Shown here: positions 1-64,000 of the stretch, piece by piece
Position numbering within the stretch: position 1 is the stretch's first letter
How the letters are laid out: the number at the start of each line of letters is the position of its first letter
IMG/VR virus record: IMGVR_UViG_3300046318_000439
Location: 64,001-128,000 of that record
Reading direction: 5' to 3' (one strand)
DNA from: a virus
Lineage: Duplodnaviria > Caudoviricetes
Length of the DNA stretch: 64,000 bases
The notes under the pieces: generated by a model
Databases searched by the model: none
What the model was told of the DNA's origin: nothing
Seen by the model: only the letters and a program-made list of their open reading frames with translations
Program-made: the position numbers and the translations under genes

Positions 1-313
1 CAATACCGCGCTCTGTTCCTTTTGTGCGATATAAGTCCTGGATATGCTTTATTAATAATCTTTTATTAGTGGATACTTCATATGGAAGATCGCGTAAATA
101 TTTTTCTTTGAAGTGTATTACGAAATCATCAATTGTCTTGTCGATATCTCGATACTCAAACATGTTACGACTAAGCTGAGTAGCTTGTCCGTTGCTTTCC
201 ATCCACTCATAGTATGCTTTTACAAAAGCAATAAATTCCTTACCTTCTTCCTTATAAAAAGAAGGAAATTGTGATTCGATAAATGGGGAAACGTGATCTT
301 CTATATCTCTCAT
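1..313 (-). CDS. gp7: Baseplate wedge subunit, gp7-like (N-terminal part, runs off window)
   Basis: ATG at 313 overlaps gp6 stop (ATGA); reads MRDIEDHVSPFIESQFPSFYKEEGKEFIAFVKAYYEWME...KHIQDLYRTKGT, the typical protein following gp6 in T4-like phages. Confidence 0.75.
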   Translation of the reverse strand, partial: MRDIEDHVSPFIESQFPSFYKEEGKEFIAFVKAYYEWMESNGQATQLSRNMFEYRDIDKTIDDFVIHFKEKYLRDLPYEVSTNKRLLIKHIQDLYRTKGTERGI

Positions 314-2106
314 TCTTTGATCGCCACTACGCTTACCTCAATATCTTCTTCACTAATTTGTAGAATGTAATTCTTGCCTGAGGTAATATCTTTTTCTACA
401 GGGTTAACATACAGGTGAAGGTGAGGGCCATCTACACCATCTACGATAAGATCGGTAATCACTACTCTTCCATTTACATAATCGACGGTACCCACATTTA
501 CTACTAGCGTATTTTTATCTATTCCCTCTGCCGTATAAATTCCAACATTGCCATTACGATCGTCTTGTAGATTACACAATCTTCCGCCATATTGGAACGT
601 CTCACTATGAACGGCTTTTACATCTGATGAAACATAGTCGTCGTAGGATATAGTATATGTGGTAGATAAAGCAAATCCGAAATCAATAATATCACCAAAC
701 GATACACCTGGAATAACTGACATCTTCTTATATGGTATTGTATATAAGTCAGCACTCACAATACTAGAATGGGCATCGTTAATATCTTCCAATAATTTAG
801 AATAGCGTAGAGTTTTTTTGAACCCGCTCAATTTGGCATTATTGTAACTACTAATTTTAGATTTTACCAACGTAGAAATGTCTGACGTTTGCAATGTAGA
901 AAGGTTTACATTATAACGTACTAAGCACTGTACCTCAACGTTTATAAATTCTGGATCGATAAACACAGGATCGATGGATAAAGGGGATCTAGGCTTAATG
1001 AAGTTATAATAACGTTGTTTCGCACTTTCTGGCGCTCCATCTAAATCTTTATTATCTACAGCAATGAATACTTTACCATACTGAGGAGGGGTGACGTCTT
1101 CTCCTCCGTAAGCTGATACTGCTTGAATTTCTGGAAAAGTAGTACTCAATAAAGTTTCAAAATCGGAAGAAGTGATAGCGCGTTCTTGGTTTTGGTAATG
1201 GCGAGGAGCGTTTAGTTTTATTGACTCAATTGGCTCATTAACTGCTCCGCCAGTAGCTACAGATGTCGTGATGATAGAGCTTATATTAGATTGACCAGAA
1301 ATCGATCCGTCAATGTCAAAAGATCGGGCTCCGTTTGGCAATTCTCCATTACACGTTCTATATTCAATTGATACTATTGATCCGTTTTTCGGAACTCGAC
1401 CTACAACCCCATCTCCAAACACAATTTCATATTGTGAATTTTCTGCTGGCTGCAAGAAATAACACTGGGTATTGCTCGTCAATCCAAGTAAAGAACGCGC
1501 GCCAGTGTATACTAAAGCAGAAGCTCCATTATCTTCTATAACAGTAACGTTGATGCTGCGTGTATCCACAGTGGGATTAGACAACACAAAACGTTGAGAT
1601 GTGTTAGAAGCAGTATATACAAAAGAGTCAGTGACGTAGCTACCCTCGTATATGGATAGGTTAGCATTGAACTGTCCGTTACTATTCAATGTTAATGTGG
1701 ATGATTCACTAGTAGCAAAAGAGTAATTGTTACTTCCAACTTTTGCTGTAAACGTCGTTCCTTTTGGTACAACCAATGCTCCCATCGGGATTGATGGAGT
1801 GACGGTGAACGATATCTGAGCTTGCGCTGATTGATAGGATCTTGGAATGTAGTTTAATTCCTTAGCATGAGATATAACACTATCGCGCAACTGAGCCGTA
1901 TCGAGAAACATCTCACTCGCCACCATATTCAAATAAAAAGAATTTAAATATGTGTTGTATGATAACACATCTAGCAATTGAGAAATGTTGGATCCCTCAA
2001 AGTCCACATCTTTAAATGGGGAGTCTGAGCTTTTAAGGTATGTTTTTAAATTGCTTTTTATTGTCTCAAAATCGAGATCAACTAAGCTAACGCTGGTGTT
2101 TGCCAT
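310..2106 (-). CDS. gp6: Baseplate wedge subunit gp6
   Basis: LDFETIKSNLKTYL, DTAQLRDSVISHAKELNYIPRS, QERAITSSDF, YGGED..PPQYGKVFI motifs. Confidence 0.95.
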   Translation of the reverse strand: MANTSVSLVDLDFETIKSNLKTYLKSSDSPFKDVDFEGSNISQLLDVLSYNTYLNSFYLNMVASEMFLDTAQLRDSVISHAKELNYIPRSYQSAQAQISFTVTPSIPMGALVVPKGTTFTAKVGSNNYSFATSESSTLTLNSNGQFNANLSIYEGSYVTDSFVYTASNTSQRFVLSNPTVDTRSINVTVIEDNGASALVYTGARSLLGLTSNTQCYFLQPAENSQYEIVFGDGVVGRVPKNGSIVSIEYRTCNGELPNGARSFDIDGSISGQSNISSIITTSVATGGAVNEPIESIKLNAPRHYQNQERAITSSDFETLLSTTFPEIQAVSAYGGEDVTPPQYGKVFIAVDNKDLDGAPESAKQRYYNFIKPRSPLSIDPVFIDPEFINVEVQCLVRYNVNLSTLQTSDISTLVKSKISSYNNAKLSGFKKTLRYSKLLEDINDAHSSIVSADLYTIPYKKMSVIPGVSFGDIIDFGFALSTTYTISYDDYVSSDVKAVHSETFQYGGRLCNLQDDRNGNVGIYTAEGIDKNTLVVNVGTVDYVNGRVVITDLIVDGVDGPHLHLYVNPVEKDITSGKNYILQISEEDIEVSVVAIKE

Positions 2107-2534
2107 TAGCGTATCCTATTAAGTAGAATGTCAAGTACAATGGGTTCTGATTTATTTATCACACTAAAAACAACAGTTACTGAATATGCGTTAGCTTCCA
2201 GAAGTGCAGAAACTATAACATCTATTAGGTTAGCTCTAGGCTCATAGTTGTTGATAGTCGTTTCAATGTAGTCACGTAGAGAACTTTCAGTTTGGGGACT
2301 AAAGTTTTCAAAAAGTAATGATCTAATATCGCTTCCCAAAATGGGATTAAATAATCTTTCTCCTCGATCGGTTAGCAATAAATTTCGTATTGATCGTTTT
2401 ACTGCTTCATCGTTGGTGGTTGTTACCAAATCTAACTTCGTTGGGTGAATATCAAAAGAAGTCGTAAAATCGGAGTACACCGTTTCTACGCGAGAGGATT
2501 GTGTTATTGCTTGAGCTCTTTTTATGACTGCCAT
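2106..2534 (-). CDS. gp25: Baseplate wedge subunit gp25
   Basis: AVKRSIRNLLLTDRGERLFNPILGS and NYEPRA motifs; adjacent to gp6. Confidence 0.93.
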   Translation of the reverse strand: MAVIKRAQAITQSSRVETVYSDFTTSFDIHPTKLDLVTTTNDEAVKRSIRNLLLTDRGERLFNPILGSDIRSLLFENFSPQTESSLRDYIETTINNYEPRANLIDVIVSALLEANAYSVTVVFSVINKSEPIVLDILLNRIR

Positions 2535-2535
2535 A

Positions 2536-3399
2536 TTACATTGTTCCGTTCGGCGTACCTGTTACAACTCCAATAGACTCTGGATGTGTGTGTGAATTGT
2601 AAATTGCTCTATCTGCAGACATTGTTCTCATACTATCTGATATCTGTTTCGTAGAAGATATGTTACCATTAACAGCAACATTACCAGTAATATTAACATC
2701 CCCAGTTAGATTCCAACTTGACGCTTTACCAGTTACTGTTCCATCTACATTGATATTCACACTACCCTTGACTTGTATATTGGCACTACCCCCAATATAC
2801 ACTTCATTATTCTTTACTACAACATTAATGCTATCGCCGGCCGTTTTTGTTACCATTCGACCATCTTCATTAATCTCAACGTATGTGCCTGATTTGTGAT
2901 AGATGTGAATACGTTCAAAATTTGGTGTATCGTCTACTTCAATTACATGTCCGCTTTCAGTGCGCATTACCTTATTATAAGGATATTTAGCCCTATATGC
3001 TGAACCAGGCTCTGGGCCAAGCTGCTCTTTATTGACATTATTCAGTTCACGGGCTTCTGGTGGCACATCATGGTTGTCAGCAATCTGTCCCGGTATTCCA
3101 GCTGTCGCTCCCATAATTATTGGATTGTTGCCATCCTCACCATCCATGAAAAACCCAATTACAGTGGTGCCTACCTGAATTCCGACTGGAGCTTGTCCAA
3201 CCTTATTATAGTTAGCTCCAGTTATTGGACTCATCACTACTGCCCATGGTAGGTTGTCTGTACCGACTCGGCTCTGTTTCATTGAATGTACGTTGTATAT
3301 GCGAACACGTACACGCCCAAGCTTCAAAGGATCCTCGCGGTCCTCTACCACGCCAATAAACCATCTAAATCCCTCTTCGCCTATATTTCTCGTGGTCAT
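2536..3399 (-). CDS. gp5: Baseplate central spike gp5 (OB-fold plus beta-helix, no lysozyme domain)
   Basis: WFIGVVEDREDPLKLGRVRVRI, YPYNKVMRTESGHVIEVDDTP..ERIHIYHKSGT; C-terminal HTH apex. Confidence 0.92.
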   Translation of the reverse strand: MTTRNIGEEGFRWFIGVVEDREDPLKLGRVRVRIYNVHSMKQSRVGTDNLPWAVVMSPITGANYNKVGQAPVGIQVGTTVIGFFMDGEDGNNPIIMGATAGIPGQIADNHDVPPEARELNNVNKEQLGPEPGSAYRAKYPYNKVMRTESGHVIEVDDTPNFERIHIYHKSGTYVEINEDGRMVTKTAGDSINVVVKNNEVYIGGSANIQVKGSVNINVDGTVTGKASSWNLTGDVNITGNVAVNGNISSTKQISDSMRTMSADRAIYNSHTHPESIGVVTGTPNGTM

Positions 3400-4643
3400 G
3401 CGTTGAATCCTATTTTATTACAATCAAAAGTAATATTATGTTTAAATTTCTTATCTTCTTGTACAATTAGATGTCGCAACTTTGTTATCATATATTTTCC
3501 AGAGTATCGCTTATCGCCGGATTTCTTTTCTGTTGTGCCAGAAGTATCTGGTAGATCCAGCTGGATCATATCTCCTACTGTAATATAGTTGTCACCATAA
3601 GCCATACAACGTGTTACGTTCTGATTGAATAGCTTAACAAAAGCATGTCTATATCCAATTAGATCAGATACGAAATCGTTTCCTTTGCTAGAGTCTTTAG
3701 GAGTAAACATATAATATGGAGCCCCAGCCTTAACTTCGTTTATAATCTTTTGACTGTTTGGTACCTTAGCTGCTTTATCCCCAGTTTCAAATTTATGAGC
3801 TTGTTTGTCGAGATCAAAATTAGTCTCTCCGAACTCCTTCGATAAAAGGTCAAAAGAGCGAACTGTATTTTTATACAAACCTCCGGACATTTTATCAATT
3901 GTATCAAATTTGGATAAATGCTCAAACCGTTGCAAATTGCGAAACGCAAACGCTTTTCTTTGTTTATCAGATACTGTATCGGGATTGTATGTGAACGCTC
4001 TGGATGCGATTGTCTTAGATCCATCCTCAATTAATTTTTCTAACGTAACGAAGTTTATTCCATATTGATTCTCAAAAAACACAAACACGCCACCAGATGC
4101 TCTTTTAGATATCGCCTTTTGTCTTAAAAAATCAACTGCTGCCAAAGGATTCATTTTAGGAAGCGTGACTGGAATCAATCCTCTTGTTGTTTCAACAACT
4201 ACTGGCTTTTTAGTTTTTACTTCATTGACGAGAATATCTGCTACCATCTCAGCAACAGTATTGTTGTACCCTTTGTCAATTAACTGAACGCTGTTAATAA
4301 AGTGTTCTTCAGAAACACATTTTAACATATATGCCGATCCTTTACCGGTGGCGTTGTTAACTGTGCCATCGATGCTATATGTGCGGAATTTGTACTTAGT
4401 GGGCTTATCGCGACCTGGAGTCACAAACACAATTTCAACATTTTCTTCGCCAATTATAGGAAAATCCTTTACTAAGTTGGCGCTGTCAACCATCATTAAC
4501 TCAGCATATACTGTAGGCTCTTCGATGTCTTCAAATATAGAAAGTGACATCACTTGAGCACGTATATCGACACTAGCACTTTTATTTGTGTTGGTGAGAT
4601 TGATACTAATTATTCGAATGTCGCCTGGCTCATATTGTTTCAT
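3396..4643 (-). CDS. Baseplate hub protein (probable gp27/VgrG-N-like)
   Basis: Between gp53 and gp5; FPIIGEE and FVFFENQYGINFVTLEKLI motifs; C-terminal SGKYMITKLRH. Confidence 0.65.
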   Translation of the reverse strand: MKQYEPGDIRIISINLTNTNKSASVDIRAQVMSLSIFEDIEEPTVYAELMMVDSANLVKDFPIIGEENVEIVFVTPGRDKPTKYKFRTYSIDGTVNNATGKGSAYMLKCVSEEHFINSVQLIDKGYNNTVAEMVADILVNEVKTKKPVVVETTRGLIPVTLPKMNPLAAVDFLRQKAISKRASGGVFVFFENQYGINFVTLEKLIEDGSKTIASRAFTYNPDTVSDKQRKAFAFRNLQRFEHLSKFDTIDKMSGGLYKNTVRSFDLLSKEFGETNFDLDKQAHKFETGDKAAKVPNSQKIINEVKAGAPYYMFTPKDSSKGNDFVSDLIGYRHAFVKLFNQNVTRCMAYGDNYITVGDMIQLDLPDTSGTTEKKSGDKRYSGKYMITKLRHLIVQEDKKFKHNITFDCNKIGFNA

Positions 4644-5500
4644 AGAAGCTCTTCTAACTCTTTTTCAATTTGATCAATGTATCCTTTGTCTATTAATTTA
4701 ATGTGCCGTTTTGATTCATTAAGCTCGTTTTCGTAGTCATAAAAAGAGACGTATGTCCAATAAACTGCTTCATTAGCTGGAATTGATGTGACAATTGTAT
4801 TCACATCAGATACAGTAGCACTAGCTCCACTATTCATACCAATTAGACTGCCAACGGAACCAGCTGTATTAGCAATTGCGCCAACTACATGCTGTATAGT
4901 TAAGATGTTTTCTGCCTTATGTTTAACAATTGCAGATGCTGTAATATTGCCAGAAGTTTTTTGTGTGACTGGCTCTCCCTCTATAAAATTTGCTGTAGAG
5001 GAGACTGTTACTTCTTGTATTTTATTAGTATCTACTGCAAGAATATCTTGTGATCTTTCGTATGCGGCAATTGATCCAGAAGCTCCAATCCTAGGTGCAA
5101 AGTATTTTTTAGCGTAGCTTGGCAAAGCAGCATAACCAGCAGGCGTTAACATAGTATCATCCTCGTGCCAATTCGTACGCCAATATAAAATGCCTTCTTT
5201 AGCAGCTACCAACGACCCATACTTTTTAATAATAACGTTATTAAGTTCCTCTTCCATAAGAGGCCAATCGTACAAGGGGTCTACAATATCATTAGCCATA
5301 TAGATCACCCAACTGTATCGAGGATCATCATAGTAGTTGGCGGCAATAACATCTGCTCGTTCGCCCTCTAATATAGTGTATGGATAAAAGATAGCTCCTG
5401 CCTTTTTAGCAGCATTGCTAAATTTTACTTTAGCTAGTAAATTGACAGCAACGTTGCCATCATAGTATATTACAGGAAATTTTGTGAATAAATTAAACAT
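4640..5500 (-). CDS. gp53: Baseplate wedge subunit gp53
   Basis: YTILEGERADVIAANYYDDPRYSWVIYMANDIVDPLYDWP (LysM-like) motif. Confidence 0.9.
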   Translation of the reverse strand: MFNLFTKFPVIYYDGNVAVNLLAKVKFSNAAKKAGAIFYPYTILEGERADVIAANYYDDPRYSWVIYMANDIVDPLYDWPLMEEELNNVIIKKYGSLVAAKEGILYWRTNWHEDDTMLTPAGYAALPSYAKKYFAPRIGASGSIAAYERSQDILAVDTNKIQEVTVSSTANFIEGEPVTQKTSGNITASAIVKHKAENILTIQHVVGAIANTAGSVGSLIGMNSGASATVSDVNTIVTSIPANEAVYWTYVSFYDYENELNESKRHIKLIDKGYIDQIEKELEELL

Positions 5501-5513
5501 AAATTATTGTGAA

Positions 5514-6752
5514 TTAAGATGCAATTATATCTGCGCTGATGTTACCAGCCTGATCATTGCCTCCAGGACCCGCCCCTGTTCGAGCTGCGGGGGTGTTTTT
5601 CGGGACTGGCGACTTACCTTGAGTTGTTGCTGGTAGCGGTTTATTAGCAGAATTTCGGCCAAGCGGTTGTGTCAAATCGCCCGCCTGCACATCGTTACGA
5701 GTTACTGGCTCAACTTCACCAAACTCTAAACTTATTTCTGCTTCCGTTGTATATTTACCACCTTTGAAGAATGATGGAGTTCCTTGGGGAGCATAATTTA
5801 CGCTCATTGACTTCAAGTAACAATTTTTAAATGAGTACGGCATATCTCTTGTCTGGAATTCAATTGTACATATGTCAGGGAAGTTAAACAACAATCCAGA
5901 CTTTTCTGGCAACATTCTAATCTTTAATTCGCGTATAATAGCTTTAAGTGCAGCTGCCTCTGCTTCGGAGTTTGGCGAACATCTGAATCTAAACGAATGA
6001 CTCCGTAAATCAATTCCTTGGAACTGCAAAGCTTGATATGGATTCAATACAGAGCCAGTTGCGCGATCGATAGCTGCGCCTGCGTTATCAGATATTGATT
6101 TAATTCCACTTCTTGCCAAGTAAGCTAGGTTGCCTGGTGCTCCCGCAAGGTTGCCAAGATTTTTGCCAGCAGCTGCTGCTTTATCTTTTGTCATTGTTCC
6201 ACCCAACATATCCTGAGCAGATTTTAATAATCCACTTTCCTCTAAAAGACCAGCCATGCCTAGTTGTTTTTCTGCATATTGAACTGAGTAGCGCTCACTC
6301 AATTCTGATGGTAGAGGAAGATATATTGTAGCTGTCGGTAGCTCTTTACGAGGAAACACTGGGTTGGTTTGATAAGCACTTTTGAAGGAAAACTTTATAT
6401 AATAATGCCCTAAATCCAAAGGAAATTGCATTTGACCTGGTCCCTTAGTAATTTTTCCGCGAGTACCTTCAGGTCTTATCTCGCGAATCTTTTCAGCGAC
6501 GCCTAGAGTATCTTTAAATTTAGTAACTGTAGAGACAGCACTGCCTAATTGGTTAAATGCTGCAGATGCTGCTCCAGTAATGGAACTTCCAGCGGCGCTC
6601 AACTTGCCAGCAATTCCCCCCAACACTCCTTGAATGGATCCTGCAGCACCGTTAAGAGTGGTTGATCCGACGCCACTTATTGAGTTTTGAACGTTTCCAA
6701 GAGCCTGCTGAGTTTGCTGGGCGATTGAAGAAGGGTTAGTAAAATCAGGCAT
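5514..6752 (-). CDS. gp48: Baseplate tail-tube cap gp48
   Basis: IYLPLPSEL, VLNPYQALQFQG...RSHSFRF..SPNS..EA, FPDICTI, SMSVNYAP motifs. Confidence 0.88.
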   Translation of the reverse strand: MPDFTNPSSIAQQTQQALGNVQNSISGVGSTTLNGAAGSIQGVLGGIAGKLSAAGSSITGAASAAFNQLGSAVSTVTKFKDTLGVAEKIREIRPEGTRGKITKGPGQMQFPLDLGHYYIKFSFKSAYQTNPVFPRKELPTATIYLPLPSELSERYSVQYAEKQLGMAGLLEESGLLKSAQDMLGGTMTKDKAAAAGKNLGNLAGAPGNLAYLARSGIKSISDNAGAAIDRATGSVLNPYQALQFQGIDLRSHSFRFRCSPNSEAEAAALKAIIRELKIRMLPEKSGLLFNFPDICTIEFQTRDMPYSFKNCYLKSMSVNYAPQGTPSFFKGGKYTTEAEISLEFGEVEPVTRNDVQAGDLTQPLGRNSANKPLPATTQGKSPVPKNTPAARTGAGPGGNDQAGNISADIIAS

Positions 6753-6757
6753 AAATA
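6750..6757 (+). promoter_or_regulatory. T4-type late promoter variant (CATAAATA)
   Basis: One mismatch to TATAAATA, 7 nt upstream of gp4 ATG. Confidence 0.6.
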
Positions 6758-6763
6758 TTTTCT

Positions 6764-7213
6764 ATGAGTTATAAAGGTTTCTTTAAGCCCAAAAACCCCA
6801 GTCGATATAAAGGCGATCCTACAAACATAATTTACAGAAGTTCGTGGGAGTTTAAGCTTATGACCTATTTAGACGTCCACCCAGACGTAATAGAATGGTC
6901 TAGCGAAGAGTTTTGCATACCTTATAGATCTCCCATTGATGGTAAGATACATCGTTATTTTCCAGATTTCCATGTGAAAAAGAAAAATGCAACTGGTGAA
7001 ACGGAAACAGTGGTCATTGAAGTAAAGCCAAAAAACCAAGTAGTTCCACCAAATGTAGTTAAAACTAAAACAAACAAACCAACAAAACGATATATTAGAG
7101 AAGTTATGACATACGGTGTAAATGAAGCAAAATGGAAAGCGGCCAAAGCGTTTTGCGCTGACCGTAAATGGAAGTTTTTAATAATGACCGAATCTGAATT
7201 AGGAATAAAATAA
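6764..7213 (+). CDS. gp4: Head completion protein gp4
   Basis: YKGDPTNIIYRSSWE, WSSEEFCIPY.SPIDGKIHRYFPDF, IEVKP, VNEAKWKAA. Confidence 0.95.
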   Translation: MSYKGFFKPKNPSRYKGDPTNIIYRSSWEFKLMTYLDVHPDVIEWSSEEFCIPYRSPIDGKIHRYFPDFHVKKKNATGETETVVIEVKPKNQVVPPNVVKTKTNKPTKRYIREVMTYGVNEAKWKAAKAFCADRKWKFLIMTESELGIK

Positions 7214-7812
7214 TGGCGATTGCAGTTTTCGAGAATATTCTAAAACAGGCTCAAAAAGCTAATGTGCTAACTAACAAGGCTGAGGATGCTACTCAATGGC
7301 TTCGGAATAAGGCCATGACGTTTAGAAACGTCGATCCAAACCGCGTCATTAAACAAGGCATGGATAAATCTGTAATGCAGGTTAAACCTGGCCAGATGTT
7401 CTTGTTTCAATATGATCCTAAGTTAAAAGATAAGCTTCCATACCACGATCGGTTTCCGTTGGTATTTCCTATCAGGCGCAGTGGAGATGGATTCTATGGA
7501 CTGAACATGCATTATCTTCCAATCCCGTTCAGAGCAATATTGATGGATAATCTATATCAATTAATTAATAATTATAAAAACGACGAGACGACAAAACTCC
7601 GTCTAACATACAACCTACTTGCAGGTACTGCTAAATTTAGGTACTACAAACCATGTTTAAAATACTACCTAAATAGCCAGGTACAAAGTAAATTTATATA
7701 CATTGCCCCAAACGAATGGGACCTTGCTCTATTCCTTCCATTACATAGATTCCAGGGTGCAACAGCTGCTGCAGTGTATAAAGATAGCAAGAAAATAATA
7801 ACAGGTAGATAA
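7213..7812 (+). CDS. gp2: DNA end protector gp2
   Basis: GQMFLFQYDPKLKDKLPYHDRFPLVFPI, GLNMHYLP motifs. Confidence 0.93.
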   Translation: MAIAVFENILKQAQKANVLTNKAEDATQWLRNKAMTFRNVDPNRVIKQGMDKSVMQVKPGQMFLFQYDPKLKDKLPYHDRFPLVFPIRRSGDGFYGLNMHYLPIPFRAILMDNLYQLINNYKNDETTKLRLTYNLLAGTAKFRYYKPCLKYYLNSQVQSKFIYIAPNEWDLALFLPLHRFQGATAAAVYKDSKKIITGR

Positions 7813-7813
7813 T

Positions 7814-8698
7814 ATGGCCAAAGCCGCTGACTTCTTCACAAAAGCTAGAAATGTAGCCGGAACTGCAAATGCACTCCGGGAATTCTTGCCAGATGAAATC
7901 ACAAATGGTATCGATTCCATCTTTGGCGGTAACATTCTACCAGTTGGAGCTCGTAAAGGAATCAGCGGTTTCAGATCCACCATTAATAACTTAAATGGAC
8001 TGCAAAGACCGAATCACTTTTACGTAACAATACCGAACCCTCCTATACTGCAGGGAGATATTGGTCCCATCTTATTGCCGTTTTTAACGGAGTCAGCAAC
8101 TATTCCTGGCGTATCTTTAGCAACATCAGATGTTAGACGTTACGGATATGGTCCAACCGAGAAAAAGCCGTATGCTCCTATATTTGTTGACCAACAGATG
8201 ACCTTTTTAGGAGACGCGTCTGGTGTTGTTCATAAGTTCTTTTATAAGTGGATGAACGGTATTGTAAAATATGATGAGTTCCCTCGAGGTAGACCAGGAT
8301 TCAATGGAGTACGTCCTTTTGAGGTTGAATATAAGCGCCAATACGCCGTCGACATTATAATCACAGCCATTGATGAAGTCGATCGGAAGATAATGGAAGT
8401 AAAGCTGTATGATGCGTTCCCAATCGCTATGGGTGATATAGGGTTGAGTTGGAACCAAAATGACAGCTACGTCGGTATACCAATCACGTTTTCTTACTAT
8501 AAATGGAAACGTACAGATATTAGTATCAATCTTGATGAATTAATTGGAGAAGACATTTCTCCAGTACAAAGATTGTTGAAGGCAGGAACTGCAATCCAGA
8601 CTCTTGCTAAAATTAAAAAGCCCAACAACGTTGCAGATATTCTCAACGTCGTCAACAATAGTAAAGTTGCTGTTGGAAGCTTAGGAGGTTTCTTTTAA
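7814..8698 (+). CDS. gp54: Baseplate tail-tube initiator (gp54/gp19-like)
   Basis: RPNHFYVTI, ESATIPG, YGPTEKKPY, LYDAFPIAMGDI motifs; position before gp26. Confidence 0.75.
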   Translation: MAKAADFFTKARNVAGTANALREFLPDEITNGIDSIFGGNILPVGARKGISGFRSTINNLNGLQRPNHFYVTIPNPPILQGDIGPILLPFLTESATIPGVSLATSDVRRYGYGPTEKKPYAPIFVDQQMTFLGDASGVVHKFFYKWMNGIVKYDEFPRGRPGFNGVRPFEVEYKRQYAVDIIITAIDEVDRKIMEVKLYDAFPIAMGDIGLSWNQNDSYVGIPITFSYYKWKRTDISINLDELIGEDISPVQRLLKAGTAIQTLAKIKKPNNVADILNVVNNSKVAVGSLGGFF

Positions 8699-8707
8699 GG
8701 AGTTATT

Positions 8708-9418
8708 ATGGCATTACCAAAAATCAGTCACCCAATATTTGAATTGACATTACCATCCACCAAACAAACAATTCGCTACAGACCTTTCTTGGTCAAAGAA
8801 GAAAAGATTCTTCTAACTGCTCAAGCATCTGGCGAACCGCAAGACATTATCTTATCAATTAGACAAGTAATCAATAACTGTATTCTAACAGAAGGAATTG
8901 ATATTGAAGACTTAACAACATTTGATTTAGAGTATTTGTTTATTAAAATTAGAGCTAAATCTGTTAACAATATTATAAGTTTGACATATAGAGATTTAGA
9001 AGATGAAAAGCGTTATGATGTAGAAGTTGATCTAGATCAAATTGAAATGAAAGAAGATCCGACTCACACAAATATAGTGGATGTCGGTAACGGCATTTCT
9101 TTGACAATGCGTTATCCAAAAGCAGACATTGCATCATCATTAAAGGCTGTTGATGGTGAACTAGATGTATTCTTTGAAGTTTTGAGAAACTGCATTGCTA
9201 CAATTAATGACGGTGAGCAAACGCACGTTACGAGCGACTATGGCTCCGAAGAGATGGATGAATTTATTCAATCCCTTGACGTGAATGCATTTAAGAAGAT
9301 TCAAGAGTTTTTTTCAACTATGCCTAAACTGTACTATGAAGTCAAATATACTAATAGCTTAGGTAATGAAAAGGTCATCCCACTGACTACATTAAATGAT
9401 TTTTTTACGTTGGGCTGA
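8708..9418 (+). CDS. gp26: Baseplate hub assembly protein gp26
   Basis: MALPKI..P.FELTLPST...IRYRPFLVKEEKILL, FDLEYLFIKIRAKSV. Confidence 0.92.
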   Translation: MALPKISHPIFELTLPSTKQTIRYRPFLVKEEKILLTAQASGEPQDIILSIRQVINNCILTEGIDIEDLTTFDLEYLFIKIRAKSVNNIISLTYRDLEDEKRYDVEVDLDQIEMKEDPTHTNIVDVGNGISLTMRYPKADIASSLKAVDGELDVFFEVLRNCIATINDGEQTHVTSDYGSEEMDEFIQSLDVNAFKKIQEFFSTMPKLYYEVKYTNSLGNEKVIPLTTLNDFFTLG

Positions 9419-9594
9419 GTCATAACTCATTAGCAAACTACTATACGCTAATATTCAGTTTGGCTCAGCATCATAAATGGTCAGTGACAGAGATAGAAGA
9501 TATGATACCTTTTGAGCGTGATCTTTATGTGGATATGTTGAAGGATTATTTAGAAAAAGAACAAGAGAGATTAAAATCTAAAGGACATGGCTGA
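9400..9594 (+). CDS. gp51: Baseplate hub assembly protein gp51 (open frame without ATG; probable -1 frameshift fusion to gp26)
   Basis: Not in ORF track; frame reads FFYVGLSHNSLANYYTLIFSLAQHHKWSVTEIEDMIPFERDLYVDMLKDYLEKEQERLKSKGHG*; in-frame TGA at 9397-9399 bounds it upstream. Confidence 0.88.
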   Translation, partial: FFYVGLSHNSLANYYTLIFSLAQHHKWSVTEIEDMIPFERDLYVDMLKDYLEKEQERLKSKGHG

Positions 9595-10894
9595 TACAAA
9601 GACCACTGCAATGAACGAAGCTAAGGATGCTGCTTTAGACAGCATCGGCTTCGTTTTGTCTGCTACAAAAACTCAATCAGTTCAATTAAAGAAATCGTCA
9701 CTGCTTGCAGCACGTAACGTCGTAGCGGTGCGTAAAAATTTAGTATCTCTCGTAACTACTTTTAAAACATATCAAAATACAATCAAGCAAATACAAGCCG
9801 TCGTTGGTAAAGGCGGAGATGCTAATAGCAAGGTATCTAAAATTAGTGGCATACTTCAATCTGGAGGAGATGCATACAAAGAAAAAGAAGCAGAGCAAGA
9901 AGACAAACCAAAAGCCACCGAATTGGTGAAGGGCATTGGTAAGAATGTAGCTACTGCTGCAGGCTCTGCATTAGCCCTAGCCATTCCATTCTTATTGAGT
10001 CCAGAAATGCGCGAAATGTTGATGAGTTTCTTTAGCGGTTTCTTGGAAGGTTTGGGATTAGGTAAAGATGCCCTGGATAAAGTTAAGCTCGGATTCGGAA
10101 TAGCTGCTGGTATATTGATAGCTTATTTCTCTGCATCAGTTATATCAAGTATAGCAGGGGCATTCATGCAAATGCAAAAACTAGCGCAGGTGTTGGGATT
10201 GGCTGGTGAGGTCGTAAGCGCTGAGAAAACCAAAATAGATACAGAGAAAGATAAAGTCAAGCAAGCAGGCAAGGGAACTAAAGCAGAGTTGGATAGTGCC
10301 AAAAAGGACATGAAGAAGAATAGCAAGGGCAATCTTCTAAAACGACTAGGAGTGCTTAAAAATACACTAGGTCCTAAACTATTGAAGTTGGGCAAAAACT
10401 TTCTTAAAGCACTACCAATAGTTGGCACAGTTTTAGGCATAGGACTCATTTTGTATGATTTGTTTGATATAGGTAAAGATGTTTGGAATTTCCTTAAAGG
10501 GGAAGAAACGACGGACGCTGAAGATAAGCAAAACACAGAGCAAGAAGATGCAGCTCCTGTTTCTGCTACATCTGCTCCAGCGTCAGCTGCTGCCTCTGCC
10601 CCTGCAGCAGCTGAGGCAGAAATAAAAGCACCAACAAGTAATACATCTGCAGCAGAAATGACTTCAGCTAGCTCTGCTCCCGTTGCAGCTGAACCAGCCG
10701 ATACCCCTCGCGCTGAAGGTATGGCCATACAAGAAAGTTCCGTAAAGGTAGAGCAAGCTGATTCAGATCTTGCTCGTACTGCTGGGGGAGTAAATATTAC
10801 TACAATAGACAATTCTACAACAATAATGTCCAGCCCTAAATCAGCTACCGCACCTCCTTCAACGCTAGTATATTCAGTAACGGTAGGAATGTAA
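9587..10894 (+). CDS. Tape-measure/gp29-like hub protein, part 1
   Basis: Ala/Gly/Lys-rich helical protein with hydrophobic segments directly after gp26-gp51. Confidence 0.55.
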   Translation: MADTKTTAMNEAKDAALDSIGFVLSATKTQSVQLKKSSLLAARNVVAVRKNLVSLVTTFKTYQNTIKQIQAVVGKGGDANSKVSKISGILQSGGDAYKEKEAEQEDKPKATELVKGIGKNVATAAGSALALAIPFLLSPEMREMLMSFFSGFLEGLGLGKDALDKVKLGFGIAAGILIAYFSASVISSIAGAFMQMQKLAQVLGLAGEVVSAEKTKIDTEKDKVKQAGKGTKAELDSAKKDMKKNSKGNLLKRLGVLKNTLGPKLLKLGKNFLKALPIVGTVLGIGLILYDLFDIGKDVWNFLKGEETTDAEDKQNTEQEDAAPVSATSAPASAAASAPAAAEAEIKAPTSNTSAAEMTSASSAPVAAEPADTPRAEGMAIQESSVKVEQADSDLARTAGGVNITTIDNSTTIMSSPKSATAPPSTLVYSVTVGM

Positions 10895-10897
10895 TAA

Positions 10898-12685
10898 ATG
10901 GCTAACAAAAAGAATCTTCCTAAACTATCCAAACGCACAGCAAATTTGGAAGCATGGCTCGATGAAGTTACAAAGAAACACAACTACGTTGCCAAAGAAG
11001 TGGAGTATGCACATAGCGATCTAGCATTGGTTAGAGGCAGACTTGATAAAATTGAGAAGCATGAGGAAAAGACTGATAAGAGCATCGAGGAGATGCGCGG
11101 TATTATCAATGCAGTTAACAAAAAGGCAGGTTTATTAACTAATGTTGCTGCTAAGAATGCAGGTAAGGTAAAAACTGCTGAGCAAGGTGCAACAGGGAAA
11201 CCCGACACATCCAACACAATAGCTGCATTAACTAGTTCTATGAATATAATTGCTACTTCATTAGGAATAATGAATAGTAGCCTATCGAAAGCTTTAGGTG
11301 TAAAGATGGCTCCTATGGGAGCTCAGAAAGAAGAAGCTCCAGGTCCATCAGGAATCCCAGCTCCTAAAGAAGGAGAAAAAGAACAAGGTATATTTGGTCT
11401 ACTCAAAGGATTGTTCTCAAATCCTGCTGTCGTAGCTGCAATAGCTGGCATTGTATACACCGTATTGCCAAAAGAAACACAAGAACAAATTAAAGGGTTC
11501 TTGGGGGGATTCGCTGATGGTCTCGGAGAGGCTATGGGGAAGAATGAGCAAGAAGGTATGGGAGGTTTCAACACAGCCCTTAAAGCAGCTGGTATTGCAT
11601 TGACTGCATATTTTGGCGCTAAGATGATTAGCGGGGTTGCTGGTGCAATCACAACAACGCTAAAAATTGTCAAGATGATGGGTGGCGGTAAGCTAGGCAG
11701 AGGTCTTGCTGTTGCTGGAGCTGCAGCTGCAGTTGGTGGTGCTGTTGCGATGAGTGGTGGAGACGATGAAGAGGGCGGTGGCGGTGAAGCAGCTGCTGCA
11801 GGAGGAGCAGTTCCAAGTGGCGGAGATGCTGGAGGCGCTGAATCTAAACCATCTCCCGCTGGCACGAGCTTGCCTAAACCTAAAGATACAACAGCTCCTA
11901 AGGCACCCCCTGGATCATCAAGTACAGGTAGTAACGTACCAGACAATATCGATTTAAAGAGTGTAGTCAATGCTGGTTCTGGCGTTGACTTAGAAGGTCT
12001 TGACCCATCAGCCAAAAAACGTCTTGCAGGTATGGCATATGAGTACCAGCAGAAGACTGGCAAGAAACTACAAGTTAACTCTGCTTATAGAGACCCAGAA
12101 AAGCAAGCACAGCTGTATGCTAAGATAGGACCTCCCAATGCTGCCCCTCCTGGAAAGAGCTGGCACGAAAAGGGATTGGCTTTTGATATTAACTCAGCAG
12201 ATGCTAATAAAGCAGATGAGCTTGGACTCATGGCTAAGTATGGATTCAAGCGACCTGTGGCTAAAGAGCCATGGCACGTAGAATTATCTGAGACAAGAGG
12301 CGGCCCAGCATATGCTGATAATCCAGCTGCGCCTGGGGCTGCTGTTGCTGTTGCAGATAAGAGTGGTAAACCATCAATACCCGCATCAGGTAAAACCACT
12401 GCAGCAGGTGAGGTAGCATCAGCCCCAGGTGCTGGTAGCACCCCAGCCGATAGCGCTACATTAGCACAAGATAATAATAATACCGGACAACAAGTCAATA
12501 GCTTATCGCAAAATGTCAAGGATGCTGCTAGGCCTGGATCTTCCACTTCTATGGCAAGCGTTGACAACTCACAAAAAGGTGGGACAGGAAGTCAAGAAGC
12601 AGCTCCTCAACAACCTATCCCATCACCTATTGCTTCAAGAGGCTCACTAGGAGCCTTCACAAAACATAGTACAGCTTACGCTTAA
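10898..12685 (+). CDS. Tape-measure/gp29-like protein with M15 (VanY-like) peptidase domain
   Basis: NSAYRDPEKQAQLY...APPGKSWHEKGLAFDI...EPWHVE Zn-peptidase motifs in an Ala/Gly-rich scaffold. Confidence 0.75.
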   Translation: MANKKNLPKLSKRTANLEAWLDEVTKKHNYVAKEVEYAHSDLALVRGRLDKIEKHEEKTDKSIEEMRGIINAVNKKAGLLTNVAAKNAGKVKTAEQGATGKPDTSNTIAALTSSMNIIATSLGIMNSSLSKALGVKMAPMGAQKEEAPGPSGIPAPKEGEKEQGIFGLLKGLFSNPAVVAAIAGIVYTVLPKETQEQIKGFLGGFADGLGEAMGKNEQEGMGGFNTALKAAGIALTAYFGAKMISGVAGAITTTLKIVKMMGGGKLGRGLAVAGAAAAVGGAVAMSGGDDEEGGGGEAAAAGGAVPSGGDAGGAESKPSPAGTSLPKPKDTTAPKAPPGSSSTGSNVPDNIDLKSVVNAGSGVDLEGLDPSAKKRLAGMAYEYQQKTGKKLQVNSAYRDPEKQAQLYAKIGPPNAAPPGKSWHEKGLAFDINSADANKADELGLMAKYGFKRPVAKEPWHVELSETRGGPAYADNPAAPGAAVAVADKSGKPSIPASGKTTAAGEVASAPGAGSTPADSATLAQDNNNTGQQVNSLSQNVKDAARPGSSTSMASVDNSQKGGTGSQEAAPQQPIPSPIASRGSLGAFTKHSTAYA

Positions 12686-13626
12686 TCTTCTTCAGCTAAA
12701 CGCTTAAAGAAGTCCATGTTTTCATCATCATCATCAAAAGCAGGTTCTAATACTTTAGCAGGAGCTGCTTTAGCAGCTGCTGTTCGTTGAACCGGAGCTT
12801 GCGTTGCTGGCTCTTGATCATCCCACGGCGCTGTCTTTGACTCTGCTGCTGTTGTACGAGCAGCTGCTGGGCTACCATCTAATCCCAAAGCCTTATTTAA
12901 ACGAGCCTTCAATTCATCATATGATTTGAATTCTTTAGGATCAACAAACGCTGCTAATGAGTGTTCTTGTTTCCAGATGTTTTCCAACTCATCATCATCG
13001 TCCATTAGTGGAGCCTTAGCTTCGAACTCAGACTTATCGTAGTTGCGGTATCCCTCAACTTTACGAATCTTTAACTTAAAGTTAGCACCATCCCAGAAAT
13101 CAAATGGGTTGATCTTTGTCTCATCTTCAAACTCTGGATTCATAGCCAACTCAATCTTGTCCCAGATCTTCTTACCATATTTGAAAAGCATTACCTTGCC
13201 TTCATTTTCTGGATGAGCAGGATCTTTAACAACATAGATGTTAGAGATGAAAGATAGACGACGTTTATACTTGCGTACTAATTCTTTATTAGCTTCAATA
13301 CCAGAGTTCCACAACTGACTGTTGTATTCTGATACTGGATCTTTTTGACCTAGTGTAGTCAATGACTTATTCATATACCAACCGCCTGGACCTTGGAATC
13401 CATGATCCCAGATACGAACGTATGGTGTACCTTCGTCCCCATCAGCACCTGGTGTTGGCAAGAAGCGAATAATTGCATAGCCGTTACCTGCTTTATCTAC
13501 TTCTGGTTTCCAGAAGCGATTGTCATCTTGTGAACCTTGTGCGGGGGTGTTTAGTTTTTGAACTTCGTTGATTAGCTTATCAAATTGTGACTTGCTGTTT
13601 TTCTTGAGTGAGGCAAATGAGCTCAT
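12682..13626 (-). CDS. gp32: Single-stranded DNA binding protein gp32
   Basis: DNRFWKPEVDKAGNGYAIIRFLP, HGFQGPGGWY, FKYGKKI, NPFDFWDGANFKLKIRKVEGYRNYDKSEF, acidic tail. Confidence 0.97.
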   Translation of the reverse strand: MSSFASLKKNSKSQFDKLINEVQKLNTPAQGSQDDNRFWKPEVDKAGNGYAIIRFLPTPGADGDEGTPYVRIWDHGFQGPGGWYMNKSLTTLGQKDPVSEYNSQLWNSGIEANKELVRKYKRRLSFISNIYVVKDPAHPENEGKVMLFKYGKKIWDKIELAMNPEFEDETKINPFDFWDGANFKLKIRKVEGYRNYDKSEFEAKAPLMDDDDELENIWKQEHSLAAFVDPKEFKSYDELKARLNKALGLDGSPAAARTTAAESKTAPWDDQEPATQAPVQRTAAAKAAPAKVLEPAFDDDDENMDFFKRLAEED

Positions 13627-13695
13627 ATGTATTCTCCGTATAACGTTGTATGAAAGTGTATTCGTTGTATTTCACAAACTACCATAATGTAGAAG

Positions 13696-13703
13696 TATTT
13701 ATA
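13696..13703 (-). promoter_or_regulatory. T4-type late promoter TATAAATA upstream of gp32
   Basis: Exact consensus on minus strand between gp59 and gp32. Confidence 0.75.
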
Positions 13704-14291
13704 TTACCTCTTTATTGCAAATTTGTCAACAACTATTTGCTTTAGTTTATCCTTTTCGAACCTAAGGAAGGGTCTGTACTTCTTACACTTCTTGTATATC
13801 ATTGGCCAAATAACATCTTCTTCAATGTTCTTGTTCCAGTGTCTAAAGAAACCACAAAGGTCATTCAAAATAATTACTGTCTCTAATGAGACCTTATTCT
13901 GTATCAATAACTTTAAAAGTATAGGGTGATTGCTACCATCCACCATAAGGTTGTTATTGTATACAGGATCAAGACTATCGAGATCATTGGTAAAGTTGTA
14001 TGTTAAAGATTCCTGGCGTTTAAGCCATATCTTGTAATTGTCCTCAGCTCGCTGCTCATTAGCTAAGTCGCCTACCCAAACGTTTGGGCTATCCTCAACG
14101 ATGTTGGCTAAAATATAAGACTGTGGATCTTTTTGTTTAGCCAACTTGCTAAAGAAGTATTTGTCATGTCGCATTTCAAATGACTTAACGTTTGCTCTTG
14201 TCTTACCGCCATAACGAAAAAAGTCATATGTATCAGAATTAAAATGATTCTTCAAAGCGACATACAGTTTGTATGCCTCATATCCTGTCAT
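13704..14291 (-). CDS. gp59: Helicase loader gp59
   Basis: MTGYEAYKLYVALKNHF...YDFFRYGGK, RHDKYFFSKLA. Confidence 0.92.
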   Translation of the reverse strand: MTGYEAYKLYVALKNHFNSDTYDFFRYGGKTRANVKSFEMRHDKYFFSKLAKQKDPQSYILANIVEDSPNVWVGDLANEQRAEDNYKIWLKRQESLTYNFTNDLDSLDPVYNNNLMVDGSNHPILLKLLIQNKVSLETVIILNDLCGFFRHWNKNIEEDVIWPMIYKKCKKYRPFLRFEKDKLKQIVVDKFAIKR

Positions 14292-14533
14292 ATGGGTAGT
14301 TTTGCACTCTTAGGAAAATAACCAGCACTCTCAGCATCTAGTCGTACACGAGCTTTCATTTTTGCATTCTTCCGAATAAGTCCAGCAGCAGTCTCAATCT
14401 CCAGTCCTGTTTGTTCACAGTAATAGAGAACAGCATCTAAGTATTCCATTCGCTTCTCTTCAGCAATCTGTTCAATCTTCTGAAGAAAATCCTGTACGTT
14501 TATAATGCTATTGATCTGTTGTTCTTCTGTCAT
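14288..14533 (-). CDS. gp33: Late-promoter transcription co-activator gp33
   Basis: IEQIAEEKRMEYLDAVLYYCE...IETAAGLI...MKARV..DA; position next to gp59. Confidence 0.88.
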   Translation of the reverse strand: MTEEQQINSIINVQDFLQKIEQIAEEKRMEYLDAVLYYCEQTGLEIETAAGLIRKNAKMKARVRLDAESAGYFPKSAKLPI

Positions 14534-14811
14534 TTAAAGACTACCAATCCTAGTAAAAAGGCTTGGACGAAAAACCCAACGCCTATGGTTATTATATTCA
14601 ACATATCTTTATTAATTAATGCTTTGAGGAAGAATAATAACAAGCCACCCCAGGCAAACATTACAACATCTAAAGATGGTAGTTTGTCGGATACAGCAAA
14701 TATCAACGATAGGAGAGAAGGAATCGTAGCGCAATGAATCAACACTACCGCTAACCAACCTATCCCCTCTGATGATAAATGTGATATCTTTTCAGCAGCT
14801 GTTTTCTTCAT
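14530..14811 (-). CDS. Membrane protein, hypothetical
   Basis: Three hydrophobic segments; start chosen at MKKTAAE to avoid overlap with hydrolase gene. Confidence 0.6.
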   Translation of the reverse strand: MKKTAAEKISHLSSEGIGWLAVVLIHCATIPSLLSLIFAVSDKLPSLDVVMFAWGGLLLFFLKALINKDMLNIITIGVGFFVQAFLLGLVVFK

Positions 14812-14815
14812 AACT

Positions 14816-15406
14816 TTAATAAACCTTTCCAGCTGGCTTATCTTTGTAGAAGATGTGTTGGCCGATTTTTCCAATTCGCTGTTTGTTCCAGTTTGGGTTG
14901 ACATAGTCTGCATGATAATATAAAGCCTCTCTTAATCCATCAAGTCTGAAACCTTCAAGTAATACTTTCTTTGCTACTTCTTCACTCTCTTCGTACATCT
15001 TAGGATGTACTGGTCTAGTTTTATGGTTGGTTTCACAAAACCATGAAAACTGACATACCACCTTATCGTAGAACACGTTCCGTTGTTGTACTACTCCACA
15101 AACGCTAGACGGAAACTTACCGCTATTCATTCTATTGAGTGTTACTTGCGCTACAGCTACCTTACCTTCAAAAGGTTCTCCTGCTGCTTCCCAATAAATG
15201 TTTTGTGTCAAACATTGGATCTGTTGTTCCTTTTCCTTAACAGACATATTAGCTGGTAACCCAGTTATTGCAATATACTGTTTTGTTTTTGCGTCAAGCG
15301 CAAAGCTTACACCTAGGACTACAATCAGTAATCCAATAAAAAAATAAAAGCCTCTGAACATTAGTTCGAAGTTTTTAAGGATAGGCAAAAAAATTGACCT
15401 ATTCAT
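14816..15406 (-). CDS. Cell wall hydrolase, SleB/Hydrolase_2 family, N-terminal TM segment
   Basis: CLTQNIYWEAAGEPFEGKVAVAQVTLNR, VCQFSW, ALYYHADYVNPNW, IGQHIFY; GGAGG RBS. Confidence 0.9.
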   Translation of the reverse strand: MNRSIFLPILKNFELMFRGFYFFIGLLIVVLGVSFALDAKTKQYIAITGLPANMSVKEKEQQIQCLTQNIYWEAAGEPFEGKVAVAQVTLNRMNSGKFPSSVCGVVQQRNVFYDKVVCQFSWFCETNHKTRPVHPKMYEESEEVAKKVLLEGFRLDGLREALYYHADYVNPNWNKQRIGKIGQHIFYKDKPAGKVY

Positions 15407-15570
15407 AATACCTCCTTTGATTTGTACAGCTCTTTACATTATCCCTCAAAAGGAGATTAATGTCTACTGGCAAATAGATTCAGTAGTATTGTGTATGCGT
15501 CCTAATATCTGAAAAGGACTAAACCAATATTGCAGCCAGGCATACACCCAATATTCTACAATAAAGTTTA

Positions 15571-16203
15571 TTAACATACAAGAGCTTTATGTGTTAATTC
15601 TGCTTTAGGGAAACCAAAGTATTTGGCTTTCCAATCGTTCTGTGCAAATCCGACTAAAGAAGACCATTCGTCCTTCTTTTCTATTAATCGCTTCGCTGCG
15701 TTCTCCCAATCTGTGGCAAGAACAAACTTCTCGATGTTTTCCTTATAGGCAGTACACTCCTCTGATGTGTGAAAATCTTGCTCGATGTGGATCACTTCAA
15801 ATATTTCCTCTCCATCGAAGTAATCTAGGGCAAGATCCAATCCCCATTTTTGTTTACATTGTAACAAATAGCTTAGCTTGGGAATCTGCGGTTTGAATGA
15901 AAGAAGTTGCTGTAAAGCATCTTCCGTGAAATTGCATCGGTGGAGAACAGTGCAATGGTCTAATATGAACCCTTTAGGTTGATTAGACAAATGCATCCAA
16001 GCTTCTTGGAATGCATTATGATTTAGTATTTCATTATAGACTGGATAACCATTCACCCAATAGTACTCTCGTTCGAGTTGGGTTAATTCGAATCCGTCTT
16101 TATCAAAGTAATTAGTGGCCTGTGTTAACAGCTTATGCTGCATCACCGGCGCTTTGCATGTTGGGTTTTTATACACCAACGCATGTTTATTTACAGTGAA
16201 CAT
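15571..16203 (-). CDS. Hypothetical protein
   Basis: Long ORF; ATG at 16203 follows a CATAAATA late-promoter-like element. Confidence 0.7.
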   Translation of the reverse strand: MFTVNKHALVYKNPTCKAPVMQHKLLTQATNYFDKDGFELTQLEREYYWVNGYPVYNEILNHNAFQEAWMHLSNQPKGFILDHCTVLHRCNFTEDALQQLLSFKPQIPKLSYLLQCKQKWGLDLALDYFDGEEIFEVIHIEQDFHTSEECTAYKENIEKFVLATDWENAAKRLIEKKDEWSSLVGFAQNDWKAKYFGFPKAELTHKALVC

Positions 16204-16278
16204 AGATTTATTTATGCTTTTTCTATGTCCAAACAACTACTTTTTGTAGTTCCTTATTATAAACAAGGAGTTACTGTT

Positions 16279-16347
16279 GGTGGGTAATTCTGTTACGAGG
16301 AAACCCACCGAAACCCTAAGCAGTGTTTAGGCTGCTAATGCGAACTT
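16279..16347 (-). ncRNA. Displaced original 3' segment of the tmRNA coding piece (remnant)
   Basis: Reads AAG TTC GCA TTA GCA GCC TAA (KFALAA*), hairpin GCAG/CTGC, then pseudoknot AGGG/TCCT plus GGTGGGT/ACCCACC. Confidence 0.8.
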
Positions 16348-16360
16348 AAATGTTTGAATT

Positions 16361-16368
16361 TATAAATA
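16361..16368 (+). promoter_or_regulatory. Late promoter TATAAATA of the GIY-YIG endonuclease
   Basis: Exact consensus, 33 nt upstream of ATG 16401 (AGGGA RBS). Confidence 0.8.
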
Positions 16369-16400
16369 GCATTATCATATACTTTTATAGGGAAAACAAC

Positions 16401-16952
16401 ATGACAGTTCATTTTGTATATATGTGGTTTGATCGTGTGCGCAAAATGTTTTACGTCGGTCAACATACTGGATCTCTGAATGATCAATACACTTCTTCTT
16501 CACGTTGGCTAGCTGGAGAGATACGTTATCGTCCAGCCGACTTTAAACGTCGCATCATTCGTACATTCAGGACTAAGCATGAAGCTCAGCTATATGAAGG
16601 CAGACTACTAACGCTCATCCGATCCAACGAGTTTGGCTCGAGGTATTATAACCTGAAGATGGGTGCACCTAAAGGCAACTTGCCTTGGAATGCTGGTAAA
16701 ACTAATGTATATTCGAAAGATACGTTAGATAAAATGTCGACCGCCAAAAAAGGACGGCCTTCTCACAATAAAGGTAAACTGAGCCCACTATCAGCCCAAA
16801 ACGGTAAAAAGGGAGCTTCAAAGCTCGCCAAAACTGTAACAGGGAGAAGAATGGCTACTAGGCTAGATGGTACACGGTACTGGATATATCCAGATGTAGA
16901 TTGTTTGGGTGATAAGGAACAATCTACAAATCCTCATTCGATCACTGCTTAA
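16401..16952 (+). mobile_element. Free-standing Seg-like GIY-YIG homing endonuclease gene inserted antisense in tmRNA
   Basis: FVYMW...KMFYVGQHTG...QYTSSS catalytic module, FKRRII, YYNLK, NUMOD-like PWNAGKT/MSTAKKGRPSHNKGK tail. Confidence 0.82.
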
Positions 16953-17091
16953 GCAGCGAGAGCGAAGCGGCTATCATTAGCTGCAATTACATTTATTTGC
17001 TTCTTCGGCCGAGTGTCCTCAACCCTATCGTCTTTCACATTGACGTGTTGCCGTCTCTACTATCTCACGCTGTCGAAACTGTTTCAGGCCC
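16893..17091 (-). ncRNA. ssrA: tmRNA coding piece (permuted two-piece tmRNA), tag AANDSRFALAA
   Basis: 5' GGGCCTG pairs with 3' CAGGTCC-ACCA including G3.U70; TTCGAC D-loop motif; CAGCGTG pairs with CATGTTG of acceptor piece; tag codons 16984-16949. Confidence 0.92.
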
Positions 17092-17152
17092 AATAGAAAG
17101 TATACTACAGCTTTCAGTTACGATACCCCGTAGCACCCCTTAATATACTTTC
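17092..17152 (-). ncRNA. tmRNA intervening segment
   Basis: 61 nt between CCA end and mature 5' end, closed by 9-bp inverted repeat GAAAGTATA/TATACTTTC. Confidence 0.8.
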
Positions 17153-17210
17153 TGGTGGACCTGCCCGGTACTGCCCCGGGGTCCAACATGCCTTCGCTTT
17201 GAAGGGATTA
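17153..17210 (-). ncRNA. ssrA: tmRNA acceptor piece
   Basis: ...CATGTTGGAC CCCGG GGCAGTA CCGGG CAGGTCC ACCA; T-arm with non-canonical GGCAGUA loop; 5' boundary approximate. Confidence 0.88.
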
Positions 17211-17321
17211 CAACAATTCTTTTTTACGAGTTACCAAATGGTATATTACCCAAAAATATATATTAACTGTAGTAGCAATGCCCCATATAAAGGTCCAGTG
17301 CCAGTAGTCTATTAGTATCAT
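17208..17321 (-). CDS. Small hydrophobic protein (37 aa)
   Basis: MILIDYWHWTFIWGIATTVNIYFWVIYHLVTRKKELL*; below ORF-track cutoff. Confidence 0.4.
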   Translation of the reverse strand: MILIDYWHWTFIWGIATTVNIYFWVIYHLVTRKKELL

Positions 17322-17333
17322 AATTATTATATA

Positions 17334-17561
17334 TTAAAATGGAGCGTCAGGCAAGCTATTTAACCACTTCTGCTTCTCAAACTTTGGTTTCTTTAGCTTG
17401 GCTATCTCCGTCAGTGTCAAAGAAGGATCGCCGTTCATAAAGTGTTCTGCATCCTCACGAGAGAAGAACCGCCGAAGCGGTCCGTCCTCATCACTTACTA
17501 CGAATCTACGAACTGGTCTGAATGGCTCAGGCAGCTTCAGCAAATGTAACGGCAGTTTCAA
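17334..17561 (-). CDS. Hypothetical protein
   Basis: ORF track; start uncertain. Confidence 0.5.
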   Translation of the reverse strand: MKLPLHLLKLPEPFRPVRRFVVSDEDGPLRRFFSREDAEHFMNGDPSLTLTEIAKLKKPKFEKQKWLNSLPDAPF

Positions 17562-18477
17562 GAGCTTTTACCTTTAAGTTCTTATTAGCACCAAACCATG
17601 CTGACTGCAAGCGTGTGTCTGCTGAGCGACCGATTTCATGGTCAGTCAAATATGTCACAGCATTAAATGCTTGCCACCAGCTACCTTCTGCAAACTTATG
17701 ACCTGGTTGTGTATTCAATACTTCCAAGGCACGGGTAGCAGACTTTGACAACTCTTTACGTTGTGGGCCTTTTTCTTTATTGTAGGCAAGCACTGGGAAG
17801 ATTGAGTTAAAGTATTCTTTAACAGACTCACCATTGTAACGCTTGCTACCCAAGAATGCAGCCATCTCTTTGTACTTCGCCAACTTCTCAGTAGCAATAC
17901 CAAGAGTTTGTTTCACTTCATCAGCATCAAACACTGTGCGGTGGTTTTTCTTAACCATGCGATCAGCTTTTTGGTTGAGTGATAATGTTAGCGTGTTATT
18001 GCATACAACACGAATGGGAGTAAAGCGAACATCGATGCATTGACCGAACCGATGAGGATTTGTAAACAGTAGATATGAATCAACTTGATCTCCTTTAAAT
18101 AATTCAAATGAATCTTTGACCTTAGCCAAAGCCCATACGATCTGTCCATTTCTTAATGAACCAGCTGTATGCATTTCCATATCACCAGCTTTACAGTATT
18201 CATCAAAGAAGTTAAATGCTTCATGGTTCTGAACTGGGTTCCATTCATTAGACACAACGCCTAAGATAGAATCATCAGAAGAGCGTGTTAGGGCAGACCA
18301 ACCAACATTCACTTGATTACCATTAATATCAGCAAACGCTGGAATCTTTTCTACTGTCCAATCTAAACCAGCCTTTTGTAACATCTGAGCAGGAGATAGG
18401 TCGCTAGGAACTCGCTCGCCTAAACCGTGCCATGGTAATTCGCCTGCATATGCCATTGTTTCAATTTCGTGCGCCAT
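17527..18477 (-). CDS. DUF932-family phage/plasmid protein
   Basis: MAHEIETMAYAGELPWHGLG, MHTAGSL..G..VWALAK, FTPIRVVCNNTL, WWQAFNAVT. Confidence 0.88.
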   Translation of the reverse strand: MAHEIETMAYAGELPWHGLGERVPSDLSPAQMLQKAGLDWTVEKIPAFADINGNQVNVGWSALTRSSDDSILGVVSNEWNPVQNHEAFNFFDEYCKAGDMEMHTAGSLRNGQIVWALAKVKDSFELFKGDQVDSYLLFTNPHRFGQCIDVRFTPIRVVCNNTLTLSLNQKADRMVKKNHRTVFDADEVKQTLGIATEKLAKYKEMAAFLGSKRYNGESVKEYFNSIFPVLAYNKEKGPQRKELSKSATRALEVLNTQPGHKFAEGSWWQAFNAVTYLTDHEIGRSADTRLQSAWFGANKNLKVKALETAVTFAEAA

Positions 18478-18542
18478 AATATAATCCTTTTCATAATATA
18501 ATCAAAAAACGGTCATGACCACTTTTTCACAACCATGAGTCT

Positions 18543-18571
18543 ATTATCACGTATTTCTCACAAAAAGGCAA
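18543..18571 (-). promoter_or_regulatory. Early sigma70-type promoter TTGCCT-N17-GATAAT
   Basis: 17-bp spacing; upstream of DUF932 gene. Confidence 0.65.
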
Positions 18572-18756
18572 CAGGCTAGAAAAGCGCGTAGTTACGTACC
18601 CTATTAACCTCTTTCAAAATAACGTCGCATTCCTCTGGTTTTAAGTCCCCGGATTTTTTCTGTTTTTCCACCTCACCAACAAGCGCCATCAGCAGCTTAG
18701 GCCGGTTTTTTAGTACATGGACGCTCGCAATAAAAAGGTCGCGACTTCTGCTCATA

Positions 18757-18969
18757 TTATAAGTTATCCTTCACATGCTGTATTATAAGAGCGGCTTCAA
18801 GCATATCGCTCTTAGCCACATAATTCTCGACTTCGTCAATAATAGATGAATATATCAGAGCATGGAGCTCAATCATCTCCTCTTCAGACAATCTCTCTAG
18901 TAAACGCTCACTCACCCATTTCTTAAGAGGGATCCCTTTGTAATGTGTAGGAGTTCTTTCTTCCATCAT
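18757..18969 (-). CDS. Hypothetical protein
   Basis: ORF overlapping neighbour by ATGA. Confidence 0.65.
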   Translation of the reverse strand: MMEERTPTHYKGIPLKKWVSERLLERLSEEEMIELHALIYSSIIDEVENYVAKSDMLEAALIIQHVKDNL

Positions 18970-19202
18970 TCACCTTTCGGTAACGTGTTGTGATTATCAT
19001 TATATAGACCCATTGCCTCTGCATCACGAGACATCATTTCTAATACAATACGTCCTGCTGTTAGTTGATAGAATCTTCTCAGATCCGTTTCATTGCCAAT
19101 CACTACATGCCAGTTATTTGCTTTGTCAAGAGAAACAACAAACCCTGCTTCCTTAGCAATCTGCAACAACCCCTCTGTAGTCTCAAACCTTTTGTCTGTC
19201 AT
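18966..19202 (-). CDS. Hypothetical protein
   Basis: Translationally coupled ORF. Confidence 0.65.
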   Translation of the reverse strand: MTDKRFETTEGLLQIAKEAGFVVSLDKANNWHVVIGNETDLRRFYQLTAGRIVLEMMSRDAEAMGLYNDNHNTLPKGE

Positions 19203-19384
19203 TACATCATCTCCATGTCTACTACCTGCTTGGCTACGTGGTAATGCTTTGAAGAAACAACTCCCAATGTGTCCTCAATCATTTGATAGGCAGACAACCA
19301 ATTCTTATATGGGCCTGCAACATACTCATATTGATCACTCTTTGAGAATGACTTCACCACATAGTACAATTCAATCTTCTTCAT
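19202..19384 (-). CDS. Hypothetical protein
   Basis: Translationally coupled ORF with GGAG RBS. Confidence 0.6.
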   Translation of the reverse strand: MKKIELYYVVKSFSKSDQYEYVAGPYKNWLSAYQMIEDTLGVVSSKHYHVAKQVVDMEMM

Positions 19385-19452
19385 AATATAAACTCCAGTG
19401 GATTATTACCGACGTTTCCTATAATACAGGAAAACGCAATATTAGGCAACCG

Positions 19453-19539
19453 CCCCGTAAAAAAATTTCAATGGCGCGTGAATGTTGAATTCCGGATTGC
19501 ATTTTTGTCTGGGTCCCCCCGCAAAAAAATTTCAGATGG
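19453..19539. repeat. Direct repeat CCCCG(T/C)AAAAAAATTTCA x2, 64-bp spacing, in non-coding DNA
   Basis: Copies start at 19453 and 19517. Confidence 0.8.
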
Positions 19540-19617
19540 GGAAGGGATTGGACTTCGTTGTATATACGCGTCCGGCGTGTTCTGATCCCGAAATAAAAAA
19601 TACCCCCCTATGCCTTC

Positions 19618-19881
19618 TCAGACACCGAGTCCCATCCCAGCAAAACAGAAGTCATTCGCCTTTTTCAGCATCCTGTCCTTATTCATCGCTGTTTCGATTG
19701 AATTGATGATTGCATCCTTCGTTGGCTTGTTCCCACCACCAGACTCCACTAAGGCAATACAATACTGTCTGAACTGTTCCATGCCCATATCACTATACGC
19801 TTGATAAAGAGAACGTAAACCATCTTCACCAATAGTGTCGTTCTTTAATCTGCTCTTACTGCTAGACTGTGTATCATACAT
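19618..19881 (-). CDS. Hypothetical protein
   Basis: ATG 19881 overlaps upstream stop (ATGTATGA). Confidence 0.65.
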   Translation of the reverse strand: MYDTQSSSKSRLKNDTIGEDGLRSLYQAYSDMGMEQFRQYCIALVESGGGNKPTKDAIINSIETAMNKDRMLKKANDFCFAGMGLGV

Positions 19882-20167
19882 GCTTACATACTCCTCTATA
19901 CTTGAACCCTGGACATGTGCACTTATTATCATGCACGTAATATACATCGCCCTTAGAACCAATCACCTTTTTATCGTACTCTACTTCTTCTAGGATTTCT
20001 GCCTTATTAAACTTACGGCCACGAATATCGAATCTGATCGGCTGTTTGAAAGTAGTCTCTTCACCATTAGAAGCCTTGATATACCCATAACACTTTGATA
20101 AATCAGCGGATAGCTTATACGTGTGATTTGGCCACTCCCAATCAGTCACCTCTACTGCTAATATCAT
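19874..20167 (-). CDS. SWIM zinc-finger protein
   Basis: C-terminal CTCPGFKYRGVCKH (CxC...CxH). Confidence 0.8.
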   Translation of the reverse strand: MILAVEVTDWEWPNHTYKLSADLSKCYGYIKASNGEETTFKQPIRFDIRGRKFNKAEILEEVEYDKKVIGSKGDVYYVHDNKCTCPGFKYRGVCKHV

Positions 20168-20361
20168 GACGCGAAAATATCCTTGCTTAGAATTTCGTCT
20201 TCTACCAACTGATTACATGCATTCAATGTCATCTGAAAAATCATGTAAGCATTCGCCTTTTCTTGAGCAGGTAATCTTTCGATTTGTTCAGCAATCACCT
20301 CTAATGTTGGTGTCACAAAAAGGTTTGACCTTGGGATTGGATTTTCAACTGTGTTATACAT
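20164..20361 (-). CDS. Hypothetical protein
   Basis: Coupled ORF. Confidence 0.65.
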   Translation of the reverse strand: MYNTVENPIPRSNLFVTPTLEVIAEQIERLPAQEKANAYMIFQMTLNACNQLVEDEILSKDIFAS

Positions 20362-20573
20362 TATACTAACTCCTCTTCTTCACAAGTAGCTACTACCTCT
20401 AAACTATCACCAGCTTGCATGAAACTAGCAAAGTCTCTCATCGCGAACATTAGATTGTTATCATAATCATCAGAACCTTCTAAACCTAAATCATATGAAC
20501 CAATCACACAACCTGTACTACCCTTCATAATCAATTTCATTTTCATTCCCTTTTCTTCACTTGATGTAATCAT
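20361..20573 (-). CDS. Hypothetical protein (true start probably about 20546)
   Basis: Follows early promoter and GAAAAGGGAA RBS. Confidence 0.6.
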   Translation of the reverse strand: MITSSEEKGMKMKLIMKGSTGCVIGSYDLGLEGSDDYDNNLMFAMRDFASFMQAGDSLEVVATCEEEELV

Positions 20574-20603
20574 TGTCCCTTTTTATCACAAAAAGGTCAA
20601 CTG

Positions 20604-20837
20604 TTAATCCCAACTTTTCTTACCACCGAATTCTTCGTTCCAATCGTAACCAGCTAGGTAAGCATCACGCTCTTCATCAGTTAATTCAGTAATCGCTTCT
20701 GTATCATAACTACCACCAACGTAGTAATGTGGCTTACGAGGACGGTCATACCAACTATCAGCTGAACCACGGTCAAACGGGCCACCATGACGGTTATCGT
20801 ATAACACACCTTTGTATAACGTTACATTATCAATCAT
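20604..20837 (-). CDS. Hypothetical phage protein
   Basis: HGGPFDRGSADSWYDR...YLAGY motif; own promoter and RBS. Confidence 0.75.
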   Translation of the reverse strand: MIDNVTLYKGVLYDNRHGGPFDRGSADSWYDRPRKPHYYVGGSYDTEAITELTDEERDAYLAGYDWNEEFGGKKSWD

Positions 20838-20924
20838 CTTATTCCCTTTCTTTAACTTATGAATCTATTATCCGGGTTTATGACAAAAAGGTCAACAGGG
20901 CAGATCCTATCGATTATACAGGAA

Positions 20925-20958
20925 AAAAAGAACCCCGGTCCAACGAAGGTACCGGGGT
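20925..20958 (-). terminator. Rho-independent terminator
   Basis: CCCCGGT-accttcgttgg-ACCGGGG stem followed by TTCTTTTTTT. Confidence 0.8.
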
Positions 20959-21079
20959 GTGAAGGCCTTGTTTTTTAACAAGACTAGGGGAAAGGTGGTG
21001 GTAATGTGATGTATTGCAACATCCTCTTGACTGCTGCTACAGTCTTTCAGCCTAGCGTCAAGGCATCCTACTTGGCATC

Positions 21080-21146
21080 ACCATATTGAAGCACACGGGC
21101 CTCTGATCAGACTTATAACGCCTAAGCCGATGTGCTTCAATATGGT
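21080..21146. repeat. Hairpin 1: 16-bp stem, 35-nt loop, shares the tRNA CCA end
   Basis: CCATATTGAAGCACA (21081) / TGTGCTTCAATATGG (21131). Confidence 0.85.
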
Positions 21147-21219
21147 AACCTGTACGGGATTCGAACCTGTGAATGCCACCGTGAAAGGGTGGTGACTTAA
21201 GCCACTTGTCGAACAGGTT
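21143..21219 (-). tRNA. tRNA-Glu (TTC)
   Basis: Cloverleaf AACCTGT/ACAGGTT, anticodon loop CTTTCAC, GGTTCGAATCC, encoded CCA. Confidence 0.95.
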
Positions 21220-21226
21220 ATATTAC

Positions 21227-21291
21227 CATATTGAAGTACACTATCTCTACTTAAAGTTTATCGCTAGCGACACACAATGTACTTCAATATG
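21227..21291. repeat. Hairpin 2: 14-bp stem, 37-nt loop
   Basis: CATATTGAAGTACA (21227) / TGTACTTCAATATG (21278); compensatory change relative to hairpin 1. Confidence 0.85.
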
Positions 21292-21390
21292 TGCTCGTTT
21301 GCGAATCATCCCGATTGGCTTAGAGCTTTGCAGTCATCACCTGCATGTCTTTACGCTTCCCAGCGATAGACTACGATGTACGAATGAATC

Positions 21391-21531
21391 TTACGAGGCC
21401 AACTCGCCTTTAAAGTAAACACGAACCGTGCCTGGAGCTGACGGACTAACTAAAACTGCTTCAGTCGTCTCACAGTAAGTGTCACGCTCTGTTGCAAATA
21501 ACACGAATGATGCGATTGCTGCTGATTCCAT
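21391..21531 (-). CDS. Small hypothetical protein (46 aa)
   Basis: MESAAIASFVLFATERDTYC...GELAS*; AAGGAG RBS and own promoter. Confidence 0.6.
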   Translation of the reverse strand: MESAAIASFVLFATERDTYCETTEAVLVSPSAPGTVRVYFKGELAS

Positions 21532-21565
21532 ATTCTTTCTCCTTAACAAAACCATTATCTAACAT

Positions 21566-21736
21566 TTAAACGAATAAGTCAACACTCTCGAGTTCAGAAG
21601 AACGAATCTCCAACAACTCCTTATTCGCATCTTCAATTGCTTCAGGAGAATCCAAATACTCCTGATACTCCAACTCAGCACAGTATGCCTCGTAACCAGC
21701 TGTGTCTTCAATTTGAATATCGTCGAATGAGTCCAT
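21566..21736 (-). CDS. Small acidic protein (56 aa)
   Basis: MDSFDDIQIEDTAGYEAYCAE...; own promoter and GAAAGGG RBS. Confidence 0.65.
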   Translation of the reverse strand: MDSFDDIQIEDTAGYEAYCAELEYQEYLDSPEAIEDANKELLEIRSSELESVDLFV

Positions 21737-21790
21737 TTTGTTTCCCTTTCAATTTAATATAATTCATTATCCCGAAAAAGTACAAAAAGG

Positions 21791-22060
21791 TCAACTGCTC
21801 AAATTCATCACACGACCTGGATATTCCATGAAGTCAACTCTCCAAGGAACGAACACTGTCTGACCAACACGACTATGTTTACCTTTTGGTTGCTCTTCAC
21901 CACCATACACATCTTTAGTCACGGTAATCTTATATGACTGAAAGTACTCTTCATTGCAGTTTACAATCTCAACAATACCTTCTACGAAACAATCACCACG
22001 ACCGTCCATTGGTTTGAAGTCGTAAGATCTGATTTTATCGCCTTTTTTCACTTGTAACAT
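21791..22060 (-). CDS. Hypothetical phage protein
   Basis: KGDKIRSYDFKPM...CFVEG; own promoter and RBS. Confidence 0.75.
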   Translation of the reverse strand: MLQVKKGDKIRSYDFKPMDGRGDCFVEGIVEIVNCNEEYFQSYKITVTKDVYGGEEQPKGKHSRVGQTVFVPWRVDFMEYPGRVMNLSS

Positions 22061-22141
22061 TTTGTTTCCCTTTCTTCACTGTATGGATACAGTATCCCGG
22101 AAAAAGGACAAAAGGTCAACAGGGCCAAAAGGCCCTATTAA

Positions 22142-22414
22142 TCAACGATTTACATTCAAGCTTGGCTCACGTTGCTCGATCATATCGCGCTCATGGTCGC
22201 GAGCTTCACGTTGAGTTTTGAATTCTGCTAACAAAACTGTGTAGAAACTCTTGAACCCATCGCGTGCAATTGCTCTAGATAGTGGCGTATGTGTTCTATC
22301 CCCACATTTCGCGTGGGATTTATGACGAGCCATACGAGCTTTGAGATCTCCAGTCATGCCGATGTACGATTGACGTGGGTTCTTTGAGTTAATTAATTGA
22401 TAAACAGCGTACAT
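22142..22414 (-). CDS. Small GIY-YIG nuclease-domain protein
   Basis: YAVYQLINSKN...SYIGMT..LKARMARH...E. Confidence 0.8.
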   Translation of the reverse strand: MYAVYQLINSKNPRQSYIGMTGDLKARMARHKSHAKCGDRTHTPLSRAIARDGFKSFYTVLLAEFKTQREARDHERDMIEQREPSLNVNR

Positions 22415-22878
22415 TATACAGCCTCCTTAGCAGTTTGTGTTGCTAAAAAGTTCTTAGCATTGTGAAAATACGTCGTTGCACCAGCTTTTGACATACTCAA
22501 TTCAGTCATAATCGCTTCGATGGCCACAGATTTGTCTGTAGTACCGAGTTTCTGCACGATTTCATACGCTTTTGCTTGCTTAGTACCGGCCTTAGCGCCA
22601 CGTAATACGCGCGTTGAACTAACTTTCATACCTACTGCTTCGATTTTCATGCTCATTTTGCTTCCTTTTTCACGTTTAATTGGTGTTACTACTGTTAACT
22701 CTTTGTCTTTAGTGGGTTTTTTCTTCTTATCAGCTGGATAACCAGGATATGTTGAAGTCATGTCACGTGTATTGTCCATCAACCACTCGTTATAATGCTT
22801 CAATCTATCTGTTAACTCTTGCTGATGAGGGTCACTATTACGGACTACCACTTCATCTTTCACTCTATTCTTCTTCAT
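22414..22878 (-). CDS. Hypothetical protein
   Basis: ORF track; C-terminal MSKAGATTYFHN helix motif. Confidence 0.65.
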   Translation of the reverse strand: MKKNRVKDEVVVRNSDPHQQELTDRLKHYNEWLMDNTRDMTSTYPGYPADKKKKPTKDKELTVVTPIKREKGSKMSMKIEAVGMKVSSTRVLRGAKAGTKQAKAYEIVQKLGTTDKSVAIEAIMTELSMSKAGATTYFHNAKNFLATQTAKEAV

Positions 22879-23428
22879 ATATTCCTTTCATGGCAGCGTC
22901 ATAAGCTTCGAGTTGTTCTACTTCCTCTCTGGTTTCTAATATCTCACTAATACCCCACAGCTCATCCATGTACTCCGGAACATCCTCGCCAATCTCATAA
23001 CAGTCATCATCACCATTATTCCACTGGCCTACGAAATTCATTCCAGGCTCGAAGTAATCGAGTACTACTGAATCAAAACCATGGCCGCCCAGCTTCTCAA
23101 TTAAAGCTATCGGTGGACTCCATGCTGTATCGAATGAAGCTATGATGTAGCCAGGGCCTTCCTCTTGAATGACACCACCACTGATGTCCCACTTCGTTCC
23201 CCACTCAGCCACACTGAATGAGTACCAGTCTGCATATCCATACTTCTCAATCAAGGCCTCCGCCTTCGGAGCATCTTGTGGTCGTGTAGGGGAAGTAGTA
23301 TCTCTCAACTCGCCTGGCATAGAGAAGAATGCATCACACAGCCTGTCATTCTCGATAGCAGTCTTCGCACGTTCCACTAACCCTTGAGGGCCTTCTAGTC
23401 TCAAATAGTTATTGCACCAGTTAGGCAT
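22865..23428 (-). CDS. DUF1281/YubB ferredoxin-like domain protein
   Basis: MPNWCNN, WGTKWD, FDTAWSPPI, YFEPGMNFVG motifs. Confidence 0.8.
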   Translation of the reverse strand: MPNWCNNYLRLEGPQGLVERAKTAIENDRLCDAFFSMPGELRDTTSPTRPQDAPKAEALIEKYGYADWYSFSVAEWGTKWDISGGVIQEEGPGYIIASFDTAWSPPIALIEKLGGHGFDSVVLDYFEPGMNFVGQWNNGDDDCYEIGEDVPEYMDELWGISEILETREEVEQLEAYDAAMKGIYEEE

Positions 23429-23732
23429 CAGCTGTCTCCTCGAATGAATCTACAATAGCATCCAACACTTCTTGTACTCTCTCAGATTCTGCTGTGTACA
23501 TTACATACTCACCATACTGCTTCACAAACTCTGAATCGATATACTCAAAGCCACCATAGTAATCTAAACTACGACGACGGTCAGCTGGAATAATAATACA
23601 TTCATAGTTGTACCAGAATAGACCAATTGCTCTCTTATCCAAACCAGTCGTTCTTGGTTCACCCTGCTTACAGTTCTTGTCGATAAAATCTTCAACAACC
23701 GTATTCACTTTATCATCTAAATCCATAATCAT
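23421..23732 (-). CDS. Hypothetical protein
   Basis: Own promoter and RBS. Confidence 0.65.
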   Translation of the reverse strand: MIMDLDDKVNTVVEDFIDKNCKQGEPRTTGLDKRAIGLFWYNYECIIIPADRRRSLDYYGGFEYIDSEFVKQYGEYVMYTAESERVQEVLDAIVDSFEETADA

Positions 23733-23786
23733 AATAATTCCCTTTCTTCACTTTATAAACCATTGTCCCTTATTTTGACAAAAAGG

Positions 23787-24029
23787 TCAACTGGCCTCAA
23801 ACAGCTCGTCAATTGCAGCTCTATTGAACGGAAACTCACGACGACGTTCAATCTCAGACTCTAATAGTGTCAAATATACTTCATCCGTCACTGACTTAGA
23901 TTGTAGTTCAGAATACAACTGATATGTTCTCACCAAATACTCATCTGACAAGTCAGTAGGATGTTTAGTCATACCAGATTCGAATCTTTCTTGAATAACT
24001 GCTTTACTCATCATCAAACACCTCTTCAA
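23787..24029 (-). CDS. Hypothetical protein
   Basis: Stop TGA lies in the next -35 box. Confidence 0.6.
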   Translation of the reverse strand: MKRCLMMSKAVIQERFESGMTKHPTDLSDEYLVRTYQLYSELQSKSVTDEVYLTLLESEIERRREFPFNRAAIDELFEAS

Positions 24030-24177
24030 ATTCGTTCATAATCAACATATCTTCAATCATATCAAAAGTCATATAACCAAGACAGGCCAACAACATTGTA
24101 CGAGCATCAATCATTCCTACATCTACCAACTCAATCGCTCTATCACGAGGATTGATATTCACTTCTGTATAACTCAT
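24004..24177 (-). CDS. Small hypothetical protein (57 aa)
   Basis: MSYTEVNINPRDRAIELVDVGMIDARTMLLACLGYM...; own promoter and RBS. Confidence 0.65.
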   Translation of the reverse strand: MSYTEVNINPRDRAIELVDVGMIDARTMLLACLGYMTFDMIEDMLIMNEFEEVFDDE

Positions 24178-24233
24178 TTTCACCCTTTCTTCAACTTATG
24201 AACCATTGTCCCATAAAAAGGTCAAAAGGTCAA

Positions 24234-24527
24234 CTAGAATGAAAACCGCGAGTAGTAGCGGATTGGAGTGCGTTCTAAATGCGAGCTTTTGTATTTCAGC
24301 TCTTTTCCGAACTTTTGCTGATATGCCTGCATAAACGTAGCAGCATCACAATCTTCTTCCAAATAGACAGTATCACCCTTCATATATGAGTATGGTGTGA
24401 TTCTCTCCAACACGTCCAAGAAGACGAGCTCAGATCTCTTAACAGCCAACCAACCATGGCCAGGGTCACAGTGGAAGATATATTGTTTCTTACTCATACG
24501 ATACTTGTAGTTATAGACAAATTTCAT
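24234..24527 (-). CDS. Hypothetical phage protein
   Basis: FHCDPGHGWLAV...YSY..GDTVYLEEDCDA motif. Confidence 0.75.
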   Translation of the reverse strand: MKFVYNYKYRMSKKQYIFHCDPGHGWLAVKRSELVFLDVLERITPYSYMKGDTVYLEEDCDAATFMQAYQQKFGKELKYKSSHLERTPIRYYSRFSF

Positions 24528-24712
24528 GACTCCTCCACATCAGCAAAGAATTCACGACCAACTTGCATGAATCTCATATAAGCTGAGATTTCATGTGGTT
24601 CGAAATCACCTAGATTATCACCCATGTACTGTACCGTCTCTAATACACCTTCGCCATGGTCTTTAGCTAATTGCTGGATGATCTCACATGCTCTAGCGAT
24701 ATCCATACTCAT
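24524..24712 (-). CDS. Hypothetical protein
   Basis: Coupled ORF. Confidence 0.65.
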   Translation of the reverse strand: MSMDIARACEIIQQLAKDHGEGVLETVQYMGDNLGDFEPHEISAYMRFMQVGREFFADVEES

Positions 24713-24927
24713 ACTACCTCCAAATTCATCATTTTAAAGTATCCATCATTACCAGGAAGCAAACAACCACTCAACTTCTTACCGTCCTGATCTGTAATCT
24801 CTTGAACCAACAACCAGGGAATTGTATCACCAGCAGCATTCAAGTCCAAGTTAATATTAGTCACCTTACCAGTAAGAGTACCAGCTTTAGCAACCCACTT
24901 TAATGTATTACCGATTTCAATCTTCAT
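24709..24927 (-). CDS. Hypothetical protein
   Basis: AAGGGG RBS. Confidence 0.65.
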   Translation of the reverse strand: MKIEIGNTLKWVAKAGTLTGKVTNINLDLNAAGDTIPWLLVQEITDQDGKKLSGCLLPGNDGYFKMMNLEVV

Positions 24928-24939
24928 CTTTACCCCTTA

Positions 24940-25107
24940 TTAGTAATTCGTAATCACATTTTCAATCAATTCAGCAATCAGATCTGAATTATACTCATAA
25001 GACTCAAAGTAAGACTGAATGTCAGCTTTTACAGTATCCAAATCCAACTCCATCTCATTACATAAAATCTGCAACTTCTTTTCATCAACATTAATTGTAA
25101 TATTCAT
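24940..25107 (-). CDS. Small hypothetical protein (55 aa)
   Basis: MNITINVDEKKLQILCNEMELD...; own promoter and RBS. Confidence 0.6.
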   Translation of the reverse strand: MNITINVDEKKLQILCNEMELDLDTVKADIQSYFESYEYNSDLIAELIENVITNY

Positions 25108-25198
25108 CTTTACCCCTTTTGTATTAATATATGACCAGTATCCGTTTTTTTAACAAAAAGGTCAACAGGCCTACAAACACCAGCAAGATCCGGAGGGG

Positions 25199-25271
25199 TT
25201 GACTTAATTACGTTTTTCTGGGAAAATGGTTTTAATGATTCGAACAGCATACTCTGGGGATGGACGTGGAG
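25199..25271 (+). repeat. Left (remnant) copy of promoter plus 35-nt transcript start
   Basis: TTGACT at 25199; 25237-25271 matches 25831-25865 at 29/35 nt, both 38 nt from their -35 box. Confidence 0.8.
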
Positions 25272-25282
25272 ATATGGTTTAT

Positions 25283-25290
25283 TATAAATA
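25283..25290 (+). promoter_or_regulatory. Late promoter TATAAATA of the HNH gene
   Basis: Exact consensus followed by AGGAGG and ATG 25308. Confidence 0.85.
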
Positions 25291-25307
25291 CCACAGGAGG
25301 ATGCAAA

Positions 25308-25796
25308 ATGAATGATAATGAACTGTATGAATTGTTCCATAGTAAGTACCGATATGAAGATGGTCAATTGATATCCAAACTAACTGGACAAGCAATCAAA
25401 AACAAAGCAACACGATATTTAAAATGTGAGCTTAAAATTAATGGTAAGACACACAACTTCAGAGTGCATAGAGTTATATTTCTGATGCATCATGGATATC
25501 TACCAACAATCGTCGATCACATCGACCGCGACATATACAATAACCGGATAGAGAATTTAAGAGCAGCTAGTCACAGTCAGAATAGCCAGAATCGCGGTGC
25601 GCAGTCAAACAACAAACTAGGTGTGAAGGGCGTATGTTTGAACACATCAAATAATGCCAAAAGCAAACCATACGCGGCCTTCATAAAAGCCAACGGCAAA
25701 AGATATCGAATCGGCTCTTTTGAAACCATCGAAGAGGCCTCTCGCGCTTATAACGACCATGCATCGTTGCATTTTGGTGAATTCAAGTCCAGTTGA
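25308..25796 (+). mobile_element. HNH homing endonuclease with AP2 DNA-binding domain
   Basis: VHRVIFLMHHG..P..VDHIDRDIYNNRIENLR, NNKLGVKGV, YAAFIKANGKRYRIGSFETIEEASRAY; opposite orientation to neighbours. Confidence 0.9.
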
Positions 25797-25821
25797 CCTT
25801 TTTGTCCTTTTCCCGGATAAT
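25793..25821 (+). promoter_or_regulatory. Early promoter TTGACC-N17-GATAAT overlapping the HNH stop
   Basis: HNH TGA (25794-25796) is inside the -35 box. Confidence 0.8.
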
Positions 25822-25827
25822 GATTAC

Positions 25828-25915
25828 ATAGATTTGAAGAGCTAACTCTCGGAATGGACGTGGAGGGTGGCCAACGATTCCTGGGTGCGCGAAAATTGGA
25901 GTCGGCTCTCCCACA
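25828..25915 (+). ncRNA. Candidate small structured RNA (alternatively 21-aa ORF 25855-25920)
   Basis: Stems AGAGCTAACTC/GAGTCGGCTCT and GGAAT/ATTCC; bracketed by convergent promoters. Confidence 0.5.
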
Positions 25916-26033
25916 TTAACAGTATCCCGGAAAATGGTCAAGAGGTCAACGGATATGCTTACATCTCAGTCAAGTATTATTCAGCTGTTGACATTTTTTT
26001 CATAAACACGGATACTGTATAGAGTGACGTATT

Positions 26034-26231
26034 GTGCGTCTAATATTACATTATATGATTATATCGAGAAAACAAGCAATATTAGAATTAATAGAATATG
26101 ACATTAATGATATTAAATCTCTCAAGAAAAAGGAGATGTTATCATTAATCTCTGACCTATTATCAGACAGGTATTATGAATATACTAATGAAACCCTGTC
26201 CGATGAATATGTGGAGAAGATTATAGGATAA
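26034..26231 (+). CDS. Hypothetical protein
   Basis: ORF downstream of TTGACA-N17-GATACT promoter at 25988-26016. Confidence 0.5.
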   Translation: MRLILHYMIISRKQAILELIEYDINDIKSLKKKEMLSLISDLLSDRYYEYTNETLSDEYVEKIIG

Positions 26232-26547
26232 TCTATATTAACTATTATAATGTATAATAGACGGGATTATATTCTCTATTACCTAGTATAATGTCTAATA
26301 TGATTATACAGGATATACTGTGTATTATCGTGAAATAATCTCCTGGATTATCAAGGGGTTATATTATCTATTATCTCGTTGAATATACAGGGATTTTATA
26401 CGGTAGATTACAGCTGAATATAGCGGTTATACACTGAACGAGGCTGTACTTACGCTGGATCTGGAGAAGGTAAAAGGTCACCGAATCTAGCAGCGATTAA
26501 AGTTGAATTAGGCCTATAGTACCCCACCTTTTTCCGGTATTCCCTGA

Positions 26548-26721
26548 GTATTAGTTTAAGTTCATGCAGTGTATTCTACGACCATATTCTACCTGTTTTA
26601 TCCTTATCCTATTCCGATTGGTATTAGTTTAAGACGGGAGATTGATTTCTTACTATACGGCTTTTATTGTATACTACTGATTACTATATTGAAGGTATTA
26701 GTTTAAGACGGGGTATTGATA
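26548..26721. repeat. Three copies of GTATTAGTTTAAG with 73/74-bp period in non-coding DNA
   Basis: Copies at 26548, 26621, 26695; copies 2 and 3 share 19 nt GGTATTAGTTTAAGACGGG. Confidence 0.8.
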
Positions 26722-26734
26722 TTTGATTAGTCGT

Positions 26735-27103
26735 CTAAAAGCGGACTGTATATTGTATCCTATTAGGGGATACTATTAGATAGTCTGTTATCTTTGCTGC
26801 TAGTAGTGATGAAGCGCATGTTACTATAAAGTCTTGCATTGAGCTATCACGATTCGCATACTTGCTATCCATATACTCTTTTGCTAGGCCTACACCGCAT
26901 CCTGCTAGACTACCTATTACTGGATCTTTTGTTAATAATGTGATTGAGCTTCCTATTGCTGCTCCCATGATAGCATGCTGACCTTTATCTTTACCATGCC
27001 AACTATCATTTGACCTTAATAATTCTCCGTATGATAATGATGGGACTAGCAATAAGGTTAGTAGCCACTTACTCATTATACTGATAATTTCTTTTCTTAT
27101 CAA
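26735..27103 (-). CDS. YfiM/DUF2279-like protein
   Basis: DSWHGKDKGQHAIMG...AKEYMD...S..DF motif after signal-like N-terminus. Confidence 0.65.
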   Translation of the reverse strand: MIRKEIISIMSKWLLTLLLVPSLSYGELLRSNDSWHGKDKGQHAIMGAAIGSSITLLTKDPVIGSLAGCGVGLAKEYMDSKYANRDSSMQDFIVTCASSLLAAKITDYLIVSPNRIQYTVRF

Positions 27104-27290
27104 ACTCTATTGCCTCTTCCAATGTTCCTAGCTTATCTTGATTGTGTGCCTCTATTAGTTGATTAACCCATTCCTTCAGTTCGTTATGCCTTTTCATAAA
27201 CTGTTGTTTATTTCCATAATACCATCCATTAGACTCAACATCATTCAAATATGACAGCAATTGCTGATAATGGGTTTCTCTTAGCTTCAT
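27069..27290 (-). CDS. Hypothetical protein
   Basis: Coupled ORF. Confidence 0.6.
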   Translation of the reverse strand: MKLRETHYQQLLSYLNDVESNGWYYGNKQQFMKRHNELKEWVNQLIEAHNQDKLGTLEEAIEFDKKRNYQYNE

Positions 27291-27478
27291 CTGATCTTAT
27301 AATCGATTTTATTGCATGATGGGCACTGAACAGTCATCTTTGGTGGCATACTGGTTAACATGACGTTTGGCATAGGATAATACATCTCTACCCTACAATC
27401 ATCACATAGAACGCCAGCCTTGTTCTCTTGCTGGATAACCTGATGGCTTTGCCTATTATGTTCACTGATAGTTTTCAT
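27287..27478 (-). CDS. Small zinc-ribbon protein
   Basis: CDDC...CPSC. Confidence 0.65.
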   Translation of the reverse strand: MKTISEHNRQSHQVIQQENKAGVLCDDCRVEMYYPMPNVMLTSMPPKMTVQCPSCNKIDYKIR

Positions 27479-27765
27479 TTGTGACCTATTCTTCGTAGTG
27501 TGTTTAATTCATTCCAACGATTGGTCGTCTTATGAATAGCAACACGGAAATCCATATACTCGTCAGTAGAACCACAAAACTCTACCTTCCACGTTTGATA
27601 CTTTGTCTTCACAATCGTTCCATAAACAACATCGTCCATGTGAATAACAGTAACGTTATCGTCAGAATAGGGAGATGTCTGCCTTTCCGTGAACTCTAAC
27701 TTTGGTACCTGGATAGGCTCTTTCTTCTTAAATGGCCACATCACTTCACCTCTAACTTGAAACAA
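27475..27765 (-). CDS. Hypothetical protein
   Basis: Coupled ORF. Confidence 0.6.
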   Translation of the reverse strand: MFQVRGEVMWPFKKKEPIQVPKLEFTERQTSPYSDDNVTVIHMDDVVYGTIVKTKYQTWKVEFCGSTDEYMDFRVAIHKTTNRWNELNTLRRIGHK

Positions 27766-28193
27766 GTCTTTTCCTTGAACTTACGATATGCCAATGATAT
27801 GAATGATGGTCTCACTTCTGGAACAATGCCACCTTCTTGATAGAACATCGCCCAATACCGTTTTTTCTCGTACCGAGCATACAGTATAATGACATAACTT
27901 ATAATACCTGCCCCACCTAATACACCAAACGTGATCCAAACAATAGCGGCCATTGGATCAATAGCGTAGTCCAGGAATAACCAACCAATGAGATTACCAA
28001 TACTGAATAATACCCAAGATACAAATAGGATTGTGACAAATGTACAAAACATCGCCTTAATGATACCAAACGCCACCAATCGTATATACTGACATATATC
28101 AATCGTCTCACCTGGCTTTAGCTTACAATAACTATCCATACCGATATTAGCAAGCCACATATGCCAACTGTCATGTTTAATCTCTTGTTTCAT
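27741..28193 (-). CDS. Hypothetical membrane protein
   Basis: Two TM segments; coupled ORF. Confidence 0.65.
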   Translation of the reverse strand: MKQEIKHDSWHMWLANIGMDSYCKLKPGETIDICQYIRLVAFGIIKAMFCTFVTILFVSWVLFSIGNLIGWLFLDYAIDPMAAIVWITFGVLGGAGIISYVIILYARYEKKRYWAMFYQEGGIVPEVRPSFISLAYRKFKEKTCFKLEVK

Positions 28194-28609
28194 TTCTCAC
28201 TCGCTTTCTTTAGTATTGCTCTAGCCAACCGTCTATGTGCTACATAAATGCCAGGATTTCTAGGCACTCCATATGTTTCATCAACAACTCGGTCTATTTC
28301 CTCATCACTTAACTCTCTTGGTGCGGTGTAGAGTGGAATAGTAAAGTTCTTAGCAATATCTTTATCCATATCAGAAAAATCTTCAACATGGTAAATTGTT
28401 TTGCTTTTGCTCATAAATGCAACAGGCTTTGGATTGTTTTTTAATAGAAGTTCTTGAACTGCATTTAATACTGCTTTTGCAGTTTCATCTACTGACATAT
28501 TAGGATTTACTTCAATCTTTCTATCGGCAGTAATTCTCATAGCCCATTCAGTATCGTAATTATTGAATGTAATAGTATTTGGTGGTGTATCTATTTTTTC
28601 TAATTTCAT
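28190..28609 (-). CDS. Hypothetical protein with ELSDEEI...AILKKASEK tail
   Basis: ORF track; shared C-terminal module. Confidence 0.7.
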   Translation of the reverse strand: MKLEKIDTPPNTITFNNYDTEWAMRITADRKIEVNPNMSVDETAKAVLNAVQELLLKNNPKPVAFMSKSKTIYHVEDFSDMDKDIAKNFTIPLYTAPRELSDEEIDRVVDETYGVPRNPGIYVAHRRLARAILKKASEK

Positions 28610-28788
28610 TTCTCACTCGCTTTCTTTATTTCATCAGCAGTAAATTGACCTAGTGCATATATGCCATAAACTCCAATAGTATTTAAAAAGGCAGACAACA
28701 ATCCTTCATGGTATTTACTAATAAAAGCCATTGTTAATATGACTAAAGTGAAAACTCTCCATTTATAAGACCAAATCTTTTTAATCAT
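28606..28788 (-). CDS. Small membrane protein ending KKASEK
   Basis: ORF track. Confidence 0.65.
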   Translation of the reverse strand: MIKKIWSYKWRVFTLVILTMAFISKYHEGLLSAFLNTIGVYGIYALGQFTADEIKKASEK

Positions 28789-28791
28789 TTC

Positions 28792-28974
28792 TCACTCGCT
28801 TTCTTTAACCCAAACCCACCCAAGTAATTCTTCGGTGTTTTTAATTTGTTCAGGAGTAAATTGTTTATACATAGCAAAACTTATATAACTATATCCATCA
28901 CCTATTTTCCAATGACCTACTGGTTTAGGCGGTGTTGCCATGCTGATTATTTGTGGACTATCTAAATTTATCAT
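28792..28974 (-). CDS. Hypothetical protein
   Basis: ORF track; reads the repeat in another frame (KESE*). Confidence 0.6.
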   Translation of the reverse strand: MINLDSPQIISMATPPKPVGHWKIGDGYSYISFAMYKQFTPEQIKNTEELLGWVWVKESE

Positions 28975-28990
28975 TTCTCACTCGCTTTCT

Positions 28991-29119
28991 TTAGCTTTTG
29001 CCAACAAAATAACCAATCGTATAAAACACAATAGCTACTACCATTGGGTGTTTTAAAACACGAATAACCCATCTTCGCCAATCACCACTAAGAAACCAGT
29101 CAAGAATTTCAATAATCAT
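28991..29119 (-). CDS. Small membrane protein (42 aa)
   Basis: MIIEILDWFLSGDWRRWVIRVLKHPMVVAIVFYTIGYFVGKS*. Confidence 0.55.
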   Translation of the reverse strand: MIIEILDWFLSGDWRRWVIRVLKHPMVVAIVFYTIGYFVGKS

Positions 29120-29403
29120 TTCCCACTCGCTTTCTTTATTAGTTCTTTAGCAAAAGCAACTTCATCTAATTTGCTATTTCCGTATATATCCATATTAGAA
29201 CAGTGCATAGCAATATAAGCTATTTCCTCATCACTTAACTCTCTTGGTGTGTATTGTGCAGGTCTAGCGTCATACTCACCATAATGTTTATCGCATAAGC
29301 ATCCATAAAATACAGCAGGTTCGCATTCCCTAGTTTCACCATCCCATTCGCTTGGGAAACCGCCATATTCTGATTCACAGCCACAGGTCAGTATATAAGT
29401 CAT
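29116..29403 (-). CDS. Cys-rich hypothetical protein with ELSDEEI...KKASGK tail
   Basis: ORF track. Confidence 0.65.
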   Translation of the reverse strand: MTYILTCGCESEYGGFPSEWDGETRECEPAVFYGCLCDKHYGEYDARPAQYTPRELSDEEIAYIAMHCSNMDIYGNSKLDEVAFAKELIKKASGK

Positions 29404-29627
29404 TTCTCACTTGCCTTCTTTAGGATTGCTCTAACCTGCTTTAAACAAACCTGAGCTTTATATCCATCCCATTCACTTTTAGGAATAAACAATTCCTCTA
29501 GTATCTCATCATCGCTCAACTCTCTATACTTAACGACTTCAACGACTTCGGAATCTTCTCCAGCAACTCTACTACTTGAGGCACATGCGCAACCTCGCTC
29601 GTAACAATCAATGTCCATGTATTTCAT
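29400..29627 (-). CDS. Hypothetical protein with ELSDDEI...AILKKASEK tail
   Basis: ORF track. Confidence 0.65.
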   Translation of the reverse strand: MKYMDIDCYERGCACASSSRVAGEDSEVVEVVKYRELSDDEILEELFIPKSEWDGYKAQVCLKQVRAILKKASEK

Positions 29628-30208
29628 TTCTCACTTGCTCTCTTTAGGATTGATATACCCAACTCAACTGGGAAGTTTCTCCATTTGCCGTCTGCAGTCT
29701 TGCTATCGGTCATCCAAAAGTCGTGCTCGAGAGTTGAGAATATTTCTTCATATTCTTCTTCACTCAGTTCTTTTAATGCTGTATACAATGGAATAGCGTC
29801 TGGATAGGCTGGTGGTTTTTCTTTTGAAAAGTTATAAACACCCTCCCATACTTCATTCTCTCGCATCCATGCAACTGGTTCTTGTGATTCTACCGTTGTC
29901 CTTACTACATCCTCATAACCATCAAACTCTTCTACGGGTGCATGAATTAATCTAAACGATTTAATAGTATCTACTAATGCTTCCTCTTCTTTAGTAAGAT
30001 ATCGTCCTCGCACTTCCTTTAATGCTTGCTCTAGAGTTACTTCCAAACGACTCTTCGCTGGCCTAATGCGAAACTCCATTGCTGTATTGCCCCAATATGG
30101 GCAAGGATGCTCATGCCAAACGTCTTCCTCTTTATACTTGTATTGAATCTCAGCACCATCTGCCCATGCTTTGATCAGTTCAGCGTGTTTATGTGGTTTC
30201 ATGTTCAT
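29624..30208 (-). CDS. Hypothetical protein with ELSEEEY...ILKRASEK tail
   Basis: KPHKHAELIKAWADGAEIQ N-terminus. Confidence 0.7.
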   Translation of the reverse strand: MNMKPHKHAELIKAWADGAEIQYKYKEEDVWHEHPCPYWGNTAMEFRIRPAKSRLEVTLEQALKEVRGRYLTKEEEALVDTIKSFRLIHAPVEEFDGYEDVVRTTVESQEPVAWMRENEVWEGVYNFSKEKPPAYPDAIPLYTALKELSEEEYEEIFSTLEHDFWMTDSKTADGKWRNFPVELGISILKRASEK

Positions 30209-30630
30209 TCCAAAAAGTCCTCATCAGCCTGTTCACCATTCTCTTTGCCTTCTTCCCACAAAGTATCAATCACATATTGTGGCACATTGTAACCATTGGC
30301 CTTTAACACAGCCAACTCATTACCCATACTGGTTGCAGTCTCTACATTGAACGACTTGCCATCCCACTCTAAACCAATTGGCTCACGAATTGCACCATCT
30401 TTTAACCAATCCATGTAGGCACGATGCTTCACCATGAAATCAGCAAGAGCTTCTTCTGTTATATTATCCTCACTATCTCTAGGATAGTCAACAAGATTGG
30501 GACAATGTGGGGCCTCATGTCTGTTTACAATTCTACGAGAGGCAACATGACAAGTGAATCCGCCGCTTACATCTTCATAAACGTAAACATCACAACCATA
30601 GGCATCACTTGACCATCTACAATAACTCAT
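30205..30630 (-). CDS. Hypothetical phage protein
   Basis: MSYCRWSSD...CDVYVYE motif. Confidence 0.7.
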   Translation of the reverse strand: MSYCRWSSDAYGCDVYVYEDVSGGFTCHVASRRIVNRHEAPHCPNLVDYPRDSEDNITEEALADFMVKHRAYMDWLKDGAIREPIGLEWDGKSFNVETATSMGNELAVLKANGYNVPQYVIDTLWEEGKENGEQADEDFLE

Positions 30631-30704
30631 TTTTAATTTGCTTCCTTCAGCGACTCTTTTGCTCTATCCCACACACAATGATAAATTCATGACTAGTCAT
30701 TATT

Positions 30705-31028
30705 CTACGCAACTATTGGCATTGCTAGTTTAATTGTAGATTGTTCTTCATCATTCTTAGCAATTCGTGTTTCGATGGCTTTTCTAGCACAATTCTCTGA
30801 AATGTACTCACCCATCGTGTCTCCATTCACTTCTGCATAGTATACATCACTGAAACTGATCCGTGAATACTTGCCAACGATACGGCCAGTTGCCTTATCA
30901 CAATAATATGATTGGATACTCTTTTCATGCCACTGATATTTGTTCTCATTCACTTTCGCGATTGCTTTCTTAACCTGAGATCTTGTAATGTGATCGCCTT
31001 CTCGTGGTGATCTTTTAATTTTATTCAT
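30705..31028 (-). CDS. Hypothetical protein
   Basis: ORF track. Confidence 0.6.
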   Translation of the reverse strand: MNKIKRSPREGDHITRSQVKKAIAKVNENKYQWHEKSIQSYYCDKATGRIVGKYSRISFSDVYYAEVNGDTMGEYISENCARKAIETRIAKNDEEQSTIKLAMPIVA

Positions 31029-31279
31029 TCTGCGTTTTCCTTTCTTTTTCTCCAGGAATGTAGATCTTCTTCAGTACCAGACTCGTTCCACTCGTTCCAT
31101 ACACGATTCACTTCTTCCATGGGCGTTTCTCTTACTGGGTTTAACTCCAACCACTTCTTACACCATCTAATATGATCATCCCGCTGAACTTTAATCTTAT
31201 CATGCGAAAGCTCAATCCACTCGTTAGCAATCATCTCGATCATCTGACGTGCTGTTAATTGTTCAATGTAATCATTCAT
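31025..31279 (-). CDS. Hypothetical protein
   Basis: Coupled ORF. Confidence 0.6.
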   Translation of the reverse strand: MNDYIEQLTARQMIEMIANEWIELSHDKIKVQRDDHIRWCKKWLELNPVRETPMEEVNRVWNEWNESGTEEDLHSWRKRKENAE

Positions 31280-31899
31280 CCCTCATTCTCCTTAACCCAG
31301 AATCCTAACCTATCGGCTGATGGACTAGGATACCAATCCCAACCCACTGGCGGCTCTAAATCATCACCTTTCCAACGAGGTATGATTTCGTTAGACGTAT
31401 GATTGCTGAAATCATCATTATAACGACAATGCACCTCTATAGCCTTGCCTCCAATATACTCCACATTCACCCATGGGTGCACGAGAGCGAAGCTCTCCAA
31501 CCAAGATGGTATAGGGTAGATCTTTGGTGCTGGCAACTTAACCCATCTACTGAATCGATCTAATCTGTTAGGATTGTCTCTGAACCCTTGTACAGCCAGT
31601 ACTGGGGTACCCCAAAGATAATCTACACTGATATGATCACCGGTTAATACTTGAGACCAAAAGTAACCATCCGGCACATTACTATCATCCCCTGGTTCAA
31701 TCCACACAACATCAGCACCACGACTCATCATACGTATGTTAGTGATAGGCCTTACAATGTACCAATCGGCTTTGGGTACTGATATGCCTGCAGGGCCGGC
31801 CAAGATACCTTCGTATCCAGCAACTACCAGCTTATCGTATATCCATTTCCATTCAAGCGGTACTGATTCCCAAACATCACAATCGTTGATGTACTCCAT
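31276..31899 (-). CDS. Conserved phage protein, ATP-grasp-like
   Basis: WIYDKL, GPAG..VP....YIVRP..N..MMSRGA, GDHISVDY, NVEYIGGKAIEVHCR. Confidence 0.6.
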   Translation of the reverse strand: MEYINDCDVWESVPLEWKWIYDKLVVAGYEGILAGPAGISVPKADWYIVRPITNIRMMSRGADVVWIEPGDDSNVPDGYFWSQVLTGDHISVDYLWGTPVLAVQGFRDNPNRLDRFSRWVKLPAPKIYPIPSWLESFALVHPWVNVEYIGGKAIEVHCRYNDDFSNHTSNEIIPRWKGDDLEPPVGWDWYPSPSADRLGFWVKENEG

Positions 31900-32084
31900 C
31901 AGTTGCTGGCATTCTCATTCGTATTCATTGCAATGTAATGCTCGGCAATAGTAATCATGGCTTGCGCATGCTCAATACTAGTAGGCAACACAACACGCTC
32001 ACCTCGGAAGATCTCTTCCATCATGGCTACTCGTTCTTCTAATTCCTTCACCTGACCTGGGTATGCTTCAACTGCATTATTCAT
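31899..32084 (-). CDS. Hypothetical protein
   Basis: Coupled ORF. Confidence 0.6.
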   Translation of the reverse strand: MNNAVEAYPGQVKELEERVAMMEEIFRGERVVLPTSIEHAQAMITIAEHYIAMNTNENASN

Positions 32085-32094
32085 TTAATCTCCA

Positions 32095-32904
32095 TTATCT
32101 CTTTGCCATAACAACATTACACTGCCTAACAGCAGTCACAACTAATCTATCCATTGACTCTATCATACTATCTTCTAACAATAAGTCAACATCTCGCTGT
32201 ACTTTAGTAGAGCCATCAATAACTATTTGATTATTAATGAACTTTGTCATGTCGTGACTGAACGCAACGCATTTATTCAATACAATATTGTTATCTTGAT
32301 CGAATACTTCTACCTTCACCGCAACATCAGAGAATGTGTTATTCAACATCGCGTAACGCTTATAGTCAGCAGTCCATACATCATAGGTCTTTGGAATCCA
32401 GCCACCAACACGAACAGCTAACCTATACCCATGCTTACGTTCGTGATAAAGAACACCTTCATTAGTCTTCACCAATGCTTCACCCAACGCTTGCAAGTAC
32501 TCAGGATTCCATTTAATCACAACAGGTATAGTCATAACAACAGCACGACTGCTATCAATGGTAATGTTGTTTGTCTGTATAGTGAACGCTCTTAAAGGAT
32601 AGTCATTCAATACAGCCTTGAGAACTTTATCACCATTAACTGTTTGATTATTAACGGAATCTAGTCTAGCCTTGATGTTCTTGCCATCAATCCTACTCTT
32701 ATCCGTAGAATGATTGACTAGGCGCTGAGCAATCTTAGACTGCTTCACCCATACATCAATCACAAGAACAACATCACTACCAATCGTCTCTTTAGACTTC
32801 ACTTCATACTTAGAAACATAACCACTGCTATACTGAATGATTTCATTTCTAACTACTTGATTATCAACGACTTCTCGTTCGGAAAGAATTATCTGACCAA
32901 CCAC
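32095..32904 (-). pseudogene. Hypothetical protein, apparently 5'-truncated at a mosaic junction
   Basis: Begins abruptly at GTG (VGQIILSERE) inside another reading frame, with no own RBS or leader. Confidence 0.55.
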
Positions 32905-33301
32905 CCCACTCTAATCTAGGATCTTGTTTAACAAGTTGTTTCCATCTGTCATCGGGAACATCAAGGGATGTAGCATGTTGCAGATTATTTTTTACAATTC
33001 TGTGCCACCGTTTTTTTCCTGATGTATTTCCAATACTAGGAAAATTGCCCATATACCCAGTATCGATATAATAGAAATCTCTATTAATTTTTTGACATTC
33101 GACTATTTCACTTTTACTGGTGACTCCTCGCACAACCATAGGCTTGGAAATTTCATGCATATTTGTTGTGCAAATATTATTTGAACCTTGCACCAATGAA
33201 TCTTCTAAACCGATTTCTTTCATAACTGTAATAATTCTTTTGCCTTGCCGTTTTTTAATTCCGAATTGTGGAACTGACCATATGCTAAGTGGCAACCCCA
33301 T
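32864..33301 (-). pseudogene. N-terminal half of a glycosyltransferase-like protein, 3'-truncated
   Basis: PMVVRGV, DFYYIDTGYMGN, WHRIVKNNLQH; breaks after EWGGW. Confidence 0.55.
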
Positions 33302-33660
33302 GCATATAATTTATCTTGATCTGCGTAGTAAGGGGTTTCTATTTGACTCAAATCTTGTCGCGCTACCGGACTTGCTGCATTTGTTGGAGCAGTAGTAAAT
33401 GCTGGAATACCGTGAAATATTGATTCAATTGCTGCAACGCTGTTAAATGTTACTAAAGCAAATACATCATTATCTAGTGCTTGTTGTAATGTATCATTGA
33501 CTATTCGGTCAATTCTTTTTGATGCTCGTTCTCGAATTTCTATTGGGCGATCTGAATATTGTTTAATAGTATTAATAGTTTGATTAATCCAATCATCTTT
33601 AGTAATGCCATAAAATCTGCAAGGTTTATCATCAGGAGCGGCCATTAAAATTTTACCCAT
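33220..33660 (-). pseudogene. C-terminal half of a paralogous glycosyltransferase-like protein
   Basis: KILMAAPDDKPCRFYG, ALVTFNSVAAIESIFHGIPAF, LAYGQF; complements the type of fragment downstream. Confidence 0.55.
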
Positions 33661-34129
33661 TTTGTTCTCCTTTGAAGAATTCTTCTATTGGTAGATTGTA
33701 TTTAATACTATCCACCTTGTGTACCCCTATCAAATAGAGTACATAACTTGCTACGCTTGATCCGCGACCTACACCCCAAACTACATTATTTTCTCTAAGA
33801 GTATCAACAATATATTTCATAGCATGTAATACTTCATACATATTGTTTTTGATAAACAATTCAAGTTCTAAACTTACGCGATCGGTTTGCTCTTGAGTTG
33901 TGCATTGTCCGTATAAAAACTCTACAAGATTCGGACAATAGTCTTTAGGAATAAACCAATGTGTTGAATCTATTGCTTTTGGAGGAATTGGATAATTTAA
34001 TCGTTCTTGATTGATACGATTGACATATTGAGTTAACTCATCTGAGGTTTCACATTGTTCCAAAATATCTGGACCATGTTTAAGCACCCCTTCTATAAGT
34101 TGTTGTTCAGTATTGTTTTTAGTCCACAT
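33653..34129 (-). CDS. Short DnaE (Pol III alpha)-like protein
   Basis: RVSLELE, VVWGVGRGSSVASYVLYLIGVHKVDSIKYNL resembles the DnaE GRGS palm motif. Confidence 0.75.
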   Translation of the reverse strand: MWTKNNTEQQLIEGVLKHGPDILEQCETSDELTQYVNRINQERLNYPIPPKAIDSTHWFIPKDYCPNLVEFLYGQCTTQEQTDRVSLELELFIKNNMYEVLHAMKYIVDTLRENNVVWGVGRGSSVASYVLYLIGVHKVDSIKYNLPIEEFFKGEQNG

Positions 34130-34349
34130 TAATCAATTGATCCAAGTCACCGTCATTCTGTTGAGATTTACGAGCATATCGTTTACTTAACTCTTCTCTA
34201 TATATTGTAATGAAAGTTGACAGTTGTGTCAAGAGATCTTTGCTGCCCAATCGAGCAGCAGCATAGTATTTTTTGTTCAATTCAATCAGTTTCTGTTCAA
34301 CTTCGTTATCTTTAAGAACAGATAAATCAGTTTCAAGAGGATGAAACAT
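34119..34349 (-). CDS. Hypothetical protein
   Basis: Coupled ORF MFHPLETDLS. Confidence 0.65.
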   Translation of the reverse strand: MFHPLETDLSVLKDNEVEQKLIELNKKYYAAARLGSKDLLTQLSTFITIYREELSKRYARKSQQNDGDLDQLINVD

Positions 34350-34470
34350 TAACTAAATTCACCTACATAATTTAAAAATATGTTGGTTGAATTGTGTTGC
34401 CACACTTCAACAATAACAGGATTAGTTGGAGATGTTACAACAATTGTCGGATTTTCTGAAGAACCGCCCC
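34349..34470 (-). pseudogene. Orphan C-terminal gene fragment
   Basis: GGSSENPTIVVTSPTNPVIVEVWQHNSTNIFLNYVGEFS* without a start. Confidence 0.45.
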
Positions 34471-34677
34471 ACGCCAGACTTCAGCATATCCAAATGCTTC
34501 AATCTTTTCTACTTCACCACCGAACGTGTAAGTAACACGAACACCTTCTCTCTTAAAGTCAGTAGAGAGGCGTTGCTCTTTAACAGGAGTGATGTCTCCA
34601 GGATGTATTCCTACTTGCTTTGTTGAAGAACAACCAACAAGAGCTAGTACACATAATGAAACAATAGTCTTCTTCAT
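34435..34677 (-). pseudogene. Lipoprotein, probably 3'-truncated at junction
   Basis: Lipobox LVGC; short ORF ending across the foreign fragment. Confidence 0.5.
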
Positions 34678-34802
34678 TTAGACATCTCCACAGATTGCGT
34701 TTTAATCTTCTCAACGCCATGATCAAGAATTCTAGCAACACCACTAAACCCTACTGTAGCAATCACTAGACCAAAAATGGTACCTAATACAAAGTTTCTC
34801 AT
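34674..34802 (-). CDS. Small membrane protein (42 aa)
   Basis: MRNFVLGTIFGLVIATVGFSGVARILDHGV...; promoter TTGACA-N17-GATAAT at 34833-34861. Confidence 0.65.
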   Translation of the reverse strand: MRNFVLGTIFGLVIATVGFSGVARILDHGVEKIKTQSVEMSK

Positions 34803-34861
34803 AATATAAACCTTCTCAATTAATACATGATTATTATCCCATTTTGTGAGGAAAATGTCAA

Positions 34862-35083
34862 CTAGTCTTGATTCAGGTATTTGCGGTATGGTCTAGCATC
34901 AAAAAGGACACCATGGTCCTTATCAAAAACCACATCTACAACATCATAATAACCATAAGGCGTTAACACCTTGATTGGTAAGGAGAAATTTCCTTTCTTG
35001 AGCTGACCTGCATCATTGCTGGACATTGCATTCTGCTGCCAAAGGTCAAGAGCCTTTTTTATGATATCATATGCGTCATTCAT
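34862..35083 (-). CDS. Hypothetical protein
   Basis: Coupled ORF. Confidence 0.6.
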   Translation of the reverse strand: MNDAYDIIKKALDLWQQNAMSSNDAGQLKKGNFSLPIKVLTPYGYYDVVDVVFDKDHGVLFDARPYRKYLNQD

Positions 35084-35280
35084 TCTACTATGATCCTTAT
35101 GCCTTCACATGTGTAATATTCTTCCATTCTTTCACGATCCACCACCTTCGCGTAGTGTCCCTCCTCCAAGAACCGGTCAAACTCTATAGAGCTTAATAAG
35201 AAGTAATCAACAGGCCTATCGCCACCGAGGATATAATCCATTTGCTCAGTAATCGTACGTTCTCTATAAATTGCTTTCAT
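35080..35280 (-). CDS. Hypothetical protein
   Basis: Coupled ORF. Confidence 0.6.
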   Translation of the reverse strand: MKAIYRERTITEQMDYILGGDRPVDYFLLSSIEFDRFLEEGHYAKVVDRERMEEYYTCEGIRIIVE

Positions 35281-35498
35281 TGCTTATCCTTGAACTTTTT
35301 TATTTCGAAGTTGAAATCGCGTTCCGTTGATATTAAACGATTTTCCAAATTCTGGATTCTACTAGATATCTTTGTAACTTTCAAGGATAATAGTATTATA
35401 GCTATAATAAGCAGGGAAACGGTTAGACCAAGGCCTGCCACTAGTCCAGTTATCCAACCCCATACCTCATTCAGTTCAGTTAAAATAGTATGAATCAT
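35277..35498 (-). CDS. Small membrane protein
   Basis: TM segment plus coiled tail. Confidence 0.6.
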   Translation of the reverse strand: MIHTILTELNEVWGWITGLVAGLGLTVSLLIIAIILLSLKVTKISSRIQNLENRLISTERDFNFEIKKFKDKQ

Positions 35499-35683
35499 TA
35501 TTTGGAACGACTATAAGATATACTACCAAATAAAATCAACGCGGCTAACCAAGTAGTAAACGTGAGAGGAATGTTAGCTATTGGGAATAGTACATTGATT
35601 GACCATATCACTGCAATTGGCATACATGCGATTAAAATAATTGCGATTACCAAGAGAATTACATTTCTAACAAGTGATCCCAT
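35498..35683 (-). CDS. Small membrane protein
   Basis: Two TM segments. Confidence 0.6.
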   Translation of the reverse strand: MGSLVRNVILLVIAIILIACMPIAVIWSINVLFPIANIPLTFTTWLAALILFGSISYSRSK

Positions 35684-35847
35684 TACTTACTCCCTTTGAT
35701 GTTGAAGAATTCTTCTACTGCTTTAGCTACTTGATCAATCACGCAAGCAGCAATCTGATGATCCCAAGTTGTAATCGCACATGCATTACCATTCTGATCC
35801 CTGATCACCTTTAAGCATTCTAAAATTGTTATTTCTCTTTCTGTCAT
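35683..35847 (-). CDS. Small hypothetical protein (54 aa)
   Basis: MTEREITILECLKVIRDQNGNAC... Confidence 0.5.
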   Translation of the reverse strand: MTEREITILECLKVIRDQNGNACAITTWDHQIAACVIDQVAKAVEEFFNIKGSK

Positions 35848-35855
35848 ATTTTTTC

Positions 35856-36107
35856 CTAGTGCATTGAATAATTGGTAAACCGCTCTCCATGTTCAGTCTT
35901 ACCTGTTATAGTAGTTAGTAGCTGTATAAAGTCTCTTTCGCTTCCAGCTTCTCTATTTGCACAAATAAGTCTTGCATTTACTACCGCGGATAGGGATAAT
36001 GGGGATAGTTTATATTTGAGAGCAAGTATTGCTAGTACTTCATCAACCTCTGCTGACAATTCTTTAATTTCCACATCTTTCAACATGTTAAGCTCCTTTT
36101 TCGTCAA
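35856..36107 (-). CDS. Hypothetical protein
   Basis: ORF track. Confidence 0.6.
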   Translation of the reverse strand: MTKKELNMLKDVEIKELSAEVDEVLAILALKYKLSPLSLSAVVNARLICANREAGSERDFIQLLTTITGKTEHGERFTNYSMH

Positions 36108-36172
36108 TTTTACATTAAAAATAACATTTAGTCAACATCATAAATAGTTAAAACATACTTAACGAGTACATA

Positions 36173-37054
36173 ATGAATAGTCTGCAAGAAAAGAAAATTC
36201 TCGTCCACATGAAGCAACGCTTAGGCGAAGAGGTACCACAATCTTTGTTGAATGAGATTAATGAGGAAGAAGCAGCAATTGTTGCTGCAGAGCAAAAACA
36301 GCTAGCACTCCAAGAAGAACGCAAAAGCGCGTTCAAAGGTATCTTTGCAGACCTATCATTACAACTTGGTCAGCTGATGGCTGAGGAGAAGAAAAAGACA
36401 GAAGAAGAACAAGCTCTATTAGATCGCTTCGCTAATGTTTTAGAACATGTCGATCAAATCAAATCTCAAATAGCAGAACGTAAGGAACAAACGACAGAAG
36501 AGTTTATCGAGGATATTATTCCACAAGAGATATTAGAAACTACTTCTATTGTTCTTGCTCCAGAAGAACCACCAAAGCGACCTCCAATCAAAGATCCTAT
36601 CAAAGATGTTGTAGATAAGATAAAGGCAACTAAACCCTCTTCAATGTTTATTCAGCCAGATCCGGTACCAGTGAGCAGAGATATCAAAGATATCCAAAGC
36701 AAGCTAAAGATGTTAGAGGGATGGGTTAGCAAGATATCAATGACTGGTCCTGGGGGTGGTGCTGGTAGCGTCGATCAACTCGATCACAGAACGCACGTAG
36801 TGGTTAGCGATAGTTATAATATTAGCAGGCATGACTATTACGTCGGAATTGATTATCCTGGAAATGTTGCTGTGTACTTGCCTACAACTGTATCAAATGG
36901 CCGAGTGCTCGTAATCAAAGATGAATCAGGCAGTGCCGCTCATTATCCTATTACAGTGGTTGGAAGAGTAGACAATGACCCAGATGGTTTTATTTTAAAA
37001 ATTAACAATGGAGCCGTGCAACTCATATACAGTAACGGCTGGAGAATAATATGA
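36173..37054 (+). CDS. Late hypothetical (probable virion) protein
   Basis: CATAAATA at 36139; coiled N-terminus; GPGGGAGSV and DYYVGIDY...LIYSNGWRII tail. Confidence 0.7.
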   Translation: MNSLQEKKILVHMKQRLGEEVPQSLLNEINEEEAAIVAAEQKQLALQEERKSAFKGIFADLSLQLGQLMAEEKKKTEEEQALLDRFANVLEHVDQIKSQIAERKEQTTEEFIEDIIPQEILETTSIVLAPEEPPKRPPIKDPIKDVVDKIKATKPSSMFIQPDPVPVSRDIKDIQSKLKMLEGWVSKISMTGPGGGAGSVDQLDHRTHVVVSDSYNISRHDYYVGIDYPGNVAVYLPTTVSNGRVLVIKDESGSAAHYPITVVGRVDNDPDGFILKINNGAVQLIYSNGWRII

Positions 37055-38286
37055 CATTTTTATTTAAAGAACCAAACGTCGATGCGTTTGGCAGACAAAT
37101 GGTTACTGTCCCATTTACACTTGGCGACTATAAACATCTATATGGTATTGATCCTAACTTCCTGGAGTATATTACTAATGGAGCGACGGTAGCATATCAA
37201 AGTAATAAAGCATGCGCACGTCTGACAACATCAAGCAACTCGGCAAGTCGCATCGTGCATCAGTCGAAGTTCTATCATCACTATATGCCTGGTAAGAGTC
37301 AGTTGATACTATCCAGCTTTAATTTTTACACAGCTGTTCCTAACGTAACCAAGCGAACAGGATACTTCGATGACAACAACGGCATATACTTTGAACAAAC
37401 AGGCGATGGTACGTTGAGCTTTGTTATCCGTAGCTACGTCAGTGGAAGTGTAGTAGAGACAAGAGTTCCGCAGTCTAGCTGGAATAGAAATAAGTGTAAT
37501 GGTGTTGGTCCAAACGCGTGGACAATTGATATCACGAAGACTCAATTAATATTCATTGATTTTCAGTGGCTAGGCGTTGGTCGTGTAAGAGTTGGTTTTG
37601 TCCATGATGGTGAGTATATTGTTGCTCATGTGTTTGATCATAGCAACGCGTTACCTACCGTTTATATGAGTACACCAAACTTACCAGTGCGTTGTGAAGT
37701 TGTCAATGTGGGAACAACGACTGGTGGATTTATCGATCAAATTTGTAGTACGGTAGTATCGGAAGGTGGCTATGTTGAAGCTGGTTCCGATTGGGCAGTC
37801 GCATCTCCCACACTAAGAACGCTTGCTGCCGGTGCCACATTGCCAATATTGGCAATACGTTTAAAGAATGCATATAAAACATATCCTAACCGAATGATTG
37901 CTAAGATGGGGCAAGTCAATATTTTATCTACAGGCGCTAACATTAAGTACCGTCTAATCAAATTACCAAATATATCACAATTAACTGTTGGTGGTAGTTG
38001 GGTGTCTGTCGATGATGATAGCGGTGTAGAATATATGGCTGGTGCAACTGCATTTACTGATGGGGATGAACATCTTAGTGGGTTTGTTGCTGCTAGCAGT
38101 CAAAACTTAATACAAACGCAAGGTGGTGCGCCTACGCCTAGTACACCATCATCAGCCAAGAAAAATTACATTGTTCAAAACTATGATAGTACAGATTCGG
38201 AAATATATGTACTGGTAGCAACTAATATACATGCCACCGATTCTACTACTGTTGGCGTATCAATGCAATGGCGTGAAATATATTAA
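37051..38286 (+). CDS. Probable virion structural protein
   Basis: DAFGRQMV, YMPGKSQLI, IDFQWLGVGRVRVGF, PNLPVRCE motifs typical of T4-like aquatic phage late proteins. Confidence 0.7.
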   Translation: MTFLFKEPNVDAFGRQMVTVPFTLGDYKHLYGIDPNFLEYITNGATVAYQSNKACARLTTSSNSASRIVHQSKFYHHYMPGKSQLILSSFNFYTAVPNVTKRTGYFDDNNGIYFEQTGDGTLSFVIRSYVSGSVVETRVPQSSWNRNKCNGVGPNAWTIDITKTQLIFIDFQWLGVGRVRVGFVHDGEYIVAHVFDHSNALPTVYMSTPNLPVRCEVVNVGTTTGGFIDQICSTVVSEGGYVEAGSDWAVASPTLRTLAAGATLPILAIRLKNAYKTYPNRMIAKMGQVNILSTGANIKYRLIKLPNISQLTVGGSWVSVDDDSGVEYMAGATAFTDGDEHLSGFVAASSQNLIQTQGGAPTPSTPSSAKKNYIVQNYDSTDSEIYVLVATNIHATDSTTVGVSMQWREIY

Positions 38287-38420
38287 ATAGGAATAAATAT
38301 ACAGATATCACACAAATACACACCTTAGGACCGTTATCTTACAAGTGTGTAAAAAGGAGGCCCCTGCCTACTACATCGCTTATGCGAGGACACAAGTGGG
38401 GAACTAATAAACTTATAAAT

Positions 38421-39506
38421 ATGACCATGGACATCGAAACTAGACGTAAAATCTCTCGCTCAATGAAGGGCAAATCAAACTTTGAAGGTAAGAGACATTC
38501 TCACGCCACAAAGCTTCAGATCGGTTTCTCTCAAGAGGGGCACCGTAATGTTAAGGACCACAAGTGGGTTACTGACAAAGAAACAGGCGAGGAAAGCCGC
38601 GTAAAAGGCAATAAACCAAAAGGTACTCGTTGGGGCCGTAGTAGAAGGTCATTCAACGAGATGGTAAACGATCCATGTTGGAAAACACATAAGATGGTTG
38701 GGATGAAGAAAAAGAACGGTAAAATGGTACCAAATTGCGTACCGGAAAGCACACAAATGGCAGAACAAGATAACAAGAAATGGAAAACAAAAACTCCTTG
38801 GATGAAATCTAAAGAGGCTGTTACAGATAAATCTGGTGCTGTTCACACTCCAATGTCTCGTGCCCGTAACTTAGCTCGCATGGCTCTCAAATCAAAGAAA
38901 CAAAGAGAAGAAGTAAAAGAAGCGTCAATTTTTTCTTCTTCTATGGCTGGTCGTGGTCAGACTGGTATGGTAGGAAAGAAACCTAATGCTTCAGATATGC
39001 CTTCTTATGGAACATACAATGTCACTGTCAAACATGAAGGTGGCGAAAAGACATATAAGCTAAAGGCAATGAAGGATCATAAGCATGCCGTTAACGTAGC
39101 TTCTAAACTACACGCTAAAGACAATCCTGGCCAGAAGATCAAAGATGTATCACACATTAAAGAAGATACAGCCGTAAACGAAGTATCTAAGCAATTGATG
39201 GGCCGCTACATTGAAAAGGCTGCTACATCTATGTCAACAGCTGCATTCGGACAAGGTCAAGCATCTGCATCACGCCGTCCTCCATCAGAGAAAGATCAGA
39301 AGACAGGTTCGAAGCGTATGGCTGGCATTGCTAGAGCAACATCAAAACTTACTAAAGAAGAAACTTTAGAAGAAGCAAAGGCAACATATTGCGGTCGTTG
39401 TGGTACAACTCACGTTGCTCCTAAGTTTGGCGGCAAGTGTCCTGCTCTTAAAGAAAGCATGAGTCCAGTGACAAAGCGCGTATGTGCTCTTCTATCTAAA
39501 AAATAA
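38421..39506 (+). CDS. Hypothetical protein with NUMOD3-like N-terminus and charged repeats
   Basis: TATAAATA at 38414; ETRRKISRSMKGKSNFEGKRHS; DPCWKTHKMVGMKKKNGKMVPNCVP. Confidence 0.7.
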   Translation: MTMDIETRRKISRSMKGKSNFEGKRHSHATKLQIGFSQEGHRNVKDHKWVTDKETGEESRVKGNKPKGTRWGRSRRSFNEMVNDPCWKTHKMVGMKKKNGKMVPNCVPESTQMAEQDNKKWKTKTPWMKSKEAVTDKSGAVHTPMSRARNLARMALKSKKQREEVKEASIFSSSMAGRGQTGMVGKKPNASDMPSYGTYNVTVKHEGGEKTYKLKAMKDHKHAVNVASKLHAKDNPGQKIKDVSHIKEDTAVNEVSKQLMGRYIEKAATSMSTAAFGQGQASASRRPPSEKDQKTGSKRMAGIARATSKLTKEETLEEAKATYCGRCGTTHVAPKFGGKCPALKESMSPVTKRVCALLSKK

Positions 39507-39512
39507 AGAGTA

Positions 39513-40043
39513 ATGTATAGGATATTTCTACAATCTAAGAAACTCATTGTAGTTGAAGCAACAGAAAAAGAGTTTAGACAGAAGTATCCTGGCTCATACG
39601 AACTTATCCAATCAATCGCTGAGTACGACAACCTTGATAAGGTGATCGAGCGTTTAAAGAAGGATTATCGCGTTTCAGAAGTAATCAAAGATTATGCTGA
39701 ATTGAAACGCTGGGGTTGGAAATATTTCACAGAAGAAGTAAGACGTCGATGGCTCCAAGCTAAAATAGGAAAGCCACGACCAGCTGCATCCAATGCTAAG
39801 GTTTCAGCTAAGATGAAAGGTAAGTCTAACTTCGAAGGCCGTCGTCATGCTAAGATGACTAAGATTGTAATAGCATCAAGACGATATGGCAAGGCTACCA
39901 TTAAAGGACAAAAGTGGTGCCATCATCCTGAATCAGGAAAAGAGCTACGCTGCTTCTACGAAGACCTACCAATCGGATTTGTTTGGGGTAGAAGTCCAGA
40001 AATTAGAGACTATCTAAGACCAGCTAAACGCAACAGCAATTAA
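39513..40043 (+). CDS. Hypothetical protein with NUMOD3-like motif
   Basis: KVSAKMKGKSNFEGRRH. Confidence 0.65.
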   Translation: MYRIFLQSKKLIVVEATEKEFRQKYPGSYELIQSIAEYDNLDKVIERLKKDYRVSEVIKDYAELKRWGWKYFTEEVRRRWLQAKIGKPRPAASNAKVSAKMKGKSNFEGRRHAKMTKIVIASRRYGKATIKGQKWCHHPESGKELRCFYEDLPIGFVWGRSPEIRDYLRPAKRNSN

Positions 40044-40486
40044 TAAGGCCAAGTGCCTTTCGGGGAATCTTCTTCTTCCTCTTCTTCTATTTCTTCGAGA
40101 AGCTCAATTTCTAATGGACCGATGAAGGTAGTTTCTGTGTCCCATTGACTCCAATCAAGTTCCTCAATGCCCTCATATCCATTTTCGTCCCACGCAGCTT
40201 CAAACTGCTCTTTCTCTTCATCGGTGACGTTATCTGAGTAATTGAACCACAACGCAACGCCGTCATCGAACCCTTGATCTTCTATTGAGTAGTCCGACAC
40301 TAAAAGGCCATTCGGATTTGTTGGGTCGATCTCATCCTTTTCAACACCACTTATGATAACATACCCCCAGCGCCACCACTGCTCCATTGTAACTCTTTGT
40401 GTTACGCCATTTACTACTCGTTCGAATATTTCTTCTTGACAAATAGACTTTTTATCTTGTGTTGAGATCTTATAGACGCAGCTCAT
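40040..40486 (-). CDS. Acidic hypothetical protein
   Basis: ORF track. Confidence 0.7.
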   Translation of the reverse strand: MSCVYKISTQDKKSICQEEIFERVVNGVTQRVTMEQWWRWGYVIISGVEKDEIDPTNPNGLLVSDYSIEDQGFDDGVALWFNYSDNVTDEEKEQFEAAWDENGYEGIEELDWSQWDTETTFIGPLEIELLEEIEEEEEEDSPKGTWPY

Positions 40487-40488
40487 GT

Positions 40489-40626
40489 TTACTCCATATA
40501 TTCAAAGAACGTGTTACAGACTTCTCTACCTTTATTGAAACAGTAGGCAATAAAGTTCCAAAAGAACCCTAACACTAGGAAAGGAATCGCTAATGTAAAA
40601 CTAATGGCAATGGCTATATTTTTCAT
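40489..40626 (-). CDS. Small membrane protein (45 aa)
   Basis: MKNIAIAISFTLAIPFLVLGFFWNFIAYCF... Confidence 0.55.
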   Translation of the reverse strand: MKNIAIAISFTLAIPFLVLGFFWNFIAYCFNKGREVCNTFFEYME

Positions 40627-40907
40627 TCTTCACTTTCAATAATTAAGTTAGAGTACTTTTTAAGTTTGTTGCGTTTCTGCTCAACGAACCGCTCAATGCG
40701 AGTAAAAGAAATATGGTCATGTTGATGTAGTAGCTCAATCATACACATGAAGTCACCAATCTCTTTTTCTAGGTGAGCCATATTGTCATGAACACCAAAC
40801 CGAATACACTTACTTGCTTCTTGGATCACCTCAGCAGCTTCTTCCATAAGAACTGTTAGCAGCTCATGATCGTAGGGCATCTTAGAGATTTGTACTTCAG
40901 TTGTCAT
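40623..40907 (-). CDS. MazG-like nucleotide pyrophosphohydrolase
   Basis: LMEEAAEVIQEASK...LEKEIGD acidic motifs. Confidence 0.75.
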   Translation of the reverse strand: MTTEVQISKMPYDHELLTVLMEEAAEVIQEASKCIRFGVHDNMAHLEKEIGDFMCMIELLHQHDHISFTRIERFVEQKRNKLKKYSNLIIESEE

Positions 40908-42058
40908 ACGAAACCAACCTTTCTACCAATTGTTTTTGTTTCATGTTTTTGAACATCACCATTAAATATTTCAGCAAGCGTCCATTTATCTTTTGTAGCA
41001 ATGGTACGTCCAGCTTTCTTAGCTACTACCTCTGCCTCATCTTGCGTTAGCGTATCGAAGTGAAGAATATCGAAGCAGCGGCCAGGACGAACAAGAGCAG
41101 AATCAACATCTCTAATAGATGGTAAGTTTGTAGAGAAGATTAACTTCTTACCTTTAGTAGTTACGAGGCCATCACCAACGTTAAGGAAGCGATGCATCAT
41201 TGAGTTGCCTTCGCTTCTAGCCTTTAGGAACGTATCAGCATCTTCCATCACCATCACGTTAGTATCATTCTCAATAAACTGAGCAAACACATAATCCTTT
41301 TCTAGGATTGCAGCATCATATGTTACAATAGCACTTGACTTAGTGTGTTGTAGGAATCCACGAATGAATGTAGTCTTACCAGTTCCTGGTGGACCAATCA
41401 ACAACAAAATAGAAGCATCCGATTCTAAGAAACGATCGTAGAAATCTTCTACTGCCTCACCCTTAAGGAATGGATACATCTCTGTAGAGGGTGTACGGTC
41501 AGTACGTAAAGGAACGTTCACTGATTGACCATCAGTCGAATACATCCATTCAACATAAGATTCTGCAATCTCAAACTTGCCACCAACGATATCCATGAAT
41601 GCATCGATCTCATCTTGTGTGCCATATACCTTAACATCGATTGCATTAGCATTTAATGAAGCATCAATCCATGAGTTATCTTCTTGATTAATGATCAGCA
41701 TTCCGTTGGAAGAGTAATGAATGATTTTGTATTTCATGTCATCAGTACTAAATCTATTCTTAACATACTCACTCCAACCTTGGCGTGTTGCTAATAGTGT
41801 AGCTTCTTCTAATAACGTATTCTTATCTTGACGATTGAAAAGCAACCGCGTCGTCATATGATCAGATACATCTGATGATGCTAGAAAGAATTCGTTGTTT
41901 GTTGTACTCATTGGTGTTTCTCTATATGGATAGCGTTTATTAAATCTGTTAACCGTCACTCGGCGTACAAGCGATGTCGTATTTGAAGCTCTAGAAGCTC
42001 GTTTTAGTTTTCTAATTTGAGCTGGCGTGAAGCCCATCTCTCTAAGAAACTTACTCAT
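40904..42058 (-). CDS. AAA+ ATPase
   Basis: Walker A GPPGTGKT, Walker B VMVMEDAD, STN, ALVRPGRCFD. Confidence 0.9.
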   Translation of the reverse strand: MSKFLREMGFTPAQIRKLKRASRASNTTSLVRRVTVNRFNKRYPYRETPMSTTNNEFFLASSDVSDHMTTRLLFNRQDKNTLLEEATLLATRQGWSEYVKNRFSTDDMKYKIIHYSSNGMLIINQEDNSWIDASLNANAIDVKVYGTQDEIDAFMDIVGGKFEIAESYVEWMYSTDGQSVNVPLRTDRTPSTEMYPFLKGEAVEDFYDRFLESDASILLLIGPPGTGKTTFIRGFLQHTKSSAIVTYDAAILEKDYVFAQFIENDTNVMVMEDADTFLKARSEGNSMMHRFLNVGDGLVTTKGKKLIFSTNLPSIRDVDSALVRPGRCFDILHFDTLTQDEAEVVAKKAGRTIATKDKWTLAEIFNGDVQKHETKTIGRKVGFV

Positions 42059-42215
42059 CTGTGTCTACTTCTGTATATTCTTTTTCAATTTCTATACGTA
42101 ACAAGTTTTCATAATCTTCTAAGAGATCATAATCAGAGTAGTCCTCGTACTGCTCGGCCTTTGCTCCGCCAAGGCCTCTGATACGATCTACTATTTGTTG
42201 TCTTAGCGGTTTCAT
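42051..42215 (-). CDS. Small hypothetical protein (54 aa)
   Basis: MKPLRQQIVDRIRGLGG... Confidence 0.5.
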   Translation of the reverse strand: MKPLRQQIVDRIRGLGGAKAEQYEDYSDYDLLEDYENLLRIEIEKEYTEVDTDE

Positions 42216-42370
42216 TATTTTGCCAGTTGTTGTGTGAATAATATCATAATGATGATTATAAAGCAGGTACTAAAATAAATCCACTCTGATGAACTAAACT
42301 TTGAATTATTTTTACCACAAGTACATGGATCTCGTCCTTGTCTGCAATTGCAATCTTTACAATTGTTCAT
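42215..42370 (-). CDS. Small Cys-rich membrane protein (51 aa)
   Basis: MNNCKDCNCRQGRDPCTCGK...TM segment. Confidence 0.55.
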   Translation of the reverse strand: MNNCKDCNCRQGRDPCTCGKNNSKFSSSEWIYFSTCFIIIIMILFTQQLAK

Positions 42371-42371
42371 A

Positions 42372-43697
42372 TTAGCCTTTCAGTTTATCTAGTGTGTCAG
42401 CAGTATCCTTATCTTCACGCACTTCTAAAAAGATAGGAAGGAATAACGACTTAGTATCTTTTGTTTTATCATCAACAATAGCATTGTACTTCACTGTAAT
42501 AACTTTACCAACGACATCTGGAGTAATGTTATCACGATCAGCATCAGTAAGACCTGAGCCAACACCAACCTTTAACTTACCACATGCAGACTCAAGCTGC
42601 AGAGCTCCTAAACGTCCAGCATTCTTACCAGTACCTTCCTCCCAAGCTGTACAGATAAGGTCACACTCATACTCACCTTTGAATTTAATCTGATGCTTAG
42701 CACGTTTGTCTTCCCAAATACCATCACGAGTCTTTAGGATAATGCCTTCTTGTCCTTCGCCTAGGAACTTCTCAAACAACGCTTGCGCTTCTTCTTTGTC
42801 CTTAACCTCTTTATGCCACACCAAAGATGCTAAGTATCCAACACCTGACTTCTCTTTCATATCAGATAATGCATTACTTAACTTCGCAATACGAATGGAG
42901 TATGGTTCATCAAACTTACCTTCTGCAAAGTTTTCTAATGGAATAGCATCCCAAAGAGTAGCACGAACATCCAAGGCCTCATCGCCTGACATTGTACCCT
43001 TCACTGCTTTATTGAGAATACCATTACCAGTCTTACGATCGAGTGGCTTACTACCAGAGATGTCTACGACAAGCAGCTCACCATCAAACACCATATCGCA
43101 CCCCCAGAATCTAGCCATGTGAATAAATGGAGCTCCAATAAGGGTGGATGGAATGTCGATCAACTTACCATTACGACTGCGGAACTCACACTTACCGTTT
43201 TTAACGATAGCATTGAATCGCATTCCATCCATCTTTACTTGCACAAATGCAGGCCACTTCACCTTCTGTACAAGTTTATCTTCATAAGCGCTAGCCAACA
43301 TACACGGATACTCTGGAATCAAACCAGGCCACACCTTATTAACTGTTGACTCAGATACTCCACACTTCAGATCTTTCTCAATGATGCGCTCGATTACTCT
43401 TGCTTTATCTGTTGGCAGATTGCAAAGGATATTCCTCAGGTGTTCGATGGCAGCATTGCCAGTCAACGTTCGACCAGATAGTACTGACAATTGGTCCATT
43501 GCCTCTGTTAGGCTGATATCGACGTTGTCTATTTGTTTGTACTCAGGAATCTTTCGGATGAAGAATTGAGTGTATGGGTCTAATGCAAGAAAGATTGCTC
43601 GCTTGAGTACCTCATTGTTTTGATGTTGTTTGAGGTAATCAATTTTAAAATTACGACCATTATCACTAGCGAGAGTTTCAAATATTTGATTAATCAT
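42372..43697 (-). CDS. gp30: ATP-dependent DNA ligase gp30
   Basis: KMDGMR motif I, VFDGEL, EGIILK, KFK, LFLPIF..VREDK. Confidence 0.95.
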   Translation of the reverse strand: MINQIFETLASDNGRNFKIDYLKQHQNNEVLKRAIFLALDPYTQFFIRKIPEYKQIDNVDISLTEAMDQLSVLSGRTLTGNAAIEHLRNILCNLPTDKARVIERIIEKDLKCGVSESTVNKVWPGLIPEYPCMLASAYEDKLVQKVKWPAFVQVKMDGMRFNAIVKNGKCEFRSRNGKLIDIPSTLIGAPFIHMARFWGCDMVFDGELLVVDISGSKPLDRKTGNGILNKAVKGTMSGDEALDVRATLWDAIPLENFAEGKFDEPYSIRIAKLSNALSDMKEKSGVGYLASLVWHKEVKDKEEAQALFEKFLGEGQEGIILKTRDGIWEDKRAKHQIKFKGEYECDLICTAWEEGTGKNAGRLGALQLESACGKLKVGVGSGLTDADRDNITPDVVGKVITVKYNAIVDDKTKDTKSLFLPIFLEVREDKDTADTLDKLKG

Positions 43698-44046
43698 TGC
43701 GTCTCATCTTCGAAATATCAACAGCAGCTTCTTCGCTGAAAATAGGAACCAGGTTTGATTTGTGCATTGTACCAATGCCAATAACTTTACTGCCAGTGTA
43801 TACATTAGCACTTGGCTTAGTAGCAGTCATACCGCCACTATCAACCGATTGAATAGTTTTAAAGTCCATTGAACCTGGACGTACAAACTTAGGTGTAGGA
43901 GTATAAGTCTTAACTATTTCATATGTCTTAGCTTTATTCTCAACTAAGCCATACTTTGCCTTATACTCTTCCCAAGCATCCTTTTGCTTCTCGCGTTGTT
44001 TACGAGTAGTCTTTGATTTAGTACTGAATTGAATAACAGCCATCAC
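43690..44046 (-). CDS. Conserved T4-like hypothetical protein
   Basis: YTGSKVIGIGTMHKSNLVPIFS..A.DISKMRR. Confidence 0.8.
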   Translation of the reverse strand: MMAVIQFSTKSKTTRKQREKQKDAWEEYKAKYGLVENKAKTYEIVKTYTPTPKFVRPGSMDFKTIQSVDSGGMTATKPSANVYTGSKVIGIGTMHKSNLVPIFSEEAAVDISKMRRND

Positions 44047-44096
44047 TTTTCTCCATAATATAATACATTATCCCTTTTTATGAGAAAAATGTCAAC

Positions 44097-44330
44097 TCAA
44101 TCGTGGTAGAATTTTCGCTGTACTCCAAGCACATGGTGAGTTATTTTGTCCTGAATCATGTCAGGTACCGTAAGATATGGCCACTCTAACACAAAAGGAC
44201 AAACGAAACTTTTCCAGCTCTTATGCTGCAAGAAGTGCTTATATTCTTCTCTGTCCTTTTTCTTAGACGGATCAAAGCGACGCTTGACATTAACAGCTTG
44301 ATGCCATTCAAATAAACGTGTACTATACAT
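44097..44330 (-). CDS. Hypothetical protein
   Basis: CPFVLEWPYLTVPDMI motif. Confidence 0.7.
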   Translation of the reverse strand: MYSTRLFEWHQAVNVKRRFDPSKKKDREEYKHFLQHKSWKSFVCPFVLEWPYLTVPDMIQDKITHHVLGVQRKFYHD

Positions 44331-44497
44331 TATTGTATTGTCCTTTTCGCAGTTTGATAGTTGAGTTTATAAGCTACAGCATCCATCACTAATGCTTTAA
44401 GCTCAACTACCTCTTCAAAGGTCAAATAGTCTTCCGACAAATCGCCTCGAAGTACTAATTTCATACGTTCTTCTTTGGTTAGTTTATGTGTGTTCAT
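44330..44497 (-). CDS. Small hypothetical protein (55 aa)
   Basis: MNTHKLTKEERMKLVLRG...; start codon inside a 12-bp hairpin. Confidence 0.55.
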   Translation of the reverse strand: MNTHKLTKEERMKLVLRGDLSEDYLTFEEVVELKALVMDAVAYKLNYQTAKRTIQ

Positions 44498-44566
44498 AGG
44501 TCTGCTATCTAAAATTAAAGAACAGACCTATGAAGCCCAAGAGGGCAACATAGGGATTGATGATGC

Positions 44567-45049
44567 TTACTTAAATACGCGAGACACATAATAGTACGCG
44601 TTGGCGAATGTAATACCAAGTTCTACCTGGATCAGTTTAGCTACATCACTAGCCTTCTTATCGCGATTAGCTTCAAAGATTTCTAATGCACGTGCCTTCT
44701 TATCATTTACTGGCTTTGCTGCTGCTTCCATTTCACTCTCCTTCATAACAAACATATATGGGTGTTTAATCTTCATAACATACAATTTTTCTTGAGCAAT
44801 CAATAGAGCTGCTTCAGGATTGTAGTCTAGTTTGTTGATGATCGCTTGCTCCATCAATGCTTTCGCGATGATAGTAGCATCTACGGTACCTACAACAAAC
44901 TTACCACCAAGTTGTTTGATTATTTGATTAGACATTGCTGATGGATCTGGCGCATCAGTAATACGGTCTCCTACTTTCTGGACCGCACGGATCACAGAAG
45001 CATTAGGGTCAATGTCATACTTTTTGAACACAGACTGAACATCCATCAT
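44567..45049 (-). CDS. Hypothetical protein
   Basis: Promoter TTGACT-N17-TATAAT at 45082-45110 and AAAGGA RBS. Confidence 0.7.
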   Translation of the reverse strand: MMDVQSVFKKYDIDPNASVIRAVQKVGDRITDAPDPSAMSNQIIKQLGGKFVVGTVDATIIAKALMEQAIINKLDYNPEAALLIAQEKLYVMKIKHPYMFVMKESEMEAAAKPVNDKKARALEIFEANRDKKASDVAKLIQVELGITFANAYYYVSRVFK

Positions 45050-45130
45050 TTTTACATCCTTTATCAGTTAAGGTATAGCCTATTATATACAGTTTTTGAC
45101 CGGAAGTCAACAGGCTATAACTATCTGATT

Positions 45131-45898
45131 TTAAACGTTTAATTCAGGATTTTCACGGGGATAATCAGCAGGGCTGGGAAGCGTATATAATTCATGGTAC
45201 CGCGCAAAAAGGTCTCTTGCCTTTTGACGGTAATCTGCTGTTTTCTTAACGAAAAGTTGATGCTTACTTTCACCACCTTCAACTGCAACAATGATTGCTA
45301 ACTGAGGAATGTGTAATGGTTTGATATCCTTATACATCTCTTCAATCATAATTGCATATACTGTCGATTGGATAAAGTAATCCTCAATCCAACCTTCTTT
45401 CTTGTTCTTGCTTGCTGTCTTAAAGTCAGCAATTGTATTCACACCTTGAAATCTACAGAACACATCAGTACGACCAGCTGTCTTTAGCTCATGTGAAAAT
45501 AATGCCATTTCATTTCCATAAACAATCTCAATGTTCTCATCGATTACAGGCTTTATATTCTTGAACAACTCTACAGCTATAGGCATGCTCTTACCAATAT
45601 AGTTTTCTTTATTACGGAGGTAATCCTCGCAGATTTGATGCATTTCTGTACCGCGATCTGTTGCTCGCTTTGAAATACGATTAGCTTCTGCTAAACCAAC
45701 TCTTTTTCTCCACTCGATTAAGAATGTTTGATCCTTCATTGCTGAAAGAACAGTAGTCACTGATGGGTAAAGCGCTCCGTCAGGAGTACGATAGTAGCGC
45801 TTCCCATCAATATAAGTTGAATCTAAATCAATTACCGGAAGTTCTTGTATTTCGAACATCTTTCGCGGCTGCTTGGTCTTCGAGTTGAATCTTTGCAA
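45131..45898 (-). CDS. PD-(D/E)xK exonuclease of T4-like phages
   Basis: YPSVTTVL, RGTEMH..CE, AGRTD, IADFKT. Confidence 0.88.
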   Translation of the reverse strand: MQRFNSKTKQPRKMFEIQELPVIDLDSTYIDGKRYYRTPDGALYPSVTTVLSAMKDQTFLIEWRKRVGLAEANRISKRATDRGTEMHQICEDYLRNKENYIGKSMPIAVELFKNIKPVIDENIEIVYGNEMALFSHELKTAGRTDVFCRFQGVNTIADFKTASKNKKEGWIEDYFIQSTVYAIMIEEMYKDIKPLHIPQLAIIVAVEGGESKHQLFVKKTADYRQKARDLFARYHELYTLPSPADYPRENPELNV

Positions 45899-46622
45899 GG
45901 ATATAATCTTTCACTAGGGAACTTCTAACAATATCATCAGTAGTAAACTCAATCTTCGTAAATGCACCCATTAGCTGTGCTACATCAAAAAACTTCTGTA
46001 GTCCAGATTTGTCATCACGTTTCTTTAAGTCACACTGTCTATAATCACCACACCATATAATCTTGGATCTGTGTCCAACACGAGTCATTACGGTATCAAT
46101 TTCCTCGTACGTCATGTTCTGCATTTCATCAACAATAATGATTGCATCATCGAATGTCATGCCTCGGATAAATGAAGTTGAAATAAACTCAACAACTCCT
46201 TGCTCCTCTAAACGCGCATAGGCGTCCTTTCTACCAAACAACGTTTCACATATTTGTCTATATGGTTGTTGATAAATTTCAAGCTTACCTTCAATGTCGC
46301 CTGGTAGATGTCCAATTTCTCTACCCTGCACAGCCGATCTAACTATAATAACCTTGTCAAATGGGTTGCTCTTATCTAATACTTCTTCTAACGCTTTATA
46401 CACCGCAATAAAACTTTTACCAGTACCTGCTACGCCATGTAAAGCTACAAAATAATCGCCTCGCTTATATGCATCATAAAACTTCTTCTGATTATTTGTC
46501 AACGGATCAAAAGTTTTCATATGATCCAGTTTAATCTTTAGAGGCTGATGCTGCTTTGATGGTTGCTCTGCGTGAGCTTCATTACTTACTATATGTAATG
46601 CATTGTTAGAGCGCTTGGCCAT
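45828..46622 (-). CDS. phoH: PhoH-like ATPase
   Basis: GVAGTGKS, SFIRGMTF, IIVDEMQN, GD..QCD, DIVRSSLVK. Confidence 0.93.
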   Translation of the reverse strand: MAKRSNNALHIVSNEAHAEQPSKQHQPLKIKLDHMKTFDPLTNNQKKFYDAYKRGDYFVALHGVAGTGKSFIAVYKALEEVLDKSNPFDKVIIVRSAVQGREIGHLPGDIEGKLEIYQQPYRQICETLFGRKDAYARLEEQGVVEFISTSFIRGMTFDDAIIIVDEMQNMTYEEIDTVMTRVGHRSKIIWCGDYRQCDLKKRDDKSGLQKFFDVAQLMGAFTKIEFTTDDIVRSSLVKDYILAKIQLEDQAAAKDVRNTRTSGN

Positions 46623-46640
46623 GTTTCTCCCGTATTTTTA

Positions 46641-46946
46641 TTATGACGGATTTGAGCTCCTCCACTTTCGGACAGCTCGTTCCGTTTGGACCTGCTTAAT
46701 AGATTTCCTTCCGTGATTATCTGCTAAGGGTGAATCGGGATGTGCATCAGAAATTTTAGACAATACGTCTCTAAACCCTCCAGCTACCTTATCTCTAACA
46801 GACACTCCAGAAACAATGTTTGGAGCTCCATCGATATAACGTTCGTGGGTTGGGTTCTGAGTTTTATACTCATCTAAGTCCTTGATACTCATCATGATAT
46901 CAAACACCTCATCAGTTTCAGTATCTTTGAAGGAATAGATTGGCAT
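46641..46946 (-). CDS. FmdB-like regulatory protein (Cys-less variant)
   Basis: MPIYSFKD..T.EVFD..MSI, GGFRDVLSKI. Confidence 0.65.
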   Translation of the reverse strand: MPIYSFKDTETDEVFDIMMSIKDLDEYKTQNPTHERYIDGAPNIVSGVSVRDKVAGGFRDVLSKISDAHPDSPLADNHGRKSIKQVQTERAVRKWRSSNPS

Positions 46947-46947
46947 A

Positions 46948-47100
46948 TTACTTCGTTGTTGTCTTTTTTTGACGTGGCTTACGTGTAGCTTTAATTTTTG
47001 CTGGTGTTGCAGGCACTTCAGCTACTGGAGCTTCTTCTACCTTTACTTCTTCGGCTTTAGGTTTTGACAACCCAAATAGTTTAGCTAATGTTGAAAACAT
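46948..47100 (-). CDS. Small hypothetical protein (50 aa)
   Basis: MFSTLAKLFGLSKPKAEE...; GGAG RBS. Confidence 0.55.
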   Translation of the reverse strand: MFSTLAKLFGLSKPKAEEVKVEEAPVAEVPATPAKIKATRKPRQKKTTTK

Positions 47101-47116
47101 TTTTATCTCCTAGTTA

Positions 47117-47299
47117 TTAAAAATCATCCATATCGACTAAGTTTCTCAAACTCTTTACTCTCAATGCTTTGTCAATTGCATTGTTAGCTTTTTGCTGCAT
47201 ATGCGTTTTTATCTTCTTAGATAAATGGTGGCTGTTCTCGCCATACTCTTTAAAAGATAAATGCGACTTTTTACTTTGCTTATGAGGATTGTGCTTCAT
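47117..47299 (-). CDS. Hypothetical protein
   Basis: ORF track. Confidence 0.55.
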   Translation of the reverse strand: MKHNPHKQSKKSHLSFKEYGENSHHLSKKIKTHMQQKANNAIDKALRVKSLRNLVDMDDF

Positions 47300-47738
47300 T
47301 TGTTACTGGCTCTGCAATAAGACCTGGAAAGGCTTCTTTTACTAATTTGTTTGTAATACCTTTGTACGGAATCTTCTTATCTTTTATTGCTACGAGTAGA
47401 TTAGCATCTTCTGGATGTACAGACTCAAGCAATTCAATATAAAGCGATTCGCGTTTTAATTTAGTGAGATTTGGATTACCTCCCTTGATAAACAAGTAGA
47501 GGCGTCGTGTCTCTGCCATCAATCTCATTTCCTGTGCTGGATATGGACATGGTTTGTAAGGTGGTGCACCTGTAGGTAGATCCCAAACAATACTAGGGTC
47601 AAGAGCATACTTCAAAATCGTTTGAAGTGCTGGTGAATTATTAGCTCTCAAGAATAATACTTTATCCTCTGTGCCTTTTAGTTTAGATGCTTGTTCGAGT
47701 ACTTGAAAAATACCTAGTCTCATATTAAAAATCGCCAA
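47280..47738 (-). CDS. Conserved T4-like hypothetical protein
   Basis: LPTGAPPY, KRESLYIELLESVHPEDA. Confidence 0.8.
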   Translation of the reverse strand: MAIFNMRLGIFQVLEQASKLKGTEDKVLFLRANNSPALQTILKYALDPSIVWDLPTGAPPYKPCPYPAQEMRLMAETRRLYLFIKGGNPNLTKLKRESLYIELLESVHPEDANLLVAIKDKKIPYKGITNKLVKEAFPGLIAEPVTNEAQSS

Positions 47739-48585
47739 TCAGTTCAGTTAATGAATTTAGTTTATGTTTTTTTAGATATGCCAACAATAAGTGCTTAGTC
47801 TTACCTGCTTGGGCTTGATAAGCTGCCATAATATCGACACGCAAATTTTCCGGAATCATGTGTAGATCAATTAGCTGTTCGTTGCGTTTAAAATTCTTCA
47901 ATTGATCTTCCGGTAAGACTGTGGAAAGATCGGCAACGCTTGTGAGAAACTCAATACGCTTCGCTGGAAGTGATTTCTGACGTTCTCCCTCAGCAATACA
48001 ATTGTCTGCAGACATGATGTTAGGAATACCGTCTCCGCGGTCTCCTTTAAGGATGTGTTCTCGCAGATATCTGTGAGGATCCACGTGCTTAATGTATTTT
48101 TTAAGAACAGGGTTGTACTGTTCGACATTTCCATATACTTGTAACTGAACAAAATCTTTATCTCCAGAAAGAATTATAATTTTTTCCGAAGAATTAAGGA
48201 TAGTACCAAATTCAATGCAGAGTGTAGCAATAACATCATCAGCTTCTGCTCCATCCACCTGAACTACTCTATAAGGAGAATTCGTCTTTAATTCGTCCTT
48301 AACCTTATTTAGACAATTGAATATTTGGTTCCAATCAACATCTGATTCTTCCCTTGCCTTTTTGCGGTTAGCTTTGTAATACGGGAATATTTGTTTACGC
48401 CAGTAAAATTTATCATCACAGGCGATTATCATTTCTCCGTGATCCCGGAACTGCTTACGGTAAGAACGCAATGCGTTAAGGACCATGTGTCTAAACAGGT
48501 CCTCTTCGATTGCTGTATTTGTGTGGTTTCCAAGTTGAGCCATTATGTTGGCAATCATAACTTGGTTAATGTCGACTATTATCAT
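47725..48585 (-). CDS. rnh: RNase H / 5'-3' exonuclease (T4 rnh)
   Basis: YWRKQIFPYYKANRKK, GAEADD, SGDKDF, LKGDRGDGIPN. Confidence 0.93.
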   Translation of the reverse strand: MIIVDINQVMIANIMAQLGNHTNTAIEEDLFRHMVLNALRSYRKQFRDHGEMIIACDDKFYWRKQIFPYYKANRKKAREESDVDWNQIFNCLNKVKDELKTNSPYRVVQVDGAEADDVIATLCIEFGTILNSSEKIIILSGDKDFVQLQVYGNVEQYNPVLKKYIKHVDPHRYLREHILKGDRGDGIPNIMSADNCIAEGERQKSLPAKRIEFLTSVADLSTVLPEDQLKNFKRNEQLIDLHMIPENLRVDIMAAYQAQAGKTKHLLLAYLKKHKLNSLTELIGDF

Positions 48586-48623
48586 TCCGCAAGTATATCA
48601 TATTTGATTAGTAAAATCAACTG

Positions 48624-49565
48624 TTAGGCAACACCTTTATCTTGTAGGATAGATGTCAAAAAGGCTTTCCACTGTTGTTCCCGGTATTGCCAGCTATAAA
48701 ACACATCAGCATACGATTTTTGACCACCTAAACGCGTTTGTACTCCATCCGTCCAGTAATTATCAATGCCTGCTGCAAGGTGATTGTACAAAATCTTTGC
48801 GTGGTCACGTTTATCTTGAGCCCACTGGTACATCCATGTCCAGTTAGCAGCCGTTTCATACAAAGCTCCATAATTGGGATGGATGCATAAACAACCAGCA
48901 CTCATTCCTTCCATAAGAGCCATGCATGATGTCTCTAACCATATTGATGGATATGCTTGAATGTGAGCTTCAGCCAATGCTGCTCGTACTACCTCATTTG
49001 GTTGGTATCCATGATAGTTAATTTTAGGATGATCTTCACAGCGTTTAAACAGCTCTTTATACGGTTCATCACGTTCTTCCCATCCATATGCCTTAAAAGA
49101 AGAGAACACGTCTAATTCGATGTTATCGTAGTTTTTACACAGCTCCTCAAACACAGGAACGAGAATCTCCAATCCACGGTGGGGAGTTGTATTGTAGATA
49201 ATTTTAATCTTATCTTTTGACTTTTCTTTTACTTGGATTGGTTCAATGGCATTTTGAATAACGACAGATTTATACCACGGTAAACCATAATGTTGTTGAT
49301 ATTGTTGGAACTGCCAATTAGAAACAAAAATAAGTTTTTCGAATTGATTCCAGCCACCATTAGCTAGGTGAGCTGATTCTGGGTCACTAGGTAGGTCATG
49401 CAACCAATATAGTTCAATCTTACCAGGTTCTGTTCCACGAAAACGGCTAGCAGTGATGTGAAACTTATCTAGGAGTTCAGGTTCAATCCGATCCTGCAAA
49501 CCATGCTTCATCATTTCTGTGCCGCCATTAGCATTCTTACTCATTTCATCTGTTGCAATAGACAT
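48624..49565 (-). CDS. Glycosyltransferase (GT-B, family 4-like)
   Basis: GGTE, WLHDL, YNTTPHRGL, YPSIWLETSC...EGMSAG. Confidence 0.85.
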   Translation of the reverse strand: MSIATDEMSKNANGGTEMMKHGLQDRIEPELLDKFHITASRFRGTEPGKIELYWLHDLPSDPESAHLANGGWNQFEKLIFVSNWQFQQYQQHYGLPWYKSVVIQNAIEPIQVKEKSKDKIKIIYNTTPHRGLEILVPVFEELCKNYDNIELDVFSSFKAYGWEERDEPYKELFKRCEDHPKINYHGYQPNEVVRAALAEAHIQAYPSIWLETSCMALMEGMSAGCLCIHPNYGALYETAANWTWMYQWAQDKRDHAKILYNHLAAGIDNYWTDGVQTRLGGQKSYADVFYSWQYREQQWKAFLTSILQDKGVA

Positions 49566-49567
49566 AA

Positions 49568-49900
49568 TTATTCAATTCCGAATTCAATTGTATTAACAGT
49601 ATCTAGTCGGAAAGATCTCCACGCATTCTTTTCCATATCCCATACTGCAAGCGTTTCTGTATTTTCTTCTTTCACACGCTCGGTTGTTTTTTCGTGCGGA
49701 ACCACAACACCTTCTTGGAGTGTACACTTCATTTTACGTTCCGTACCATCCTTCTTAGTGAAGGTCACATATACAGGACCCATTTTGAGGTGAGATTTCA
49801 ACCAGTCTCTGCCTTCTTGTGTTGCAAGGGGCTTTTCACATGTTGTAGTGCCTAGTGGTCCGTTTTCCATAATCATTTTCCTTTTCTCACGATTAACCAT
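49568..49900 (-). CDS. SH3-like (DUF2693/WYL_2-type) protein
   Basis: VTFTKKDGTERKMKCTL, VWDMEKNAWRSFR. Confidence 0.75.
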   Translation of the reverse strand: MVNREKRKMIMENGPLGTTTCEKPLATQEGRDWLKSHLKMGPVYVTFTKKDGTERKMKCTLQEGVVVPHEKTTERVKEENTETLAVWDMEKNAWRSFRLDTVNTIEFGIE

Positions 49901-50073
49901 GATTCTTTTGCAAAAGATAGCTGAGTGGCTCCCCTACTAGGAACGTTCATTACCCAATAGGATTTGCCATCAATATCTCGCTCATTCACAATGTTACCAT
50001 AAATCATCTCACTATTGAAACGATTCTTAATAACAGCGTCATATTTTATTTGGTATTGATTCTTTTTCATCAT
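49873..50073 (-). CDS. Hypothetical protein
   Basis: ORF track. Confidence 0.55.
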   Translation of the reverse strand: MMKKNQYQIKYDAVIKNRFNSEMIYGNIVNERDIDGKSYWVMNVPSRGATQLSFAKESWLIVRKGK

Positions 50074-50082
50074 ATCATTTTA

Positions 50083-50159
50083 TGGTGGGCCGAGTAGGAC
50101 TTGAACCTACGACCAACGGGTTATGAGCCCGCTGCTCTAACCAACTGAGCTATCGGCCC
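50083..50159 (-). tRNA. tRNA with CAT anticodon (probably Ile2, possibly elongator Met)
   Basis: Cloverleaf GGGCCGA/TCGGCCC, loop CTCATAA, GGTTCAAGTCC, CCA; paired G1-C72 excludes initiator. Confidence 0.93.
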
Positions 50160-50308
50160 TATTCATACTCCCTTGTTGGAATATCAGCTGTGCCTCGTCT
50201 TACCTTTCCATTCATCTTGTGAATGGTGTGGTCTATTCTATCCTTCCAATATGGAGGGACAAAATTTCGTAGCACATTTAAAAATTTAACTAATTCGTCT
50301 GGGTTCAT
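50159..50308 (-). CDS. Small hypothetical protein (49 aa)
   Basis: MNPDELVKFLNVLRNFVPPYW... Confidence 0.5.
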   Translation of the reverse strand: MNPDELVKFLNVLRNFVPPYWKDRIDHTIHKMNGKVRRGTADIPTREYE

Positions 50309-50508
50309 TTAGTGGAGTGTATTTTATCTTTAAAAGAGTTCCATTGGTCCATAGACATTTGAAGTCTTTGCATTTGACCATCTCGATCTTGGAACACTTC
50401 TACATTATACATCCCAACGTAGGCAGAAATCAACGCTTCGCCAACCTGCTGTTCAAAGTCAGGCTTTCTTTCTGGTTTTGGGTGGAGTCTTCCTAGTACT
50501 GCTTTCAT
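50305..50508 (-). CDS. Hypothetical protein
   Basis: ORF track. Confidence 0.55.
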   Translation of the reverse strand: MKAVLGRLHPKPERKPDFEQQVGEALISAYVGMYNVEVFQDRDGQMQRLQMSMDQWNSFKDKIHSTK

Positions 50509-50905
50509 TTAAAATATGCTTTCTATGTACTCGACAAATAACCCAATCATTATAATACAAATCTGGATTTAAGAGAACATCTCTTTGTATTTGTTCTTTA
50601 GTCTCCAAATAAGAACACTCACCTTTAGATTTGCATAAGTGTAATATTTCTCGTTTGAAAGCACCTTCTCCAAGTAGCTCTACGTCTTTATTGAGGGCAA
50701 TAGATGACCCGTAGTAACTTTTCCAGTCACTCTCGCCCAAGTATCGTACTTTTTTCTTTTTGAGGATTTTGGTTTTCTTAAACCAAAAAAGTTTCTTACC
50801 AATATATTGCTTGCCTGTTTGCAAGTTGGTAATGTTGTATACAAATCCATAATGCTCTTCAGCTGGACTTTCAAACACTTCCCCATTATAAAACCATTCA
50901 TTCAT
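50459..50905 (-). CDS. Seg-like GIY-YIG endonuclease-domain protein
   Basis: YGFVYNITNL.TGKQYIGKK, SDWKSYYGSS, FKREILHLC..KG..SYLE, YYND. Confidence 0.85.
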   Translation of the reverse strand: MNEWFYNGEVFESPAEEHYGFVYNITNLQTGKQYIGKKLFWFKKTKILKKKKVRYLGESDWKSYYGSSIALNKDVELLGEGAFKREILHLCKSKGECSYLETKEQIQRDVLLNPDLYYNDWVICRVHRKHILNESSTRKTPPKTRKKA

Positions 50906-50933
50906 TATACTATATATTCAAAAGGAGACAACT

Positions 50934-51029
50934 ATGTTATTTTGGTTATTATTTTTCGCTGTTGCTAGTCTTATCGTCATCGGTATGATAAAATTGAGAG
51001 ACTGGATCGACGGCCCAGAAAACAAATAA
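50934..51029 (+). CDS. Small membrane peptide (31 aa)
   Basis: MLFWLLFFAVASLIVIGMIKLRDWIDGPENK*; AAAGGAG RBS. Confidence 0.6.
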   Translation: MLFWLLFFAVASLIVIGMIKLRDWIDGPENK

Positions 51030-51057
51030 TTTACTAAGTATTCCTATATACTTATCC

Positions 51058-51261
51058 ATGTTAAAATATATTATGTTTTATGCTAAACGAGGGATGAATA
51101 TGATTCGAATATTTACTCGTAGGGCTAAATCTTTATGCCTTTCTGCCATTGGCAGGAAACCTAACAGTGGTTGGAGTAAAGAGTTGTATAGAGATGGAAA
51201 GAGCAACTACTACGACGCTAAGGCTGATAGCACCAACACATACAACCTTCATAAAAAGTAA
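51058..51261 (+). CDS. Hypothetical protein
   Basis: ORF track. Confidence 0.45.
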   Translation: MLKYIMFYAKRGMNMIRIFTRRAKSLCLSAIGRKPNSGWSKELYRDGKSNYYDAKADSTNTYNLHKK

Positions 51262-51343
51262 CAAAAGTTACACAACTAACTTCCCACCCGTAAAAACTGT
51301 TTAGAGTAATAAATATTTTCATACAACAAAGGATTAGTTCGAT

Positions 51344-53773
51344 ATGAATAATATTACAAATGTAAGTCAAGCTCAGATTCTCGATGACTTAACATCACTC
51401 CAACAAGACACTCCTAAATTAGATAACGCCAAACAAGATGTGGCCGTCAATTCGGAAACCGTCAAATCAGATGACCCATCCCTATCAAGACCTGAAGAAA
51501 AGAAGATTGATTCTCGTGGATTACCAGAAGGCGGTAAACCATACGAATATGATGTACAATCTACTGAATTAAAAAATAATTTCGAATTAACTAACAAGCA
51601 AGACAATCAAAGAACAGAAGATAACATAAAAGTAGATTCAACGGAACTCAGTCTCGATAATCAAACAGCTAAAGCAAATTTCAGTGAAGTTGTAAGAAAT
51701 CTCAAATCAACTCCATTGGTTGTTGCTACAGACGCGAATAAATCTATCACACAAAATGAATCTTCTAGACCAAATATTGACAATAATCAAAACCAAAAAC
51801 CAAACACTGATGTAATACCACAACAACCTACTGAATTTACTCCAGATGAACCAACTCGTGGCACAGAGGGATCCTACAATAGTGGTTATAGCAGACCAGT
51901 GATTGCAATTGAAATTGATGATACTATTTTGGACGTTGGAGATACTACTGCTGTATATTTTAGAATTTACACCTCAGAATTTGGATTGAATACATCTAGC
52001 TTTACGTTAGATGATATTCAAGTTACTGGTGGTTCACTAAATGATTTTGAATACATTGGTTATCAAACCGATGGCCAAAACTTTTCTTATTTGTATATTG
52101 CAACTTTCACAAAAGATGATAGTAAAACAGGCGGAAACGTATTTGTTGATAGTGATAAGTTTTATGATTACTCACAGGAGGCTTCTTGGGCAAATGAAGA
52201 TAGTGGGTATAATAAAGATGGTGCAGATTTAAATAATACTGTTTCAGTTGAACCTAAACTGGTTGTTAGTAGTTTAACAAATAATATTACTAATACTGAA
52301 ACCAGTATATCAGACCCACAAGTTACCACAACTTATACTGATAATACTTTCTGTCAAAGTGATACAGCTAATAACAGAGAAGTTGACACTACAATCCGTA
52401 ACTATACAGATACGACAAGTATTACAACAACGAAAACCACAACAGTTACGCCTTATACCGTATACACATATAACGATGGCACGACGGAAACAATTTACGA
52501 CAATCCTTTCGTCACGGTAGAATCCACAACTGATAGTACTATTGCAACAAGACAAGAAGTCATCAGCACAGACATTGAAGAACCCACAATCGTTACAGCA
52601 TACGAAGAAACTGTTAATACTACAACAAATCCTTCTTCATCCACAACTACAACATTAGGTTCTCAAACAGTTAGAACAACCGACGATGAGAACGATCGTT
52701 GGGTGGATACAACTACTACAAGTTACCAAACAGTAACCACACAAGATACCGTCACAACAACCACAAGGACTCCAATTTATACGATTACCTATTGCGATGG
52801 AACAATAGAGGTTGAGACTGGCACATCGACGATGACCTCTCAAACAAACACGACAACACAAACGAGTTATTTTGATGAGGTGACTGATGTATCGTATGTA
52901 GATTATCCTGAACCAGAGAAAGAACAAGACAACAACGGACATGGAAACAATCAAGATGGAGAAGATGACTCCAATCCAGGTCAAGGTAGTGGGGGTCCGA
53001 ACGATAATAAAGATACTACTGATGAGGATGAAGGAGCAAACGGAAATACTGATGACGACAATCCAGGCAGTGAAGAAAACAATCAAGATGGTAATGATGG
53101 TGGAGATACAGAACCGCCAATAGACCCACCTGTGGATCCTGAAGAACCTGATAACAACACTGGACAAAATCCAGGAAACGACAAAGATGTTGGCGGTAGT
53201 CCGTTTGATGGTGAAACAGGAGATTCTGGCCAGTCAGGAAATGGCCAAACTCAAGATGGTATAGATACAAATACCAATAATCCTCCTGGTCAAGACGGCA
53301 CACAAGATAGTGGTTCGAGTGCTAGTGATAATAACACAACGCCTACTGATAATGGAAATTCTAGTGGCAACGGTGGCCCACAAGGTAATAATGGTTTTGG
53401 TAATGGAGACCAAGAATCGCCTGGTGGTTCAGAAGATAACAACAATGCAGAAAATAATACACAAACTCCTACAACAGACCTGTTGGATACATTTGTTTAT
53501 GATCTGGACAGTTTATTACCAAATGGAAATAAGATCACAGAAAGTAATCTTAACGATTGGGTTCGTCTGGTAGATAATGCTGATGGTTCAACCACGATAC
53601 AAGTTGATTTACATAGCGGTCGTGGTCAAACTTCTAGTGGTTGGATAGATGTTGCAGATGTACCTGATGTTGATGGACGTCAATCATATTTCGACCCAAC
53701 ACAACAAACATTAGATTTCACAAATCAAAGTGGCGATTGGGTCATAGACCACGAAACACCACCTCAAGTGTAA
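51344..53773 (+). CDS. Large acidic Thr/Asn/Gly-rich adhesin-like protein with Ig-like domain
   Basis: RPVIAIEIDDTILDVGDTTAVYF...FTLDDIQVTGGSLNDF...YIATFT resembles RTX-adhesin Ig repeats; Thr-rich stalk; GNNG repeats. Confidence 0.6.
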   Translation: MNNITNVSQAQILDDLTSLQQDTPKLDNAKQDVAVNSETVKSDDPSLSRPEEKKIDSRGLPEGGKPYEYDVQSTELKNNFELTNKQDNQRTEDNIKVDSTELSLDNQTAKANFSEVVRNLKSTPLVVATDANKSITQNESSRPNIDNNQNQKPNTDVIPQQPTEFTPDEPTRGTEGSYNSGYSRPVIAIEIDDTILDVGDTTAVYFRIYTSEFGLNTSSFTLDDIQVTGGSLNDFEYIGYQTDGQNFSYLYIATFTKDDSKTGGNVFVDSDKFYDYSQEASWANEDSGYNKDGADLNNTVSVEPKLVVSSLTNNITNTETSISDPQVTTTYTDNTFCQSDTANNREVDTTIRNYTDTTSITTTKTTTVTPYTVYTYNDGTTETIYDNPFVTVESTTDSTIATRQEVISTDIEEPTIVTAYEETVNTTTNPSSSTTTTLGSQTVRTTDDENDRWVDTTTTSYQTVTTQDTVTTTTRTPIYTITYCDGTIEVETGTSTMTSQTNTTTQTSYFDEVTDVSYVDYPEPEKEQDNNGHGNNQDGEDDSNPGQGSGGPNDNKDTTDEDEGANGNTDDDNPGSEENNQDGNDGGDTEPPIDPPVDPEEPDNNTGQNPGNDKDVGGSPFDGETGDSGQSGNGQTQDGIDTNTNNPPGQDGTQDSGSSASDNNTTPTDNGNSSGNGGPQGNNGFGNGDQESPGGSEDNNNAENNTQTPTTDLLDTFVYDLDSLLPNGNKITESNLNDWVRLVDNADGSTTIQVDLHSGRGQTSSGWIDVADVPDVDGRQSYFDPTQQTLDFTNQSGDWVIDHETPPQV

Positions 53774-53774
53774 T

Positions 53775-53794
53775 CAGCAGGCATATGCCTGCTG
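53775..53794. terminator. Bidirectional hairpin between convergent genes
   Basis: Perfect palindrome CAGCAGGCATATGCCTGCTG. Confidence 0.65.
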
Positions 53795-53802
53795 AACCAC
53801 AA

Positions 53803-54279
53803 TCACTTAGCTAATGGATTATCCAAAGCCTTTTGGATCTTGTTATCTATTTCTTTTCTCAATTGTCTGATATCTTGATCTGTTTCACGTGATAGCTGTT
53901 TGCCGTCACGCTCTACCTGTTCTACTACCTTTTCCAATCTGCGGATATCATTCTTCAAATCATTTTTAATGTCACGTGTATAGTCAGTAGTTTTTTGTGA
54001 ATTCTCTTCGATTACAGATAAACGCTTATCAAACTCTGTTAAATCAGGAGCAACATACTTTTCAATTTTAGTCTTCATATCTTGATATGATTTGTATACC
54101 TCAAATGTTCCATATAGACCACCTAAGATTGATGATACTAATGTGAATGCTACCATTAACTTTGCTGGTGTGAATTCATAGCCACCAATACTAATGACAG
54201 TATCTTTACTGGCATACTTCTTAACAGCTGATTCCGCCTGATCTATTTTCTTATTAACATCTTTAATTTCTTCTGGCAT
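53803..54279 (-). CDS. Membrane-anchored coiled-coil protein
   Basis: TM segment then heptad-rich tail. Confidence 0.7.
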   Translation of the reverse strand: MPEEIKDVNKKIDQAESAVKKYASKDTVISIGGYEFTPAKLMVAFTLVSSILGGLYGTFEVYKSYQDMKTKIEKYVAPDLTEFDKRLSVIEENSQKTTDYTRDIKNDLKNDIRRLEKVVEQVERDGKQLSRETDQDIRQLRKEIDNKIQKALDNPLAK

Positions 54280-54288
54280 TTTATTTCC

Positions 54289-55698
54289 CTATTTGTATTG
54301 TGAATCGACAATTTGATTATATTTTTCATCATTAGGACCAAATAATCCACGCAAAGCTCTTCTGTTATCCACATTCTTTTGATTTTTATAAACTTCGTAT
54401 GGTTTATAAAAAGGTACATCAGCTAGTACAATAGAGTATGCATTAAATCCCTCTGGAGCTTTTGCCATAGTACTCAAAATGCTTACTTGCGTTGGGACAT
54501 TGTCAGTATCATTCTTTGTTTCAGTTTTTTGTACAGAAACTGTTCTTGTTGTGTTTTTGTTTTCGCTTTTCGAATCAGTTTTTGTTTCTGTTTTAACTTC
54601 TTTACTTGCTACCACATTCGTCGGAGATGCTGGTGATGAGGTTTGAGGTGCAACCACACTTGTTACGCTTGTTACAGATGTTGGAGATGTTGTTGAAGTT
54701 GTTGTATTACTTTGACTAGTCGATGAAGGGCTTGGACTAGTATTAATAGTTGTATTGACGAGTGTATCGAAAGAAACACCCTCAGCTAGAGATTGGGGTT
54801 CTGTTGCTGCAACATTTGTTGATTCTTGTGTTGCTTGTAGAAGGTTTCTAACAACAACTGCTTCTCTATACCCAGGGCATGATTCGTTGTATAATGGATT
54901 CAGATTGCATTGTGCTATAAAATAACCAGGGCAATCTGACATGTATAGTGGGTTAATAGAACATTGTTGAGCATGGAAGGCTTGTTGATATGTGGGGCAT
55001 GATGGATCGCTTAATGGATTAACTGCGCACAAATCAACAGCCGTAGAATTTGCTGTCCATGATAACCCATTTGTATTGAATCCAACACCATGATAGTATT
55101 GAAAATATTCACCTCTTGATATATCTCCAATCATACCAACCGTGACTGGCTGGTAAGCAAGAACAGCACCACCATATCTAACATCTACCATTCCGGTAGA
55201 ATCGATCTTTAATTCAAAACTACTGTTGTTGGTCCTATTACTATACTCAGACACTCCATACCAACCATATGTCATTGAATTAGCTGTGCTTAGATAATAA
55301 TGACTGCCACCACTTGCAATCAAGTCTGTCCAAAGTGGCGCAATTGAATAATTATAATTTGTGTCTGTCAGTGTCGTTATGTTCTGTCCTGAGCAACAAA
55401 ATCCTCCAGGAGCATTAGGTCCAACGAAGTTCACGACGCCGTTGGAGTACATCCACGAGTTATTAAATGTTTTACCGAAATAAGGAAAGTTAAACTGCAA
55501 AGGTACGTTGACATTACTATCATCCCCCATCGTTATATTGACAGAGGAAGGATTAGTTCTTATATCTTGAAGAGGTAATGCATTGCTTCCAGTTCCAACG
55601 ACTACACTTAGCCCAGCAGCACCTGGTATTGGTATTGAAACTATTTCTGCATTAACATTCAAGCAGAAGAAACAAAACAACAACAGTAGTTTTTTCAT
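54289..55698 (-). CDS. Secreted protein with nidogen (NIDO)-like domain and Cys-rich repeats
   Basis: Signal peptide; VNVPLQFNFPYFG..FNNSWMYSNG; IAPLWTDL; C..NPL.DPSCP repeats. Confidence 0.65.
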   Translation of the reverse strand: MKKLLLLFCFFCLNVNAEIVSIPIPGAAGLSVVVGTGSNALPLQDIRTNPSSVNITMGDDSNVNVPLQFNFPYFGKTFNNSWMYSNGVVNFVGPNAPGGFCCSGQNITTLTDTNYNYSIAPLWTDLIASGGSHYYLSTANSMTYGWYGVSEYSNRTNNSSFELKIDSTGMVDVRYGGAVLAYQPVTVGMIGDISRGEYFQYYHGVGFNTNGLSWTANSTAVDLCAVNPLSDPSCPTYQQAFHAQQCSINPLYMSDCPGYFIAQCNLNPLYNESCPGYREAVVVRNLLQATQESTNVAATEPQSLAEGVSFDTLVNTTINTSPSPSSTSQSNTTTSTTSPTSVTSVTSVVAPQTSSPASPTNVVASKEVKTETKTDSKSENKNTTRTVSVQKTETKNDTDNVPTQVSILSTMAKAPEGFNAYSIVLADVPFYKPYEVYKNQKNVDNRRALRGLFGPNDEKYNQIVDSQYK

Positions 55699-56210
55699 TT
55701 CTTAGGTTGTTTGTCTGGGTTTTGTTCCCACGCAGCCTTTGCTTCTAAGCCAATCTTACCTTCAATCGGACATGGTGTGCCAGCATTCATCATGGCTTCG
55801 AATACTCTTGTATCTTGACATAGTGTAGATACTGCTGCTACTTTCATTCCCATGTCGTATAAACTCTTAGCAAGTTTTAAACGTTCGCAGTTCATGTCTC
55901 TGGTAGTAGCACCAAAAGACATACCTAGAATTTGTGTTTGTACAGCACCAGAAGCACCGACAGTACACAAATCATTATTAATTGATGTAATTGTTGGTGC
56001 TATTGCTGTTGGGGGTGGTGATTTGACAGTGGTTGTAGTTTCATTGCGTGAAACAGAATTACTGTTTGATGTCGATTCAGTTACAATTGGCTGAGCAAGT
56101 GTAAGGTGTGAAGCCATGACCAAAAATACCGCGAAGGTCTTTTTGAACATCTTTGTTATCCTTTTTAATTGTTTATGTGTGATAAAATGCAGTTCAACAA
56201 AACATAACAA
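55695..56210 (-). CDS. Secreted Cys-containing hypothetical protein
   Basis: PPPTAIAP...DLCTVG.SGAVQTQILG.S.G.T.RD.NCERLKLAK, AGTPCP. Confidence 0.75.
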   Translation of the reverse strand: MLCFVELHFITHKQLKRITKMFKKTFAVFLVMASHLTLAQPIVTESTSNSNSVSRNETTTTVKSPPPTAIAPTITSINNDLCTVGASGAVQTQILGMSFGATTRDMNCERLKLAKSLYDMGMKVAAVSTLCQDTRVFEAMMNAGTPCPIEGKIGLEAKAAWEQNPDKQPKK

Positions 56211-56240
56211 ACAATTAAAAAATCAGTATACCTTTATTTA

Positions 56241-56272
56241 GGGATTCGAACTACTCGAATCCCTTGTTTTTT
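56241..56272 (+). terminator. Hairpin terminator
   Basis: GGGATTCGA-actac-TCGAATCCC followed by T-run. Confidence 0.6.
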
Positions 56273-56276
56273 GCGT

Positions 56277-56471
56277 TTAATTTAAATACGGACCATCTTC
56301 TGATTCATCCTCGATGTCGTCATCCTCTTCCTCATCTTCTATGTGTTGGAACCCACAGAATGGACAAAACTCTGGCTCTTGCTGTTCATCATCTATTTTT
56401 GTTATCGTATACTCTGCATCACAATTTACACAAAGTATGATGTCTTGATCTTCTTCATCGTATTGAAACAC
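56277..56471 (-). CDS. Small zinc-ribbon protein with acidic tail
   Basis: CVNC...CPFC; GTG start after GGGGG. Confidence 0.65.
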   Translation of the reverse strand: MFQYDEEDQDIILCVNCDAEYTITKIDDEQQEPEFCPFCGFQHIEDEEEDDDIEDESEDGPYLN

Positions 56472-56508
56472 ACTACCCCCTATACAAGTGTTATTATTAG
56501 TTCTATCC

Positions 56509-57495
56509 CTATGCTGCCTTAGCCCAAACATCATTCCATGAACCAGACAAAGCTCCTTTTGAATAGTCTGTTGATCTATTTTCAAAGAAGTTTGTATGTG
56601 TTGGTGCATTAATCATTTCTTCAACCCACGGTAAAGGATTCTTCTTTACTTTGAAGATGCCTTTAAGGCCAAGGGAAATGAGGCGACGGTCAGCAATATA
56701 CCGAATGTATTGTTTGACGTCAGCAGGAGTAAGATTAGGCATGTCGCCCATATCGAAAGCGAGATCAATAAACTTGTCCTCGAGTACCACCATCTTTTCA
56801 GCAATAGTATAAATTTCACCTTTGAGCTCATCATTCCAAATATCCCTATTTTCTTCCACAAATGTTCTGAATAATTTAATCATTGATTCTGCATGCATTG
56901 TTTCATCAACAATAGACCATGTAACAATCTGACCCATACCTTTCATCATGCCATGGCGTGGGAAGTTTAAAAGCATGATAAACGAACTAAACAACTGCAT
57001 ACCTTCCGTGAACGCTGAGAAGGCAGCAATCTGCTGAGCAATCGTTTGTTGATCCTGTCCAGCAAGGTTCAAGAAGTATTCGTGCTTATCCTTCATCGCT
57101 TCATATTCTAAGAATTGATTGTATGTTGATTCCGGTAGTCCCAACGTTTCAATCAAATGACTATAAGCTGCTATATGCAAAGCTTCGCGCGCTGCAAATC
57201 CAGTAAGCATCATTCGCACTTCTGGCTGTGGAAAGTATGGTAGGTAATTCTTTACGTAACCACCTGCCACGTCCACATCGCCTTGTGTAAAAAATCTAAA
57301 GATGTGAGTCAGGAATTGTTTTTGTGCTGGAGTCAACTTCTTCTTCCAGTCTTTTACATCTTCTAACATTGGTACTTCTGTATGCAACCAGTGACTCTGT
57401 TCGTGCTTTAACCAAGCGTCATATGCCCATGGATAATTAAACGGCTTGAAATTCGAACGCTCGTCTGTTAATTTTATTTTATTTTTTGTTGCCAT
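56509..57495 (-). CDS. nrdB: Ribonucleotide reductase class Ia beta subunit
   Basis: FFTQGDVDV, EALHIAAYSHL, FTEGMQLFSSF, DETMH di-iron ligands, NFFE. Confidence 0.97.
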   Translation of the reverse strand: MATKNKIKLTDERSNFKPFNYPWAYDAWLKHEQSHWLHTEVPMLEDVKDWKKKLTPAQKQFLTHIFRFFTQGDVDVAGGYVKNYLPYFPQPEVRMMLTGFAAREALHIAAYSHLIETLGLPESTYNQFLEYEAMKDKHEYFLNLAGQDQQTIAQQIAAFSAFTEGMQLFSSFIMLLNFPRHGMMKGMGQIVTWSIVDETMHAESMIKLFRTFVEENRDIWNDELKGEIYTIAEKMVVLEDKFIDLAFDMGDMPNLTPADVKQYIRYIADRRLISLGLKGIFKVKKNPLPWVEEMINAPTHTNFFENRSTDYSKGALSGSWNDVWAKAA

Positions 57496-57502
57496 GTTAT
57501 CC

Positions 57503-57823
57503 TTATATTCTGAAACTTTCTCCGCAACCACAACGATCTTTTTCGTTAGGGTTGATAAACTCAAAGCCTTCGTTAAGGCCCTGTCTCTTATAATCTACTT
57601 CTAAATTTTGTAGGTAGGGTTGATCTTTTTTATTAACGATGATACTAAAACCATCTAATACTACTGCATCATCCCCCGTTTGTAACTCATCCACATATTC
57701 TAACACATACGCCAATCCAGAACATCCAGTCGTTCTTACTCCAACACGTATTCCTAACCCGCCTCCACGACGACTAAGTTGTTGAATAATCTTTTTAGAT
57801 GCTTGTTCTGTTACCGTTATCAT
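57503..57823 (-). CDS. iscA: Fe-S cluster assembly A-type carrier IscA
   Basis: [26 protein letters not shown]. Confidence 0.92.
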
Positions 57824-58140
57824 ACACTAAAGGATGATCCACATCCACATGTAGTTGTTGCATTAGGATTAATAATTTTAAAATGATTGCCATTTAAATC
57901 CTCAACATAATCAACTGTAGCTCCCATCAAGTACTGCATACTCATTGAATCTACTAAAAGTTTAGACCCATTGTGCTCTATAGTTATGTCATCTTCATTG
58001 ACTAAATCTTCTATCATGAAGTTGTATTGGAACCCTGAACATCCACCACCCTCTACAAACACTCGTATAGAGAGACTTGGATCTTTTTCTTCTTCTAAAA
58101 TCTGTTGAATTTTACTTGCAGCTGAATCGGTTAATGTCAT
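57820..58140 (-). CDS. erpA: Fe-S cluster insertion protein, ErpA-type
   Basis: [43 protein letters not shown]. Confidence 0.88.
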
Positions 58141-58142
58141 TT

Positions 58143-58517
58143 TTAGTGCCTCTTTCTATAATCTTCAATTGCCGCCTTTATCGCATCTTCAGCGAGAATG
58201 CTGCAGTGGATCTTAACAGGCGGGAGCGCGAGTTCTTCAGCAATTTGGCTGTTCTTAATTGCGCCTGCCTCGTCAAGTGTCTTGCCCTTGACCCATTCGG
58301 TAACGAGTGAGCTGCTCGCAATGGCTGATCCGCAGCCATATGTTTTAAATTTCGCATCTGTTATAATTCCTTCTTCCACTTTGATTTGCAACTTCATCAC
58401 GTCTCCACACGCTGGAGCTCCCACCATACCAGTGCCGACATTTGGATCATCCTTTTCGAAAGACCCAACATTACGAGGTTGTTCATAGTGGTCAATAACT
58501 TTTTCTGAGTAGGCCAT
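58143..58517 (-). CDS. iscU: Fe-S scaffold IscU
   Basis: [54 protein letters not shown]. Confidence 0.96.
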
Positions 58518-58598
58518 ACATTGTATCCTATGCTTTATAAAAAGCCAAACAGCGAGAGGGTCGCTGACCCTCTATTTAGAATTACTATTATAATCCAA

Positions 58599-59111
58599 TT
58601 AGCTGTTTAGAACTTTTGCTACGCTGTTAATTACAGCAGCGATCCGTCCAATATCACGAAGTTGTTCTACTGTAAATCCTTCTTGCTTCAATGTGTCGTA
58701 GTGAGCCTTCACGCAGAAGTGACACTTGCCAACAATTGAGGCTGATAAGGAATATGCTTCAAAAAGTGCTTTAGTAGTACCACCATGTGATGCAATAGCA
58801 TTCATTCTCAATTGGGCTGGTAAGCCTTTTAGATTAGGATCTTCTGCCATTTCGACGTATGGATACCATACATTATTCTGAGCCATGATAGCAGAAGCTG
58901 TTAGTGCTGCATCACGTTCAATTTCATTCTCAAACCCAGCACTAATGAATGTGACTAACTTACCATTACCGGTTGCCATAGCTGCAGCCAAAGCACAGCC
59001 GTTTACAATATCGGTATCTAGCGTACTGCGTTTAATAACAGCGTCTAAATTTAGCTTCGTGTCCTTAGCATATTCCGGTAAGGCTTCTTTAATTTGATCA
59101 ACCCATTGCAT
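58599..59111 (-). CDS. ahpD: Alkyl hydroperoxide reductase AhpD
   Basis: LPEYAKDTKLNL, MAQNNVWY, GKCHFCVKAH CxxC. Confidence 0.93.
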   Translation of the reverse strand: MQWVDQIKEALPEYAKDTKLNLDAVIKRSTLDTDIVNGCALAAAMATGNGKLVTFISAGFENEIERDAALTASAIMAQNNVWYPYVEMAEDPNLKGLPAQLRMNAIASHGGTTKALFEAYSLSASIVGKCHFCVKAHYDTLKQEGFTVEQLRDIGRIAAVINSVAKVLNS

Positions 59112-59122
59112 AATATTTTCCT

Positions 59123-59194
59123 TTATTTAAGTGGACAGTCGGGGCATCCTAGCCTACGACAAAATTCTAAGTATTCGTTGTATTCGCTATTCAT
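59123..59194 (-). CDS. Cys-rich microprotein (23 aa)
   Basis: MNSEYNEYLEFCRRLGCPDCPLK*; GGAG/GAGG RBS; fills the ahpC-ahpD gap. Confidence 0.5.
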   Translation of the reverse strand: MNSEYNEYLEFCRRLGCPDCPLK

Positions 59195-59208
59195 GCCCCT
59201 CATCTCCT

Positions 59209-59760
59209 TTAAAGCGTCTCGCCGCCTACTGAACGGTTACATGCACACAACTCACCAGTCTGTAATGCATCAAGTACGCGTAATGTTTCTTCTGGCGAAC
59301 GTCCCACATTTAAATTGTTCACAGTAACGTGTTGAATGACGTTATCTGGATCAACGATGAACGTTGCACGAAGTGCTGCTCCAGCAGGCTCAAAGAAGAT
59401 CCCTAACTGATTAGCCAAAGAGCGCTCGTCTCGAGCAGTATCAGCAAACTGAGTATGCTTAATAGTTTTAAGGTCAGAATGAGCATTTTGCCAAGCCACT
59501 TTACAAAATTCGTTGTCAGTAGAACCCGTTAACAATACAGCATCGCGGTCTGCAAAGTCTTGGGATAATTTATCATATGCTACAATTTCTGTAGGACATA
59601 CAAATGTGAAGTCTTTTGGATAGTAAACGATTACTTTCCATTTACCAGCAAATGATTCTTCCGTGATAGGAAAGAATGCATCTTCCGGCTGACCTGGTTT
59701 AACACCTGTTACAACAAACGGTTCAATTTTATCATTAATTGTTTTCATATTTTTCTCCAT
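59209..59760 (-). CDS. ahpC: Peroxiredoxin AhpC
   Basis: YYPKDFTFVCPTE, LRATFIVDP, GRSPEE.LR.LDALQTGELC. Confidence 0.95.
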   Translation of the reverse strand: MEKNMKTINDKIEPFVVTGVKPGQPEDAFFPITEESFAGKWKVIVYYPKDFTFVCPTEIVAYDKLSQDFADRDAVLLTGSTDNEFCKVAWQNAHSDLKTIKHTQFADTARDERSLANQLGIFFEPAGAALRATFIVDPDNVIQHVTVNNLNVGRSPEETLRVLDALQTGELCACNRSVGGETL

Positions 59761-59798
59761 TGATTAACAAAAACTAACATTTTCATGTTATGATAGTA

Positions 59799-59873
59799 AT
59801 TATACATCAAATTGAAAAAAATGCAAGCTTTCCCCCATGATATATTTTGATCGATCTTATTAATAAAATCAAT
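59799..59873 (-). promoter_or_regulatory. ahpC promoter with OxyR-like four-box operator
   Basis: ATTG-N7-TAAT-N7-ATCA-N7-TCAT (59873-59837) upstream of TTGCAT-N16-TATAAT. Confidence 0.55.
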
Positions 59874-60031
59874 CATCGACCTCGACCAGCACTTCTCTTC
59901 ACTGGTTTAGTGGTAATTTTAAGTCCACCATTCTTAGTCTTCTTACTTTCAGTAACATATTTGTTGCCACAACTATAAGATGTTTTCTGCGATTTACCTG
60001 ATTTATTTTTAAACGCGTTCAAAATACTCAT
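59873..60031 (-). CDS. Small basic protein (52 aa)
   Basis: MSILNAFKNKSGKSQK...RGR*; GGAGG RBS. Confidence 0.55.
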   Translation of the reverse strand: MSILNAFKNKSGKSQKTSYSCGNKYVTESKKTKNGGLKITTKPVKRSAGRGR

Positions 60032-60048
60032 AACTTGCCTCCAATATA

Positions 60049-61845
60049 TTATCCTTCACAAGCCAAACACACATCGCCTTCAGCCAAAGACTTCAAATCG
60101 ATCTCTTGAATTACTTGACGTTCAATCTTCTTAGATACCTTATCTGCTTTGGCTAACTTCTCAGAGCGGCAGTAATATAAAGTCTTCAATCCTTCTTTCC
60201 ATGCTTGGAAGTGTACAGCATGCAAATACTTCACGTTACAATCTGGTCTAAAGAATATGTTCAACGATTGAGCTTGGTCGATGTATTGTTGACGATCAGC
60301 AGCGTGCTGAATTAACCAACGTTGATCAATCTCCATTGCTGTCTTATATACATCCTTAGTCCACTCATCGAAGAATGTTAAGTGTTGTACAGAACCATCA
60401 TTAGCAATAATTGATGACCATACTTCTTGATAATCTAACTTCGGATCTTCTTCACACTTTTGTTTGATTATCTTATCGAGGTGTTTGTTTTTGTTGAGGC
60501 TAGATCCGGATAAGGTATCTTGCCTGTAAGCATTGGCTCTAAAAGGTTCAATTGAAGGTGATGTGTTGCCCATGATAATAGAGCTACTTGCATTAGGAGC
60601 GATGGCCATAAGATGGCTAAAGCGTAAGCCTGTTCCTGCAGCATCCGGAGCCTCTCCTCGTTCTGCTCCAAGTTCTTTGTTTGCTTCATCTAACTTACCT
60701 CTGATGTGTTTAAAAATTTGTTGGTTACGGCCAACTGCCATTGCTGATTCCCAAGGTAAGTTATTCTTTTGCAGGTATGCATGATAACCAAGGGCTCCAA
60801 TACCGATTGAGCGCTCTTGCATAGCTGAGTACTTTGCTCTTGCTACTGGCTCTGGAGCATTGTCAATAAAGTATTGCAATACATTATCCAACATCTCCGC
60901 CATATCCTTAAGGAACAATGGATCATTCTTCCACTCATCATAATATTCTAGATTGACTGAACTTAAGCAACAAACAGCTGTGCGGTCTTTATCTGTTGGT
61001 AGAATAATCTCAGAGCATAGATTAGATTGTTTAATTGATAAGCCTTTTTTCTTTTGGAATTCTGGCATCATTCTATTTGATGTATCAATAAAGTGAATGT
61101 ATGGCTCACCAGTTAACATACGCATTTCAATGATACGCTGCCACAATTCACGAGCAGGAATAGTATCACGCACTTCATTGTTGTGTGGATCTCTTAACTC
61201 CCACGTATCATCAAACGATGGGTCTAACATAGACTGCTCGATGATATGCATAAACTTATCTGTAATGTTAATACCATGATGCAAATTCAAACAACGCATA
61301 TTCTGATCGCCTGTTGGCTTTCTCATCTCTAAGAATAAAAGAATATCTGGGTGATCGATATTGAGATAAGCAGCATAACTGCCACGACGCGTACGTCCCT
61401 GACGATATGCTAAACTACTTGCATCATATGTTCGTAAGTGTGGCATAATTCCTACAGACTTATCATCAGCACTACGAATACCAAGACCGATACCAACTCC
61501 ACCTCCAAGCATTGATAGCCAATTAACTTCAGCTAGACAATCTACCAAACCTTCCGCACTATCGTGTAGATACGGTAAAAAACATGAAATAGGCAAACCC
61601 CTACTACTGCGGCCAAAAGAAAGAATGGGTGTAGAATAGCTAAGCCAATGTTTGCTAGCGTAATCGTATAACCTTTGCGCATGTTCTTTGTTTGTGCCAA
61701 ACGCCTGAGAAACATATGCGAACCTTTCTTGGGGTGATTGTTCTTCTTCTTTCATATACGACTCTTTTAGTCGCTTAATACCTAATTCATCAAATAGTGC
61801 ATCACGTGAATAGTCTACTTTAATACCATGGACGATATCTTCCAT
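60049..61845 (-). CDS. nrdA: Ribonucleotide reductase class Ia alpha subunit (no ATP cone)
   Basis: STPIL, PISCF, QSNLCSEI, CCLSS, AIAPNASSS, DQAQSLN, KTLYY, C-terminal CLAC. Confidence 0.97.
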   Translation of the reverse strand: MEDIVHGIKVDYSRDALFDELGIKRLKESYMKEEEQSPQERFAYVSQAFGTNKEHAQRLYDYASKHWLSYSTPILSFGRSSRGLPISCFLPYLHDSAEGLVDCLAEVNWLSMLGGGVGIGLGIRSADDKSVGIMPHLRTYDASSLAYRQGRTRRGSYAAYLNIDHPDILLFLEMRKPTGDQNMRCLNLHHGINITDKFMHIIEQSMLDPSFDDTWELRDPHNNEVRDTIPARELWQRIIEMRMLTGEPYIHFIDTSNRMMPEFQKKKGLSIKQSNLCSEIILPTDKDRTAVCCLSSVNLEYYDEWKNDPLFLKDMAEMLDNVLQYFIDNAPEPVARAKYSAMQERSIGIGALGYHAYLQKNNLPWESAMAVGRNQQIFKHIRGKLDEANKELGAERGEAPDAAGTGLRFSHLMAIAPNASSSIIMGNTSPSIEPFRANAYRQDTLSGSSLNKNKHLDKIIKQKCEEDPKLDYQEVWSSIIANDGSVQHLTFFDEWTKDVYKTAMEIDQRWLIQHAADRQQYIDQAQSLNIFFRPDCNVKYLHAVHFQAWKEGLKTLYYCRSEKLAKADKVSKKIERQVIQEIDLKSLAEGDVCLACEG

Positions 61846-61866
61846 TTTAACTCCAAATTGTTCTAA

Positions 61867-62628
61867 TTATTTTTGTATGAATTGCTCAGCCATCGGAAAG
61901 ATGGTTGCAATGACTTTTGCGCATTCCTTAGCTATAAGAATATGCTCTTTTTGTGTACCGTGTGCTGCTCTTAGTTGAATATAATGAATCCATGATCTTA
62001 ATGTGCCATTCATGTAAAGTCTAGATATTGTCAGCCCTTCTGGTAGGACTGCGCGTGCTTGCTCTTTTGCTATATTATTAGATACTGCCCACTTGTATGT
62101 TTCGTTTGCTAATTTAATAATCTCTTGTTGCTTTGTGTGCCACTCTCTTGATACTTCTCGTGCATCCAAATCGTTCACTAAATCTAACTCAATTGAATTT
62201 TGACGATTCTTAGTATCTTGCAGACGACACTCTCGGGCTACAAAAGATAAGTCTTCTGTTGGGTCTGCATATCGTTGTGAAAACTCTTGGAAAGAAAATG
62301 AACGGTGGCGCAACATCTGTCTTGCAATGTCTCTAGTCGTTTCAATTTCTAGGCATGCCGATACCATTTCTAGAGGTGACCAATGTTGATGCTTAATCAG
62401 ATAATTGATTAGCTTCTCAGACGTTTCTGTGTTAAATTGATTTGATGGATTTGAAACTCTAGCACAATATGCTACTAGGTCTTGACAATCGTATAGTCCA
62501 TCCGCAACAAATTGTCTTTCAGGCTTACTATATGATACCAGCTTTACTTTCATCTCTTCCTCGTCAATTACTCTTTGCGCCCACATCTCTTCATTTTCTA
62601 GGATGGGTATATTTAATTCTTCTTCCAT
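61867..62628 (-). CDS. thyX: Flavin-dependent thymidylate synthase
   Basis: RHRSFSFQEFSQRY, EQARAVLP, RSWIHYIQLR, TQKEH. Confidence 0.96.
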   Translation of the reverse strand: MEEELNIPILENEEMWAQRVIDEEEMKVKLVSYSKPERQFVADGLYDCQDLVAYCARVSNPSNQFNTETSEKLINYLIKHQHWSPLEMVSACLEIETTRDIARQMLRHRSFSFQEFSQRYADPTEDLSFVARECRLQDTKNRQNSIELDLVNDLDAREVSREWHTKQQEIIKLANETYKWAVSNNIAKEQARAVLPEGLTISRLYMNGTLRSWIHYIQLRAAHGTQKEHILIAKECAKVIATIFPMAEQFIQK

Positions 62629-63635
62629 TGTGTTAATGCTGCCTTCGCTGTAAGCCCACGTTTAATATTTTGCATGATGATCCACTCTGGATCTAACCCA
62701 GCCAGTATCATATCATTAACATCTTTTTCTACTATATCTTCTGGCCAGATACAAACACTATACCCCTGTTCGATGTATTTGTCAATACGATCAACAATTT
62801 GTTTGTTTCGTGGCTCATTGTCCATTACAACTACAATCTCATCTTTAGATTTGTTTGGGAAGATTACTTCTAGATCAACAGACGATCCTGCCATAGCAAT
62901 ACAGTTAGGCAAGAACATAGAATCTATAGGACCTTCTACAACTAAAATCTTACCTCTCTCATCAATAGTGTCCAAACCAAATACCTTTGGCTTAGAATCA
63001 TCAATCATGATGGTAATGTATCTTATACCATCTTTTTTAAATCCTCTACCCTGAAAACCGAACATATTTCCGTCTTTGTCCAGGAAAGGAATGATCAACC
63101 TTGGCTCATCATTCTCAGCGTTAAACTTCTCAGGAATAATGCTATTTACCCAATCTTTAAACTTGGGAGCGTAGAATAATTTATAATGCAAACTGCTCGG
63201 AATCATGCGTTTTTGAACATATTTTTTAACATAATGTTCAGGGTCAAGTTGCGATATTTTCTTAAGCTTTTTAAGCGGACTATCAGCCTTCATAAACGTC
63301 GGAACAGTTACTTTACTGATATCCCTCTTCTCTTCTTTCGGTTCAGGGTTCTCGGCGTTCTTTTCGATGAATTTATCGCGTTTATACTCTTCTGCTAATG
63401 TAGAATCAATCCGTTTAAGGAAATTAAGAAGTGAAATAGACTCATGACAGTTATGACAATAGTAGAGTGTGCCTACTACAGGCTTCTCTACTATATAACC
63501 ACGTGTTTTGAATTTATTTGTTTTTGAGTCTCCGCAAAGAGGACAGCGGAGATTGTAGGTAGTACTATTGACCCTCTTAAACCGATCAACGCGGTTACTA
63601 ATAAGACCAATGTACTTTTGATCAATCCAATCCAT
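62613..63635 (-). CDS. gp61: DNA primase gp61
   Basis: CPLCGDS...CHNC zinc finger, VVEGPIDSMF TOPRIM, DNEPRN, KDVND. Confidence 0.96.
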   Translation of the reverse strand: MDWIDQKYIGLISNRVDRFKRVNSTTYNLRCPLCGDSKTNKFKTRGYIVEKPVVGTLYYCHNCHESISLLNFLKRIDSTLAEEYKRDKFIEKNAENPEPKEEKRDISKVTVPTFMKADSPLKKLKKISQLDPEHYVKKYVQKRMIPSSLHYKLFYAPKFKDWVNSIIPEKFNAENDEPRLIIPFLDKDGNMFGFQGRGFKKDGIRYITIMIDDSKPKVFGLDTIDERGKILVVEGPIDSMFLPNCIAMAGSSVDLEVIFPNKSKDEIVVVMDNEPRNKQIVDRIDKYIEQGYSVCIWPEDIVEKDVNDMILAGLDPEWIIMQNIKRGLTAKAALTQWKKN

Positions 63636-63695
63636 AATATATTCCTATAACCAAACACATTGATTATAGGAGCATTTGCGACCTATGTCAACTGA

Positions 63696-64000: not shown

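Follow-up and report, generated by a model that had tools for sequence, protein, structure and literature searches.

Conserved T-run heptamer and probable -1 frameshifting between gp26 and a short gp51 tail in T4-like phages

In a freshwater T4-like phage with a 202-kb genome, a programmed -1 ribosomal frameshift probably joins gp26 to a short downstream frame, the 'gp51' tail. This reading is drawn from sequence comparison alone; neither protein nor ribosome-profiling nor RNA data exist for it, and no RNA run was listed among the sequencing runs containing the locus. On the same grounds, one gene very probably gives rise to two proteins of 236 and 295 residues, that is, the pair which T4 obtains from genes 26 and 51. 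The slippery site, its phase and conservation, the lack of a start codon for the tail and the colinearity with T4 gp51 were observed directly, and slippage of the ribosome itself is inferred. We found no report of a frameshift at gp26/gp51 in the literature, the coverage of which was incomplete, and an earlier report is not excluded.

Results

Locus and gene products

The following features lie in the window, that is, the whole stretch of 64,000 nucleotides that was analysed (positions are those of the window):

7814..8698, + strand: tail-tube-family gene directly 5' of gp26, 294 aa; matches PF23849 Phage_TTP_2 (E 1.6e-8) and phrog_45 'tail tube' (E 1.5e-33)
8708..9418, + strand: gp26 homologue, zero-frame product 236 aa; hub/tape-measure assembly chaperone family PF12322
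9397..9399, + strand: TGA closing the -1 frame directly before the slip site, read in the sequence
9400..9406, + strand: slippery heptamer T_TTT_TTT, X_XXY_YYZ in the gp26 phase; codons GAT TTT TTT
9406..9594, + strand: putative -1 extension, the 'gp51' tail; 62 codons plus TGA
9587..10894, + strand: tape-measure-like gene, 435 aa; its ATG overlaps the tail stop (ATGGCTGA)
10898..12685, + strand: second tape-measure-like gene, 595 aa; VanY/M15 peptidase domain (PF02557 VanY, E 2.4e-8, residues 368-438; phrog_13118)

Direct reading bore out how an earlier note, made from the window alone, had described the junction. The gp26 gene ends GAT (9398) TTT TTT ACG TTG GGC TGA (9416-9418), with a run of seven Ts at 9400-9406 that therefore reads T_TTT_TTT in the phase X_XXY_YYZ, and the gp51 frame is shut by the TGA at 9397-9399 and has no ATG before the conserved HNSL..YY segment, the first one standing at 9502. 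The -1 frame is open from 9400 to the TGA at 9592-9594, corresponding to 64 codons (ORF P0001). Its candidate start codons, CTG 9415, TTG 9460, GTG 9484 and ATG 9502, stand at the positions given in the earlier note, and neither ATG nor GTG nor TTG occurs 5' of the HNSL..YY segment. A -1 slip across the junction would read ...LNDFFYVGLSHNSLANYY..., the junction peptide of the conceptual fusion being ...LNDFFYVGLSHNSL...; this fusion would consist of gp26 residues 1-233 and 62 tail residues, i.e. 295 aa. The arrangement meets the definition of a G/GT-type layout, in which two ORFs overlap, the second being startless and in the -1 frame, and are joined at an in-phase X_XXY_YYZ heptamer.

The gp26 product (8708-9415) is a full-length member of PF12322 (T4_baseplate, the gp26/gp51 family), matching above the gathering score with E 1.3e-55 and 189 bits (cut-off 24.5) over residues 9-233 and profile positions 2-218 of 219. 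Its residues 1-235 align with positions 5-234 of 282 of phrog_150 and end at the same point as T4 gp26. It is encoded by the only PF12322 gene in the phage genome, and its AlphaFold model has a pLDDT of 87.6. The -1 ORF matches phrog_634 'baseplate hub assembly catalyst' with residues 2-61 (E 1.2e-24), so that homology to the gp51 family begins at the T run. Codon-position entropy of the tail in the -1 frame is 1.09/0.67/1.54; the -1 codons right after the heptamer also have coding periodicity (1.16/0.85/1.44) and specify conserved residues, aliphatic and then Gly/Ala. Sequence searches of the PDB with gp26, T4 gp51 and the gp26 profile A2 gave no match at E up to 10. No natural fused, i.e. 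longer, homologues of the short tail were found, which is weak evidence because the search matched on shared words.

In KVP40, S-SRM01, Aeh1 and rhizobiophages, too, the upstream neighbour of gp26 carries the annotation tail tube or gp54. The putative chaperone pair is thus preceded by a tail-tube-family gene, and the proteins encoded on its 3' side are only tape-measure-like: the ESM Atlas places the 435-aa protein near the PF25671 T4_Tape_measure cluster (score 0.91), which is no more than a lead, and the protein had no match in Pfam, NCBIfam or to T4 gp29. For the two downstream genes (435 aa and 595 aa), no tape-measure match was obtained by HMM, NCBIfam or T4 gp29, and a search of the phage's own genome with T4 gp29 remained without a match. 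The placement of the pair immediately ahead of tape-measure-like genes, which the earlier note had compared with G/GT, is therefore supported only in part.

Conservation of the slippery site

The comparison comprised 85 short-tail loci, namely the window, 75 of 80 IMG/VR loci (the other five being incomplete) and nine isolates drawn from Kyanoviridae, Schizotequatrovirus, Pootjesviridae, Emdodecavirus and Oliverocinquevirus. A related-locus search starting from T4 gp26 returned only near-identical T4 relatives. All 85 loci carry T_TTT_TT followed by T (49 loci), C (35) or G (1) in the gp26 phase and have their tail in the -1 frame; Aeh1, which was read separately as an 86th locus, carries the heptamer and a startless tail, too. 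Heptamer and phase are invariant over 44 clusters sharing <60% gp26 identity, and in an alignment of 72 loci no invariant columns other than the six Ts form a run. Between the Phe-Phe (FF) dipeptide and the H..L..YY motif there is no indel in any locus, meaning that the distance from heptamer to tail is fixed, and the zero-frame stop of the relatives follows 0, 1, 2, 3 or 8 codons past the heptamer.

As FF is a conserved protein motif, the phase of the T run does not count as independent evidence; only the synonymous choices do. The third base of the codon preceding the run is T without exception (GAT, AAT, AGT, TCT or GCT), and the first Phe at the slip site is always TTT, whereas TTC encodes the first Phe in 72 of the 87 FF dipeptides located elsewhere in these genes. 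From codon usage, the fixed synonymous sites at the heptamer have P about 1e-15 (44 clusters, <60% identity). The heptamer accompanies only 3 of the 87 other FF dipeptides in these genes as compared to 85/85 at the site (Fisher p 3e-46), which is therefore more than chance.

Start codons ahead of the motif are ATG in 15 of the 85 loci, GTG or TTG in 12 and only CTG or ATH in 53; five loci have none. Moreover, the -1 frame is closed at once upstream (0 open codons) in 22 of 79 listed loci, window included, making upstream initiation of the tail impossible there. The survey of gp26 3' ends for T runs and startless gp51 frames thereby lends support to the -1 frameshift that the earlier note had proposed: the heptamer is present throughout, neither the -1 frame of the tail nor its distance from the heptamer varies, and most relatives are without a canonical start. 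As far as sequences can tell, the comparative predictions that follow from a -1 frameshift were all fulfilled.

An SD-like GAGG is located 10-15 nt 5' of the site in 17 of 30 T_TTT_TTC loci; the window itself is devoid of an SD-like element. RNAalifold detected no consensus pair in 72 loci over a segment reaching from 12 nt 5' to 80 nt 3' of the heptamer start. Single-sequence folds of the 60 nt past the heptamer had a mean z of about -1, and the fold of the window, a long G-U-rich stem with z -1.97, is not common to its relatives.

Alternative explanations

The reading that gp26 is the only product, the -1 ORF being in decay or owed to a homopolymer miscall, has next to no standing left, as it is already contradicted by the comparative data. 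Although the ORF is unannotated in many database records, its coding periodicity and residue conservation persist across families with <40% identity, and the frame relation is constant in 85/85 loci. The length of the T7 run, which the earlier note had singled out for checking, is identical in contigs from three independent freshwater runs (X3, X4 and X7; 0 differences, 0 gaps). While these are contigs rather than raw reads, their agreement and the frame relation shared by all relatives exclude a sequencing error. A more serious, albeit unlikely, alternative is that recoding does not occur at all and a short gp51 is re-initiated at a codon overlapping or following the gp26 stop (CTG 9415 in C-TGA; ATG in some relatives), the T run merely encoding Phe-Phe or serving as a U-rich enhancer of initiation. 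In GenBank, gp51 is annotated as a gene of its own, an ATG is present at tail codon 4-6 in the 15 loci mentioned above, often in a TAATG or TGATG overlap, and about 35 of 77 sequences have a CTG that overlaps the stop. However, initiation at CTG 9415, considered in the earlier note, does not hold as a general start: the position is CTC, CTA, CTT or TTA in 26 of 77 distinct sequences and specifies Leu by all six Leu codons, or Met, a restriction typical of an internal residue. Five loci, moreover, offer no near-cognate start whatsoever, and the -1 codons 5' of the CTG/ATG position are conserved at the residue level. Re-initiation also leaves the fixed FF spacing, the fixed synonymous sites of the heptamer and the loss of the heptamer from phages with a separate long gp51 without explanation, and a free tail would be without the gp26-type domain present in T4 gp51. 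Relatives with an ATG-led gp51 and no slippery site, which were named as a possible refutation, do exist, but only as a single distant lineage (Pseudomonas phage Cygsa01). Given this lineage and the ATG near the motif in 15/85 loci, a free short gp51 can exist and may suffice in the Cygsa01 lineage.

The same gp26-51 fusion would arise by standard translation if RNA polymerase added one U on the T run, and we regard this transcriptional slippage as slightly less likely still than re-initiation. The site is a homopolymer run on which a single extra U puts the tail in frame, and both bacteria and phages offer established cases of this kind of slippage on T/A runs (PMC5009743). Nevertheless, the runs comprise only six (36 loci), seven (46) or eight Ts (3) among the 85 loci, with no drift to longer runs, and the conserved element is exactly an X_XXY_YYZ heptamer with Z free to be T or C. 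Efficient transcriptional slippage in bacteria needs about 8-9 or more homopolymer bases. This run length for programmed slippage is not reached by the window with its 7 Ts.

Comparison with T4

Profile comparisons indicate that T4 gp51 is a gp26-type domain followed by a short 'gp51' tail. Its residues 1-201 match PF12322 (E 3.9e-52), it reaches position 280 of phrog_150 where T4 gp26 ends at 235, and its last 59 residues match phrog_634 (E 4e-12). Residues 113-245 of T4 gp51 align straight through the junction with an HMM built from the conceptual fusions. By hhalign, the gp26 profile A2 covers columns 12-202 of the T4-type gp51 profile A4 (E 8e-13) and the tail profile A3 columns 200-250 (prob 95.3, E 2e-8), the two abutting on one Phe of T4 gp51 that equals the slip point. 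The layout of the T4-type long gp51, i.e. the domain and then a gapless helical tail F..Y...[LF]....YS...I..MIP.ER, is met only by the conceptual -1 fusion. PF28602 was also seen on long gp51 proteins.

T4 gp26 terminates a few residues from FF (gene end ...TTC TTT GAG TTA CTA TAA). The T4 equivalent of the slip site reads GAG TTC TTT, and the end of gene 26 is without T_TTT_TTY in six phages with a separate long gp51 (T4, JS98, L097, AM101, KFS-EC and asfd_1h). One PF12322 gene was found in each of ten tail-type records searched (G000, G001, the 67%-complete G002, S-ShM2, S-RSM4, Aeh1, KVP40, OC, phiM7 and Cygsa01) as compared to two in T4, in keeping with the earlier remark that gp26 and gp51 are separate genes there. 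The case for a frameshift is strengthened by the composition of T4 gp51 and by the absence of the heptamer from phages with a separate long gp51.

PF12322 is thus common to window gp26, T4 gp26 and residues 1-201 of T4 gp51; in both systems a short form stops just past the conserved Phe-Phe and a long form runs into a helical tail, that of T4 being homologous to the window -1 ORF. However, gp26 (208 aa) and gp51 (249 aa) of T4 are encoded by two diverged, divergently transcribed genes, their products sharing 20% identity, and there is no slippery site, whereas the single gene of the window with its -1 extension would yield forms with an identical shared domain. The T4 proteins are hub assembly chaperones (Leiman et al. 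2010, PMC3004832), and according to the literature on T4, gp51 is required for assembly but is not in the particle. The short 'gp51' of cyanophages and marine vibriophages (Sullivan et al. 2010, PMC3037559; KVP40 record) is the same ORF as the window tail; the KVP40 record notes similarity to the T4 gp51 C-terminus, and Aeh1 was reported to be without gp51 (PMC3037559). In these sources the short gp51 is a free-standing small gene and a frameshift goes unmentioned, whereas we propose that the missing ~200 residues are supplied from gp26 by the slip.

Comparison with other recoding systems

Xu, Hendrix and Duda are said to have described a conserved -1 frameshift of tail assembly chaperone (TAC) genes in 2004. 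As in lambda gpG/gpGT, the second ORF of the window locus lies in the -1 frame and lacks a start, the zero-frame stop follows within a few codons 3', the gene order is tube-family gene, chaperone pair and tape-measure-like genes, and a strong RNA stimulator is absent. The locus differs in having no sequence similarity to G/GT families, in a shared part of 233 aa with extra domains, ~2x gpG, and in the site, which is of the U_UUU_UUU/C type rather than G_GGA_AAG. Likewise, in E. coli dnaX (tau/gamma) a homopolymeric heptamer is the site of a bacterial -1 slip, by which two products with a common N-terminal part are generated, and the SD-like GAGG of some T_TTT_TTC loci is a further parallel; there, however, the slip shortens the protein and needs a strong hairpin, whereas the gp26 slip would lengthen it and a conserved hairpin is absent. 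In E. coli test constructs, U_UUU_UUU is far less shift-prone than A_AAA_AAG (PMC5009743), and the frameshift yield may therefore be low.

At the structural level, the model of the gp26 N-terminal domain is suggestive, and no more, of the HK97 tail assembly chaperone. Among 48,161 chains, the top three matches to model residues 1-92 were 3fgx_B (Z 7.7), 2ob9_B (Z 7.5) and 3klu_A YqbN (Z 7.2), all below the tool's caution line of Z 8, the fourth being down to Z 4.8; on 2ob9_B (HK97 TAC), 85 residues were aligned at an rmsd of 4.1. Foldseek comparison of the gp26 model with the PDB found nothing, and profile A2 searched against Pfam member by member gave no link to known TAC families. When the T4-type gp51 model was submitted to VIA, all matches were of a generic helix-loop-helix kind and fell on the helical tail, so that this search speaks neither for nor against a resemblance to TACs.

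Discussion

According to the mechanism that we propose, most ribosomes would read GAT TTT TTT ACG TTG GGC and stop at TGA 9416-9418, giving rise to the 236-aa short form. A minority with Phe-tRNAs on TTT TTT would slip by -1 on T_TTT_TTT (9400-9406) and continue with TAC GTT GGG CTG AGT CAT..., i.e. 62 codons to TGA 9592-9594. The resulting long form of 295 aa would comprise the same first 233 residues and the helical 'gp51' tail, the short and long forms corresponding to T4 gp26 (208 aa) and gp51 (249 aa), respectively. The ratio of the two forms and the binding partners of each part are inferred: by analogy to lambda G/GT, the shared domain may hold the tape-measure/hub proteins encoded downstream, and the tail, present on few molecules, may link these to another tail part.

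According to a 2016 review, chaperone frameshifting is general among long-tailed phages, T4 being the exception (PMC5009743). On balance, we lean towards the view that the gp26/gp51 pair is the lambda G/GT of the T4 superfamily, that the T_TTT_TTY slip is ancestral and still dominant in T4-like phages of cyanobacteria, vibrios, rhizobia, Aeromonas (Aeh1) and freshwater hosts, and that the T-even branch alone swapped recoding for duplication, i.e. gene 26 plus gene 51. If true, the textbook exception made for T4, the reference model for contractile tails, would go, and a natural case would be at hand in which a frameshift and a duplicated gene pair are interchangeable. Should the slip be real, it would account for the finding that gp51 is short or 'missing' in cyanophages, KVP40 and Aeh1, and gp51, which is truncated or lacking in hundreds of database records, would have to be annotated there as part of a joined CDS. 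T4 gp26 and gp51 could then be studied as a G/GT pair, that is, an abundant and a rare form with a common tape-measure-binding domain, and the ratio of the two forms would represent a testable control point of hub and tail-length assembly.

Slippery T run at the 3′ end of gp26

The virus record containing the window is complete (202,272 bases with terminal repeats), and all metagenome runs in which the stretch occurs are freshwater or aquatic. The genes around the 3′ end of gp26 are arranged as follows.

Genes surrounding gp26 in the window
7213–7812, + strand: homologue of the DNA-end protector
7814–8698, + strand: tail-tube-family gene
8708–9418, + strand: gp26, 236-aa ORF matching PF12322 ('T4_baseplate') over its full length (E 1.3e-55)
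ending at 9594, + strand: short ORF in the −1 frame (P0001), 64 open codons
9587–10894, + strand: 435-aa tape-measure-like gene, whose ATG overlaps the stop codon of the tail (ATGGCTGA)
10898–12685, + strand: 595-aa tape-measure-like gene with a VanY/M15 peptidase domain

Direct reading of the window bore out all features of the presumed slip site described in the earlier note. The gp26 gene ends with GAT TTT TTT ACG TTG GGC TGA, and its T7 run at 9400–9406 presents T_TTT_TTT in the X_XXY_YYZ phase. The −1 frame is shut by TGA at 9397–9399 and subsequently remains open for 64 codons; it contains CTG 9415, TTG 9460 and GTG 9484, its first ATG being that at 9502. The length of the T7 run was likewise upheld: contigs from three independent freshwater runs are identical, with no difference and no gap, which excludes the homopolymer sequencing error that had been considered. 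P0001 matches the short 'baseplate hub assembly catalyst' family of PHROG from residue 2 onwards (E 1.2e-24). As this homology begins on the T run itself, there is no space for a start codon.

Conservation of the heptamer and the −1 frame tail

The survey comprised 85 loci with a full tail, namely the window, 75 of 80 IMG/VR loci fetched by means of the window's gp26 (39–69% identity; five were left out because they are truncated) and nine isolate genomes (S-ShM2, S-SRM01, S-RSM4, KVP40, Vibrio phage D479, Ochrobactrum phage OC, Rhizobium phage RL2RES, Sinorhizobium phage phiM7 and Agrobacterium phage OLIVR6). At all 85 loci the tail is offset by −1 from the gp26 frame, its tblastn alignment begins at Phe-Phe, and the heptamer that the earlier note had picked out in the window recurs in gp26 phase as T_TTT_TTN (last base T in 49, C in 35 and G in 1). 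An alignment of 72 distinct sequences is gap-free, and the six Ts constitute its sole run of invariant columns.

The codon 5′ of the run specifies Asp, Asn, Ser or Ala, yet it always ends in T, and the first Phe codon is TTT throughout the 85 loci. With one member taken from each of 44 clusters (<60% gp26 identity) and codon frequencies as in these genes (for instance, TTT 65% and GAT 75%), the probability that every cluster shows a T-ending codon together with TTT is ~1e-15. As an internal control, 87 other Phe-Phe dipeptides within the same gp26 genes were inspected. Their first codon is TTC in 72 cases, and the heptamer is present at 3/87 of them as compared to 85/85 junctions (Fisher p 3e-46). 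Hence, gp26 genes keep slippery runs at their 3′ end and avoid them internally.

In the databases, the gp51 features of the four loci listed below begin at internal TTG or ATG codons and thereby lose the conserved N-terminal HN.L..YY segment. In many cyanophage records (S-WAM1, S-BM3, S-CAM4, ACG-2014j and S-H9-1), a gp51 feature is absent under the tblastn match.

gp51 features with internal starts (L numbers denote loci of related phages)
L003:1564–1698, S-RSM4
L087:1303–1395, Vibrio phage D479
L088:1249–1389, Ochrobactrum phage OC
L091:1255–1395, OLIVR6

Comparison with gp26 and gp51 of T4

Residues 1–201 of T4 gp51 (249 aa) match PF12322 over its full length (E 3.9e-52), whereas its last 59 residues match the short-gp51 family (E 4e-12). 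Judged by their profiles, T4 gp51 and gp26 are not different proteins. The match of T4 gp51 to PHROG 150 extends to profile position 280, while those of T4 gp26 and the window's gp26 end at 234–235. An HMM made from conceptual −1 fusions at 77 loci aligns to T4 gp51 without gaps over the junction (...dFFyvalshnsLenyy... against ...DVFKLLVNPDEIFTFY...), and according to this HMM T4 gp26 stops a few residues past its own Phe-Phe (gene end ...TTC TTT GAG TTA CTA TAA). In profile–profile comparisons with a long-gp51 profile (39 members), the gp26 profile of the window's group covers columns 12–202 (probability 97.8%, E 8e-13) and the tail profile columns 200–250 (95.3%, E 2e-8), the two joining on one and the same Phe of long gp51. 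By this colinearity of profiles and HMM, the predicted 295-aa fusion is built like T4 gp51, and the zero-frame product like T4 gp26.

Six phages with a separate long gp51 beside gene 26 provide a natural control (T4, JS98, an IMG/VR relative of T4, Acinetobacter phage AM101, RB49-like KFS-EC and Aeromonas phage asfd_1h). In none of the six does T_TTT_TTY occur at the end of gene 26, which reads GAG TTC TTT in T4 and JS98. Each of ten tail-type records searched contains one PF12322 gene, and T4 contains two (the ten are the window's genome, two IMG/VR records of which one is 67% complete, S-ShM2, S-RSM4, Aeh1, KVP40, Ochrobactrum phage OC, phiM7 and Cygsa01). Aeromonas phage Aeh1 has been described as the sole T4-like phage without gp51 (PMC3037559). 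Its locus (L099:2170–2380) reads GAT TTT TTC GAC TGA, followed in the −1 frame by an unannotated tail that has no start codon and contains the PFER motif of the family.

Frameshifting and other routes to gp51

We consider it likely that a ribosomal −1 frameshift generates the gp26-51 fusion, in which case two Phe-tRNAs would slip by −1 in tandem on U_UUU_UUU. Alternatively, short gp51 could be initiated independently. Between the upstream −1 frame stop and the conserved His, ATG is found at 15 of the 85 loci, only GTG or TTG at 12, only CTG or ATH at 53, and none of ATG, GTG, TTG, CTG or ATH at five; a stop lies directly 5′ of the heptamer in the −1 frame at 22 of 79 listed loci, window included. 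Initiation at CTG 9415, which the earlier note had named as a refuting case, does not hold in general: this column (CTG 35, CTC 13, ATG 11, CTA 8, TTG 3, CTT 3, TTA 2, other 2) specifies either Met or Leu, the latter through each of its six codons, as expected for a hydrophobic residue inside a protein rather than for a start. An ATG-led gp51 without slippery site, likewise named there, does occur, but the only such locus seen is that of the pf16-like Pseudomonas phage Cygsa01 (L100:1780–1982). Here, the tail is in the −1 frame, gp26 ends AGC ATT TTC ACC TAA without the heptamer, and the gp51 ATG overlaps the gp26 stop (TAATG). In RL2RES, T_TTT_TTG and ATG are both present. The starts in these two phages show that free short gp51 can exist, and slip and own start may both operate at the 15 ATG-bearing loci. 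Independent initiation in place of the slip is nevertheless unlikely; the slip would represent the general solution, which is not shown to be the sole one.

The three codons 5′ of the CTG column are conserved as residues in the −1 frame (Tyr/Arg/Leu/Gln; aliphatic, by many codons; Gly/Ala), and their entropies by codon position are 1.16/0.85/1.44, those deeper in the tail being 1.09/0.67/1.54. The zero-frame stop varies in position, lying 0, 1, 2, 3 or 8 codons 3′ of the heptamer. As inferred from these alignments, selection is acting on the −1 reading from the heptamer on and not on the zero-frame end. That the −1 ORF is a remnant or an artefact is barely conceivable. Transcriptional slippage would yield the same gp26-51 fusion and cannot be excluded without RNA data. 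However, none of the runs is long (6 T at 36, 7 T at 46 and 8 T at 3 of the 85 loci) and they exhibit no lengthening trend, for which reasons we regard this route as very unlikely.

With respect to stimulators of ribosomal frameshifting, no conserved structure was found 3′ of the heptamer across the family; lambda G/GT is likewise not known to have a conserved downstream structure. In the window, the 60 nt 3′ of the heptamer can form a long G-U-rich stem (9409–9478; GUUGGGCUGAGU with AUUCAGUUUGGC; −14.1 kcal/mol, z −1.97), which is common to a few close relatives and not family-wide. An SD-like GAGG is located 10–15 nt 5′ of the heptamer at 17 of 30 T_TTT_TTC loci versus 2 of 44 T_TTT_TTT loci (GAGG/GGAG examples at loci L001, L002, L051, L063 and L089; background 0.045 per 16 nt), a spacing resembling that in dnaX. 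Its meaning is unsettled because it coincides with conserved Glu/Arg-Gly-Leu codons, and the element is absent from the window. The U_UUU_UUU heptamer shifts far less than A_AAA_AAG when placed in E. coli constructs (PMC5009743), and weak shifting fits a rare long form.

Relation to lambda G/GT

In an order that fits the lambda pattern, a tube-family gene, the chaperone pair and tape-measure-like genes follow each other in the window, the latter as two genes (435 and 595 aa) in tandem 3′ of the pair. The tape-measure assignment of these two genes has no support beyond composition and an Atlas lead; T4 gp29 gave no match to the whole genome of the window's phage. For gp26 of the window, a Foldseek search based on its AlphaFold model (pLDDT 87.6) found nothing. 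An exhaustive structural scan with residues 1–92 of this model yielded 3fgx_B (Z 7.7) as best match, besides the HK97 tail assembly chaperone 2ob9_B (Z 7.5, 85 residues, rmsd 4.1) and YqbN 3klu_A (Z 7.2), all below the caution line of Z 8; the next match scored Z 4.8. These matches could not be replicated in a scan with a T4-type gp51 model (pLDDT 91.8), because the helical tail filled the list. The modelled N-terminal likeness of gp26 to the tail assembly chaperone fold is therefore no more than suggestive. In the record of Acinetobacter phage AM101 (L103:678–2145), gp26 and gp51 are named 'tape measure protein assembly chaperone', indicating that the chaperone analogy is already in annotation practice, though no paper on it was found.

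Cyanophage and marine vibriophage gp51 without the first ~200 residues was reported by Sullivan et al. (2010), who proposed no cause (PMC3037559), and the KVP40 record carries a note on the likeness of short gp51 to the C-terminus of T4 gp51. No published report of a gp26/gp51 slip was found in the literature searched, the coverage of which is incomplete. The initial observation in the window is confirmed, and its interpretation as a −1 frameshift is supported by comparative evidence from 85 loci. G-T frameshifting has been described as conserved in long-tailed phages 'except T4' (Atkins et al. 2016; PMC5009743). If true, the slip would join the tail-chaperone frameshifts already known, and would do so in the one group of phages presumed to have none.

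Follow-up and report, generated by a model that had tools for sequence, protein, structure and literature searches.

How can a free-standing homing endonuclease gene come to lie in an RNA gene, with no intron to splice it out, and leave that RNA gene working? The question is raised by two endonuclease genes, one of the GIY-YIG type (locus 1) and one of the HNH type (locus 2), in a stretch of 64,000 nucleotides (the window) from an uncultured, freshwater, T4-like phage. In a preliminary description both were given one architecture, in which a displaced remnant of a non-coding target is followed by a late promoter, a ribosome binding site, the nuclease gene and a recoded copy of the displaced segment. 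Both reading frames, both shared stop codons and both promoter boxes are present at the positions then given. The two loci are not equivalent: the proposal is supported and generalised at locus 1 and is weaker at locus 2. We consider it probable that locus 1 is a member of a family of tmRNA-tail cassettes and that locus 2 is an HNH gene in a slot between paralogous repeats. Part of the architecture common to both loci is generic, since the layout of late promoter, ribosome binding site and reading frame is usual among T4-type endonuclease genes (PMC2988022). The box TATAAATA occurs four times in the 64 kb against a chance expectation of 5.8, and two of the copies are found 5' of the nuclease start codons, at a distance of 32 nt (GIY-YIG) and 17 nt (HNH).

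The RNA gene at locus 1 is a working permuted (two-piece) tmRNA gene on the minus strand (16895-17245). It was called by ARAGORN at 17245-16858 with the tag AANDSRFALAA*, and it scores 112 bits with the Rfam model tmRNA_permuted (RF04321), which has a gathering threshold of 47. The acceptor piece has its CCA end at 17153, the coding piece starts at 17091, the tag is located at 16984-16949, and a 3' module of type A (helix 5, pseudoknot-hairpin) covers 16948-16895. A sigma-70-like promoter, TTGCCT-17-TATAAT, is predicted 5' of the gene on the same strand (17326-17354, consensus scan 10/12). The nuclease gene (16401-16952, plus strand, 183 aa) encodes a Seg-like free-standing GIY-YIG homing endonuclease (PHROG 314, E 1e-12; the Pfam GIY-YIG match of E 0.0055 is below the Pfam cut-off) with 312 relatives in IMG/VR. 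The nuclease was counted as intact because the catalytic-type residues Y, G, R44, E66 and N84 are invariant in the family alignment (A2). As described earlier, its stop lies inside the restored element: TTAA 16949-16952 ends the tag and the nuclease at once, an overlap also found in L323, L351-356 and the distant L050/L051/L058/L078 lineage.

The terminal 54 nt of the tmRNA (16948-16895) are antisense to the last ~19 codons of the nuclease gene. Such a protein-coding frame across the 3' module could mean that the tmRNA gene is dead, destroyed by the nuclease insertion, and that both tag ends are decaying debris. We regard this as very unlikely in view of the Rfam score, of an acceptor stem that is intact with its G3-U70 pair though changed in comparison with relatives, and of a type-A module in which the 11-bp stem is still perfect, the pseudoknot partner is retained and covariation with nuclease-free alleles is seen. 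Furthermore, a deletion in L078 has taken most of the nuclease gene and spared the tmRNA module. The alpha-type T loop of the tmRNA is common in relatives.

Beyond the start of the nuclease gene lies a second, stranded tmRNA end of type B (16278-16347, minus strand), consisting of (K)FALAA*, helix 5 and the terminal hairpin. A repeat search inside the window did not detect the locus-1 repeat, which is too diverged, and it is comparison across genomes that reveals it. Uninterrupted alleles, which the insertion proposal called for, do occur in relatives: the tmRNA 3' ends of nuclease-free genes (L004, L010, L021, L024 and others) are contiguous and 90-96% identical to 16278-16347. The empty joint itself is found in co-occurring metagenome contigs, where 16338/16344 is joined directly to 17044/17045. 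When relatives are ranked by the flanking DUF932 gene, the closest (95-86% identity: L002-L007, L033) are without the nuclease, which is present in L008 (84%) and L360 (81%). An identical contig of 1129 nt from an independent freshwater run spans 16307-17435, which rules out an assembly artefact as the source of the arrangement. Intronless insertion into an RNA gene with the target restored, as proposed for both loci, is thus upheld at locus 1 by the empty alleles and the relic, and not at locus 2.

Weak leftover homology of the stranded copy extends to about 16368. For the nuclease gene, a T4-type late promoter is predicted from the sequence match to TATAAATA at 16361-16368 (plus strand). Other occupied alleles have cTAAATA at the aligned position, and where the tmRNA is intact it is the A/T-rich pre-tag linker that aligns there; in all relics the mid-tag has become TTTyA and the pre-tag a TAAATA box. 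The late promoter seems to be contained in the relic, in its degenerate 5' portion. The box noted earlier is present, and the relic seems to run on through it and not to end 13 nt before it.

The working module had been taken for a bespoke recoded copy, which it is not, as it is of the ordinary type A. The same type, with compensatory stem changes, is found in two occupied contigs and in six without the nuclease (L009/L231, L226, L227, L229, L232, L234). Judged from these alignments, the "recoding" is allele replacement and not de novo design.

Recurrence was counted on the 50 closest nuclease homologues, comprising 31 distinct sequences. A convergent tmRNA abuts or overlaps the nuclease gene in 25, where the stops of nuclease and tag are 1-46 nt apart; a type-B hairpin is found at most 160 nt 5' of the nuclease start in 23; and 18 have both. 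None of the homologues below 43% identity adjoins a tmRNA. Locus 1 is one of a widespread group of Seg-like GIY-YIG cassettes at the 3' end of two-piece tmRNA genes in freshwater T4-like phages. The boundaries of the module were observed. Between the window and L323 or L233, homology runs from 16277/8 to near 17000 with a tag module 93% identical, and no relationship is seen in the tmRNA body or in the genes on either side; against occupied alleles in unrelated backgrounds it begins exactly at 16277/8.

The stranded copy is nearly constant, being of type B with the same derived changes in 23 of the 31 distinct occupied alleles (the type-B hairpin is absent in the other eight), whereas the working module may be of type A, B or C. 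The relic therefore appears to travel with the nuclease, and it is probably a built-in homology arm of the cassette. It may also be a working part, either an operator for autorepression or a 5' stem-loop or processing signal of the downstream gene, a role that we consider possible but doubtful. In its favour, the relic hairpin is ~95% conserved in the 23 alleles although their nucleases are 43-74% identical, the promoter box is within or beside the relic, and in the window, L233 and L008 the relic stands immediately 5' of the ribosome binding site of the next gene. A precedent is the autorepression of I-TevI, which acts at an operator similar to its homing site over its late promoter (PMC2988022). 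However, the homology of occupied alleles in unrelated genomes ends exactly at the outer hairpin end, as expected of a recombination boundary. In addition, 50-90 nt separate the promoter box from the hairpin, which is the best-conserved part, and the promoter-proximal part of the tag is deleted in many alleles. The two roles are compatible with each other.

On the homology-arm reading, the unit that travels is ~16277-17000 in the window. Read in the sense of the tmRNA, it is made up of a pre-tag, a tag and a 3' module that work, then the convergent nuclease gene, whose C-terminal codons are antisense to this 3' module, then the late promoter of the nuclease and finally the broken type-B copy. 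Late in a mixed infection the nuclease would cut tmRNA alleles that lack it, within the tag or close to it, and the occupied allele would serve as template for repair of the break. The left break end may pair in the pre-tag or the tmRNA body. The right break end, formed by the 3' hairpin of the recipient itself, may pair with the broken type-B copy, so that this copy would act as a portable homology arm. The recipient would gain the working module of the donor, the nuclease, and a relic derived partly from its own old end, with tmRNA function kept without splicing. The nuclease is presumed unable to cut either the diverged tag or the broken relic. We infer cleavage, immunity and arm function from sequence. 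SegB homing in tRNA genes is a precedent (PMC2330249); further precedents are late promoters, retention favoured by embedded host signals, and illegitimate, one-sided repair of breaks (PMC2988022). That tmRNA bodies share only about 15 nt 5' of the tag weighs against movement of the cassette in this manner.

Like T4 SegB and other Seg-type genes, locus 1 has a free-standing GIY-YIG gene among small stable-RNA genes of a T4-type phage, and flanking RNA-gene sequence is co-inherited with the nuclease (PMC2330249, PMC2988022). Patchy presence among relatives and a predicted late promoter are common to both. SegB lies between intact tRNA genes, whereas the nuclease of locus 1 lies inside the terminal segment of the tmRNA, with an antisense overlap, and has an intact copy of a tmRNA segment of roughly 100 nt on one flank and a broken copy on the other. 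With I-TevI, locus 1 shares an uncut target-like sequence at or beside the nuclease's own late promoter (PMC2988022), but I-TevI is intron-encoded and its binding is demonstrated, while at locus 1 binding is hypothetical and what resembles the target is an entire stranded gene end.

Instead of a free-standing endonuclease, the element could be an integrase-type island, with the repeats as attL and attR, or a self-splicing intron. The 3' ends of tmRNA genes are classic integration sites at which an element-borne copy replaces the displaced end, and group I introns are found in the T loop of tmRNA genes, some of them carrying LAGLIDADG genes (PMC11915505). As in islands in tmRNA and tRNA 3' ends, an element-associated copy preserves the gene and the second copy remains as a direct repeat; as in the introns, an endonuclease-bearing element leaves the RNA functional. 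Both origins are nevertheless extremely improbable. The 0.7-kb unit has a single reading frame, that of the endonuclease, without integrase or att chemistry, and its repeats are diverged alleles where those of islands are identical att cores. Rfam finds no introns across the whole window, the site is the tag and 3' end and not the T loop, nuclease and tmRNA are on opposite strands, and the RNA is restored by a second copy of the segment where introns restore it by splicing.

At locus 2, the gene at 25308-25796 (plus strand, 162 aa) encodes an I-HmuI-like HNH endonuclease (Pfam HNH_3, E 3.5e-16; PHROG 99, E 6e-46; E 0.003 against the I-HmuI structure PDB 1U3E). The AP2 domain attributed to it has no Pfam match, the best result being only E 0.19 to an ERF structure. 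The ribosome binding site is AGGAGG, and the predicted late promoter box TATAAATA is located at 25283-25290 (plus strand). The gene is flanked by a direct repeat (25198-25271 and 25792-25865; 74 nt, 72% identical). By repeat comparison, the left copy (25198-25271, plus strand) holds a promoter-like site (25199-25227) and the core TTCGAA-hairpin-GGGGATGGACGTGGAG (25239-25271), and is cut off after GGAG. The right copy (25792-25915, plus strand) is complete, with a promoter-like site (25793-25821), a variant core (25833-25865) in which both tested helices are preserved via paired changes, and a 3' part to TCCCAC. The nuclease stop TGA (25794-25796) is, as earlier noted, within a functional element, namely GTTGACC, the -35 hexamer of the promoter-like site 25793-25821. 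A promoter scan places a convergent promoter-like site at 25921-25949 (minus strand), facing back across the right copy, and this layout is also found in G002 and G006. The locus-2 repeat carries an unlisted, phage-wide structured motif.

The nuclease-free relative G006/L209 has both copies with the same flanks around an unrelated 112-aa ORFan gene: its copy 1 matches the left copy of the window, and its copy 2 matches the flanks of the right copy. In G002, also nuclease-free, two copies are 1.75 kb apart with five small ORFs between them. The motif was found near none of 80 HNH homologue loci, and an IMG/VR search found the left junction in no other contig. A target-restoring insertion was not borne out at locus 2, since both copies are already present in G006/L209 and the homologues do not lie by the motif. 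For the insertion proposal to hold here, the HNH nuclease would target the conserved TTCGAA-hairpin-GGGATGGACGTGGAG, would have been inserted in one copy, and would be protected by the truncated left and the structure-preserving variant right copy. The left copy does stop exactly after the invariant core, and the right copy differs from the consensus by C>T with G>A and by CAG/CTG to GAG/CTC with the helices kept, while its positional ortholog in G006 is consensus. A truncated left copy and a compensatory right copy are as expected of an immunity allele beside a motif-targeting nuclease; moreover, endonuclease targets are typically highly conserved, and SegB recognises a tRNA T-arm motif (PMC2330249). 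We nevertheless think this targeting unlikely, as G002 and G006 hold both copies without a nuclease, the homologues and the left junction give the negative results above, and the same T-A variant is present in the unrelated contig L206.

In our preferred reading of locus 2, the HNH gene with its own late promoter would sit in a slot between paralogous units of an early promoter plus structured motif, replacing the copy-1 tail and the ORFan seen in the relative. It may have arrived by recombination between the repeats, as in PeSL shuffling, which is documented in T4-type phages (PMC2839356, PMC4122927), or by homing with long resection. As in PeSL cassettes, the region is plastic, with small genes that vary set between early-promoter repeats of about 100 bp (PMC2839356, PMC4122927), and a relative has a different gene between the same repeats. 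Unlike PeSL, the repeat of locus 2 has a specific, widely conserved structured motif, a convergent promoter in several copies, and a left copy truncated at the cassette border.

The free-standing endonuclease gene of locus 1 lies within an RNA gene, and no intron is involved; the tag and 3' module are intact to one side of it and broken to the other. In Aeromonas phage Aeh1 the free-standing endonuclease gene mobE lies within a functional nrdA, also intronless and with function kept; there the split gene gives two working protein pieces, whereas the RNA gene of locus 1 is whole by means of a duplicate segment. The nuclease reading frame includes essential tmRNA sequence, so that deletion of the nuclease gene would be hindered, and this design is common to dozens of related phages.

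The window covers bases 64001-128000 of a phage record of 202 kb with direct terminal repeats; among the proteins encoded on this record is a Gp23 capsid protein of the T4 type (E 1e-153). A permuted (two-piece) tmRNA gene on the minus strand, 17245-16858, was found by ARAGORN and as Rfam RF04321 (112 bits), with the tag AANDSRFALAA followed by its stop codon. Read along this strand, CCA at 17153 closes the acceptor piece, 17091 is the first base of the coding piece and the tag covers 16984-16949. The module 3' of the tag, also on the minus strand, combines a helix 5 that surrounds the stop codon with a pseudoknot-hairpin, for which a repeat search gave a perfect stem of 11 bp (16928-16918 / 16905-16895). 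A promoter-like site is found upstream of the gene at 17354-17326 (minus).

The T arm of this tmRNA is uninterrupted. We considered its T loop, GGCAGTA, as a mark of a dying tmRNA and rejected this, as the same alpha-type loop is present in the T arms of 15 out of 37 distinct relatives. Within the phage group (window 17153-17185; the relative loci L002-L081 and L226-L234) the T loop belongs to one of two main classes, canonical TTCRA in 22 distinct sequences and alpha-type GGCRGTA in 15, and the two classes are intermixed among close relatives. The tmRNA genes of the group are thus mosaics of modules, and this mosaicism possibly tracks host groups.

Facing the tmRNA on the plus strand, the ORF 16401-16952 matches PHROG 314 'homing endonuclease' (E 1e-12). 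Pfam GIY-YIG and SegE_GIY-YIG gave E-values of 0.006-0.008, under their cut-offs, and a PDB sequence search with the protein gave no match. Residues Y7, Y18, G20, R44, E66 and N84 are invariant in an alignment of five nucleases (A2), and the protein is predicted to be a Seg-like free-standing GIY-YIG homing endonuclease. The stop codon of the nuclease and that of the tag have the TTAA at 16949-16952 in common, and the last ~19 nuclease codons are antisense of the tmRNA 3' module. The late promoter box of the gene, TATAAATA at 16361-16368 (plus), is one of four copies in 64 kb, and another of the four is the promoter of the HNH gene of the second locus. The features placed at the two loci by the preliminary description were confirmed at both. 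In addition, three terminator-like hairpins (e.g. GAGCT-TTGA-AGCTC then CCTTTTT) are found at 16739-16826 on the minus strand, antisense within the nuclease ORF and 65-150 nt beyond the tmRNA 3' hairpin, in a segment of ~41 codons which is absent from the related nuclease-bearing loci L233 and L323. They may terminate the tmRNA transcript.

Upstream of the promoter box a stranded tag end with its hairpin, here called the relic, covers 16278-16347. The flanking DUF932 gene was used to retrieve 80 related loci, most of which have a permuted tmRNA just downstream, and in many relatives the stretch that matches 16278-16347 (90-96%) joins the remainder of the tmRNA without a break. This form of the 3' module, type B, is made up of the tag end (K/R)FALAA with its stop, helix 5 and a terminal hairpin. 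The working module of the window is of type A and matches that of L009 and five further nuclease-free sequences, with a stem that covaries (GTAGATTGTT, GCAGGTTGTT and TCAGGTTGTT, each with a fitting partner strand). The third form, type C, is present without a nuclease in L002, which at 95% DUF932 identity is the closest relative. Uninterrupted alleles of the target, the absence of which from relatives would have spoken against the preliminary description, are hence present for types A, B and C. The 'recoding' of FALAA which it had ascribed to the cassette turned out to be ordinary allelic variation, similar to the synonymous differences between nuclease-free alleles. In another nuclease-free relative, L232 (minus as stored, ~2941-2960), a type A 3' module is directly followed by a shortened type-B-like hairpin, GGTGGGT...ACCCACC, and this double module resembles a scar left by the loss of a nuclease cassette.

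The nearest phage relatives of the window are without the nuclease, the presence of which is sporadic, and most nuclease-bearing contigs are without the DUF932 marker. Public runs in which the locus occurs are freshwater metagenomes, and the comparison with them was made on assembled contigs. A contig of 1129 nt from an independent run is identical to the window across relic, nuclease and tmRNA. Contigs of other public runs join 16338/16344 straight to 17044/17045, which means that empty relatives co-occur. Among the public runs listed for 16200-17300 there is no RNA run. Among the GenBank phage records (INPHARED), the flanks of the locus gave distant matches at the protein level only, to Methylophilales phage Melnitz and the Sinorhizobium phiM12 group.

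A profile of the five nucleases was searched against IMG/VR and gave 312 relatives. Features were counted for the 50 relatives with at least 43% identity, corresponding to 31 distinct sequences; homologues below 43% identity in the profile search are not adjacent to a tmRNA. A convergent permuted tmRNA, its tag stop at a distance of 1-46 nt from the stop of the nuclease, was found for 25 of the 31 distinct sequences, a type-B hairpin no more than 160 nt ahead of the nuclease start for 23, and both together for 18. The working module beside the nuclease occurs in all three forms. In type A occupied alleles the tag is AANDSRFALAA and the nuclease ORF passes through the module, and the TTAA overlap of the two stops is seen again in L323 and L351-356. 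In type C occupied alleles a nuclease of ~130 aa ends 2 nt before the hairpin, and in L333 and L341 both the working module and the relic are of type B. Unlike the working module, the relic is almost always of type B. Two derived changes are common to all relics, GACGAAA to TTTyA in the middle of the tag and the A/T-rich pre-tag linker to cTAAATA (TATAAATA in the window), which points to a single founding event. The relic has probably moved together with the nuclease since then.

Comparison of the window with L323 and L233 delimits the unit. Homology sets in precisely where the relic hairpin has its outer end (16277/8), continues through promoter and nuclease at ~74% nucleotide and 47-58% amino acid identity, is highest over tag and 3' module (87-93%), and ends near 17000, ~15 nt upstream of the resume codon. 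Neither the tmRNA bodies nor the adjacent genes are related. The identity of the tag modules between occupied alleles is consistent with co-conversion. The nearest homologues of the nuclease itself, in L324 and L328 (71-74%), adjoin a tRNA array instead of the 221-aa gene found in the window.

Two known types of invader were considered for this unit and rejected. A group I intron in the tmRNA does not agree with the lack of an Intron_gpI match, the position of the insert after the tag and not in the T loop, or the nuclease strand, which is opposite to the tmRNA; no intron family passes the Rfam gathering thresholds anywhere in the 64-kb window. An integrase-type island does not agree with a unit (16277-17000) that holds the GIY-YIG ORF only and no tyrosine or serine recombinase gene. 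With such boundaries, unrelated flanks and nuclease-free nearest relatives, the data for this locus fit intronless homing. In such a process the relic would provide right-hand homology to any type-B recipient, and the imported working module would keep the recipient tmRNA whole. Cleavage, immunity and the function of the arm are here inferred from the sequences. Several of the elements have precedents: SegB homes in tRNA genes (PMC2330249), and phage endonuclease genes with late promoters, host signals within endonuclease ORFs that favour retention, and one-sided illegitimate break repair have all been described (PMC2988022).

A more far-reaching reading, which we regard as rather doubtful, is that the broken copy of the tmRNA belongs by design to a mobile element of a distinct kind with cassette-borne copies of its target, one of them keeping the RNA gene alive and the other serving as a portable homology arm. 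Under this reading the broken copy is possibly also an operator, for which I-TevI offers a precedent (PMC2988022). If true, the neighbouring genes would not matter and the cassette could home into any phage whose tmRNA end matches, and the same logic of bringing one's own target copy may extend to the HNH locus.

In a distant lineage of the nuclease (L050, L051, L058 and L078; 33% identity) the ORF likewise overlaps the tmRNA 3' module and has TTAA in common with the tag stop, and there is no relic. In L078 (7915-8118) the GIY-YIG gene is truncated to 67 aa by deletion of the middle and C-terminal part of the coding region, and the overlapping tmRNA 3' module has been spared. This is consistent with a decaying cassette under selection on the RNA.

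At the second locus the ORF 25308-25796 (plus) encodes an I-HmuI-like HNH endonuclease (Pfam HNH_3 59 bits, cut-off 24.8; PHROG 99 E 6e-46; 1U3E E 0.003). For the AP2 domain named in the preliminary description, Pfam AP2 gave no match in this protein even at E 10, and residues 127-152 match an ERF structure weakly (E 0.19). The gene is set between the two copies of a direct repeat of 74 nt (72% identity), each copy with a promoter-like site (25199-25227 and 25793-25821, plus) and a motif of TTCGAA, a 3-bp hairpin and then GGGGATGGACGTGGAG. Behind the left copy, which ends right after GGAG, come TATAAATA, AGGAGG and the HNH ORF. The stop codon of this ORF is within the -35 box of the right copy's promoter, and the right copy runs on to TCCCAC, opposite a convergent promoter.

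The preliminary description had interpreted both cassettes in common as target-restoring insertions. For the GIY-YIG nuclease and the tmRNA this interpretation is supported and extended by the comparisons; for the HNH locus it was not borne out, as two relatives have both repeats around other genes. In contig G006 (locus L209), which also holds the type-B empty site L005, both copies lie in matching flanks at a distance of 0.5 kb and enclose a 112-aa ORFan that has a promoter of its own, and in contig G002 two copies at a distance of 1.75 kb enclose five small ORFs. The duplication therefore need not stem from the HNH nuclease. Elsewhere, a single copy is present in each of G003 and G004 and no copy in G001, and the GenBank phage records (INPHARED) gave no match to this locus. 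The HNH cassette replaces the tail of the first copy and the ORFan, as in PeSL-mediated shuffling; in PeSL cassettes (PMC2839356, PMC4122927), intergenic repeats with early promoters bracket genes that differ between related T4-type phages, as is also the case here. It is possible that the HNH nuclease targets the motif and that the right copy is an immune allele, as this copy has two compensatory double changes which are absent from its ortholog; against it, the motif was found within 1.5 kb of HNH homologues in 0 of 80 loci, and the left junction is unique, its 22-mer having 0 exact matches in IMG/VR. A 20-mer of the right copy likewise had 0 exact matches in IMG/VR. One type of early promoter (GTTGACc, 17 nt, GATAmT) occurs five times within 900 bp, at 25137-25165 (minus), 25199-25227 (plus), 25793-25821 (plus), 25921-25949 (minus) and 25988-26016 (plus), with some pairs divergent and others convergent. 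This part of the genome is plastic and made up of small early genes.

The motif itself (25239-25271 and 25833-25865, plus) consists of TTCGAA, a covarying 3-bp hairpin and then GGGATGGACGTGGAG. A pattern scan placed it from a few to ~50 nt 3' of consensus sigma-70 promoters on many otherwise unrelated phage contigs (loci L106, L108, L116, L117, L140, L141, L144, L165, L181-L183, L190, L206, L209, L220 and L221). For the hairpin, 98% of the cells are paired and in 15 cells both sides have changed, a level of covariation reached in 0 of 500 shuffles, and a second helix of two pairs is also supported. No Rfam 15 family matches the motif at permissive E-values in 25100-26100 and eight motif-bearing loci, and a literature search for its sequence returned unrelated mammalian primers only. 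Among 185,579 species genomes the motif is present in only 4 MAG contigs; it is almost restricted to phage contigs in these scans. A 21-aa ORF starting from the motif (ATG 25855) was rejected as an explanation, since the peptide is not kept in G002, where the nucleotide motif and the helices are. In five contigs (L140, L173, L181, L190 and L220) the motif is followed, at 100-200 nt, by clustered repeats that resemble TTATCCACA (DnaA-box-like) and by long stretches without same-strand ORFs; there are thus hints of a link to a replication origin or control region. In L144 (1194-1514) and L183 (2199-2516) (minus) the gene divergent from the motif promoter begins GIY-YIG-like, VIYAA...VYVGLT.

The tmRNA cassette would represent a new variant of free-standing endonuclease homing. 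No title on a free-standing nuclease at a phage tmRNA was found in the literature searched (tmRNA with homing endonuclease or GIY-YIG), and PMC11915505 names as endonuclease-bearing invaders of tmRNA genes only integrase-type islands and group I introns, the latter with LAGLIDADG genes. The nuclease family would be a third way into an RNA gene beside these two, in which a duplicate of the interrupted segment keeps the RNA intact and splicing is therefore not required. It also imposes an unusual double constraint, as ~19 protein codons and a pseudoknotted RNA domain are carried on opposite strands of one DNA. The cassettes suggest how tmRNA tag and 3' modules get shuffled among freshwater T4-like phages, and they lead to the testable hypothesis that selfish cassettes may bring built-in homology arms.

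Follow-up and report, generated by a model that had tools for sequence, protein, structure and literature searches.

Homing endonucleases are thought to be safe in essential genes either because they reside within self-splicing introns or inteins, or because they sit alongside the gene. Two known designs come closest to the locus presented here: the C-terminal swaps of the fungal mitochondrial mORFs, and the integrase islands found in tmRNA genes. In the mORFs, a foreign C-terminus and an endonuclease are inserted into a gene, the native C-terminus is left downstream, and only the inserted C-terminus is transcribed with the gene core; the hosts are atp6 in Allomyces, and atp6, atp9, cox2 and nad3 in Glomus (PMC3630166). 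Islands and prophages that carry a tyrosine integrase and enter tmRNA (ssrA) genes regenerate the gene on entry, a displaced piece of it being left behind (Islander, PMC4383910). In phage T4, SegB is a free-standing endonuclease of the Seg (GIY-YIG) kind located in the tRNA gene cluster, as outlined in PMC2988022 (PMC2330249 cited there). The forms of tmRNA genes covered by a 2025 database paper are standard, intron and permuted, an end-replacing cassette not being among them (PMC11915505), and the papers searched contain no description of a nuclease cassette that re-ends a phage tmRNA.

The 64-kb stretch of DNA analysed here (the window) is part of the complete 202-kb genome of a T4-like freshwater phage, and it carries a permuted (two-piece) tmRNA gene on its minus strand. 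Comparison of the region with 50,697 deposited phage genomes by BLAST gave no match. The 622 bp between 16348 and 16969 are most probably a mobile, free-standing GIY-YIG homing-endonuclease cassette that targets tmRNA genes and carries a replacement 3' end.

The permuted tmRNA gene and its present 3' end

In its present form, the gene covers 16877–17267 on the minus strand, the extent of a full-length match to Rfam beta_tmRNA (17267–16877; 83.7 bits, 0.3 under the gathering score of 84) that takes in a pseudoknot stem at 16927–16896, a pseudoknot behind the tag being a trait of the beta-proteobacterial type. The match to Rfam RF04321, also full-length, reaches 112 bits against a gathering score of 47 over 17215–16949, ending exactly at the TAA, and presents the elements of that family in their order: P2 strand, T-arm, acceptor 3' strand with CCA, intervening segment, acceptor 5' strand and P2 strand. 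ARAGORN also reports a permuted tmRNA (17245–16858, minus strand). The acceptor piece runs up to the CCA at 17153 and is followed by the intervening segment, and the coding piece starts with GGGCCUG (17091) and proceeds through the tag, a hairpin, a pseudoknot (A) and a terminal hairpin. By its gene order, its ALAA-ending tag, its hairpin with the stop codon in the loop and its pseudoknot, the gene is recognizable from sequence as a two-piece tmRNA. The tag reading frame, GCA GCT AAT GAT AGC CGC TTC GCT CTC GCT GCT TAA (16949–16984, minus strand), is read by ARAGORN as AANDSRFALAA*, with the hydrophobic ..ALAA end of a degron; alignment with relatives indicates that the resume codon may instead be GCT, giving the tag ANDSRFALAA.

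A candidate sigma-70-like promoter for the tmRNA (TTGCCT, 17-nt spacer, TATAAT; 10 of 12 consensus matches) is recognized by its pattern at 17326–17354 on the minus strand. On the same strand, within the antisense endonuclease gene, a terminator-like hairpin with a T-tract (GAGCTTTGAAGCTC CCTTTTTACC, 16805–16826) is a candidate for the 3' end of the primary tmRNA transcript, and two further terminator-like sites lie at 16799–16779 and 16759–16739; all three are patterns from a consensus scan, which finds five such sites in 2.5 kb against 1.9 expected. Riboswitch families, including the glutamine riboswitch, gave no Rfam match in the window.

The 3' end that is continuous with the tmRNA body, named A (16895–16969, minus strand), is composed of the tag end RFALAA*, a hairpin and an H-type pseudoknot, all three of which had been proposed in a preliminary description of this DNA; the tag ends, hairpins, pseudoknots and shared stop codon that it listed were all recovered where it had placed them. 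The hairpin CGCTGC/TTAA/GCAGTG (16958–16943) holds the tag stop in its TTAA loop, and the pseudoknot stems, ATGAGGA/TCCTTAT and GTAGATTGTT/AACAATCTAC, extend across 16937–16895. When folded, the 77-nt A segment reaches -25.4 kcal/mol (z = -4.98), a value matched by none of 200 shuffles. The palindrome CTGGATATATCCAG (16880–16893, minus strand) aligns to the terminal hairpin of beta_tmRNA and, read on the opposite strand, codes for YWIYP, a conserved motif of the endonuclease. Tail A is antisense to the last ~20 codons of the intact endonuclease ORF, and the TTAA at 16949–16952 provides the stop on both strands, the TAA of the plus-strand ORF being 16950–16952.

Tails of the A type, of nearly the same sequence as that of the window, form the only tmRNA end at L009/L239, L226, L227 and L236, all of which are devoid of an endonuclease gene; as judged from these sequences, they are functional-looking sole ends in other phages. 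Among cassette-bearing loci, tail A is 84–95% identical, and the 5' parts of the same tmRNAs only 46–72%.

The displaced native end

A second tmRNA-like 3' end, the B remnant, lies at 16279–16368 on the minus strand and comprises, in order, a degenerate tag start (16368–16348), the tag end KFALAA* (16347–16327), a hairpin (AGCAG/CUGCU, 16336–16319) and a pseudoknot with stems AGGG/TCCT and GGTGGGT/ACCCACC (16317–16279). The preliminary description had pointed to this second tag end with the hairpin-then-pseudoknot topology of A, and both were found. Folded alone, B gives only a weak structure (z = -1.74). The segment matches positions 216–304 of Rfam beta_tmRNA (E 2.4e-4) and is 90–96% identical over 61–70 nt to the 3' end of the tmRNA in many related phages, the best value being 96% over 69 nt; at the sequence level, its resemblance to a tmRNA end is beyond chance. 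In many relatives that lack the endonuclease gene, the B type is the real and only tmRNA 3' end, and it is this identity to the sole end of endonuclease-free relatives that designates B as a displaced native end. The counterpart of 16279–16347 in homologues is thus a genuine tmRNA 3' end and not a segment unrelated to tmRNA.

The B type is the sole functional end in ~100 loci without an endonuclease gene. A motif scan for pseudoknot B (loci L106–L225) yielded ~108 distinct ends, most of which directly end an intact tmRNA, and seven of which are remnants behind an endonuclease of the window type. In a set of 46 distinct B-type ends, 97.3% of cells are paired, five pairs change on both sides, and the covariation score is 0.306, compared to 0.106 in shuffles, none of 500 of which reaches 0.306; pseudoknot stem 1 is invariant in this set, so that the covariation support pertains to the hairpin and stem 2.

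Within the window, the tag ends of A and B have 13 of 21 bases in common (62%), the codons of A being recoded synonymously with respect to B at nearly every position, and an ungapped repeat finder detected no direct repeat pairing the two. The preliminary description thus correctly recognized two copies that keep the peptide and the structure while differing in sequence, but its suggestion that this amounts to covariation arisen inside one genome does not stand. Since A and B are each the sole functional end in endonuclease-free phages, they are, on sequence grounds, two natural allelic types of one tmRNA tail.

The 622-bp insertion

The alignment of the locus with relatives that lack the endonuclease gene (alignment A1) places eight of them across a single clean gap of 622 columns, with the B segment directly following tag codon 5 of these relatives. 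The insertion (16348–16969) consists of the replacement end, the antisense endonuclease gene, which is its only ORF, and a 5' leader with a candidate promoter. As had been proposed, the endonuclease gene therefore lies within the ancestral span of the tmRNA, and its accompanying sequence is the source of the recoded tag end, the hairpin and the pseudoknot. Foreign and native ends can be told apart, as B groups with the ends of relatives and A matches only L009-like ends. The left edge of the insertion is fuzzy. The unusual tag start GCAGCTAATGATAGC is common to all A-type cassettes, which suggests that the transferred tract probably begins near 16984.

Metagenome contigs of endonuclease-free alleles part from the window sequence at 16342–16346, and endonuclease-free B alleles are present in the same metagenome samples as the cassette. 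An empty-site allele of the window's own phage was not found among metagenome DNA contigs, and a search among RNA runs for the sequence returned no match. One contig joins 16344 to 17045, the letters in between being missing, and probably stems from a related phage.

The endonuclease gene

The plus-strand gene at 16401–16952 encodes a protein of 183 residues whose start, MTVHFVYMW, is the same in homologues. It matches PHROG 314, 'homing endonuclease' (E 1.1e-12), and the Pfam GIY-YIG family PF01541 matches eight of ten family members (best E 5e-6), the window protein itself scoring 17.4 bits, under the cut-off of 22.6 bits; the similarity to Pfam SegE_GIY-YIG (E 0.007) holds at the family level only. 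Residues Y7, Y18-V19-G20, E66, E77 and N84 are invariant in the family alignment (A3) and R35 is nearly so, a set that, matched by eye, fits the GIY, YIG, Arg, Glu and Asn motifs of GIY-YIG enzymes. The N-terminal domain is modelled by AlphaFold with a pLDDT near 88 (about 85–93 over residues 1–75), and the three top PDB matches of the model are to the catalytic domain of I-TevI (probability 0.87–0.92, TM by target 0.50–0.59), with E values of 0.26–0.38 that are not significant; a profile search of the family against PDB sequences returned nothing meaningful. NUMOD3, one of the repeats known from modular DNA-binding regions, matches four of ten family members (E 0.011 or weaker). The ~60 C-terminal residues, modelled with low confidence, are common only to the window protein and those of L098 and L105. 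The last ~20 codons, antisense to the tmRNA, are not conserved as protein among homologues, and for this reason the ORF tail resembles an extension of the reading frame into the RNA gene more than a domain with a function. Taken by its sequence and model, the predicted nuclease looks intact and of the GIY-YIG/Seg kind.

A T4-type late-promoter consensus, TATAAATA, recognized in a consensus scan and presumed to act as a promoter, is located at 16361–16368 on the plus strand; 33 nt separate it from the endonuclease ATG downstream, and 13 nt from the remnant junction. With four copies in 64 kb against 5.8 expected, this element is not enriched; two of the four lie directly upstream of the two endonuclease ORFs of the window, a position that is suggestive. 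The second of these ORFs is flanked by a diverged 74-nt repeat.

Distribution among related phages and alternative explanations

At least 10 related phages carry a cassette of the same design. All endonuclease homologues found occupy the same place, in the same orientation, at the tmRNA 3' end: in 8/8 loci from a search with the endonuclease protein, the gene is convergent with the 3' end of a permuted tmRNA, abutting or overlapping it, and nine more distinct loci retrieved through RNA motifs present the same arrangement. The functional end beside the endonuclease is of the A type (ANDSRFALAA), the FLMAA type or the WALAA type, and an intact B tag is never found there. A B remnant lies 73–110 nt beyond the endonuclease start in every locus with enough sequence except L249, whose remnant is of the D type. 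Among related genomes, the endonuclease is thus present or absent at one fixed site; a pair of phages differing only by the cassette was not found.

The endonuclease proteins of different loci are 43–74% identical, and the 84–95% identity of the A tails at the DNA level therefore points to a constraint acting on the RNA rather than to recent joint transfer. Many homologues are shortened to 128–147 residues and are devoid of the C-terminal domain. From these sequences, most cassette copies read as old residents. Identity by segment forms a mosaic along the locus; this was considered as a proof of recent transfer and set aside, as the tail is the most conserved part of the tmRNA even where there is no cassette.

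At every locus, the remnant retains its fold of a hairpin plus a pseudoknot. Nothing of the tag end is left in the remnants of the short-endonuclease subgroup. These possess a new hairpin, AGTAAAnGC / GCn'TTTACT, which native tmRNAs do not have and which displays compensatory C-G, T-A and A-T changes between loci.

The region may be a general insertion hot spot, given that a 73-aa ORF lies between two copies of pseudoknot B in L203, L186 and L157, the second copy again following a hairpin, and that L240 holds, at the same site, between the tmRNA and a pseudoknot-B copy, a different and unrelated GIY-YIG gene. On this basis, the nuclease could be regarded as a passenger, with cassettes shuffled by recombination between hairpin-plus-pseudoknot modules and the duplicated tail arising as a by-product. 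HNH ORFs in or beside the intervening segment of L159 and L183, as well as the repeat-flanked second endonuclease ORF of the window, are also in line with this explanation. It is nevertheless unlikely: the single position and orientation of all homologues of the window endonuclease, whose ORF end abuts or overlaps the tmRNA tail, speak against a passenger, and the functional copy beside the nuclease is never B-type. In addition, the remnant junction is constant within each subgroup despite unrelated flanks, the genes downstream of cassettes being unrelated between loci, and such hot spots are just what nucleases are expected to create.

L117 is a mirror-image case, in which it is the 5' part of the tmRNA that is replaced. 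L234 has an A tail directly followed by a short B-like pseudoknot, and shares its downstream gene with the L162 type; in L244, whose tag is different, pseudoknots are likewise arranged in tandem, and given this case L234 may be a natural two-pseudoknot form instead of an allele of the L162 type that has lost its cassette.

The possibility that the 622 nt are an intron or another processed insert, such that A is excised and the mature RNA carries AANDS joined to KFALAA with pseudoknot B as its real tail, draws on the group I introns with endonuclease genes that are known in tmRNA genes, though in the T-loop only (PMC11915505), and on a remnant that is structurally intact and would give a sensible tag if joined in frame. 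This appears highly improbable. No intron or ribozyme family matches 16200–17300, even at E values up to 1, and a group I ribozyme core (P3–P9) is accordingly not found around the endonuclease ORF; tail A has its own stop, hairpin and pseudoknot, of the same kind as the sole ends of endonuclease-free phages; the endonuclease gene is antisense; the tagless remnant of the short-endonuclease subgroup cannot supply a tag; and terminator-like hairpins lie beyond pseudoknot A in the direction of tmRNA transcription. Finally, although the genome is a metagenome-assembled virus and B alone folds weakly, an assembly chimera or a chance FALAA-coding string as the source of the second tag end is effectively refuted by the occurrence of the same architecture in more than 10 independent contigs from different samples, by the 96% identity of B to real tmRNA ends, and by a contig from another metagenome sample that covers 16307–17435, spanning both junctions, with 0 differences.

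Proposed mechanism and implications

In the preferred reading, that of a homing cassette with a spare gene end, the target would be the tag and 3' region of phage-encoded two-piece tmRNA genes, and the invaded gene would be kept working, without splicing, by the 3' end that the cassette carries. The mature coding piece would end after pseudoknot A, leaving the B remnant outside the tmRNA. The enzyme, whose synthesis from the TATAAATA promoter is probably late, would cut the B-type tmRNA genes of co-infecting, cassette-free phages at a site spanning tag codons 3–6, and the break would be repaired from the cassette-bearing genome, with the conserved tmRNA body as left homology arm and the ~70-bp B remnant as right arm. 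Both copies at the occupied locus are expected to escape cutting, A through its synonymous recoding at nearly every codon, and the remnant through replacement of its upstream half. This cleavage site is a deduction, since Group-1 remnants retain the conserved TTCGCATTAGCAGCCTAA intact, and if recognition required nothing beyond this stretch, the element would be cleaved by its own enzyme. The tail-to-tail fusion of tail A with the antisense endonuclease gene, with its overlap of ~20 codons and single TTAA stop, would tie the nuclease to the immunity allele so that recombination could not part them.

The maintenance of the remnant fold in every locus, and the new hairpin with its compensatory changes, evoke the idea that the stranded native tail is not debris but a component that the selfish element maintains and uses, a proposal that is put forward tentatively. 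As right-hand homology arm, the remnant could allow entry into any B-type tmRNA gene, whatever lies downstream. It could also serve as an operator, by analogy with I-TevI, which represses its own synthesis in this manner (PMC2988022): a half homing site 13 nt from the TATAAATA promoter could allow the endonuclease to repress its own synthesis. The two roles are compatible. Carrying a spare target end may even be a tactic that phage homing endonucleases use generally on non-coding RNA genes, as suggested by the mirror-image case of L117 and by the second endonuclease of the window with its diverged repeat.

Such a cassette would represent a third route into an essential gene, suited to a structured RNA, in which the disrupted gene receives from the element a spare end that is spelled differently but folds equally well. 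The two tails also constitute a natural experiment on what a tmRNA tail must keep, namely the ..FALAA peptide, the stop in the hairpin loop and the H-type pseudoknot, and on what it is free to change, namely the third base of almost all codons and the two stems of the pseudoknot. In phage genomes, the arrangement would explain why tag ends can be duplicated and tmRNA gene calls over-long, and it would provide a way for tmRNA genes to become mosaic among aquatic T4-like phages. For phage crosses, it would offer a compact nuclease whose target can be predicted, together with a matching allele that is predicted to be resistant.

Comparison with known systems

The OM43 phage Melnitz resembles the phage of the window in being an aquatic T4-like phage with a permuted tmRNA gene and an early-type promoter upstream, but what is reported from the 3' domain of the tmRNA of this marine phage is a glutamine riboswitch and not an endonuclease cassette (PMC9004378). 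With the group I introns of the tmRNA T-loop, the cassette has in common the invasion of a tmRNA gene by a homing endonuclease gene, with the function of the invaded gene spared; the intron achieves this by RNA splicing, in the T-loop, and with a LAGLIDADG enzyme, whereas the cassette would do so through a spare gene end, at the tag and 3' tail, and with a GIY-YIG enzyme (PMC11915505).

The Seg enzymes of T4 are likewise free-standing GIY-YIG genes of a T4-like phage, lying beside small RNA genes and having their own middle or late promoter (predicted in the case of the cassette), and in both cases spread is expected to occur in co-infected cells, through double-strand-break repair that co-converts flanking markers. 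SegB, however, is encoded between tRNA genes and has its cleavage site in an intergenic region, and the outline in PMC2988022 and the work cited there describes no duplicated or replaced gene end for it.

Similarly to the integrase islands of ssrA, the cassette splits a tmRNA gene, carries a sequence that regenerates it, and has its far end marked by a displaced 3' fragment. It differs from them in lacking an integrase, neither a tyrosine integrase nor near-identical att repeats being found in the 622 bp, whose sole ORF is GIY-YIG; in the divergence of its duplicates (13/21 tag-end bases), the att repeats of islands being identical; in its size of 0.6 kb; and in replacing the coding-piece tail of a permuted gene, not the acceptor/CCA end.

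The order of elements is that of the mORFs, in which an inserted foreign end joined to the gene core is followed by the endonuclease ORF and then by the native end displaced downstream. As in those elements, the displaced end is closest to the ends of relatives, the inserted end differs mostly at synonymous sites, and the enzymes are GIY-YIG or LAGLIDADG. The mORFs, however, target protein-coding genes of organelles, and their ORF is sense and often in frame, whereas the target of the cassette is a structured RNA gene of a phage, its endonuclease gene runs antisense, overlapping with the replacement end, and the part that it replaces includes a hairpin and a pseudoknot whose fold must be kept.

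The tmRNA gene and its two ends

The window covers bases 64001-128000 of an IMG/VR virus record that is 202,272 bp long, bears direct terminal repeats and is rated complete. By homology it belongs to a T4-like myophage: among its large ORFs are matches to DNA ligase, ribonucleotide reductase and the T4-type families of baseplate wedge, tail and tube cap. The metagenomes containing its sequence are freshwater and aquatic only. The minus strand encodes a permuted tmRNA with the tag AANDSRFALAA* (ARAGORN), matched end to end by the Rfam permuted-tmRNA model (112 bits), whose end is the TAA of the tag (16949). At relaxed thresholds the older beta-proteobacterial model (beta_tmRNA) gives a full match at 17267..16877, scoring 83.7 bits where the gathering score is 84, in an alignment that takes in the stop codon, a pseudoknot stem (GUAGAU../..AUCUAC) and a small terminal hairpin. 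A candidate sigma-70-like promoter, found by pattern match, lies immediately upstream of the gene.

The preliminary description had reported two tag ends, each followed by a hairpin and a pseudoknot, and both are present. In the first tail (A, 16969..16895), the recoded tag end CGC TTC GCT CTC GCT GCT TAA (RFALAA*) is followed by a hairpin with a TTAA loop and by both stems of a pseudoknot (16937..16895); about 600 bases further on, in the second (B), AAG TTC GCA TTA GCA GCC TAA (KFALAA*, 16347..16327) precedes a hairpin and another pseudoknot, ending at 16279. Between them, and overlapping A, lies an antisense GIY-YIG endonuclease gene (16401-16952, plus strand), whose TAA stands at 16950-16952, so that the TTAA palindrome does carry the stops of both strands. 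A is far more stably folded than shuffled sequence (z = -4.98), B alone only weakly so (z = -1.74). The primary transcript could end shortly past pseudoknot A, at terminator-like hairpins of the tmRNA strand (16826-16739).

Several local features accompany these structures. The T-loop is GGCAGUA, like the alpha-proteobacterial Rfam model, with the usual GGUUCGAnUCC in relatives; the T-arm (17161-17190) reads CCGGG-GCAGUAC-CGGG, where 8/8 aligned relatives carry GGGUUCGAnUCCC, and the acceptor piece may itself be mosaic. A perfect palindrome, CTGGATATATCCAG (16880-16893), encodes the conserved YWIYP of the endonuclease and occupies the position of the beta_tmRNA terminal hairpin; L098, a related locus, retains GGATATATCC there. 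Directly past the endonuclease stop, the plus strand has a terminator-like hairpin (16967-16984, GCGGCTA TCAT TAGCTGC) followed by AATTACATTT. This hairpin is made by the antisense of tag codons AANDSR, and might be the reason for the unusual GCAGCTAATGATAGCCGC tag start common to all A-type cassettes.

Origin of the two tails

A scan of IMG/VR with the core of pseudoknot B returned at least 120 stretches, bringing the collection, with earlier loci, to at least 128 distinct B-type ends. Over 46 distinct B-type sequences, 97.3% of cells in the hairpin and in pseudoknot stem 2 hold a pair, and both partners have changed at five pairs. Covariation scores 0.306, where shuffles give 0.106 (0/500 as high) and slid partners at most 0.10; these figures cover the hairpin and stem 2, stem 1 (AGGG/UCCU) being invariant among these sequences, in part since one of its strands was fixed by the search pattern. 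Between tail types, stem 1 changes in step by eye: AGGG/UCCU in B, GAGGA/UCCUU in A, and GAGUU/AACUU in a further type, C.

Ninety-six related loci were fetched through the neighbouring DUF932 gene and a downstream 221-aa ORF, and most of them have a permuted tmRNA directly behind the DUF932 gene; ANDEKFALAA, ANDSKFALAA and ANDERFALAA are examples of its tags. The actual tmRNA tails of these DUF932-linked relatives share 90-96% identity with the B segment. In a nine-way alignment of the window with endonuclease-less relatives, B-type sequence stands directly 3' of tag codon 5 in all eight relatives, and the window carries a single clean insertion of 622 columns. The remnant (16368..16280) also matches beta_tmRNA positions 216-304 (E 2.4e-4), a match that takes in a degenerate tag start. 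Taken together, the identity, the insertion and the Rfam match identify B as the displaced native 3' end of the tmRNA.

Tail A has a different history. Its pseudoknot is similar to the tail found in L009, a relative that lacks the endonuclease gene and has the tag ANDERFALAA; a scan for A-type pseudoknots yielded 26 more stretches. At three loci (L226, L227, L236), the sole tail consists of the AANDSRFALAA tag, the hairpin and pseudoknot A, with the next gene immediately after; A-like pseudoknots with other tags occur at L228, L230 and L241. The occurrence of A as the sole end in other phages indicates a natural, functional-looking variant, which did not evolve in place from B. The observation is confirmed and its earlier interpretation supported with refinements; the mechanism is drawn from comparison. 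At L234 (8965-9325) and L244, a short-loop B-like pseudoknot (GGTTGGT TTCCT TAATA ACCAACC) directly follows pseudoknot A with no endonuclease gene between, and the downstream gene of L234 is that of the cassette-bearing L162; this tandem is either a scar of endonuclease gene loss or a natural two-pseudoknot tail.

The endonuclease and its cassette

The endonuclease start (ATG 16401, MTVHFVYMW) is conserved in homologues. PHROGs assigns the window protein to a homing-endonuclease family (E 1.1e-12); Pfam GIY-YIG matches 8/10 family members (best E 5e-6), the window protein itself lying below the cut-off, and NUMOD3 matches 4/10. The family alignment shows invariant residues that by eye fit the GIY-YIG motif, and the AlphaFold model has a confident N-terminal domain whose top three PDB matches are the I-TevI catalytic domain, with E-values that are not significant. 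The final ~20 residues (..DVDCLGDKEQSTNPHSITA) are the antisense reading of pseudoknot A and hairpin; homologue C-termini differ in position, sharing this tail only where the A RNA sequence is common. A T4 late-promoter consensus, TATAAATA, lies 33 nt upstream of the ATG; it is not enriched in the window overall, and 2/4 copies precede the window's two endonuclease ORFs. Most copies of the endonuclease gene are old residents, those of other loci sharing 43-74% protein identity with that of the window, and many are truncated.

Searching IMG/VR with the endonuclease protein gave eight loci. At each of them the gene is convergent with a permuted tmRNA, whose 3' end it abuts or overlaps. Counting loci found via RNA motifs, there are some 14 distinct cassette arrangements, and in none is the functional tail adjoining the nuclease B-type: an A-type tail (ANDSRFALAA) adjoins it in seven, an FLMAA tag in three (with a C-type pseudoknot in the two read) and a WALAA tag in one. 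A B remnant lies 73-110 nt past the nuclease start codon at every locus with enough sequence, except that L249 has a D-type remnant instead; none of these loci has an intact B tag, and the genes beyond are unrelated between loci. The A tails of cassette loci are 84-95% identical, a uniformity due to RNA constraint and not necessarily to recent transfer.

In a long-form subgroup (window, L098, L102, L103), the remnant retains tag end, hairpin and pseudoknot, with one common junction, ..CATTT[A/C] followed by AGTTCGCATT. In a short-form subgroup (128-146 aa; L008, L108, L162, L179, L197 and others), the tag end is deleted and a new hairpin, AGTAAAnGC/GCn'TTTACT, stands ahead of pseudoknot B (L008:5700-5777, L132:277-354, L179:8198-8275, L197:6963-7040, L162:6056-6133). 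This hairpin is not in native tmRNAs. Its compensatory changes between loci (C-G, T-A, A-T; GCAAATGCG/CGCATTTGC in L179) suggest that the short-form remnant is under selection, either for its structure or for a role at DNA level next to the promoter of the endonuclease.

A proposed route of spread

The arrangement is probably that of a target-restoring homing cassette, in which nuclease gene and resistant working gene end move together and the recipient's own end is displaced downstream. The enzyme would cut cassette-less B-type genes at a site spanning tag codons 3-6, a location proposed because the functional copy has this stretch altered (AAT GAT AGC CGC vs AAC GAC GAA AAG) and so has the remnant (CATTTA). 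Repair would copy the cassette, one homology arm being the body of the tmRNA and the other the ~70-bp remnant, and the tail-to-tail overlap would make nuclease and resistant allele inseparable. Some weight must be given to an insertion hot spot at the tmRNA 3' region, which takes other inserts too, although nucleases are the usual makers of such hot spots. A contig from a different sample spans 16307-17435 with zero differences, which speaks against an assembly artefact, and in the same metagenomes contigs of endonuclease-less B-type alleles diverge from the window at 16342-16346, the remnant junction; among the loci compared, no genome pair differing only by the cassette was found.

Other inserts

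A second endonuclease ORF in the window (25308-25796, plus strand, HNH type on first sequence reading) lies within 25198-25865, flanked by a 74-nt direct repeat, 72% identical (25198-25271, 25792-25865), each copy beginning GTTGAC, with TATAAATA just ahead of the ORF (25283-25290); the segment looks like the cassette's layout of a duplicated target. At L117:2072-3156 (also L201), three parts come in succession: a partial tmRNA copy (58 bits, model positions 3-131), an unrelated GIY-YIG ORF on the sense strand (207 aa, MHYYIYKITN..) and a complete tmRNA (101.8 bits). This is a mirror-image design, in which the endonuclease seemingly replaced the 5' part and displaced the native one upstream. 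A 73-aa ORF (MSKTPFEIRMNLLEMAKDL..) lies between two pseudoknot B copies at L203:7745-8080, L186:219-563 and L157:4338-4415, an unrelated hairpin (CTTAATG..CATTAAG) standing ahead of the second copy; pseudoknot B with a hairpin behaves like a reusable end module for inserted genes. HNH ORFs (MKHKHHIIPKHMGG..) lie between CCA end and coding piece in L159 and just upstream of the tmRNA in L183, and small ORFs occupy the intervening segment of the permuted gene in several relatives (L003:8400-8600, L100:3200-3320, L103:3100-3240). At L240:7013-7700 (also L247, L248), the gene behind the same A-type tail is a different antisense GIY-YIG gene (MNNSKSFYVYAYL..YYIGKG..), and a B remnant is absent; L226, devoid of any endonuclease gene, has the same downstream gene, and the two make up a presence/absence pair that concerns a second endonuclease lineage at the tmRNA site.

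Relation to known systems

Aquatic T4-like phages are known to carry two-piece tmRNAs (PMC9004378). The gene forms listed by a 2025 tmRNA database paper are standard, intron and permuted, and its endonuclease genes are confined to T-loop introns (PMC11915505). T4 SegB, a free-standing GIY-YIG enzyme, acts in the tRNA cluster; through an operator resembling its homing site, I-TevI represses the late promoter of its own gene (PMC2988022). Our literature search found no paper on an endonuclease cassette replacing a tmRNA tail, and such a cassette is of real interest to mobile-element and tmRNA researchers. Integrase-borne islands restore the tmRNA genes that they split, and leave a displaced fragment (PMC4383910). 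In fungal mitochondrial protein genes, endonuclease insertions give the order core, foreign end, endonuclease ORF and native end, with only the inserted end transcribed with the core; this gene order is the same as that of the window cassette (PMC3630166).
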